From NCBI GenBank assembly GCA_030549845.1, contig JAUQQN010000001.1, forward strand, positions 180,001-212,000: a DNA stretch of 32,000 bases, in the 5' to 3' direction. Under the pieces are notes generated by a model that was not told where the DNA came from, made no database searches, and saw only the letters and a program-made list of their open reading frames with translations. Each line of letters starts with the position of its first letter. The first letter of the stretch is position 1. This stretch comes from Patescibacteria group bacterium. Its GTDB lineage: Bacteria > Patescibacteriota > Minisyncoccia > UBA6257 > HR35. The position numbers were made by a program, and so were the translations under genes. This document shows, piece after piece, positions 1 through 32,000 of the stretch.

Positions 1-207
1 ATCGATTTAGTAACAAAATTTGCTTATTTAAAAAATGGAGCAATGTATTCGATTGGTATGCTGGGTAGTTTAATGATTCTTGAAAGTTTCGGTAAGCATT
101 ATCCTTTTTGGTTAGCACCATTAAACACTTTTGCATTATTAGGACTTTTTCTTTATTTATCTTATAAGGAATTAAAAGAGGCAGAAAAATTAAAAGAGCT
201 TCAATGA
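1..207 (+). CDS. 3' end of an unidentified membrane-protein gene (5' part outside the window)
   Basis: Frame 1 is open from the window edge to TGA at 205-207. The translation IDLVTKFAYLKNGAMYSIGMLGSLMILESFGKHYPFWLAPLNTFALLGLFLYLSYKELKEAEKLKELQ has two hydrophobic helix-like stretches. No family recognised. Confidence 0.35.
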   Translation: MDLVTKFAYLKNGAMYSIGMLGSLMILESFGKHYPFWLAPLNTFALLGLFLYLSYKELKEAEKLKELQ

Positions 208-1223
208 ATTATTTCTTGTAATTTTTGTATATGTTTTAAAAGCATTGCACAATAACCCCATTCATTATCATACCAAGAAAAAACTTTTGCTAAATCACCA
301 TCAACAACTTTTGTCAAAGTAAGATCTATCACTGCTCCATATGGTTCACCAATAATATCACTGGAAACCACTGGATCTTCAATTACTTTTATGATATCTT
401 TCCATCTTGGTGAATTTGCCTCTTCTTTAAATATATCGTTAATTTCTTTAACAGACGTTTCTCTTTTCATAACCATTGTAATATCAGATAAAGAAACAAT
501 AGGAACTGGTACTCTAATTGAAATTCCATCAAATTTTCCTTTCATTTCTGGAATAACTTTTATCGTAGCCTCTGCAGCTCCAGTAGTGGATGGAACTATA
601 TTTTGAGCTCCGGCTCTCCCTCTTCTAAAGTCATGTCCTTTAACTATGCTATCTAGAATTGATTGTGTATTGGTGTAAGCATGAATTGTCGTAAGAATCG
701 CCTTTTTTATACCTATCCTTTCATTCAAAATTGCTATAACTGGATTTACTGAATTTGTTGTACAAGAAGCATTTGATGTTATTAAAGCTTGATCACCTAA
801 TGAAGAGATTTTCTCTAAATCTTCTAGTCCAGGTGTGAAATGTATTGTTATATCATCTTTTGCTGGAGCTGTTATTATAACTCTTTTTGCACCAGCCTCT
901 AAATGCGCTTTTGCTTTTTCATATTCTGTAAAAAACCCTGTAGCTTCTATCACTAGATCTATATCTAAATCTTTCCATGGCAAATTTCTAGGATCTGTTT
1001 CTTTAAAAACTAAAATTTCTTTATTATCTACAATTAATTTCCCATTCTCTACTTTTACCTCTTTTTCATATTTCCCGTAAATAGTATCATATTTTAGTAA
1101 GTAAGCCAAATTTTCTATATCAGATAAATCATTAATAGCAACTATATCGAAATTTTCTTTGTCAAATGCTACTCTGAAAAAAATTCTTCCTATTCTTCCA
1201 AATCCATTTATTGCAATTCTCAT
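201..1223 (-). CDS. gap: Glyceraldehyde-3-phosphate dehydrogenase
   Basis: N-terminal NAD-binding INGFGRIGR motif, catalytic SNASCTTN motif and C-terminal WYDNEWGY block. Length (340 aa) is typical. Confidence 0.95.
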   Translation of the reverse strand: MRIAINGFGRIGRIFFRVAFDKENFDIVAINDLSDIENLAYLLKYDTIYGKYEKEVKVENGKLIVDNKEILVFKETDPRNLPWKDLDIDLVIEATGFFTEYEKAKAHLEAGAKRVIITAPAKDDITIHFTPGLEDLEKISSLGDQALITSNASCTTNSVNPVIAILNERIGIKKAILTTIHAYTNTQSILDSIVKGHDFRRGRAGAQNIVPSTTGAAEATIKVIPEMKGKFDGISIRVPVPIVSLSDITMVMKRETSVKEINDIFKEEANSPRWKDIIKVIEDPVVSSDIIGEPYGAVIDLTLTKVVDGDLAKVFSWYDNEWGYCAMLLKHIQKLQEIIH

Positions 1224-1248
1224 ATTTTTTTAAAAGTTAAATTTCGAC

Positions 1249-2286
1249 CTAAAGTAAAGTTTTTATCTTTTCCTTTTCTTCGGTAACTACTGTTTTTAAT
1301 TTTTCTTCTTTTTTAATTAAATCCTTGAAATTAAACAAAAATCTATTAAAAGCCCTGTAAGCCTGTTCTAAGTTAGTAGTACTATTTGAAAGCTGAGAAC
1401 GTGCTTTTTCTAAATAACTAGTTATCTCATTTATGTCTTTTTCTAATTGGGCTAAGCTTTTAAGGATATCTTGAACATTTCTTGCAAATTCTTGTTTTTT
1501 TAATATCAAACTTAATTGTGAACACAATATTTCAAATGTTTTGGGAGAAGAAATTATAACAGATTTTTCTTTTGCATAATCCCAAATTTCATCATATTCT
1601 TTATTACTCAATATTTCATAAAACAATCCTTCTGCAGGTAGAAACATAATGGCATATTCTATTGTTTCTCTTATAGGAATAATATATTTACTTGAAATAT
1701 TATCAATGTGGGTTTTAATCGCTTTTATTAATTCTTTTCTCAATTTTTCTTTTTCAGCTTCAGAATCTGTTTCTAACAACTTTACAAAACTACTATAAGG
1801 GAATTTAGAATCAATAGGAATAATAGTATCATTAATTTTTAAAATAAAATCTACTACAAAGCTTCCTAATCTATATTGTTTCTCATAAACATTTTTAGGA
1901 AAGTCTTTTAAAATTTCTTCTAAAGCTTTCTCTCCAAAAATCCCTCTTGATTTTGTCCCTGCTAAGACTTCTTTTAAATTCCTAAGATCTAAAGAATGAT
2001 TTTCTAACACTCTTGCAACTTCTTCTATTTTTGCTGTTTTTTCCGTTGTTTTTTCTAGCTTTTCGTGAATTTCTTTTTGAATATTTTCCAATTTAGATTC
2101 TATCTCCTTTCTTAATTCTTGGGAGATAGTAACTAATTTTTCTAAGGCTAGTTGTTCTTCTTCTTTCTCTTTATACTCTTTTTCTCTAAACCTTATTTCT
2201 AACTCTTTTTTTATAAAAAAATACAAAATACCCAAAGCAGAGCTTATTATTATTAGATTTATAAAAACAACCAATAAAATTTCCAT
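1249..2286 (-). CDS. rmuC: DNA recombination protein RmuC family
   Basis: N-terminal TM helix, a long E/K-rich coiled coil, then a C-terminal nuclease-like domain (IPIDSKFP, MFLPAEG). This is the usual RmuC architecture. Confidence 0.75.
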   Translation of the reverse strand: MEILLVVFINLIIISSALGILYFFIKKELEIRFREKEYKEKEEEQLALEKLVTISQELRKEIESKLENIQKEIHEKLEKTTEKTAKIEEVARVLENHSLDLRNLKEVLAGTKSRGIFGEKALEEILKDFPKNVYEKQYRLGSFVVDFILKINDTIIPIDSKFPYSSFVKLLETDSEAEKEKLRKELIKAIKTHIDNISSKYIIPIRETIEYAIMFLPAEGLFYEILSNKEYDEIWDYAKEKSVIISSPKTFEILCSQLSLILKKQEFARNVQDILKSLAQLEKDINEITSYLEKARSQLSNSTTNLEQAYRAFNRFLFNFKDLIKKEEKLKTVVTEEKEKIKTLL

Positions 2287-2903
2287 TATTTAAAATTATA
2301 CTTCAGTTTTTTTAGGATTTCTTTTAAATAATTTTCTTGTTCTTTTTCATCAAGAAATTCTACTTGATTTTTGATTTTTCTTTTTAAAATAATATCATAA
2401 ATAAAAATTCCAGCAGAAACAGAAACATTTAAACTTTCTACCATTCCTAGCATAGGAATATAAACTTTGTAATCTGCATTTTTTATTGCATAATCAGAAA
2501 GTCCATTTACTTCATTTCCCAAAAATAAAGCAGTTTTTTCTGGCCAATTAAATTCAAAAATGTTTTCAGCTTTTTCATTAACCACTGTTGCCACTATTTT
2601 AAAATTTTCCTTTTTTAAACTTTCTATGCATTCAATTGTAGGATTTTCATAATTATCTTTTGAAAAAATTTTATACAAAATCCATTTACTAGAACCTACA
2701 GAGGTTGAAGTTAGCTCATAAGGATCATAAAATTCTATTTTATTAAAAATGAAATACACAAAAGGAACCCCTAATGCATCGCATGTTCTTAATATTGCCC
2801 CAGCGTTAAATTTGTCTTTAACATCTTCTAAAACAACAATTAAATTTTTAATTCTCTTTTTGGCAAGATTTTTAATTTTTTCTAATTTATTTTCTGTGAC
2901 CAT
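2286..2903 (-). CDS. SpoU/TrmH-family RNA 2'-O-methyltransferase
   Basis: SPOUT motifs AGAILRTCDALGV, LFLGNEVNGLS and IPMLGMVESLNVSVSAGIFIYD. Its stop overlaps the rmuC start by 1 nt (TAATG). Confidence 0.85.
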   Translation of the reverse strand: MVTENKLEKIKNLAKKRIKNLIVVLEDVKDKFNAGAILRTCDALGVPFVYFIFNKIEFYDPYELTSTSVGSSKWILYKIFSKDNYENPTIECIESLKKENFKIVATVVNEKAENIFEFNWPEKTALFLGNEVNGLSDYAIKNADYKVYIPMLGMVESLNVSVSAGIFIYDIILKRKIKNQVEFLDEKEQENYLKEILKKLKYNFK

Positions 2904-2942
2904 GTTTTTCTAATTAATAATATAATAAAATAATAAAGAAAA

Positions 2943-4673
2943 ATGAAAAATTTAGAAATTGCAAGACTTTTGAGAATGATGGCATTATATTTAGAAATGA
3001 AAGGAATTCCTTTTAAGCCTCAGGCCTATGAGAGAGCGGCTTATTCTATTGAATCTCTAGACGAAAATATTGAAGAATTTGTAAAAAAAGTCGGGAAAGA
3101 AGGATTAAAAAATCTTCCTGGTGTAGGCGAGTCTATTGCAGAGAAAATAATAGAGTTTTTAAAGACAGGACAGATTAAAGAATTAGAAGAATTAAAAAAA
3201 GAAGTGCCGGTTGATATAGAAACCCTTTCTTCTATTGAAGGAGTTGGTCCTAAAACTATATATAAGCTATATAAAGCCCTTGGGATTAGAACATTAGAAG
3301 ATTTAGAAAAAGCTTGTAGAGAACATAAAATAAGAAGATTGCCTGGGTTTGGAGCTCAAAGTGAAGAAAAAATTCTAAAAGGTATAGAATTTTTTAAGCA
3401 AGGAAGCAAAAGATTTGTATTAGGATTTATAATACCGATTGTCGAAAGCTTGGTAAATTATTTAAAAGAGCATCCTGATATAAAAGAAGTAGTACCTGCT
3501 GGATCTTATAGAAGAAGAAAAGAAACGGTTGGAGATATTGATATTTTAGCTATCTCTAAAAACCCAGAAAAGGTTATGGATTATTTTGTAAGCTTTCCAG
3601 AAGTTGAGCACATTTATGCAAAAGGACCAACAAAAACAATGGTGAGATTAAAAATCGGTTTAGACGTTGATTTAAGGGTTGTGGAAAAAGAAAGTTTTGG
3701 CGCTGCTTTAGCTTATTTTACTGGTTCAAAAGATCACAATATACAAATGAGAGAGCTTGCTATTAAAAAAGGATGGAAATTAAATGAATACGGGTTATTT
3801 GATAAAAATGGCAAAAGAATAGCAGGTGAGACTGAAGAAGAAATATATGAAAAGTTAGGACTCCAGTGGATACCTCCTGAATTACGTGAAAACCAAGGAG
3901 AAATTCAGTTTGCCCTAGAAAAAAAATTACCAGAGTTAATAGAATATGGAAGCATAAAAGGAGATCTACAGATCCAAACAAACTGGACAGATGGCAGCAA
4001 TTCTATTGAGGAAATGGTTGAAGAAGCTATAAAACTAGGCTTAGAATACATTTGTATCACAGATCATACAAAATCTTTAGCTGTAACTGGTGGGCTAGAC
4101 GAAGAAAAACTATTAAAACAAATGAATTTTATTGATGAATTGAACAAAAAATATAAAGGAAAAATAACAATTTTGAAAGGAGCTGAAGTAAACATTCAAA
4201 AAGATGGCAGTTTAGACATTTCTGATGAAATATTAGCAAAATTAGATTTTGTAGGAGCAGCAATTCATACCCATTTTAACCTACCTAAAAATGTACAAAC
4301 AGAAAGGATAATAAAAGCCATGAAAAATCCGCATGTAGACTGTATTTTTCATCCAACAGGAAGAGTTATTAATAAAAGGCCACCTTATGAAGTTGACATT
4401 GATAAAATAATTGACGAAGCTAAAAAAACTAATACCATCTTAGAAATAGATGCTTACCCAGATAGGCTTGATTTGAAAGATGAACACATAAAAAAATGTG
4501 TAGAAAAAGGCGTTAAAATGGTAATAGACTCTGATGCTCATTCTTATTTGCATTATCAATATTTAAATTTAGGAGTTGCTCAAGCAAGAAGAGGTTGGGC
4601 TACACAAAGCGACATTCTAAATACACTTCCATTAAAAGACTTCATGAAAAATTTACCTAAACGAAGGATGTGA
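2943..4673 (+). CDS. polX: Family X DNA polymerase with C-terminal PHP domain
   Basis: HhH motifs (LPGVGESIAEKI, IEGVGPKTIYKL), the Pol-beta nucleotidyltransferase block GSYRRRKETVGDIDIL, and PHP-type His/Asp blocks (ITDHT, IHTHF, IDSDAH). Ends with TGA. Confidence 0.9.
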   Translation: MKNLEIARLLRMMALYLEMKGIPFKPQAYERAAYSIESLDENIEEFVKKVGKEGLKNLPGVGESIAEKIIEFLKTGQIKELEELKKEVPVDIETLSSIEGVGPKTIYKLYKALGIRTLEDLEKACREHKIRRLPGFGAQSEEKILKGIEFFKQGSKRFVLGFIIPIVESLVNYLKEHPDIKEVVPAGSYRRRKETVGDIDILAISKNPEKVMDYFVSFPEVEHIYAKGPTKTMVRLKIGLDVDLRVVEKESFGAALAYFTGSKDHNIQMRELAIKKGWKLNEYGLFDKNGKRIAGETEEEIYEKLGLQWIPPELRENQGEIQFALEKKLPELIEYGSIKGDLQIQTNWTDGSNSIEEMVEEAIKLGLEYICITDHTKSLAVTGGLDEEKLLKQMNFIDELNKKYKGKITILKGAEVNIQKDGSLDISDEILAKLDFVGAAIHTHFNLPKNVQTERIIKAMKNPHVDCIFHPTGRVINKRPPYEVDIDKIIDEAKKTNTILEIDAYPDRLDLKDEHIKKCVEKGVKMVIDSDAHSYLHYQYLNLGVAQARRGWATQSDILNTLPLKDFMKNLPKRRM

Positions 4674-4718
4674 ATAAATCTATATTGATTTTATTTTTTA
4701 ATTTATTAAAATAATTAG

Positions 4719-5873
4719 ATGAACGTATTAATGATTGGGTGGGAATTGCCACCATTCAACAGTGGTGGTTTGGGTGTTGCTTGTTTTTTTATGGCTTCTC
4801 ATTTAAAAAACAAAATAAACATAATCTTTACTCTTCCTAAAAAATTACCAATTAAAAATGTCCCCTTTAAAGTGCTTTTTGCTGATGAAAAAATTGAAAT
4901 ATTAGAAGGTTATTTAAAATATAAAGGAATAGTTGTACAAGGATTTTTAGAAGAAGTTTTAACATATGGAAAAAGGCTTTTACAAACTTTAGTCAAAAAT
5001 AACATAAAGATCGATATAATCCATGCTCATGATTGGTTGGGTGGAGTAGCAGGAGTTTATTTAAAAGAAGCCCTTAAAAAACCATTAATAATTCACGTTC
5101 ATGCAACCGAAATAGAAAGAACAGGAAATAGCCCCAATCCTTTAATCTACAATTTAGAAAAAGATTGTTTTGAAAAGGCAGATTTAATAATTACTGTAAG
5201 CTCTTTAACAAAAAAGATTGTAAGTGAATTTTATAACATAAACCCGGAAAAAATAATTCCTGTACCAAATGGAATTGATTTCGAAATATACCCCAATAAA
5301 GAACCCAAGTTTATTATAGAACTGAAAAAGCAAGGTTATAAAATAGTTACATTTGTAGGAAGATTAGTTTTACAAAAAGGCCCTGATTATTTTCTTAAAA
5401 CTTTAAAATATGTACAAAAATTTGTTCCAAAAATCAAATATGTATTTGTAGGAAGTGGCGATATGTTAAGTTCATTAATAAAAATTGCTTATGAAGATAA
5501 TGTATTAGATAAAGTTATATTTGCTGGTTTTTTAAGAGACGCAGAGCTTTGGGGAGTTTATAAATATTCTGATCTATTAGTTTCTCCTTCTGTGTTTGAT
5601 CCATTTGGACTTGTTCCATTAGAGGCCGTAAAGTTTAAATTACCAGTAATAATCTCAAAAACAACTGGATGCGGAGAATACCTTTATCATTGTTTAAAGG
5701 TTGATTTTTGGGATATAAAATTGATGGCAAATTACATTGTAGGGGTTTTAAAATATCAACCATTGCGAAATGAATTGGTAAAAAACTCTTTTGGTGAATT
5801 GCCAAAGTTTGATTGGGAAGATAGAGCTAACCAGATTGTAAATATATATTCTAATCTCCTAAACAAAGTATAA
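4719..5873 (+). CDS. Glycogen-synthase-like GT-B glycosyltransferase (GT4/GT5-like)
   Basis: N-terminus MIGWELPPFNSGGLGV resembles the E-x-x-P-x-x-x-GGL motif of glycogen/starch synthases. The C-terminal half has the GT-B block PSVFDPFGLVPLEA. Confidence 0.7.
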   Translation: MNVLMIGWELPPFNSGGLGVACFFMASHLKNKINIIFTLPKKLPIKNVPFKVLFADEKIEILEGYLKYKGIVVQGFLEEVLTYGKRLLQTLVKNNIKIDIIHAHDWLGGVAGVYLKEALKKPLIIHVHATEIERTGNSPNPLIYNLEKDCFEKADLIITVSSLTKKIVSEFYNINPEKIIPVPNGIDFEIYPNKEPKFIIELKKQGYKIVTFVGRLVLQKGPDYFLKTLKYVQKFVPKIKYVFVGSGDMLSSLIKIAYEDNVLDKVIFAGFLRDAELWGVYKYSDLLVSPSVFDPFGLVPLEAVKFKLPVIISKTTGCGEYLYHCLKVDFWDIKLMANYIVGVLKYQPLRNELVKNSFGELPKFDWEDRANQIVNIYSNLLNKV

Positions 5874-5875
5874 AA

Positions 5876-7048
5876 ATGCCTTCTATTTGTTTTTATTTTA
5901 AAATTCATCAACCATTTAGGTTAAAAAATTACAGTGTATTTGATATTGGTGAGGACTTTAATTATTTTGATGATGAAAGAAATAAGATGTATTTAGACAG
6001 AATTGCCCAAAAATGTTATATTCCTACATTAAACTTAATATATGAACTAATAAAAGAAACAAACTTTAGATTTAAAGCTTCTTTTGGTCTAACTGGTACA
6101 TTAATAGAACAATTTAAGCTTTGGCATCCAGAAGTTTTGGATTTATTTAAGAAAGTAGCAAGTACAGGGTGTATAGAGTTTACTGGCGAAACTTATTATC
6201 ATTCCCTTTCTTCATTATTTTCCATAAAGGAATTTATAGAACAAATTGAATTACATAAAAAAATAATAGAAAAAGAGTTCATGCAAATTCCTAAGGTTTT
6301 TTCTAACACAGAGCTAATATACTTTGACGAGTTAGAAAATATACTACCTGACTTGGGCTTTAATGCAATCATAACTGAGGGAGTTGATTGGATTTTGGGT
6401 TGGCGTTCTCCAAATTTTATATATGAATCACCACAAGGCAAATTGAAAATATTTTTAAGGAATTATAAGCTTTCTGATGACATAAGTTTTAGGTTTTCTT
6501 CTAGAGATTGGGATGGTTGGCCATTAACAGCTGATAAATTTGCAAGCTGGGTTGCGCAATTTAGAGGTAATGGTGAAGTTATTAATTTATTTATGGATTT
6601 TGAGACATTTGGAGAGCACCAATGGGCTGAGACTGGTATCTTTGAATTTCTTGCTAATTTACCATTTGAAATTTTGAAATATAAAGATTTAGAATTTTCC
6701 ACCCTATCAGAAGCACTAAAAAAATATCCTGTAAGGGGCACTTATTCGTCCTATTATCCAATTACATGGGCTGATACTGAAAGAGATTTAACAGCTTGGT
6801 TAGGAAATGAAATGCAAAAGGATTCCGCTTATAGATTATATCAACTTGAAAATAGAATAAAATCAAAGGATGAAAATTTTTTAGATACATGGAGAAAACT
6901 TCAAACTGCGGATCATTTTTATTATATGTGCACGAAATGGTTTGCTGATGGAGATGTTCATAAATATTTCAATCCTTATGAAAATCCTTATGTTGCTTAT
7001 TTGAATTTCAGAAATGTTTTAGAAGATTTAAATTTAAGATTAAAATAA
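5876..7048 (+). CDS. Glycoside hydrolase family 57 protein (alpha-glucan-active enzyme)
   Basis: The N-terminal FKIHQPFR block matches the GH57 HQP region. DFETFGEH matches the GH57 acid/base region. Starts 2 nt after the glycosyltransferase stop. Confidence 0.75.
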   Translation: MPSICFYFKIHQPFRLKNYSVFDIGEDFNYFDDERNKMYLDRIAQKCYIPTLNLIYELIKETNFRFKASFGLTGTLIEQFKLWHPEVLDLFKKVASTGCIEFTGETYYHSLSSLFSIKEFIEQIELHKKIIEKEFMQIPKVFSNTELIYFDELENILPDLGFNAIITEGVDWILGWRSPNFIYESPQGKLKIFLRNYKLSDDISFRFSSRDWDGWPLTADKFASWVAQFRGNGEVINLFMDFETFGEHQWAETGIFEFLANLPFEILKYKDLEFSTLSEALKKYPVRGTYSSYYPITWADTERDLTAWLGNEMQKDSAYRLYQLENRIKSKDENFLDTWRKLQTADHFYYMCTKWFADGDVHKYFNPYENPYVAYLNFRNVLEDLNLRLK

Positions 7049-7051
7049 TTT

Positions 7052-8302
7052 ATGAAAATAGAAGAGTTAAAAAACAGAATAGAATTTGAAATACAAAAAC
7101 CTATTTCTGAAATTTCTATTATAAATTTAGTTCAAGATTTGATAAGTTATTGTTACAAAGCAAGAGCTTCAGATATACACATAGAACCCCAGGAAAATCA
7201 ATTATTAATAAAAGCAAGAATTGATGGTATTATCCATGAACTTTTTACCTTTCCTAAAGAAATTCAAGATGAAATAATCTCACGAATAAAAATATTATCA
7301 GGCCTTAGAACAGATGAACACTACACACCACAAGATGGACGTTTTAAGTTTTTTGACTCCTATTCAAACTCAGAATTTGATATACGGGTTTCTATTATGC
7401 CTACATATTTTGGAGAGAATGCTGTTTTAAGATTATTAGTATCAAAAGAGACATCTTTTACCTTAGAAACTCTTGGCTTTTCTGAAAGGGATTTAAAAGA
7501 AGTTAAAAAAGCTATTAAAAAACCTTATGGTATGATACTTGTAACGGGACCTACTGGCTCTGGTAAAACTACTACTTTATATACGATATTAAAAACTTTA
7601 AATACAGGAGCTGTTTCTATAATTACATTAGAAGATCCAATTGAATATTCCATACCAGGTATCACACAAATACAAGTTAATCCTCAAGTAGGTTTAGTTT
7701 TTAGTACTGGTTTAAGAGCTATTTTAAGACAAGATCCTGATATTATCATGGTTGGTGAAATAAGAGATGAAGAAACAGCAGATATTGCTGTCAATGCTGC
7801 CTTAACTGGACATTTACTTTTGTCAACTTTACATACAAATGACGCAGCAACTGCTTTACCAAGACTCTTAGAAATGGGAGTGGAACCTTTTTTAATTGCT
7901 TCTACGGTAAATATAGTTATAGGACAAAGATTAGTACGAAAAATTTGTGAAAACTGTAAACAAGAAAGAAAATTCACAACAACAGAAATATTATCATTTT
8001 TAGAAACTATTGGATTAGATCTTACGTTAGAAAATATTAAAGAAATTAAAAAACAAAAGTTTTATATAGGAAAAGGATGTGAATTATGTAATAATACTGG
8101 ATATTATGGAAGATTAGGGATATTCGAGGTATTGCCTATCACTGATAAAATAAGAACAGCTATCATGAAAAGGTCAGATAGCAATGAAATAAAGTCTATT
8201 GCTGTTTCTGAGGGTATGAAAACAATGATTCAAGACGGTTTTGATAAAGTAGTAAAAGGTCTTACAACTATAGAAGAAATTCTAAGAGTTATTCATGAAT
8301 AA
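7052..8302 (+). CDS. pilB: Type IV pilus / type II secretion assembly ATPase (GspE/PilB family, short form)
   Basis: Walker A GPTGSGKTTT, Asp box ITLEDPIEY, Walker B DPDIIMVGEIRD, His box GHLLLSTLHTND. The tetracysteine CENC...CELC motif is typical of PilB/GspE rather than PilT. Confidence 0.9.
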   Translation: MKIEELKNRIEFEIQKPISEISIINLVQDLISYCYKARASDIHIEPQENQLLIKARIDGIIHELFTFPKEIQDEIISRIKILSGLRTDEHYTPQDGRFKFFDSYSNSEFDIRVSIMPTYFGENAVLRLLVSKETSFTLETLGFSERDLKEVKKAIKKPYGMILVTGPTGSGKTTTLYTILKTLNTGAVSIITLEDPIEYSIPGITQIQVNPQVGLVFSTGLRAILRQDPDIIMVGEIRDEETADIAVNAALTGHLLLSTLHTNDAATALPRLLEMGVEPFLIASTVNIVIGQRLVRKICENCKQERKFTTTEILSFLETIGLDLTLENIKEIKKQKFYIGKGCELCNNTGYYGRLGIFEVLPITDKIRTAIMKRSDSNEIKSIAVSEGMKTMIQDGFDKVVKGLTTIEEILRVIHE

Positions 8303-9359
8303 AAAACCTTTTTTTCTAAGAATTTCTTTAAATGAGAAAATACTATTTGTTAGAAATTTATCGATGCTGTTAAAAAGCGGTATTAGCATTGTTGAAGCCT
8401 TAGAGATTTTAAAAAATAACACAAAATCTAAAACTTTAATTTATATTCTAAACGAAACTATTTCAGATGTTCAAAGAGGGCAATTTTTATCAAATAGTTT
8501 AAATAAATTTAAAAATGTATTTGGTGAGTTTTTTGTAAATATAATTAGGGTAGGAGAGCTTACGGGGAAGCTCCCCGAAAATCTAGACAAATTAGCTGAT
8601 GAGTTAGCACAAATAGGAGCTTTGAAAAGAAAAATTATTACTACCATGATTTACCCAACTTTCATAATAACAACAATGGTAGTTTTAGTAATTTTCGTTT
8701 TGTATTTTGTTTTTCCTAAAATATTACCTATCTTCGAAAATCTAGGAGTAGAATTGCCTCTTACTACTAAAATTTTTATAAAGGTTTCTTATTTTTTAAT
8801 AAACAATACAACTGAGCTGATAATTTTTTTAATTATATTTATTTTATCATTTTTTATTGCCTTAAGATTTCCTAAGTCAAAATTTTATATTGATTTATTT
8901 TTATTAAATCTACCATTGCTTTCGGATGTAATTAAAAAATATATTCTTGCTGAATTTTCTAGGATATTAAGCTTATTATTAGGAAGTGGGCTTAAAATAG
9001 TAGAAAGCATAGAAATTGCTGGAAATGCTTTAACTAATAATGTATATAAAAAAATTTTAATAGATGTTTCATCAAATGTTTTATCGGGCTATCCTTTAAA
9101 TGAGTCTTTAGAAAAATTTCCAAAATTATTTCCTTATAATTTTGTAAAGATGATTGAAATTGGCGAAAGAACAGGAAATCTAGAAAAAAATTTAAGATAC
9201 TTATCCCAAAACTTTGAGGAGGATGTAGACACATTTTTAGAAAGATTTATAAATATATTAGAGCCTTTAATATTAGTAATTATCGCAGCAACAATTGGTT
9301 TTATGGCAATTTCTATTATACTACCAATATATGAATTATCAGAAAAAATCCAACCTTAG
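8295..9359 (+). CDS. pilC: Type IV pilus platform protein (GspF/PilC family)
   Basis: Duplicated T2SSF-type domains, several TM segments and a GERTGNLEKNL block. Overlaps pilB by 8 nt. Confidence 0.9.
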   Translation: MNKKPFFLRISLNEKILFVRNLSMLLKSGISIVEALEILKNNTKSKTLIYILNETISDVQRGQFLSNSLNKFKNVFGEFFVNIIRVGELTGKLPENLDKLADELAQIGALKRKIITTMIYPTFIITTMVVLVIFVLYFVFPKILPIFENLGVELPLTTKIFIKVSYFLINNTTELIIFLIIFILSFFIALRFPKSKFYIDLFLLNLPLLSDVIKKYILAEFSRILSLLLGSGLKIVESIEIAGNALTNNVYKKILIDVSSNVLSGYPLNESLEKFPKLFPYNFVKMIEIGERTGNLEKNLRYLSQNFEEDVDTFLERFINILEPLILVIIAATIGFMAISIILPIYELSEKIQP

Positions 9360-11091
9360 TTTTACGTTTTTAGAAATTTTAATAACCATTGTTTTTATAG
9401 TGCTTTTAGGGTATTTTATATACGGAGCTTTTATAAATTTTTTAAAAATGACAACATCTTTAAGGCTTACACTTCAGGCTTTAAATATTTTAGAAAGTGA
9501 ATTAGAAATAATAAGAAATATGAAGTATGAAGACATTGGTATAAAAGATGGCTATCCAAGAGGTAAACTTGAAAGAAAAAAATATATAAGTTTAGGCAAC
9601 TTAAACTTTGTGGTTTCTTATTATATAAGAAATATAGATGATCCTTTTGATGGCACGGTTACTTCAACTCCTCAAGATTTAGCTCCTGCTGATTATAAGC
9701 TGGTTGAACTAGAAATAGAATGCCTCAATTGTGGGGTCAAATTTAAACCTCAAAAATTAACAACCTTAGTAGCGCCTAAAAATTTGGAAGTGACTACAAA
9801 CAATGGATCTTTATTTATTAAAGCGATAAACTCAAAAGGTGAACCTATACCACAGGCTAAGGTTATTGTATTAAATAAGCAAATAAATCCACCTATTTTA
9901 ATTGAAGATTATACAAATAATGATGGCATTTTACCATTAATAGATATACCTACAGGAACTAATGCTTATGAAATTACAATTAATAAAGATGGATATTCAA
10001 CAGAAAAAACTTATACTCCAGGTGATCCAGAAAACCCCAACCCTCTCAACCCTCATGCAACCGTAAAAGAGCAAACTTTAACCGTAGTTACATTAGCTAT
10101 AGATAAGTTAAGTAATTTGAGAATAAATACAAAAGATAAATTCTGCAGACCCATAGGAAATATTAATTTAAGAGTCAGTGGAACAAAATTAATTGGTAAA
10201 AATCCTGATGTTATAAAATTTTCAACCACTACTTCTACAAATATTGATGGCACAAAATTTTTACAAAATATAGAATGGGATGAATATAATTTTTCTATCT
10301 TAAGCAATGGATACATATTAAGAGGCAGCAACCCTATTTGGCCCCTAGTTGTTCTTCCAAGTACTACTAAAGATGTTGATTTAATTTTAATACCAAAAGA
10401 AACCACCTCTTCTAATTTATTAATAGAAGTGATTGATTCAAATAGATTACCTATTAAATTTGCATCAGTTACCTTATCTAGTGGTAACTATAGTTCAACA
10501 TTAATTACAAATACAGAAGAGTATTATGAAAATAACTGGTTAGAAAATTATTCTCAAAAATCAGAAAATATAGAAATTGATAGTAATGGTTATATAAAAT
10601 TAAAATATTTGACAGATGGTTATCCAACTAATACACAAGAGTGGTTAATATCTAATACTATTGATTTTGGATCAAGAACTGATTTATTAAAAATAAACTG
10701 GGATGGAGATGAAGCTTCACAAACAGACATAAAATTACAAATTGCAGTAAATAATGATAACTCTACTTGGAATTTTATAGGACCAGATGGCACCTCAAAT
10801 TCATATTTTGAAGAAAAAGAAATTTCCAGTCTTTCTTTATTTACAAATTTTAGGTATTTAAGATATAAAGTTTATTTACAAACTTTTGATCCTCAACAAA
10901 CGCCTATTTTTAAATACATCAATTTCCAGTTTTCTTCGGATTGTTTACCGCCTGGTCAGGTTTTATTTAAAAATTTAAATATAGCTACATATCAATTAAA
11001 AGTAGAAAAGGAAGGCTATCAAACATTTTTATCAAATATAGATTTATTAGAAAGTTTTAAACAAATTATTGTAAACCTCAGCCCGCAATGA
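9331..11091 (+). CDS. Very large pseudopilin-like protein with prepilin-type N-terminus
   Basis: From the ATG at 9331 the N-terminus is MNYQKKSNLS|FTFLEILITIVFIVLLG: a short basic leader, then F1, E5 and a hydrophobic helix. The ~560 aa extracellular part includes beta-rich stretches such as GEPIPQAKVIVLN...TNNDGIL. The TTG start at 9295 in the ORF track only adds an unlikely 12 aa. Confidence 0.7.
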   Translation: MNYQKKSNLSFTFLEILITIVFIVLLGYFIYGAFINFLKMTTSLRLTLQALNILESELEIIRNMKYEDIGIKDGYPRGKLERKKYISLGNLNFVVSYYIRNIDDPFDGTVTSTPQDLAPADYKLVELEIECLNCGVKFKPQKLTTLVAPKNLEVTTNNGSLFIKAINSKGEPIPQAKVIVLNKQINPPILIEDYTNNDGILPLIDIPTGTNAYEITINKDGYSTEKTYTPGDPENPNPLNPHATVKEQTLTVVTLAIDKLSNLRINTKDKFCRPIGNINLRVSGTKLIGKNPDVIKFSTTTSTNIDGTKFLQNIEWDEYNFSILSNGYILRGSNPIWPLVVLPSTTKDVDLILIPKETTSSNLLIEVIDSNRLPIKFASVTLSSGNYSSTLITNTEEYYENNWLENYSQKSENIEIDSNGYIKLKYLTDGYPTNTQEWLISNTIDFGSRTDLLKINWDGDEASQTDIKLQIAVNNDNSTWNFIGPDGTSNSYFEEKEISSLSLFTNFRYLRYKVYLQTFDPQQTPIFKYINFQFSSDCLPPGQVLFKNLNIATYQLKVEKEGYQTFLSNIDLLESFKQIIVNLSPQ

Positions 11092-12794
11092 AGTTAAAAA
11101 AGTTTTTTTTAATTTTTTTTATTTTAATACTTCCGATTTTTTGCAAAGCTGAAAAAGTTTTTGAGTATTTTTCTCATTCTCCGCGAACTACTAATAAGCT
11201 AGATTTAAATTTAGTAGAAGAAATTAAGCAAGAAATAAAAATATTTGATGATAATCTAAGTAAAATTTATCTTTGGATAGATAACCCGGGTACAGCTAAT
11301 GAAGTGAATATTCAACTTTTTGAAGAAGACCATTTATTATTCAGTAAGACCATCAATATTCCCCAGGTAAAAGGAGGTTATTTTGGTTATAAGTTTGGAA
11401 TAGATTTAGGAAAGAATTTAAAAATAGAAAGCGGAAAAAATTATCATTTATCAATAAAAAATTTAACCAAAGATGAAATGTATATCTACTATACAAGCAA
11501 GATAGAGATTTTACAAGGAGAAGAAAAAGAAGGCATTTTACCAATCTCCTTAGGTAAATTTTTGATAAATGGAAAAGAGTATGCTTATTCTTTGAAAATA
11601 GCGCTTGCTGAATCTTTGGAACAAGATGTGCCTAAATTATTTAATCCACAAATAGAAATTGAAAGTCCTTATAAAGTTTATCTTTTATTCAATTCAAACG
11701 AACCGATAAAATATAAAGTTATCTATTGGGATGTGAATAGAAATGAAACTTATTTAATCCCTTCAAATCCTTATTTAGAAAATTGTTTTATAGAAACGAA
11801 AAAATGTAAAATAAGTATTTATACGAATCATAACACTTATTATAAATTCCAAATTTCTATAATAGATTATTGGGGCAATTTCAAAACTTATGAAGGGGAA
11901 TTTGTAACCCCCTTAGATCCTACTATTTCTACTTCAACAATTTCTACTTCAACAATAAAAATTAATGATACATTACCCCCTCAAATTTCTAATTTTCAAA
12001 TAAAAGAAATAACTTCCAATAATATAATAGTCTCTTTTGAAACAAATGAATTTGCACTTAGTTCTCTTAAAATTTTTTATAAAGATACAGGTGTTATAGT
12101 GATGGAAATAAGAAATAGTATGTTTAATTTATATCATGAAATAAGCGCATTGAATTTACTTTTCCCTAACTTAGAATACGAAGGAGTAGTTTATGTAGAA
12201 GACATATTTAAAAATAAAAATGAATATAAATTTAGCTTCAAAACTAAAGAAGGTAAAACTTCTCAATCTTTAGATAAATTTTTATCTCAACCTAAAATTT
12301 TAGAAATTAATGTAATAAATGAAGGAATTGAATCTAGCTTAAAAACCCCAGATATTGAAATTAATTACGACCAAAATTTAAATAAAATGAATATCAAAAC
12401 AGATTCCAATAATTTAAAAATTAATTTCATTAAAAGACCAGAGGTTTCTATTTTTAGTTATTCTATCAAAGAAGGAAGTTATGATTTGGATTTAAATATT
12501 TTCTCTCCTGGGGTTTATAATTACCTAGCTTATCAAGAGCTCCGGCCTAACATAAAACAAATTCTAAAATCTGGTGAAATTGAAATAAAAAGCAAAGAAA
12601 TTAAGGAAATTTCTTCGGAAAAAATAGAAACAAAAAATAATACAGAAATTAAAATAAAAGAGGGTTCTCCAAAAATAATTCAACCTTTGCCTGCTTCAGA
12701 ATCTGTTTCATCTCATAAAAAAATTATTTCAATTATCGGAATAATTGTGATTTTAAGTTTGTTATTAATCTTATTTTTGATAAAAAGAAAATGA
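11088..12794 (+). CDS. Secreted, C-terminally membrane-anchored surface protein encoded inside the pilus operon
   Basis: Sec-type signal peptide MKLKKFFLIFFILILPIFCKA|EK. Two FN3-like segments (e.g. PPQISNFQIKEITSNNIIVSFETNEFALSSLKIFY) separated by an ISTSTISTSTI linker. C-terminal TM helix plus basic tail (IISIIGIIVILSLLLILFLIKRK). ATGA overlaps with both neighbours. Confidence 0.65.
   Translation: MKLKKFFLIFFILILPIFCKAEKVFEYFSHSPRTTNKLDLNLVEEIKQEIKIFDDNLSKIYLWIDNPGTANEVNIQLFEEDHLLFSKTINIPQVKGGYFGYKFGIDLGKNLKIESGKNYHLSIKNLTKDEMYIYYTSKIEILQGEEKEGILPISLGKFLINGKEYAYSLKIALAESLEQDVPKLFNPQIEIESPYKVYLLFNSNEPIKYKVIYWDVNRNETYLIPSNPYLENCFIETKKCKISIYTNHNTYYKFQISIIDYWGNFKTYEGEFVTPLDPTISTSTISTSTIKINDTLPPQISNFQIKEITSNNIIVSFETNEFALSSLKIFYKDTGVIVMEIRNSMFNLYHEISALNLLFPNLEYEGVVYVEDIFKNKNEYKFSFKTKEGKTSQSLDKFLSQPKILEINVINEGIESSLKTPDIEINYDQNLNKMNIKTDSNNLKINFIKRPEVSIFSYSIKEGSYDLDLNIFSPGVYNYLAYQELRPNIKQILKSGEIEIKSKEIKEISSEKIETKNNTEIKIKEGSPKIIQPLPASESVSSHKKIISIIGIIVILSLLLILFLIKRK
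11925..11954 (+). repeat. Perfect 2 x 15-nt tandem repeat inside the 11088-12794 CDS
   Basis: ATTTCTACTTCAACA occurs at 11925-11939 and 11940-11954, encoding ISTST-ISTST in an inter-domain linker. Confidence 0.9.
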
Positions 12795-13357
12795 GGGCTT
12801 TTACTTTGATGGAAACATTAATAGCCATTTTTATTATTTCTGCTTTAATTGGATTAATAATTCTTTTTGTATTAAACTTGGTAAATTTTAATGTATTTTT
12901 TGTTTTAAACATAGGTGGCACAAGAGAAATTGATATTACCCTAAATAATATGATCAAGGAGCTGCGTAGTATGAATCAATCTAATACAGGAGGGTATCCT
13001 ATTGAAAGCGCAGATGAAACTAGTATAATATTCTACACCGATATAGATGGAGATGGGGTTATGGAAAGACTGAGGTATTTTTTAGAAAATAATCAAGTAA
13101 AAAGAGGTATAACGAGATTTGAAAATGGAACATATGATTCAAATAAAGAAAAGATTTGGCTTATGATTAATAATGTAAATAAATTTAAGATAACCTATTA
13201 TGACGCTAATTATACGGGAACAGAAGTTCCCTTAACTTTTCCTGTAGATATTTCAAAAATTAGGACAATTCGGATTGATGTTTCTTTAAAGTTTTTAAAC
13301 AAACCAGAAATTAATTATTATATAATAGCAACACCAAGAAATTTAAGAGGAAAATGA
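12791..13357 (+). CDS. Minor pseudopilin (PilW/GspJ-like)
   Basis: N-terminus MRA|FTLMETLIAIFIISALIGL is a canonical prepilin signal with Glu at +5. A later block reads IFYTDIDGDGVMERLRYFL. ATGA overlaps on both sides. Confidence 0.8.
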   Translation: MRAFTLMETLIAIFIISALIGLIILFVLNLVNFNVFFVLNIGGTREIDITLNNMIKELRSMNQSNTGGYPIESADETSIIFYTDIDGDGVMERLRYFLENNQVKRGITRFENGTYDSNKEKIWLMINNVNKFKITYYDANYTGTEVPLTFPVDISKIRTIRIDVSLKFLNKPEINYYIIATPRNLRGK

Positions 13358-14745
13358 AAATAAAATCACAAATTTCTTTATATGTTATTATATATAGCGG
13401 AATAGCAATTTTTCTTTTATCTGGTTTTTTAATTTGGATACAAGCTTTTATTTTAAATACGCAAAGGGAAATTATAAAAAAGAAATTATTTGCTGTTGCT
13501 GAAAGTGGAATAGAATATTATAGATGGCATTTGGCCCATGCCCCTCAAGATTTTACGGATGGCACAAATAGACCAGGTCCTTATGAACATATTTTTTATG
13601 ACAGATTCGGAAATTCAATAGGTAAATTCATACTAGATATTACACCACCTCCGGTTGGTTCAACAATAGTTAAAATAAAATCATCTGGTATTTTAAATGA
13701 ATTTCCTAATGTTGAAAAATCTATTTTAGTTACACTCGGTATACCTTCTTTTGCAAAATATTCAGTGGTAGTAAATGATAATATTAGGTTCGGTGAGGGA
13801 ACAGAGGTATATGGAGAAATTCATTCAAATCAAGGAATAAGATTTGATGGGGTTGCTTATAATTTGGTCTCTAGTGCTCTGACAACATATGATGATCCCG
13901 ATCACACCGGTCCCCAAGAATGGGCTGTTCATACCCATAAAAATCCAGTAGATCCTCTACCACCAACTCCATATCCACAAAGACCTGATGTTTTTAAAGC
14001 AGGAAGATTAGTAGGAGTTCCAAGGGTTGACTTTAATGGAATTACTTATGATTTGGCTAAAATAAAATTAGAAGCCCAAACAAATGGAGTTTATATAGGA
14101 CCTTCTAATAGTTATGGGTATGAAATTATCTTAAAGCCAGATGGTACTTTTGATTTATACAAGGTTACAAGAGTATATTCTGATTGCGATAATCCTTCTT
14201 GGAGCATAAGAAATAAAACTTTTATTAGAAATTATCAAATCCCTCAAAATGGAACAATTTTCATTGAAGATCATGTATGGGTGAGTGGTCAAATAAAAAA
14301 TAAAAGAGTTTTAATAGGAGCAGGAAAGTTTCCAGATATAGAATCGGAACGAAAAAATATAATAATAAATCAAAACTTAACTTATTCAAACTATAATGGA
14401 GATGATGTGATAGGTCTTATTGCTCAAAATAATGTTTTAGTAGGCTTAAAGAGCTTGGATAATTTAAAAATAGATGCAGCTTTAATTGCTCAAAATGGGT
14501 TTGTAGGTCGTTTATATTATTCTTCTTTATGTGGTTCAGAATACCTTAGAAACTCCATAACTATATATGGTATGATAGGAACGAATAAAAGATATGGCTT
14601 TGCTTGGGTTTGTGGTAACATCCATTGTTCTGGATACAAATACAGAACATTAATATATGATGCAAATTTATTGTATGGACCACCTCCTTATTTTCCATTA
14701 TCTACTTCCTTTTATGAAGTTTTAAAGTGGTTAGAGTTAAAATAG
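13354..14745 (+). CDS. Pilus-associated membrane-anchored protein, possibly beta-solenoid (PilX/ComZ-like role inferred)
   Basis: N-terminal hydrophobic anchor (ISLYVIIYSGIAIFLLSGFLIWIQAF) without Glu+5. The rest shows a recurring short beta-strand periodicity (NDNIRFGEGTEVYGEIHSNQGIRFDG; VIGLIAQNNVLVG; IDAALIAQNGFVGR). Last gene of the overlapping operon. Confidence 0.55.
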   Translation: MKIKSQISLYVIIYSGIAIFLLSGFLIWIQAFILNTQREIIKKKLFAVAESGIEYYRWHLAHAPQDFTDGTNRPGPYEHIFYDRFGNSIGKFILDITPPPVGSTIVKIKSSGILNEFPNVEKSILVTLGIPSFAKYSVVVNDNIRFGEGTEVYGEIHSNQGIRFDGVAYNLVSSALTTYDDPDHTGPQEWAVHTHKNPVDPLPPTPYPQRPDVFKAGRLVGVPRVDFNGITYDLAKIKLEAQTNGVYIGPSNSYGYEIILKPDGTFDLYKVTRVYSDCDNPSWSIRNKTFIRNYQIPQNGTIFIEDHVWVSGQIKNKRVLIGAGKFPDIESERKNIIINQNLTYSNYNGDDVIGLIAQNNVLVGLKSLDNLKIDAALIAQNGFVGRLYYSSLCGSEYLRNSITIYGMIGTNKRYGFAWVCGNIHCSGYKYRTLIYDANLLYGPPPYFPLSTSFYEVLKWLELK

Positions 14746-14843
14746 TTATCCACTATTTTTGGTTTTTCTAAAAAAATACTATATTATAATTAAATATTAA
14801 ATTAACTTGGTCGAAATTAAGTTTTAAAAATTAAAAATACATA

Positions 14844-15293
14844 ATGAAAACCAAAAAGGCTTTTACCTTAATTGAGGTTTTGCTTGTTATAGGTATAATA
14901 ATTTTGCTTGCAGGAGCAATAATAGTAGCTGTAAACCCTGGTCGACAATTTGCTAAAGCAAGAAACACACAAAGAAAAACAGATACAACTGCTATTTTGA
15001 ATGCAATTGTTCAGAATATGGTTGATAATCAAGGAGCTTGGAAATGTGACGCTGTACCGGAATTACCATCTTCTACAACTTTAATTGCTACTCCAGGAGG
15101 AGTTGACCTAGCTTCTTGTTTGGTTCCTACTTATCTTCCAAGAATGCCTTTAGACCCACAAAGAGGAACGATTAATACAACTACAGGCGAATATAATACT
15201 CAATATAACATAAGATATGATCCAGCTTCTGGTAGATTAGAGGTTTGTGCTCCTTATGCAGAACTTGGTGAAACTATTTGTACATCTAAATAA
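14844..15293 (+). CDS. Type IV pilin (probable major subunit)
   Basis: MKTKKA|FTLIEVLLVIGIIILLAGAIIVAV is a class III signal with Glu+5. It is small (149 aa) and has four Cys, including a C-terminal CAPYAELGETIC loop resembling a D-region. Preceded by a 98-nt AT-rich intergenic gap, so it may have its own promoter. Confidence 0.85.
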   Translation: MKTKKAFTLIEVLLVIGIIILLAGAIIVAVNPGRQFAKARNTQRKTDTTAILNAIVQNMVDNQGAWKCDAVPELPSSTTLIATPGGVDLASCLVPTYLPRMPLDPQRGTINTTTGEYNTQYNIRYDPASGRLEVCAPYAELGETICTSK

Positions 15294-15933
15294 TTGAAAG
15301 GAAATATTTGTAAGCTTGAATAGGATTTTCCTTACCAAAAATTGCATTTCCTATTATTATGTAATCAATTGAATTTTTATAGTTCAAAAAAATTTTTAAG
15401 TTTTCTTCATTTATTCCCCCATCTACTAATATTTTTTTGAGGTTTTTGTATTGCTCTTTAAACTTTATTGCGTTCTCTAACCTGCTGAAGGTATTTTCTA
15501 GAAGGCTTTGACCAGATTTGCCGGGGTGAACACCTAAAATTAAAATTCCATTTACATAGCTTAAAAATTCTTTAATGAATTCTGTTTCTATATGTGGTGA
15601 CCATGCTATTATTATTTCTTTTTTTAATTTTTTAGCAAATTTTAATAAAGCAAAAGGAAGATTACATCCTTCAAAATGAAGTATTAAAATTTTAATTCTT
15701 TTATTATTCCATTTTAGTATTTCTTGGGGTTTTAATTGAACCATCAAATGAACATGTAGTTTTAAGTTTTCATCTAATCTTTCCAATTCTTTTGGGTTTT
15801 GCCAAGTTTGATAGTCTGTAAAGTCTAAAGACGAGATATCTATATGAAACTCAGCTGTTAAAGCTCTTAGGGATTCTATTCTTCTCTTTGCTTCTTCAAA
15901 GTTTTCTGTATTTATTGAAGGCACTATTTTCAT
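15286..15933 (-). CDS. Ribulose-phosphate 3-epimerase-like TIM-barrel protein (divergent)
   Basis: Blocks align to the Rpe pattern: PSIN, HIDI, HVHLMV, LGVHPGKSGQ, VDGGI, GNAIF. The canonical VMDG region is replaced by ISSLDF, so activity is uncertain. Confidence 0.55.
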   Translation of the reverse strand: MKIVPSINTENFEEAKRRIESLRALTAEFHIDISSLDFTDYQTWQNPKELERLDENLKLHVHLMVQLKPQEILKWNNKRIKILILHFEGCNLPFALLKFAKKLKKEIIIAWSPHIETEFIKEFLSYVNGILILGVHPGKSGQSLLENTFSRLENAIKFKEQYKNLKKILVDGGINEENLKIFLNYKNSIDYIIIGNAIFGKENPIQAYKYFLSII

Positions 15934-16769
15934 TTCTTTGTCAAATCATATATTAGGGGAGTTGCGATACAAATTGATGAATAAGTTCCTATTATAATCC
16001 CTAAAATTAATATCAAAATAAAAGCTTGAAGTTTTGGGATCAAAAATAACAAAGGAAACACTGCTAATATTGTAGTTAGAGATGTATTAATTGATCTTCT
16101 AAGTGTTTGTCTAATACTTTTCTCAAATAACTCTTCATTTATTTTTCCTTCTTTTTTCAAATTTTCTCTAACTCTATCGAAAACAACTATAGTATCATGA
16201 ACAGAAAATCCTGCTATTACTAAAAAAGCTATAATAATTGTAGTATCAAGAACATAACCAAAAAATTTAGAGATCGTTATAAAAATGCCTAAACTACTTA
16301 AGACATCATGAGCCAATGTTAGAATTACTATTATCCCAAATAAGTAACCTGGAATTAAAGATTTCTTTTCCCAAAAAACTATTGAAATATAACTTCCTAT
16401 ACCAATCAAAACCAAGATTATCGCAATATAAGATTTTTTAACTAATTCTCTGCTAAGAGTTGGACTAATTATTTCTTCAGATAAAATTTCTGCATCTGGA
16501 TCAATTTTTTTAATTTCTTCTAATAAAAATTTTTTATCGAAATTTTCTCCTTTTATAATAACTGTATCTTTTGTCTGTATTACGCTATCAATCTTAATAT
16601 TAAGTTTACTTAAAAAATTCTCAAAATTAGGAATTCTTGTTTTTAATTCTATCATTTGACCGCCCTTTAAATCAACTCCTAAGTTTAATCCAAAAATATT
16701 TAAAGCAACTCCCATCCAAATTATTAAAATGGTTGAAATTATGTAAAAAAATATTCTTCTTTTAATCAT
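15930..16769 (-). CDS. secF: Protein translocase subunit SecF
   Basis: N-terminal TM, then GLNLGVDLKGGQ (the SecD/F GxDFxGG-type block) and a six-TM C-terminal half with HDTIVVFDRVRENL. The 279-aa length fits SecF rather than SecD. Confidence 0.8.
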   Translation of the reverse strand: MIKRRIFFYIISTILIIWMGVALNIFGLNLGVDLKGGQMIELKTRIPNFENFLSKLNIKIDSVIQTKDTVIIKGENFDKKFLLEEIKKIDPDAEILSEEIISPTLSRELVKKSYIAIILVLIGIGSYISIVFWEKKSLIPGYLFGIIVILTLAHDVLSSLGIFITISKFFGYVLDTTIIIAFLVIAGFSVHDTIVVFDRVRENLKKEGKINEELFEKSIRQTLRRSINTSLTTILAVFPLLFLIPKLQAFILILILGIIIGTYSSICIATPLIYDLTKK

Positions 16770-18195
16770 TCTTACTTAACTGGCTTAATAATAATTCTTT
16801 TGCTAACTCTATATGAATTTGACCTTTTGTTTTTCGCATTAAAGCTCCAATAAGAAATTGCAAGGCACTTTCTTTTCCTTTTTTATAATCTTCTACAGCT
16901 TTTTTGTTTTCTTCTAAAATTTCTTCTATTATTTTTTTAATTTCTTCTTCATCAATAATTTTTATTTTCTCCAAAATTGAATCAGGATTTTCATTTTGTT
17001 CTACAACTTTGTTTAGAATATCTTTTACTATCCTTATATTTATTTCTCCTTTTTTAAGTTTAATTAAAATTTTCGCAAATTGAGAAGGCTTGAAATCTAA
17101 ATCGTTTAAATTTTTTTGATATTTTTGCAAAAGCCCTAAAAGGTCATTAACCAAAATATTATATATCGTTCTTAAATCATAATCTTTTTCTTCTGCTTTA
17201 ACTTCTGAACAGCTTTCTTCAAAAAAATCAGCTAGTTCTTTATTAGCAACTAAAATGTCTGCCTCTTTTAATGTTAGACCATATTCTGCTTTTAATCTTT
17301 CTCTTTTTTGCAATGGCAGTTCTGGTAAGGTTATTGAATCTATAAAACTTTGATTCAATATAAGAGGAGGTAAATCTGGTTCAGGAAAATACCTATAATC
17401 TTCTGCGGTTTCCTTTGTTCTTTGTGAAAAAGTTATTCTTTTATCTTCATCAAACCCCCTCGTTTCTTGGATTATATTTCCACCTTTTTCTATTATTTCT
17501 GTTTGTCTTTTTATCTCATATTCAATTGCATCCCTTAATGATCTTATAGAACCTAAATTTTTAACTTCAACTTTAACACCTAAGCTTTCTCCGAACCCTA
17601 AACTTATATTCGCTTCAAATCTTATTTCTCCTTTTTCTGGATTAGCATCAGAAATTTTTAAATACCTTATTACAAGTATTAGCTCTTCCACAAATTTCTT
17701 TGCCTCTTCAGAACTTCTAAGATCTGGTTCTGTAACGATTTCTAAAAGAGGAATTCCTGCTCTATTAAAATCTATTAGAGAATAATCTTTCTCGTGAATA
17801 ATTTTTCCTGTATCCTCTTCTAAATGTACTCTTTTGATCCTAACTTTCTTTTTTTCTTCATTTAAATAAAACTCAAGATAGCCTTTCTCAGCTAGAGGAA
17901 GTTCATATTGAGAAATTTGATAATTTTTAGGGAGGTCCGGATAAAAATAATTTTTCCTTGCAAAATAACTTATTGTATTTATTTTACAATTCAATGCTTT
18001 AGCAAGCTTAATTGCATATTCGACAGCTTTTTTATTAACAGTTGGTAAAACTCCTGGTTGACCAGTGCATATTGGGCAGATATTAATATTTGGATGAGTC
18101 TCCTCAGGATCATTTGGGCAACTGCAAAACATTTTACTTTCTGTATTCAATTCCAAATGAATTTCTAAACCAATTTTGGGTATTAATTTTTCCAT
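16762..18195 (-). CDS. gatB: Asp/Glu-tRNA(Asn/Gln) amidotransferase subunit B
   Basis: IGLEIHLELNTESKMFCSC, ICPICTGQPGVLP and YFYPDLPKNYQISQ blocks, plus a C-terminal YqeY-like tail. 477 aa. Confidence 0.95.
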   Translation of the reverse strand: MEKLIPKIGLEIHLELNTESKMFCSCPNDPEETHPNINICPICTGQPGVLPTVNKKAVEYAIKLAKALNCKINTISYFARKNYFYPDLPKNYQISQYELPLAEKGYLEFYLNEEKKKVRIKRVHLEEDTGKIIHEKDYSLIDFNRAGIPLLEIVTEPDLRSSEEAKKFVEELILVIRYLKISDANPEKGEIRFEANISLGFGESLGVKVEVKNLGSIRSLRDAIEYEIKRQTEIIEKGGNIIQETRGFDEDKRITFSQRTKETAEDYRYFPEPDLPPLILNQSFIDSITLPELPLQKRERLKAEYGLTLKEADILVANKELADFFEESCSEVKAEEKDYDLRTIYNILVNDLLGLLQKYQKNLNDLDFKPSQFAKILIKLKKGEINIRIVKDILNKVVEQNENPDSILEKIKIIDEEEIKKIIEEILEENKKAVEDYKKGKESALQFLIGALMRKTKGQIHIELAKELLLSQLSKND

Positions 18196-18196
18196 G

Positions 18197-18796
18197 TTAA
18201 ATTTCAGATAAAACTTCCTTTTTAATTTCTTCGAAAACTTCTTTAATAGATAGGTTAGAATTTATTAACTTCCAGTTATATCTTTTAGCAAAATAAAGAT
18301 ACCCTTCTCTAGCTTTTTTTAGAATTTCTTTTTTTTCAAATTTACTAATTTTGCTTTTTTTCTTTTTTATTTTAAGTCTTTTCAATGCTTCCTCAATATT
18401 TACATCTAATACTAGTACAAGATCAGGGGTTATATGATTCATTGCTAAGTGATTTAAATAATAAACCAAATTTTCTTCAAAAATATTTCTTAAACTCAAA
18501 TAAAATTGATAAACAAAAGTTGAAGGGAAAGATCTCTGGCATATTACTATATACCCCCTTTTTAAATAATTAGTCACTTTATCAAAATTTATTTTTCTAT
18601 CAATTAAAAATAAAAAAAACTCTATTAAGGGGCTGTTAAATTTTTTAATAAGATTTATTATTTTTTTATCTGAAGGCTCTTTTAATAATACTACTTTTCT
18701 TTTCTTGCTTTTTAAAAACTTATAAAGAAGCTCAGACTGAGTAGTAATTCCACTTCCATCTATCCCATCTATTATTATTAACCTTCCTTTCATCAA
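18197..18796 (-). CDS. tmk: Thymidylate (dTMP) kinase
   Basis: P-loop IIIDGIDGSGITTQ at the N-terminus, a size (199 aa) typical for Tmk, and a lid-like basic region. Confidence 0.8.
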   Translation of the reverse strand: MMKGRLIIIDGIDGSGITTQSELLYKFLKSKKRKVVLLKEPSDKKIINLIKKFNSPLIEFFLFLIDRKINFDKVTNYLKRGYIVICQRSFPSTFVYQFYLSLRNIFEENLVYYLNHLAMNHITPDLVLVLDVNIEEALKRLKIKKKKSKISKFEKKEILKKAREGYLYFAKRYNWKLINSNLSIKEVFEEIKKEVLSEI

Positions 18797-18807
18797 AATA
18801 TTATAAT

Positions 18808-19230
18808 CTATTCTTCAACTTTTACCCCCATGCTTTTTGCTGTACCGATTACAATCTTCATTGCCTTTTCTATATCATTCGTATTCAAATCAGGTAATTT
18901 TTCTTCAGCTATTTTTCTTATATCCTCTTTTTTCAAAACACCTACAAACTTTCTACCTGCCTCTGAGCTTCCTTTTTCAATTCCTAGATATTTTTTTATT
19001 AAAGCACTTACAGGAGGTTTCTTTAAAATAAAATCAAAGGTCCTATCTTCGTAAATAGTTATTTCCACAGGAATTTTCATTCCTTTAAATTCTTTTGAGG
19101 CTTCATTAAATTTGTTGCAAAATTCACCAATATTAATTCCATATTGAGCTAGAGATGGCCCTATTGGAGGAGCTGGAGTAGCTTCTCCTGCTGGAATGAT
19201 TAGTTTTACTTTTGCTTTTATATTTTTCAT
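18808..19230 (-). CDS. rplK: 50S ribosomal protein L11
   Basis: IKLIIPAGEATPAPPIGPSLAQYGINIGEFCNKFN is the highly conserved L11 N-terminal domain. 140 aa. Confidence 0.97.
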   Translation of the reverse strand: MKNIKAKVKLIIPAGEATPAPPIGPSLAQYGINIGEFCNKFNEASKEFKGMKIPVEITIYEDRTFDFILKKPPVSALIKKYLGIEKGSSEAGRKFVGVLKKEDIRKIAEEKLPDLNTNDIEKAMKIVIGTAKSMGVKVEE

Positions 19231-19772
19231 AATTTCTTGACTTGTAAAATATCGACTTCTACTGGTGTTTCTCGATTAAATACTGAAATCATTACTTTTA
19301 ATCTTCCTTTTTCTCTATCTACCTCTATAACTTTCCCTTGCATTCCCTTAAAGACTCCTTGTGTAATTTCTACTAAATCATTTTCTTTAATATCTGTCTC
19401 AATATGGGGTTCTTCTGGTTTCATTCTTTTTAAAATTTCCTCGATTTCTTTCTGGTCAATAGGCATAGGCGTAGTTCCTGCTCCTAAAAATCCAGTAACC
19501 TTTGGGGTATTTCTAACTAAGTACCAGGTTTCATCTGTAATTATCATATCTGCAAAAACATAACCTGGGTAGATTTTCTTTTCAACTAATTCTCTCTTTC
19601 CTCCTCTTATTTCCCATACTTTTTCTTTGGGTACTAATACATTGAAGATCTTATCTCTCATATCATAAGCTTCAGCTCTTTTCATAATGGCATCAGCAAC
19701 TATCTCTTCAAATCCAACAACTACATGAATTGCATACCAAGCTCTACCTAAATATAATCTTTGTTTTGCCAT
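19227..19772 (-). CDS. nusG: Transcription termination/antitermination factor NusG
   Basis: NGN domain (WYAIHVVVGFEE, YPGYVF) and C-terminal KOW motif (GVFKGMQGKVIEVD). ATGA overlap with rplK. Confidence 0.95.
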   Translation of the reverse strand: MAKQRLYLGRAWYAIHVVVGFEEIVADAIMKRAEAYDMRDKIFNVLVPKEKVWEIRGGKRELVEKKIYPGYVFADMIITDETWYLVRNTPKVTGFLGAGTTPMPIDQKEIEEILKRMKPEEPHIETDIKENDLVEITQGVFKGMQGKVIEVDREKGRLKVMISVFNRETPVEVDILQVKKL

Positions 19773-19805
19773 GTTTTTGACTTTTTTAATTTAATTTACT
19801 TTTTA

Positions 19806-19834
19806 ATTATAAAAAATTTCAAAAATAATATCAA
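19806..19834 (-). promoter_or_regulatory. Candidate sigma-70-type promoter for nusG-rplK
   Basis: On the minus strand: TTGATA (19834-19829), a 17-nt spacer, then TATAAT (19811-19806), about 34 nt upstream of the nusG ATG. AT-rich DNA produces such matches by chance. Confidence 0.35.
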
Positions 19835-19843
19835 TATTCAATT

Positions 19844-19864
19844 TTTCGTAATCAGGTTACGAAA
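19844..19864. repeat. REP-like palindrome copy A (TTTCGTAATCAGGTTACGAAA)
   Basis: 8-bp stem TTTCGTAA/TTACGAAA around the 5-nt loop TCAGG. Identical to copy E. Confidence 0.85.
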
Positions 19865-19935
19865 ATCTCTGCTTACTTTGTTATAATTTGTTTACAATAT
19901 TTTATAATTTGATTTATATTTATAATGTTTTCGTA

Positions 19936-19956
19936 TTTCGTAATCAGATTACGAAA
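19936..19956. repeat. REP-like palindrome copy B (TTTCGTAATCAGATTACGAAA)
   Basis: Same stem with loop TCAGA. Ends immediately before the ATG at 19957. Confidence 0.85.
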
Positions 19957-20529
19957 ATGGAAATTTTTCATATTTTCACACGAGGAGTAGAAGGAAGAGA
20001 GATTTTTAAAGACGAGGAGGATTATTTTAGATTTATCCATGATTTATATGAATTTAATAATGAAGAGGTTTCATCAAGTGCATCTTATAAATTTCAACAA
20101 ACAAAAGATTCAACTAAAAGAACAAATAATGAAAAAAGAAAATTGATAGTAAATATACATGCTTTTTGTTTAATGAAAAATCATTATCATCTTCTTTTAA
20201 CTCCTAAAACAGGAAGTTCTATATCAAAGTTTATGCATAGGTTGAATAAAGGTTATTCAAGATATTTCAATATTAAATATAATAGGAGGGGAACTTTATT
20301 TGAGAGTAGATATAAAAAGGTAAAATTAGAAAAAGAATCTCACTTTATTCACATATTATATTACATTCACCTAAATCCCCTTGATTATTACGACATAAAT
20401 TGGAGGAATGGTGAACTGAAAAATTTTAAAGAAGCTATTAATTTTTTAAATAATTATCGTTGGAGTAGTCATTTAGATTATTGGGGAGATAAAAATTTTC
20501 CTTCTATTACTCAGAGAAATTTTTTCTAA
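19957..20529 (+). CDS. REP-associated tyrosine transposase-like protein (Y1/HUH, IS200-like superfamily); C-terminus possibly frameshifted
   Basis: HUH motif in CLMKNHYHLLL, the block GTLFESRYKKVKL and a tyrosine helix LYYIHLNPL, matching the RAYT/Transposase_17 pattern. The start is placed at the ATG at 19957; the TTG at 19888 only adds a low-complexity extension. The -1 frame stays open to 20639. Confidence 0.75.
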   Translation: MEIFHIFTRGVEGREIFKDEEDYFRFIHDLYEFNNEEVSSSASYKFQQTKDSTKRTNNEKRKLIVNIHAFCLMKNHYHLLLTPKTGSSISKFMHRLNKGYSRYFNIKYNRRGTLFESRYKKVKLEKESHFIHILYYIHLNPLDYYDINWRNGELKNFKEAINFLNNYRWSSHLDYWGDKNFPSITQRNFF

Positions 20530-20665
20530 AATTTTTTAAAGGCACTAAAGGATATAAAGAATCAATTATTGAGTGGCTAAAAAGCATAAACTATAAAAAA
20601 GATAAAAACTTGCGCCAGATTTTAGTAAAGCTAGAATAAATATTTCAATCCAAAAATCTTTTTCT

Positions 20666-20686
20666 TTTCGTAATCAGATTAAGAAA
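20666..20686. repeat. REP-like palindrome copy C (decayed)
   Basis: TTTCGTAATCAGATTAAGAAA: one substitution relative to copy B (C to A at 20682) breaks a stem pair. Confidence 0.7.
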
Positions 20687-20706
20687 GTAAAGAATCTTCT
20701 CAGTTC

Positions 20707-20727
20707 TTTGGTAATCAGATTAAGAAA
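20707..20727. repeat. REP-like palindrome copy D (decayed)
   Basis: TTTGGTAATCAGATTAAGAAA: two substitutions relative to copy B. A further TTACGAA half-site lies at 20732-20738. Confidence 0.6.
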
Positions 20728-20770
20728 ATTATTACGAATAAAATAAAATTTGCTCATCAGAAACGGAGGT

Positions 20771-20791
20771 TTTCGTAATCAGGTTACGAAA
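20771..20791. repeat. REP-like palindrome copy E
   Basis: TTTCGTAATCAGGTTACGAAA, identical to copy A. Confidence 0.85.
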
Positions 20792-20807
20792 GATTAATTT
20801 TCCCGGT

Positions 20808-20828
20808 TTTCGTAATCTGATTACGAAA
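20808..20828. repeat. REP-like palindrome copy F (inverted orientation)
   Basis: TTTCGTAATCTGATTACGAAA is the exact reverse complement of copy B. It lies 16 nt from copy E, giving an inverted doublet. Confidence 0.85.
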
Positions 20829-20855
20829 TATTGATATTAATTACGAAATATTGAT
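20820..20855 (+). repeat. Direct repeat of ATTACGAAATATTGAT (2 copies, 20-nt period)
   Basis: An identical 16-mer occurs at 20820-20835 and 20840-20855. The first copy overlaps the 3' arm of copy F. Confidence 0.8.
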
Positions 20856-21029
20856 TATGTTTAATCTGGGTTGTGGATATTCAGTTAAAAAATGAAAAAA
20901 ATTTATTGAAATTTATGAGAAAATTAAGAACAAGGGACAAAACCTCTTATCATTCGGGCAATCGACTCAAGTGGCGTAGCAGGAGAAAGCAGTGTAGAAA
21001 TAATAAATGATCCTGCAGAGCTCGAAAGG

Positions 21030-21566
21030 TTGGCTCGAGATTTTCTGCTTAAGTATGCGTGTACATGGGACGGTCGAGTGGTCAGATTCGGTGATCGAGA
21101 AGACGGGCCAATTGCTAAGCCCGTTAAAGTTTACCTGTGGCCTGAAGTAATTCCTTATCACAGTATAGTAGAAAAAGCCTGTGAATTCTGGACAAGATAT
21201 ACTGGTATCCAATTCCAAGTAATAGATGTACCTACACTTCCAACTCAGATTCCATTACCTTGCATAGTAATTCTAGGAGAGCTTAACAAGTCGACCACAG
21301 CTGCGGCAATCACAAAGAAGCTATATGACTCTGCAGTTGCTCTAAAGGTTGTAGAAGGTGATATCACCCTTTACCAAGGTTGGCTGGGAGCTACCGAGGA
21401 CTGGAGGAAATTAATCCTTATTCACGAACTAGGACATGTTTTACTCACCGACCAACACACAGACAACAGAAGCATAATGGATGCACCAGCCTGGCCATAT
21501 TTTCACACATTCATACAGAAAGCGACTTGGATTTTATACCGCATGAACCCAGGAGATCCACTGTGA
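21030..21566 (+). CDS. Metzincin-like zinc metalloprotease domain protein (possibly 5'-truncated or a pseudogene)
   Basis: HELGHVLLTDQH (HExxH plus a downstream His) is followed by NRSIMD, a candidate Met-turn. The ORF has only a TTG start at 21030 and no signal peptide, and the frame is open back to 20928 without an ATG or GTG. GC is much higher than the backbone. Confidence 0.55.
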   Translation: MARDFLLKYACTWDGRVVRFGDREDGPIAKPVKVYLWPEVIPYHSIVEKACEFWTRYTGIQFQVIDVPTLPTQIPLPCIVILGELNKSTTAAAITKKLYDSAVALKVVEGDITLYQGWLGATEDWRKLILIHELGHVLLTDQHTDNRSIMDAPAWPYFHTFIQKATWILYRMNPGDPL

Positions 21567-21590
21567 AGTTTTAATTTATACATTATACAC

Positions 21591-21620
21591 GTCCCCTTAA
21601 AAGGGGACCTGTATTTTTAT
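21591..21620. terminator. GC-rich hairpin between convergent genes (likely bidirectional intrinsic terminator)
   Basis: GTCCCCTT-AA-AAGGGGAC (21591-21608, 8-bp stem) followed by CTGTATTTTTAT. It sits between the stop at 21566 (+) and the stop at 21617 (-). Confidence 0.6.
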
Positions 21621-22582
21621 TCTTCAGTAATTTCTAAAACTAAACGAGTTTTATTAGGTGAATCCCAAATTTTAACTGGTACTGTTAGTTCAGAAGTAAC
21701 GGTTGCTACTCCTGCTCCACAATCTTGCCACCCACTTCTCGTTCTGCACTTAAATTTACCTTCGCTACTATCATAATACATCATACCTTCTTGAGGATTA
21801 GAAGGTTGAGAAGAAGGAGCTAACCTTATTGCTCCAACTACCTCTAATTTAGCTTGAGGATTAGTTGTTCCTATACCTACATTATCCGAAAAGTAACTCA
21901 CAGCGTTTGGATTGACAGTTACTATGTTATATTTTGAACCATAAGCTCTCACGCCAGTTCCGTTAGGACCATATGCTACTCCATATACCCCATATGCGTA
22001 AGAAGAGGTTGCCCATCCATATACTCCAATACTTAAATATTTTTGGCTATTAGCGCTACCTATAACTCCATAAGTATAAGTAGCATTTGGAGTTATTAAA
22101 GAACTTCGTAAACCTGTAATTGTAGTGGTTGCATCATTAGTAGAATAGTAAATATCTAATTTAGCTTGAGGATCAGCTGTTCCTATACCAACTTTACCTC
22201 CAAATGGTTGAAGAATGATGTTTCTATTATCTCTAGTATATATTGTTAAAGAATTATATCCATAAGAAGAATTGGAAGAAGCATACATTAAGCCTCCTAT
22301 ATAAGTACCAGCTGAATTGATTAATTTTATATATTCGTAATTGTTATTCGTATCTACGAAACCAAATTTTAAGTTTTGAATCTGGACATTCCAACTTGTA
22401 GATGAAGGAGAGAGATTATTTCCTGATAATCTCCAATAATTAACATATGAAGGGAAGCCTCCTGGAGCTATACATATTGGTATATTTTGTGCTTGAGCAT
22501 TTAATATTGAATTGAATAATGAAAAAATAGAGATTAAAAATAATGAGACAAAAAAGGCAAAAACTATTTTATTTTTATCCAT
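21617..22582 (-). CDS. Secreted Gly/Ser/Thr/Tyr-rich protein with duplicated tail-fibre-like motifs
   Basis: Signal peptide MDKNKIVFAFFVSLFLISIFSLFNSILNAQA|Q. Two copies of VGIGT(A/T)(D/N)PQAKL(D/E) lie 104 codons apart. C-terminal MMYYDSSEGKFKCRTRSGWQDCG block with a Cys pair. Confidence 0.7.
   Translation of the reverse strand: MDKNKIVFAFFVSLFLISIFSLFNSILNAQAQNIPICIAPGGFPSYVNYWRLSGNNLSPSSTSWNVQIQNLKFGFVDTNNNYEYIKLINSAGTYIGGLMYASSNSSYGYNSLTIYTRDNRNIILQPFGGKVGIGTADPQAKLDIYYSTNDATTTITGLRSSLITPNATYTYGVIGSANSQKYLSIGVYGWATSSYAYGVYGVAYGPNGTGVRAYGSKYNIVTVNPNAVSYFSDNVGIGTTNPQAKLEVVGAIRLAPSSQPSNPQEGMMYYDSSEGKFKCRTRSGWQDCGAGVATVTSELTVPVKIWDSPNKTRLVLEITEE
21843..21880. repeat. 38-nt intragenic repeat, copy 1
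   Basis: TCTAATTTAGCTTGAGGATTAGTTGTTCCTATACCTAC matches 22155-22192 at 35/38 positions. The offset is 312 nt (104 codons). Confidence 0.85.
22155..22192. repeat. 38-nt intragenic repeat, copy 2
   Basis: TCTAATTTAGCTTGAGGATCAGCTGTTCCTATACCAAC, see copy 1. Confidence 0.85.
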
Positions 22583-22658
22583 TTTTGTTTTAAAAAATTA
22601 ATTAATAAAATTATAAAGCCAGATATTTTTTTGTCAATCAAAATTGTGGATAAGTAAA

Positions 22659-23933
22659 ATGAAGGAAGTTATAGTTGAATTTCAAAAAATTGTACCAGAA
22701 GGAAAAAGCTTAGGAAAATTTAATGGAAAAGTTGTATTTGCTTATGGAATTTTGCCTTATGAAAAGGCAAGGGTAAGAATAATTAAAGAAAAGAAAAATT
22801 ATTTAGAAGCTGAGCTTTGTGAAATTATAGAAAAATCTAAGGACAGAATTGATATTAAAGAAGACCATTATCTTTCTTGTTCTCCTTGGCAAGGATTTAA
22901 TTATGAAAAGCAGATTGAAATAAAAGAGAATTTATTAAAAGAAATTTATTTTCAATATTTAAGAAAAGAAATTGAAATAAATGATTTTGAAAAAGCCAAA
23001 AAAATATTTGGGTATAGAACAAAAATTGAATTTTCATTTTTAAAAGAAGACAAGATTTATTTAGCATTTTACAAAAGAGGAAGCAATGTAGAAAAAATCA
23101 AGCTAGAAAATGGTTGTATTTTAGGAAGCGAAAAAATGAATTTAGCTTCATTAAAAATTGTAGAAAGATTAAATAATATAAATTTTCCTTTTAAGGATCT
23201 AAAGGGATTTATGATACGAGAAAGCAAAAGATTTAACAAGCGATTGGGAGTTTTATTTTTATTAAATAAAAATATGCCTAAAATTGATTTAGTTGAAAAT
23301 TTAGATGGATTAATTTTAGTTTATTCTTTTGAGAAATCTCCTGCGTTTGTTTTTACTGAAATTTTAAATAAAATAGGCGATGAATTTTTAAAGGAAAAAA
23401 TTTTAGATTTAGAAATTTATTATGGGCCTGAATCTTTCTTTCAAAATAATATTGATCTTTTTGAAAAAGTCTTAATTGATATTAAGAATAATTGCGATAA
23501 AGTAAATAAAATTGTTGAGTTATATAGTGGAGTGGGTTCTATAATTTTAAATTTAAAAGATTATTCGAAAAAAATTTATGGAGTTGAAATTGTAAAAGAA
23601 GCTTGTGATTTTGCACAAATTAATGCTGAAATGAATAATATAAAAAATTTCAAAATAATAAATTTAGCTGCAGAAAAATTAGATTTTGAATTTTTAAAAA
23701 ATACAAATATTTTGGTTTTAGATCCACCAAGAACAGGTTTACACAAGAAAGTTATAAATTTGATACTAAGTTCTTTACCTCAAAAAATTATTTATCTTTC
23801 TTGTAATCCTATAACCCAAGCAAGAGACTATTCTCTTTTAAAAGAAAAATATAAGATTAAATTTTTAAAAGGATATGATTTTTATCCAAATACTCCTCAT
23901 ATGGAAAGTTTATTAATTTTAGAGAGAATTTAA
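22659..23933 (+). CDS. RNA (uracil-5-)-methyltransferase, RlmD/RumA/TrmA family
   Basis: N-terminal TRAM-like domain, SAM-binding VELYSGVGSI, LDPPRTGL, catalytic-Cys block YLSCNP and C-terminal DFYPNTPHMESL. The start is placed at the ATG at 22659 rather than the TTG at 22644. Confidence 0.85.
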   Translation: MKEVIVEFQKIVPEGKSLGKFNGKVVFAYGILPYEKARVRIIKEKKNYLEAELCEIIEKSKDRIDIKEDHYLSCSPWQGFNYEKQIEIKENLLKEIYFQYLRKEIEINDFEKAKKIFGYRTKIEFSFLKEDKIYLAFYKRGSNVEKIKLENGCILGSEKMNLASLKIVERLNNINFPFKDLKGFMIRESKRFNKRLGVLFLLNKNMPKIDLVENLDGLILVYSFEKSPAFVFTEILNKIGDEFLKEKILDLEIYYGPESFFQNNIDLFEKVLIDIKNNCDKVNKIVELYSGVGSIILNLKDYSKKIYGVEIVKEACDFAQINAEMNNIKNFKIINLAAEKLDFEFLKNTNILVLDPPRTGLHKKVINLILSSLPQKIIYLSCNPITQARDYSLLKEKYKIKFLKGYDFYPNTPHMESLLILERI

Positions 23934-26380
23934 AATTGTCTTGCATATTTATATCTTTCTTCTATCTCTGCTTCTATTTCCTCTCTTGGCTTTCCATATT
24001 TTAGCATGCTTAGTTCTAAAACTTTTTCTGCTAATTCTCTGTTTGGCTCATGGGGAGGGAATGTTCTTATATTAAATGGATCTGAAACATATCCATCAAT
24101 TAAAAGCTTTAAATATAGATTGTAATTAGGAATATTAACTAAATCTACTTTTGTAAATATAGGAGCAAATTGCTTTTCTAAAAAGTCAGCATCTTCTGTA
24201 CCAACTCTAAAGCATAATATTGTGCCTACATTTCCAAAAACTGCTGATGCTATTTCTTCTGGTAATTGTTTTATATATTGATGAGCTAAAACTAAAGATA
24301 ACCTATATTTTCTTGCTTCTGACAAAATTGAGGCTATTCCTTTAAATGCAAAATTTTGAAACTCATCAATATATAAATAAAAATCTTTTCTTTGTTCTTC
24401 TGGAACATCCACTCTTGAAAAAGCAGCAGATAAAATTTTAGCGACTAAGATCATTCCTAATAAATATGCACTTGTTTCTCCTATTTTTCCTTTTGATAGA
24501 TTAACTATTAATATTTTTTTATTATCCATTATATATCTAAAATCTAAAGAAGATTTGGGTTGAGCAATTATAGGGCGAACAAAATCATTCGTAATAAATG
24601 GATTAAGTTTTGAAGTAATCCAAGTAATCATATTTTCTAAAGAAAGTTCTCCACCAACGACAGGGGCTTGTTTTGTCCAAAATTCTACTACAGGATAATT
24701 TTTACACTTAGAAATTAACTCTTCTCTGAAACGTCTATCTACGAAAACTCTTGAAACTTCAAGCAAAGTAAAACCCCAAGAAGGGTCATCCATTATTAAC
24801 AAAAGTGCATTTCTTAGGTATTGTTCAAACATAGGACCTCCTGTTAGATGAAGGTTGTAAAGTTTGTCAATTATCTCAATAAGGGTGTTTATTATGAATG
24901 TTTTCTGTTCTGGGTATCGTGGGTCATATTCTAAAATATTTAAACCTATAGGTCTTCTAATATCGCCAGGATTAAAGTAAATAACATCATCTACTCTTTC
25001 TTTCGGAACTAAACCTAAAAGTTCTTGAGCTACATCTCCATGGGGGTCTATAAAACAAATTCCGTCTCCATTTGCCATATCTTGTTCTGCCATGTTTTTT
25101 AATAGTGTTGTTTTACCTGTACCAGTTTGTCCTATAACATATATATGTCTTCTTCTATCATTTCTTTTTATTCTTACTATTTCTTTTTGGCCTTGATAAA
25201 AACTTTCACCTAAAATTATTCCTTCTCTTGGTAGATTAACGGGTGGAGGAGCTGTTCTTGCAGAAAGCCAATGAATTATTGGGGATTTTGAATAGGAGGT
25301 TGGAAAATGAATAATGGAAGCTATCTCTTCTGAATTTAAAATTAATTTTTGCCTCTTGTTAAATAATCTAAATGAAAATTCATAGATTAAATTCCTTAAA
25401 GCTCTTCCCTTGACTCTATGTATTACAAATTCGTTTACTCCAGGATTTAAATATTGATAAAATGCCGATTCTATAGTTGAAAGTATTTCTTCTGCATCGA
25501 AAACATTTGGAGCAGACATCAAAAGTCTTATATTTACTTCAAAAAATGGTTTTAACATTTTGGCTTCAATATTTTTTATTAAATGCTCATCAACAGGTCT
25601 TTTTCTTTCTTCTAATTCTTTTTCTTCTTTTTTCTCCTTTGGAGTAAATATTTCTTGTAATAAATCGCGAGAGATTGCTTCTTCAAATCTTTTTCCTTCT
25701 TTTAGTTTTTCTATAACTTTTTTAATTTTTTTAGATTCCTTTCCTCCTAATGGTTTTACTATCACTTGATATGCTAGTCCTTCTCCTTCTTTTCTTAGTT
25801 TGTTAAATGCTGCTAAAAATGCATCTAATGGATCTAGATTTCCTAATGCTATTTCTTTGTATGTCTTGATTGGCCTAAAATAATGATTTTTTAGTTTTAC
25901 ATAAGAACCTAAAGTCACTCCTTCTGGATTAAATATATTAAAATCTTCTTTTACAATTATTGCCTCTGAACCTGGCCAAAAGCTTCTTATTGTTTTTTGC
26001 ATAGATTCTAAATATTTACGAGGAACTGCTACATAAAACATTATTTCTTCTCCATAATGAGGAGTAGCAATTTCAAAAATTATGGGCTGTTTTATTTTTG
26101 TTAGCGAGTTTATAAAATTTTCAAAATTATTTATTTCGTCTGTAACTCTAATTTGGGTTTCTGGTTTTGGCATTAAATGATATTTTGGAAGTTCAACAAG
26201 TAATAAAACGTAGCTTAGGGATAATCTTATTCTTTGAACTTCAATATATCTTTTTACAAAAATAACCAAAAAATATATAACTAAAAATCCTAAAATGCCA
26301 GTAAAAATTCCTGAAAGATAAACTACTATTGAAGAAAATGCAATTTTTTGAGGGATTAAACTTTGGAAAAATTCGCTCAT
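23930..26380 (-). CDS. Membrane-anchored VirD4/TraG/TraD-like (FtsK-HerA superfamily) ATPase
   Basis: N-terminal TM helices, a ~400-aa domain of unknown function, Walker A VIGQTGTGKTT, Walker B-like FYLYIDEFQNF and a RKYRLSLVLAHQ block, as in T4SS coupling proteins. No other T4SS genes are nearby. Confidence 0.7.
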   Translation of the reverse strand: MSEFFQSLIPQKIAFSSIVVYLSGIFTGILGFLVIYFLVIFVKRYIEVQRIRLSLSYVLLLVELPKYHLMPKPETQIRVTDEINNFENFINSLTKIKQPIIFEIATPHYGEEIMFYVAVPRKYLESMQKTIRSFWPGSEAIIVKEDFNIFNPEGVTLGSYVKLKNHYFRPIKTYKEIALGNLDPLDAFLAAFNKLRKEGEGLAYQVIVKPLGGKESKKIKKVIEKLKEGKRFEEAISRDLLQEIFTPKEKKEEKELEERKRPVDEHLIKNIEAKMLKPFFEVNIRLLMSAPNVFDAEEILSTIESAFYQYLNPGVNEFVIHRVKGRALRNLIYEFSFRLFNKRQKLILNSEEIASIIHFPTSYSKSPIIHWLSARTAPPPVNLPREGIILGESFYQGQKEIVRIKRNDRRRHIYVIGQTGTGKTTLLKNMAEQDMANGDGICFIDPHGDVAQELLGLVPKERVDDVIYFNPGDIRRPIGLNILEYDPRYPEQKTFIINTLIEIIDKLYNLHLTGGPMFEQYLRNALLLIMDDPSWGFTLLEVSRVFVDRRFREELISKCKNYPVVEFWTKQAPVVGGELSLENMITWITSKLNPFITNDFVRPIIAQPKSSLDFRYIMDNKKILIVNLSKGKIGETSAYLLGMILVAKILSAAFSRVDVPEEQRKDFYLYIDEFQNFAFKGIASILSEARKYRLSLVLAHQYIKQLPEEIASAVFGNVGTILCFRVGTEDADFLEKQFAPIFTKVDLVNIPNYNLYLKLLIDGYVSDPFNIRTFPPHEPNRELAEKVLELSMLKYGKPREEIEAEIEERYKYARQF

Positions 26381-26769
26381 TGACTCGCTTTTAATTTTTT
26401 ATGCCTTATTAATAATTCATAAAAGTGTCCTGCTAAAAGATCATGAAAAGCATCTAACAAATAAGGATTATTAAACTTTCTAATAAACACTAGACCTTCT
26501 AAAAAGCCTTCTTCTAAAACGAGATTAATAGCTTGGGCTAGAATACTTGATATCTCAGCTATATTTTCTTTATGAATTTCTGCTTCTCTTTCTATTTCTG
26601 GCAATTTTGAAATTTCTTCAGTTAAATTTTTTAGATATTCTTTTATATGCTCTTTTGCTGCTTCAGGGGTTTCTTCTTTTTTTCTTAATTCTTCAAAATG
26701 AGGGTGTTTTTCGAAATGTTTTAGAAATTCCTTTTCTCCTTTTTTAAGCGGAAATTGATTTATTTCCAT
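26377..26769 (-). CDS. Small acidic helical protein of unknown function, coupled to the VirD4-like ATPase
   Basis: 130-aa E/K-rich ORF whose TGA overlaps the ATG of the downstream ATPase gene (ATGA at 26377-26380). No recognisable motif. Confidence 0.55.
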   Translation of the reverse strand: MEINQFPLKKGEKEFLKHFEKHPHFEELRKKEETPEAAKEHIKEYLKNLTEEISKLPEIEREAEIHKENIAEISSILAQAINLVLEEGFLEGLVFIRKFNNPYLLDAFHDLLAGHFYELLIRHKKLKASQ

Positions 26770-26788
26770 TATAATTAAATTATAAAAA

Positions 26789-28123
26789 ATGATAAAAATT
26801 TTTAATACATTAACAAAAAAGAAAAATAAACTACCTGGGAAGAATTTGAAAATTTTTGTATGTGGGCCAACGGTTTATGATTATAGTCACATAGGACATG
26901 CAAGAATTTATGTAACTTTTGATGCATTTGTAAGATTTTTAAGATTTTCTGGATATAAAGTTAAATTTTTAATGAATATAACAGATGTTGATGACAAGAT
27001 AATAAATAGGGCAAAAGAAGAAAATAAAAAGCCATTCGAAATAGCAAGAAGATTTGAAAAAGAATTTTTAAAAGATATAGAAAATTTGAAAATTAAAATT
27101 GATATTTTAGCAAGGGCTTCAGAGCATATAAATCTAATCATTAAACAAATAAAAACATTAATTAAAAAGGATTATGCTTATGTTACGAGTACCGGTTCAG
27201 TTTATTTTAGAACAAAAAAATTTAAAAGGTATGGGAAACTTTCAGGACAAAATATAAATGAACTAAAAAACCTAGAGCCAAGTGAAGAGAAAGAAGATCC
27301 ATTAGATTTTGCATTGTGGAAAGGGCGGGAGAAGGATAAGTTTGAGCCTGTTTGGAAATCGCCTTGGGGTTATGGAAGGCCTGGTTGGCATATAGAAGAT
27401 ACTGCAATAACCGAAAAATATTTTGGAGTTCAATACGATATTCATGGAGGTGGAATTGATCTAATTTTCCCTCATCATGAATGCGAAATAGCCCAGCAAG
27501 AGTCAGCATCAGGAAAAGTGCCTTTTGTAAAAATTTGGATGCATGTTAATTTGCTTTATGTAAATGGAGAAAAAATGTCAAAATCTTTAGGGAATTTTAT
27601 AACTATAAGAGATTTTGCTAAAAATTATCCTTATAGATTTTTAAGATTTTTTATTTTATCTCATCATTGGAGAAGTATTATTGATTACAATACAAATGTC
27701 TTAAATGATTTGTGGAATAAATACTTTAAAATAAACGAGTTCATGACAAAATGTTTAACATTTAAACATATGAAGTCTGAAGATATAAAAATACTAAGAA
27801 AAGAGATTATTAAATCTTTAGAGGATGATTTTAATACTTCGAAAGCTATAAATTTATTATTGGAATTTATAAATAAAAAAGAAAGTGAAAAAAGTTTTCC
27901 TATTGAATTTTATAAGTTATTAAAAGAAATTGACAAAATTTTTGTTTGCTTTCTTCCCTGGAAAGAATTAACAAAATCCGAAGAGGGGTTAATCAGAAAA
28001 AGAGAAAAAGCAAGAAAGGAAAAACGCTTTGAAATAGCAGACAAAATTAGGGAAGATTTAAAAAGGAAATTTATTTTTCTAGAAGATTTAACAGATAAAA
28101 CCTTAGTAATTAATTTAAATTAA
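26789..28123 (+). CDS. cysS: Cysteine--tRNA ligase
   Basis: CGPTVYDYSHIGHAR (HIGH motif), KMSKSLGN (KMSKS motif) and the Zn/Cys-binding HHECE region. 444 aa. Confidence 0.95.
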   Translation: MIKIFNTLTKKKNKLPGKNLKIFVCGPTVYDYSHIGHARIYVTFDAFVRFLRFSGYKVKFLMNITDVDDKIINRAKEENKKPFEIARRFEKEFLKDIENLKIKIDILARASEHINLIIKQIKTLIKKDYAYVTSTGSVYFRTKKFKRYGKLSGQNINELKNLEPSEEKEDPLDFALWKGREKDKFEPVWKSPWGYGRPGWHIEDTAITEKYFGVQYDIHGGGIDLIFPHHECEIAQQESASGKVPFVKIWMHVNLLYVNGEKMSKSLGNFITIRDFAKNYPYRFLRFFILSHHWRSIIDYNTNVLNDLWNKYFKINEFMTKCLTFKHMKSEDIKILRKEIIKSLEDDFNTSKAINLLLEFINKKESEKSFPIEFYKLLKEIDKIFVCFLPWKELTKSEEGLIRKREKARKEKRFEIADKIREDLKRKFIFLEDLTDKTLVINLN

Positions 28124-28791
28124 ATTTTTATTTTTTTACTGTGTTTTCTTCTCCATTCTTCTATTTTTTTATGATTCCCAGAAAGTAATACTTTTGGAAC
28201 AGTTAATTTTTCACCTTCATCTGTAATAAACACTTCTGGTCTTGTATAAACTGGAGTGCTTTTCAATATTCCATACCTTTCTTCTTCTAAAGATAAGGGG
28301 TTTTTTAGAACTCCTTTTATATGCCTCGAAACAGCATCAACTATAACCATTGCAGGAAGCTCGCCACCAGTTAGTACGTATTTACCTATTGATAAAGAAA
28401 TGTCAACAAGTTTTTTAACTCTTTCATCAACACCTTCATAATGTCCACAAATAATTATTATTTGTTTTTCTTTAGCAAGTTCTCTTGCTATTTTTTGATT
28501 GAAAATTTTGCCTCTTATATCCGTCAAAATTATTTTTCTTTTATTAGTCTTATAAGCTTCTTTAATTTTTTTTAATGCATAATAAATAGGTTCTATTTTC
28601 ATCACCATTCCCGGACCTCCACCATAAGGATAATCATCAGTAGTTTTATGTTTATCTTGTGCAAAATCTCTTATATTCCATATCCTTATTTCTATTAATT
28701 TTTTTTCTTGGGCCTTTTTTAGGATAGATTGATTTAAATAAGAAAAACTTTCTGGAAATAATGATAAAATATCAAACCTTATTTTTGCCAT
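28120..28791 (-). CDS. trmD: tRNA (guanine37-N1)-methyltransferase
   Basis: FDILSLFPE at the N-terminus, DDYPYGGGPGMVM, CGHYEGVDERV and LTGGELPAMV blocks. 223 aa. Confidence 0.95.
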   Translation of the reverse strand: MAKIRFDILSLFPESFSYLNQSILKKAQEKKLIEIRIWNIRDFAQDKHKTTDDYPYGGGPGMVMKIEPIYYALKKIKEAYKTNKRKIILTDIRGKIFNQKIARELAKEKQIIIICGHYEGVDERVKKLVDISLSIGKYVLTGGELPAMVIVDAVSRHIKGVLKNPLSLEEERYGILKSTPVYTRPEVFITDEGEKLTVPKVLLSGNHKKIEEWRRKHSKKIKI

Positions 28792-28798
28792 ATGCTAT

Positions 28799-29110
28799 TT
28801 ATTTTTCTTCCTTAAGTTCTTCTATTATTTTTTCTGTTGTAGTTTTAATTTTTGCAATTGGTTCTGGCTCTTCTACTTTTATATTTAATCTAGCATGATT
28901 TTTTATTCCTATAGCTTTCATTATGGTTTTTATTGCTTTTATCATCTCACCCTTTCGACCGATCAAAAGACCCATATCTTGTGGGTTTACCTTTATTTTT
29001 AATAATACCCCTAACTCATCTAAGGACCGAGTAATTTTAACATCATCTGGATTATTAACTAAATTTTTAACTATTGTTTCTAAAATTTCTATGTATATTG
29101 GTTTATCCAT
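28799..29110 (-). CDS. KH-domain RNA-binding protein (YlqC/UPF0109-like)
   Basis: GLLIGRKGEMIKAIKTIM contains the KH GxxG loop. It is small and sits next to trmD, as in the rpsP-KH-rimM-trmD cluster of other bacteria. Confidence 0.8.
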   Translation of the reverse strand: MDKPIYIEILETIVKNLVNNPDDVKITRSLDELGVLLKIKVNPQDMGLLIGRKGEMIKAIKTIMKAIGIKNHARLNIKVEEPEPIAKIKTTTEKIIEELKEEK

Positions 29111-29137
29111 TTTATCATCAAGTCTTAATTGCGACCT

Positions 29138-30622
29138 CTACTTTATTTTAACCTCAATTTTAGAAGGATCAGCTGGAAGATAGTTTACCCAAAACGGCCT
29201 TATGGAAACTTCTGCTTTTTCTATATTCTCATATTTATTTATAATTTCTTTTACATTTGCCAGATCTTTGCCAACAATTTCTTGTTTAAATTTATTTATA
29301 TCTACCCTGTTTTCAAACTCAATTTCACCACTTACTAATACAGTTGCTATTTTATTTTTTACATCAAAATTTTGGAGCTTTATTGAATTTATATTTAGAC
29401 TTTTTATATTTAAATTATAATTGCTTTTTAAATTATTTTTTGCCACTAGATCTTTCAAAAACTCCTTTAAAACTGTGCTTTTTACTCCTACTAAGTTTAA
29501 TTTTGCTGTTCCTGTAAGGATAACCTCATTTGCTATATTACCTACAGAAGGATATATATCTGTTACCTTTAAATCAACAATATTTAATTCCTCGGGAAAG
29601 ATATAGTCTTTGTATTTCATTTTGATTTCATTTTGGACAATTTCTTTTAATTCTTTTTCTAATTTTATCTTTCCTTGAGTAATATCATCTATAGTAACTG
29701 TTTTAGCTTGAGGAGCATAAAGAATTGGTTCAATTAATTTTACCTTTATTTTATTTTCCCAATATGTACCAATTAAACCAGGGATAGTGAATTCTTCGTC
29801 AAGGTTTTCAATTTGATAAATCTCAGAGGGTTCTTCGGCAACCACTATTACTTCAGAACTACCATTAGGTTCAAGATAAACTCTTTCAACGGTTCTATAA
29901 ATATAACCCTTGGAGGATTTTATTCTTGTACCTTGGATTATTGAAATTGAGTTTTCTTGATCTGTATTAATAAATTTTACTTTACCTGTTGGTTTTGCTT
30001 TAGCTGATTTTGCACCAGAGGTTGGCTGTTTTACAGTATGTGTTTTTGTTATTTCAATTTCTTCAGCTGGTAATGAAAGATTTTCTAAGTCTGGTGTTGT
30101 TATTTTTGGATTTAAAAGTATTACCTCTTCAAAGTTAATTTTATGCTTTTTTAAAATAATCTCTATTGTAGCAGAAGAAAAAGAATAATTCAAAAACCAA
30201 AAAATAGCGGAGATTCCTATGAGAATAACAAGCCCTGATATTAAAATTTTTTTTGTAGATAGTTTTTTAGAAGGCGGTTTTTCCTTTTTAATCGTTATTT
30301 TGGGTTTCGTTTTTTGAGGAGGTAATATGTCTGTTACAATTTTTGTAGCTTCTTCATATGCAAAATCTTCTAAAAATATTTCTATACCAATTTGTTTTGC
30401 AAGATAAATCAACCTTTCATCATCTGTACTAAAGTAGATTTTTTTTCTATGCTTATTAGCTTCGTGCTTTAAAATCTCCAAATTAGTTGGATGGAGTAAG
30501 CATTTTGTATTTTTAGGAATAACTAAAACAACTTCTTTGGCCTCTTGCTCCTTTATAGCATCTACTATATCTCCTAATTCTTCGGTCCCTTTAAGGTATA
30601 AATATTCTTTTTCTTCTTTCAT
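29138..30622 (-). CDS. Single-pass membrane protein of unknown function
   Basis: Cytoplasmic N-terminal ~120 aa, a basic linker, a TM helix (ILISGLVILIGISAIFWFL) and a ~330-aa beta-rich ectodomain. The overall layout reminds me of proteins sometimes annotated baseplate-J-like, but I cannot verify that. Confidence 0.6.
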   Translation of the reverse strand: MKEEKEYLYLKGTEELGDIVDAIKEQEAKEVVLVIPKNTKCLLHPTNLEILKHEANKHRKKIYFSTDDERLIYLAKQIGIEIFLEDFAYEEATKIVTDILPPQKTKPKITIKKEKPPSKKLSTKKILISGLVILIGISAIFWFLNYSFSSATIEIILKKHKINFEEVILLNPKITTPDLENLSLPAEEIEITKTHTVKQPTSGAKSAKAKPTGKVKFINTDQENSISIIQGTRIKSSKGYIYRTVERVYLEPNGSSEVIVVAEEPSEIYQIENLDEEFTIPGLIGTYWENKIKVKLIEPILYAPQAKTVTIDDITQGKIKLEKELKEIVQNEIKMKYKDYIFPEELNIVDLKVTDIYPSVGNIANEVILTGTAKLNLVGVKSTVLKEFLKDLVAKNNLKSNYNLNIKSLNINSIKLQNFDVKNKIATVLVSGEIEFENRVDINKFKQEIVGKDLANVKEIINKYENIEKAEVSIRPFWVNYLPADPSKIEVKIK

Positions 30623-30628
30623 ATTTTT

Positions 30629-31900
30629 TTAAGAACTTTTTGAAATTTTTCTATGTTCTTCAAATAATTTGCTAAAAACATGATTAGAAATTTCTGTAAA
30701 TTTCATTTCTTTTTCTTTTAATAATTCCTTTGATATATCTAGGGGCAATCCGAATGATGTAAATAACAAGAATAATTTTTCTCCTAATTCTTCTTCTGTT
30801 TCATTGCCTTTTATATATTTTTCGAACATTTTAAGGCCTCTTTTAAGCGTCCTCTCAAAACTTTTAAATTCTTTATTGATTACCTCATAAATTTTATCAT
30901 AGTTTTTTAAATTGTTATAAATATTTCCAAATTTTTCAATAACAGCTTTAATCATAATGTCTATTTTGTCAGTTAAATTATATTTATTAAGTTTCAACAT
31001 TAATCTTCTTAATATCCTTCTTAAAACATAACCTCTTTCTAGATTACTTGGATAGATACCATCTGAAATTAAAAATACACTTGCTCTTGTATGATCTAAA
31101 ATTATTCTTAAATCCCTAACCTGAATATTTGGATTTATTTCTAAAATTCTTGTTCTCAAAGGCTCAAAAAGATCTGTCTCAAAAACAGTTGCAGTTTTTT
31201 GAATAACTTTCATCAATCTTTCAAATCCCATACCTGTATCAACTCCAGGAAATTCTAATTTCTTTAAATTTCCGCTTTTTTCTTGATAGTATTCATTAAA
31301 AACTATATTCCAAACCTCAATATTATCTATATAAATTTCTGTAGTAGGACCACACGGACCTTCTTCTCCTGTTGGACCCCAGAAATTATCTTCTCTCCCA
31401 AATTTCATTATTTTCTTTTCATCAATCCCTAATTCTTTCCAAATATTAAAGGATTCAGAATCATAAGGAATATTTTTTTCTCCTTTAAATACAGAAACAA
31501 AATCTATTTTTAATCCTAGATTATTTAAAAATTCATATGCCCAACAAATTGCTGATCTTTTAAAGTACCCAGAAACACCGAAATCTTTTGGATCATCACT
31601 CCCTACAGGCCCGAATGAAAAATTACCTAACATCTCAAAGAAGGTTAAATGCCTTTCGTCACCGACTTCTTCTATATCGGTAGTTCGAAAACATTTTTGA
31701 ATAGATGTTGTTCTTTGTGTTCCAAAGTCTTTTATAGGATCTTTTTCTCTAGTAAAGTATTTTTTAAATTGTTGCATACCAGCTGTGGTTATCAAAACAG
31801 AAGGGTCATCCCCAGGAATTAAAGAAGAAGAAGCTATAACCTTATGCCCTCTTTTTTCGAAAAATGCTAAAAATTCTTTTCTTATTTCTTCTGAATTCAT
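30629..31900 (-). CDS. alaS: Alanine--tRNA ligase, catalytic plus tRNA-recognition half only (no editing or C-Ala domains)
   Basis: EIRKEFLAFFEKRGH, TTAGMQQFK, FFEMLGNFSFG, GPCGPTTEIY, VDTGMGFERL and RRILRR blocks are class-II AlaRS signatures. The ORF stops at 423 aa, and an unrelated gene starts 6 nt later. Confidence 0.9.
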   Translation of the reverse strand: MNSEEIRKEFLAFFEKRGHKVIASSSLIPGDDPSVLITTAGMQQFKKYFTREKDPIKDFGTQRTTSIQKCFRTTDIEEVGDERHLTFFEMLGNFSFGPVGSDDPKDFGVSGYFKRSAICWAYEFLNNLGLKIDFVSVFKGEKNIPYDSESFNIWKELGIDEKKIMKFGREDNFWGPTGEEGPCGPTTEIYIDNIEVWNIVFNEYYQEKSGNLKKLEFPGVDTGMGFERLMKVIQKTATVFETDLFEPLRTRILEINPNIQVRDLRIILDHTRASVFLISDGIYPSNLERGYVLRRILRRLMLKLNKYNLTDKIDIMIKAVIEKFGNIYNNLKNYDKIYEVINKEFKSFERTLKRGLKMFEKYIKGNETEEELGEKLFLLFTSFGLPLDISKELLKEKEMKFTEISNHVFSKLFEEHRKISKSS

Positions 31901-31902
31901 TT

Positions 31903-32000
31903 TTATTTAATTTTATCATAAATAATTCCTCCTCCAACCAAAATGTCATCATAATAAAATACCGCACTTTGACCTTTGGCAACAGATTTGATTGGATTTT
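31903..32000 (-). CDS. mnmA: 3' end of tRNA 2-thiouridine(34) synthase gene (partial)
   Basis: The minus-strand translation NPIKSVAKGQSAVFYYDDILVGGGIIYDKIK* matches the conserved MnmA C-terminus (PGQ-AVFY....LGGGII). The stop is at 31903-31905. Confidence 0.7.
   Translation of the reverse strand, partial: NPIKSVAKGQSAVFYYDDILVGGGIIYDKIK

Follow-up and report, generated by a model that had tools for sequence, protein, structure and literature searches.

RAYTs are the textbook example of a domesticated bacterial transposase; a REP, by definition, exists as numerous dispersed copies. In E. coli, TnpA-REP (RayT/YafM; subclass 2.2; PDB 4ER8) is a Y1/HUH protein of 165 aa with a Y---NP motif, and the REPtron consists of one chromosomal gene flanked on both sides by several cognate hairpins, some of them inverted doublets. 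The REPs of E. coli, of which there are hundreds of scattered copies, have a GTAG foot. The TnpA proteins of IS200, IS608 and ISDra2 have the same fold and recognise subterminal hairpins by the gene ends as ssDNA structures; IS200 TnpA is about 150 aa long, has a Y---Q motif and is multicopy, with copies approximately 99% identical, and the left-end hairpins of IS200 also control expression. In our study, the window (the whole 32-kb stretch analysed, taken from a 302,595-bp contig) contained one Y1/HUH gene with hairpins on both sides, a layout that Quentin et al. 2018 described as the REPtron. That layout is known; what differed here was the restriction of the hairpins to the locus. The window-family protein shared the fold and the Y---NP motif of E. 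coli TnpA-REP but was longer (227 aa, with a tail of about 85 aa) and fell below the NCBIfam RAYT cut-off; a GT[AG]G foot was lacking, and dispersed copies were not found. In contrast to IS200, the family combined a Y---NP motif with a fixed locus and housekeeping-like divergence.

The gene, a class-2 TnpA-Y1 (RAYT-like) HUH gene by Pfam Y1_Tnp, NCBIfam and Foldseek, occupied positions 19957..20639 on the plus strand. Its product carried the HuH motif NHYH (in NHYHLLL), the Tyr motif YYIHLNP and the tail motif YRWSS; NHYHLLL and YIHLNP had already been recognised in the initial annotation, and the HuH (NHYH) and Y---NP (YYIH) motifs were invariant in 22 homologs. The protein scored 42.5 bits against Pfam Y1_Tnp (gathering score 23), the profile match that the annotation had called for, and thus belongs to the HUH/Y1 superfamily. 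The RAYT profile gave a divided answer: REP_Tyr_transpos (NF047646) was the best-scoring NCBIfam model at 48.9 bits, against 14.8 bits for the IS200 model, but this lay below the curated cut-off of 80 bits for RAYT equivalogs. A sequence search of the PDB gave only weak ISDra2 matches (E 0.03), so a fold search was needed. Foldseek with the predicted model placed 4ER8 (4er8_A), E. coli TnpA-REP in complex with a REP hairpin, at the top, followed by the TnpA-hairpin complexes of IS608 and ISDra2 (2XM3 and 2VJV among the fold matches). The Y---NP motif, the NCBIfam scores and the structural match to 4ER8 supported a Y1/HUH enzyme of the RAYT type and not of the IS200 type, and the YIHLNP motif, together with a locus that stayed fixed from strain to strain and sample to sample, placed it in TnpA-Y1 class 2. 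A PADLOC search returned nothing above threshold.

Within class 2, the protein matched the signature of subclass 2.1 (NH[YF]H, Y[IV]HLNP and an 'SS' proximal-tail motif; Quentin 2018, Table 1), and it resembled that subclass further in its length (about 230-240 aa in subclass 2.1), low copy number and lack of dispersed REPs (Quentin 2018). However, subclass 2.1 has been reported without hairpins or REP-like structures near the gene, whereas hairpins were conspicuous at the window locus, and its members have an HTH-like distal tail (Bac_DnaA_C, HTH_23 or HTH_28), whereas no Pfam HTH domain, including these three, was detected in the window protein. Some TIRYTs (TIRtrons; Di Nocera 2013) are flanked by terminal inverted repeats, as here, but the TIRYT repeats share GGGGWSAS, which was absent at the window locus. 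The likeness to subclass 2.1 and the TIRYTs would be one of motif signature, set beside a published motif table rather than a tree.

The gene does not end at 20529; its frameshift had been missed in the initial annotation. Three-frame translation indicated that this stop (a T6 run, C and TAA at 20520..20529, plus strand) arises from a 1-nt deletion in the T-run at 20520-20525 relative to the T7 of other strains, and that the gene truly extends over 19957-20639. The intact allele in other strains encodes 227 aa (P0001), to which the window allele was 98% identical. By alignment, T7 was present in L002, L003 and L065, and T6 in the window and in L066, an independent Logan assembly. Formally, T-TTT-TTC fits the pattern of a -1 slippery heptamer, and the exact P0001 sequence (RNFF-LKFFKG) would be recovered by a -1 shift, from which we infer possible recoding by a -1 slip at 20520-20529. 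The window allele is either inactive or dependent on such a slip for full-length protein. Being frameshifted and also lacking the internal hairpin described below, the system at this locus may be decaying.

The palindrome TTTCGTAATC-W-GRTTACGAAA occurred around the gene in six copies, four intact and two decayed, together with two half-sites. Scanning the 32 kb with the pattern TTTCGTAATCWGRTTACGAAA (chance expectation 0.01) gave exact matches at 19844, 19936, 20771 and 20808, one mismatch at 20666 and two at 20707, and no match elsewhere even when 3-4 mismatches were allowed, in agreement with the positions, and the absence of others, given in the initial annotation. Folded as ssDNA, the four intact copies formed hairpins with dG of -6.0 to -6.9 kcal/mol and z of -3.6 to -6.4, while the decayed copies at 20666 and 20707 formed no stable hairpin. 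The outer upstream hairpin, U2 (TTTCGTAATCAGGTTACGAAA, 19844..19864, an exact match with dG -6.9 and z -6.4), was the core of a left inverted repeat (19838-19865) between divergent nusG and Y1 promoter-like sites; this 28-nt arm was 93% complementary to 20807-20834. Between U2 and U1 lay the promoter-like site TTTACA-18-TATATT (19891..19920, plus strand; 10/12 in a consensus scan), weakly supported, as such sites were no more numerous in the region than in shuffles; if used, it would put U1 into the 5' UTR. U1 (19936..19956, exact match, DNA dG -6.7) was a perfect 10-1-10 palindrome that directly abutted the ATG at 19957, and folded as RNA its extended stem enclosed the AUG (dG -13.1, z -2.6).

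Downstream, the decayed copy D1 (20666..20686) began 26 nt past the stop codon, with one mismatch, a broken stem and z of -1.4, and D2 (20707..20727) had two mismatches in the window but only one in strains carrying the intact gene. The two intact downstream hairpins, D3 (20771..20791) and D4 (20808..20828), each identified by exact match and ssDNA folding, can fold together as one long REPIN-like doublet of about 22 bp (dG -29.7, z -3.7). D4 was the sole copy with a central T, hence inverted relative to the others, and the right inverted repeat (20807-20834) is built around it. With two copies upstream, four downstream, an inverted D4 and a D3-D4 doublet, the arrangement was that of a REPtron. 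Isolated 3'-arm half-sites matching ATTACGAA were found at 20731-20738 and 20840-20847, no more than 1 nt away from the 20732 and 20841 first reported. The second lay inside a strain-variable 20-bp indel: a 16-nt repeat at 20820-35 and 20840-55, consisting in its latter copy of the 3' arm and flank ATTACGAAATATTGAT (20840..20855), was part of a 20-bp insertion that strain alignments showed in the window, L065 and L066 and not in L002 and L003. No hairpin had a canonical GT[AG]G foot (the 5' flanks being CAATT, TCGTA, TTTCT, GAGGT and CCGGT). An intrinsic-terminator reading of the downstream hairpins was rejected, as no T-tract follows them, and Rfam returned nothing above threshold, with microRNA and YenS matches far below their gathering scores. 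A GC-rich island beside the cluster was considered as Y1-linked cargo and rejected, its sole distant homolog (P0122, L067) having no Y1 gene nearby.

The initial annotation had suggested a scan of the full genome and of related genomes for the motif. No hairpin copy was found outside 19800-20900 in the 32 kb scanned, nor in the approximately 10-kb flanks of seven other lineages; 166 kb of flanking sequence gave no dispersed copy. On the 161-kb contig of a relative there was one exact site, and the other contigs of that relative's metagenome in the scanned collection had none. A metagenome scan with one pattern covering the window and L007 motifs returned 33 loci, of which only L035 and L037 adjoined a family gene, the rest being unrelated single sites. 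Among GTDB species representatives, the one exact match, on an Aenigmatarchaeota contig without a Y1 gene, is chance-level. Since no copy lay outside the locus in the 32 kb scanned and the hairpins have no GT[AG]G foot, they did not behave as a REP or REPIN family; of the REP-RAYT pair first proposed, the RAYT-type protein and the REPtron layout stood, while the 'REP' part did not.

The position of the unit was constant. It was found at one fixed place, adjoining nusG, in three further assemblies (including L065 and L066), and genomic context was identical in at least 24 contigs for the homolog P0082 and at least 15 for P0047. Between two Yanofskybacteria the Y1 protein was 73.7% identical, compared to 54-73% for its syntenic neighbours; it diverges like neighbouring housekeeping genes. 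Between distant lineages, the genomic context of the gene differed. No relatives were found among viral contigs, which gave no sign of phage carriage. Position 19834, the shared start of L002 and L003, was rejected as an element boundary, as L065 and L066 were homologous without a break into nusG. The constant context in all assemblies, the Y---NP motif and the length of 227 aa did not fit an ordinary IS200/IS605 element, the alternative that the initial annotation had named.

A very large, conserved family in Patescibacteria had also escaped the initial annotation, which had correctly described the host as CPR-like. The family comprised more than 3,100 protein clusters, its named members all Patescibacteria (taxonomy taken from named homologs only), and the 120 homologs listed shared 55-63% identity with the window protein. 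For distant representatives, cluster names carried almost no taxonomic information. Each of the eight lineages examined had its own palindrome on both sides of the gene, 0-113 nt from the ATG and 1-28 nt from the stop; a hairpin abutted the ATG, as U1 does, in L007 and L035 as well, and the downstream hairpin began 1-4 nt past the stop in four lineages. Seven of the eight carried a third, in-frame copy within the gene, about +146 to +157 nt after the ATG, the window gene being the copy without it. This in-gene hairpin sits in a hypervariable loop, disordered in the model, ahead of the HuH motif, and the loop peptides looked hairpin-encoded in those homologs, 90 of the 120 listed, that had a delimitable variable loop (DIAS in 28). 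Subclass 2.4 of Cyanobacteria and Bacteroidetes likewise has REPs inside tnpA, as a cognate hairpin lies in frame in a peripheral loop here; the present copy differs in preceding the HuH motif at a near-constant position and in belonging to hairpins that are not dispersed.

Stems differed among lineages by compensatory changes, while copies at one locus were nearly identical, with differences of 0-2 nt and in a single instance 4 nt. Across 25 hairpins, 81.5% of cells paired; shuffles reached 56% (0/500) and slid alignments 34-44%, and both sides had changed in 10 of 11 stem pairs. This covariation is no proof of a single-strand hairpin, as a dimeric dsDNA binder would also yield dyad symmetry and compensatory change. 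Loops were common to lineages with different stems (ATCGCAA in L004, L010 and L045; TCAGA in the window and L011).

We favour, with somewhat better than even confidence, a REPtron-like, chromosomally fixed and vertically inherited gene for a RAYT-type HUH ssDNA endonuclease together with its own private, cognate hairpins; on this reading the unit is neither a REP family nor a proliferating IS. By analogy with E. coli TnpA-REP and IS608 TnpA, the protein would bind the hairpins in single-stranded DNA, such as the lagging-strand template, and would then cut next to or inside them by way of a 5'-phosphotyrosine link and rejoin the ends. Such cutting and rejoining or copying, or gene conversion, could keep the copies of one locus alike as lineages drift, and could generate the extra copies, half-sites and small indels 3' of the gene. 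In the mRNA, the hairpins by the ATG and at the stop codon probably restrain expression as well. The variable relative orientation of the hairpin copies between lineages counts against this explanation.

A mainly cis-regulatory role, in which the hairpins are no cleavage substrates but dsDNA operators for autorepression by a dimer (perhaps through the helical C-terminal tail), or stem-loops of the mRNA that mask the start codon and, at the 3' end, bring about stabilisation or termination, is unlikely, even though much of the layout suits it: U1 abuts the ATG and encloses the AUG as RNA, with the same abutting arrangement in L007 and L035, four lineages have a downstream hairpin directly behind the stop, divergent promoter-like sites flank U2, a perfectly symmetrical dyad fits binding by a dimer, and subclass 2.1 relatives have HTH-like tails (Quentin 2018). 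Stems that are free to vary beside conserved loops fit structure-specific recognition better than base-specific reading of a duplex, the protein has no Pfam HTH domain, the downstream hairpins have no T-tract, and regulation alone would leave the coding-region copy and the half-site duplications unexplained. Regulation is compatible with the favoured reading and not exclusive of it, as IS200 ends do both.

The initial annotation's reading, a genuine REP-RAYT system whose enzyme has spread the hairpin through the remaining genome, is very unlikely. The REPtron-like layout, the six copies and the REPIN-like D3-D4 doublet speak for it, as does the small share of the contig that the visible 32 kb represent; against these stand the lack of any copy away from the locus, both in the 32 kb and in the sequence around the gene in seven other lineages, the single exact site on the relative's 161-kb contig, the one unrelated archaeal match among GTDB representatives, and the missing GT[AG]G foot. 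For RAYTs that share these motifs (subclass 2.1, Group 1 of Bertels 2017), a lack of REPs has been reported. Least probable of all is an autonomous IS200-like insertion sequence, kept at low copy number in small genomes, with the outer hairpins and inverted repeats as its ends. The compact hairpin-ORF-hairpin unit, the 28-nt inverted repeats with 93% complementarity, the differing context among distant lineages and the start of Logan contigs L002 and L003 just within the left repeat would all agree with it. But every strain and sample has the unit at the same locus, synteny and housekeeping-like divergence hold between the two Yanofskybacteria, the tyrosine motif is Y---NP rather than the Y---Q of IS200, and an internal copy of an end would harm an IS; strain homology also extends about 95 nt beyond the right repeat, so the strain difference does not lie at an element end.

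For a fixed RAYT-type gene with private hairpins, a broader reading can be offered only tentatively, and we hold it less probable than its converse. Much of Patescibacteria may carry a closed-loop RAYT whose sole substrates are its own three hairpins (before, inside and after the gene), with concerted evolution reflecting in vivo hairpin copying by the enzyme. This would be a minimal or ancestral REP-RAYT state, retained because it serves the host, for instance by processing ssDNA at replication forks, in genomes too compact for dispersed repeats.

Patescibacteria are unmentioned in the full text of Quentin 2018 and in passages of Bertels 2017 and Di Nocera 2013, and our findings would extend RAYT-type systems, free of dispersed repeats, to this group. 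A hairpin at a fixed position within a gene, dictating a loop of the protein, would be an unusual constraint of DNA structure on coding sequence. Work on RAYTs is complicated by the hundreds of dispersed REPs, whereas this family would offer co-variation of enzyme and hairpin at a single locus. With more than 3,100 clusters, it would make the rules of hairpin recognition directly readable and testable with short oligonucleotides.

The reading frame at 19957-20529 (+) carried the NHYH and YIHLNP motifs noted in the initial annotation, and its placement among the Y1 transposases was borne out by a Pfam Y1_Tnp score of 42.5 bits (gathering score 23). The NCBIfam REP_Tyr_transpos model gave 48.9 bits, under its cut-off of 80, and the IS200 model just 14.8 bits. 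The AlphaFold model (mean pLDDT 67; core 85-90) was closest in the PDB to 4ER8, E. coli TnpA-REP with a bound REP hairpin, followed by the IS608 and ISDra2 TnpA-hairpin complexes. Homologs amounted to 3,102 clusters at 90% identity (E <= 0.001), and a 50%-identity library held 166 representatives at E <= 1e-30 and 4,368 at E <= 1e-10. The 120 homologs listed shared 52-63% identity with the window protein, except P0001, the intact allele, at 98%; nearly all were 220-235 aa long, with a few of 209-259 aa, and all named ones among them came from Patescibacteria (Paceibacterota, Wolfebacteria, Yanofskybacteria or Minisyncoccia). When 22 members were aligned, mean column identity was 64%, with HuH, YYIHxNP and YRWSS invariant and a single hypervariable loop between helix A and strand 2, disordered in the AlphaFold model.

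A 1-nt deletion in the window allele (T6 at 20520-20525, versus T7 in other strains) caused a 0-frame stop at 20527, and the -1 frame, open to 20639, reproduced the 227-aa P0001 (98% identical). Because T6 also occurred in the independent Logan assembly L066 (SRR21619497) and T7 in SRR21619491, SRR21619498 and SRR27730019, the frameshift is probably genuine and varies between strains. T-TTT-TTC followed by TAA (20520-20529) formed a formal -1 slippery heptamer directly ahead of the stop, where a -1 shift would give back the exact full-length protein, and recoding may be proposed there from the sequence. Both alleles occurred among runs of one accession series (SRR21619491, SRR21619497, SRR21619498), a coexistence that makes homopolymer phase variation or recoding at the T-run conceivable.

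The hairpin cluster proposed for this locus was confirmed. Exact matches to the 21-nt palindrome TTTCGTAATC-W-GRTTACGAAA lay at 19844, 19936, 20771 and 20808; the copy at 20666 had one mismatch and that at 20707 two. The rest of the 32-kb window had no further match at up to 3-4 mismatches, and shuffling predicted 0.01 matches. ATTACGAA half-sites lay at 20731 and 20840, the latter belonging to a 16-nt repeat inside a 20-bp indel. On ssDNA folding, the four intact copies were stable (dG -6.0 to -6.9 kcal/mol) and the two decayed copies formed no stable hairpin. The copies at 20771 and 20808 could pair together as a REPIN-like doublet, and 28-nt inverted repeats, 93% complementary, enclosed the outermost copies. 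In three lineages, the downstream hairpin was followed by a tandem repeat of the 3' arm together with several adjoining bases (L045:7814-7850, L010:3944-4000 and window 20820-20855), beginning each time at the loop/3'-arm boundary; this start point may mark a cleavage point or palindrome slippage.

Each of seven further lineages compared with the window had its own palindrome flanking the gene on both sides: TAATCTGGCGTCC-TCA-GAGGACGCCAGATTA in L011, TTTACGTAAT-TCG-ATTACGTAAA in L007, TTACGTAA-CCTGA-TTACGTAA in L035, TAAGGAC-ATCGCAA-GTCCTTA in L004, GTACGAC-ATCGCAA-GTCGTAC in L010, TCTTGAC-ATCGCAA-GTCAAGA in L045 and TCTTCGGACGT-CCG-ACGTCCGAAGA in L055. Upstream copies in these relatives ended 0-50 nt before the ATG, and downstream copies started 1-28 nt after the stop codon. 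An additional in-frame copy at +146 to +157 nt, within the hypervariable loop, was found in seven of the eight lineages (absent from the window's clade) and dictated the loop peptide, e.g., KDIASPY, NDIASRT, LDIASQD or SDVRRPN; among the 90 of 120 listed homologs in which the loop could be delimited, 28 had 'DIAS' (GACATCGCAAGT) and 13 more had related patterns. In 25 hairpins (alignment A3), 81.5% of cells paired, versus 56% in shuffles (0/500 reached the observed value) and 34-44% with a slid partner, and 10 of 11 pairs had changes on both sides. The same loops occurred in lineages with differing stems, and copies at one locus were 0-2 nt apart (4 nt in one case). This shows that dyad symmetry is under selection and that copies are homogenised within each locus. 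A second, different palindrome lay about 90 nt upstream of a Paceibacterota homolog (TCGGACATCAGACGTCCGA, imperfect, L004:9880-9900, CP129473.1), with a counterpart, TCGGACGTCAGACGTCCGA, at L005:338-356, both downstream of sequences that looked tRNA-like by eye; as it resembled the L055 type (TTCGGACGTCSGACGTCCGAA), two hairpin types may coexist at one locus.

Across nine loci totalling 166 kb, a search allowing up to 4 mismatches found no palindrome copy away from the gene. A metagenome scan returned 33 loci, 2 of them adjoining a family gene; the 161-kb contig of L007's organism had one exact site, and none lay on the remaining contigs from the same metagenome within the scanned collection. 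GTDB representatives yielded a single match, lacking a Y1 gene, which is at chance level. The homolog P0082 kept its neighbours in at least 24 contigs, drawn from many samples, and P0047 did so in 15 contigs; the unit adjoined nusG-rplK-tmk in the window, L065 and L066. Two Yanofskybacteria shared a gene neighbourhood (CTP_transf_like, RNase_H_2, UvrD, PPIase), their Y1 proteins being 73.7% identical versus 54-73% for those neighbours. The fixed position, the lack of dispersed copies in the sequence scanned and the divergence close to that of neighbour genes are as expected for a host gene that has been domesticated, not for an insertion sequence. Of the REP-RAYT pair first proposed, the RAYT half stood (class-2 motif, RAYT model above IS200 model, 4ER8 as best structure); the REP half did not on present evidence, with no dispersed copy in the sequence scanned and no GT[AG]G foot, which canonical REPs carry (PMC6006769).

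The scan also returned TTTCGTAATCCGRTTACGAAA, a variant of the window motif whose central base is C, in two intergenic copies (L033:3693 and L038:58) separated by about 80 kb on the 594-kb contig FLOH01000029.1 (about 34% GC), with no Y1 gene within the fetched flanks; the pair could be chance or a truly dispersed relative of the window motif. ATTACGTAATCWGATTACGTAAT was common to eight high-GC (56-65%) marine metagenome contigs (L012, L017, L019, L022, L027, L029, L034, L042) with similar flanks (TCTCA/TCAGG ... CAAAG/TAAAG/TGGAG) and no Y1 gene nearby, and looks like a conserved operator-type site of an unrelated lineage. Beside the cluster, 78 nt past its last repeat, a segment of 35-47% GC began (20934-22100; genome about 27%). 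Its orphan ORF at 21030-21566 had a HELGH zinc-protease-like motif, a weak Matrixin match and just 2 homologs among 5.8 billion proteins. It also held the 3' half of a gene at 21617-22582 (-) for a protein of 321 aa that had a hydrophobic segment at its N terminus, a repeated GIGTxxPxAKL[DE][IV] motif and no Pfam match. At the junction (20933/20934), L002 and L065 had a lipoprotein gene instead, and the L066 contig ended; the island is therefore strain-variable and probably acquired.

Class 2 RAYTs are defined by a Y---NP motif (Quentin et al. 2018, PMC6006769), and the signature of this family (NHYH, Y[IV]HLNP, SS tail motif, about 230 aa) fits their subclass 2.1, equivalent to Bertels Group 1 and to TIRYT (PMC6006769). 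Subclass 2.1 is reported to lack hairpins near the gene and to bear an HTH-like distal tail; the Patescibacteria family had obvious hairpins, and no HTH domain was detected in its protein. REPs within the tnpA gene were described for subclass 2.4 only (PMC6006769), at a different protein position than the in-gene copy here. Bertels et al. (2017) reported abundant flanking 16-mers for Groups 2 and 3 only. Patescibacteria or CPR were not mentioned in the full text of Quentin et al. (PMC6006769), nor in selected passages of Bertels et al. (2017) and Di Nocera (2013), and a literature search found no paper tying RAYTs or Y1_Tnp to Patescibacteria; such absence is no proof of novelty, and the family was apparently not previously described.

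The analysis established the anatomy of the locus, its conservation, the covariation and the restriction to the locus. By analogy with the biochemistry of IS608, ISDra2 and TnpA-REP, the enzyme would recognise the hairpins on single-stranded DNA and cleave and rejoin near them. That activity, or gene conversion, could keep the copies homogeneous and could also account for the additional copies, duplicated 3' arms and indels that lie downstream of the gene in the window, L010 and L045. The main alternative gives the hairpins a regulatory role alone, as operators in duplex DNA or as structures in the mRNA, and fits most of the data; covariation alone is compatible with a single-strand hairpin or a symmetric duplex site. 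Regulation and cleavage are not mutually exclusive, and hairpins at the ATG and stop codon probably also damp expression. The window locus is one frameshifted member of a large Patescibacteria RAYT-like family with private, co-evolving hairpins.
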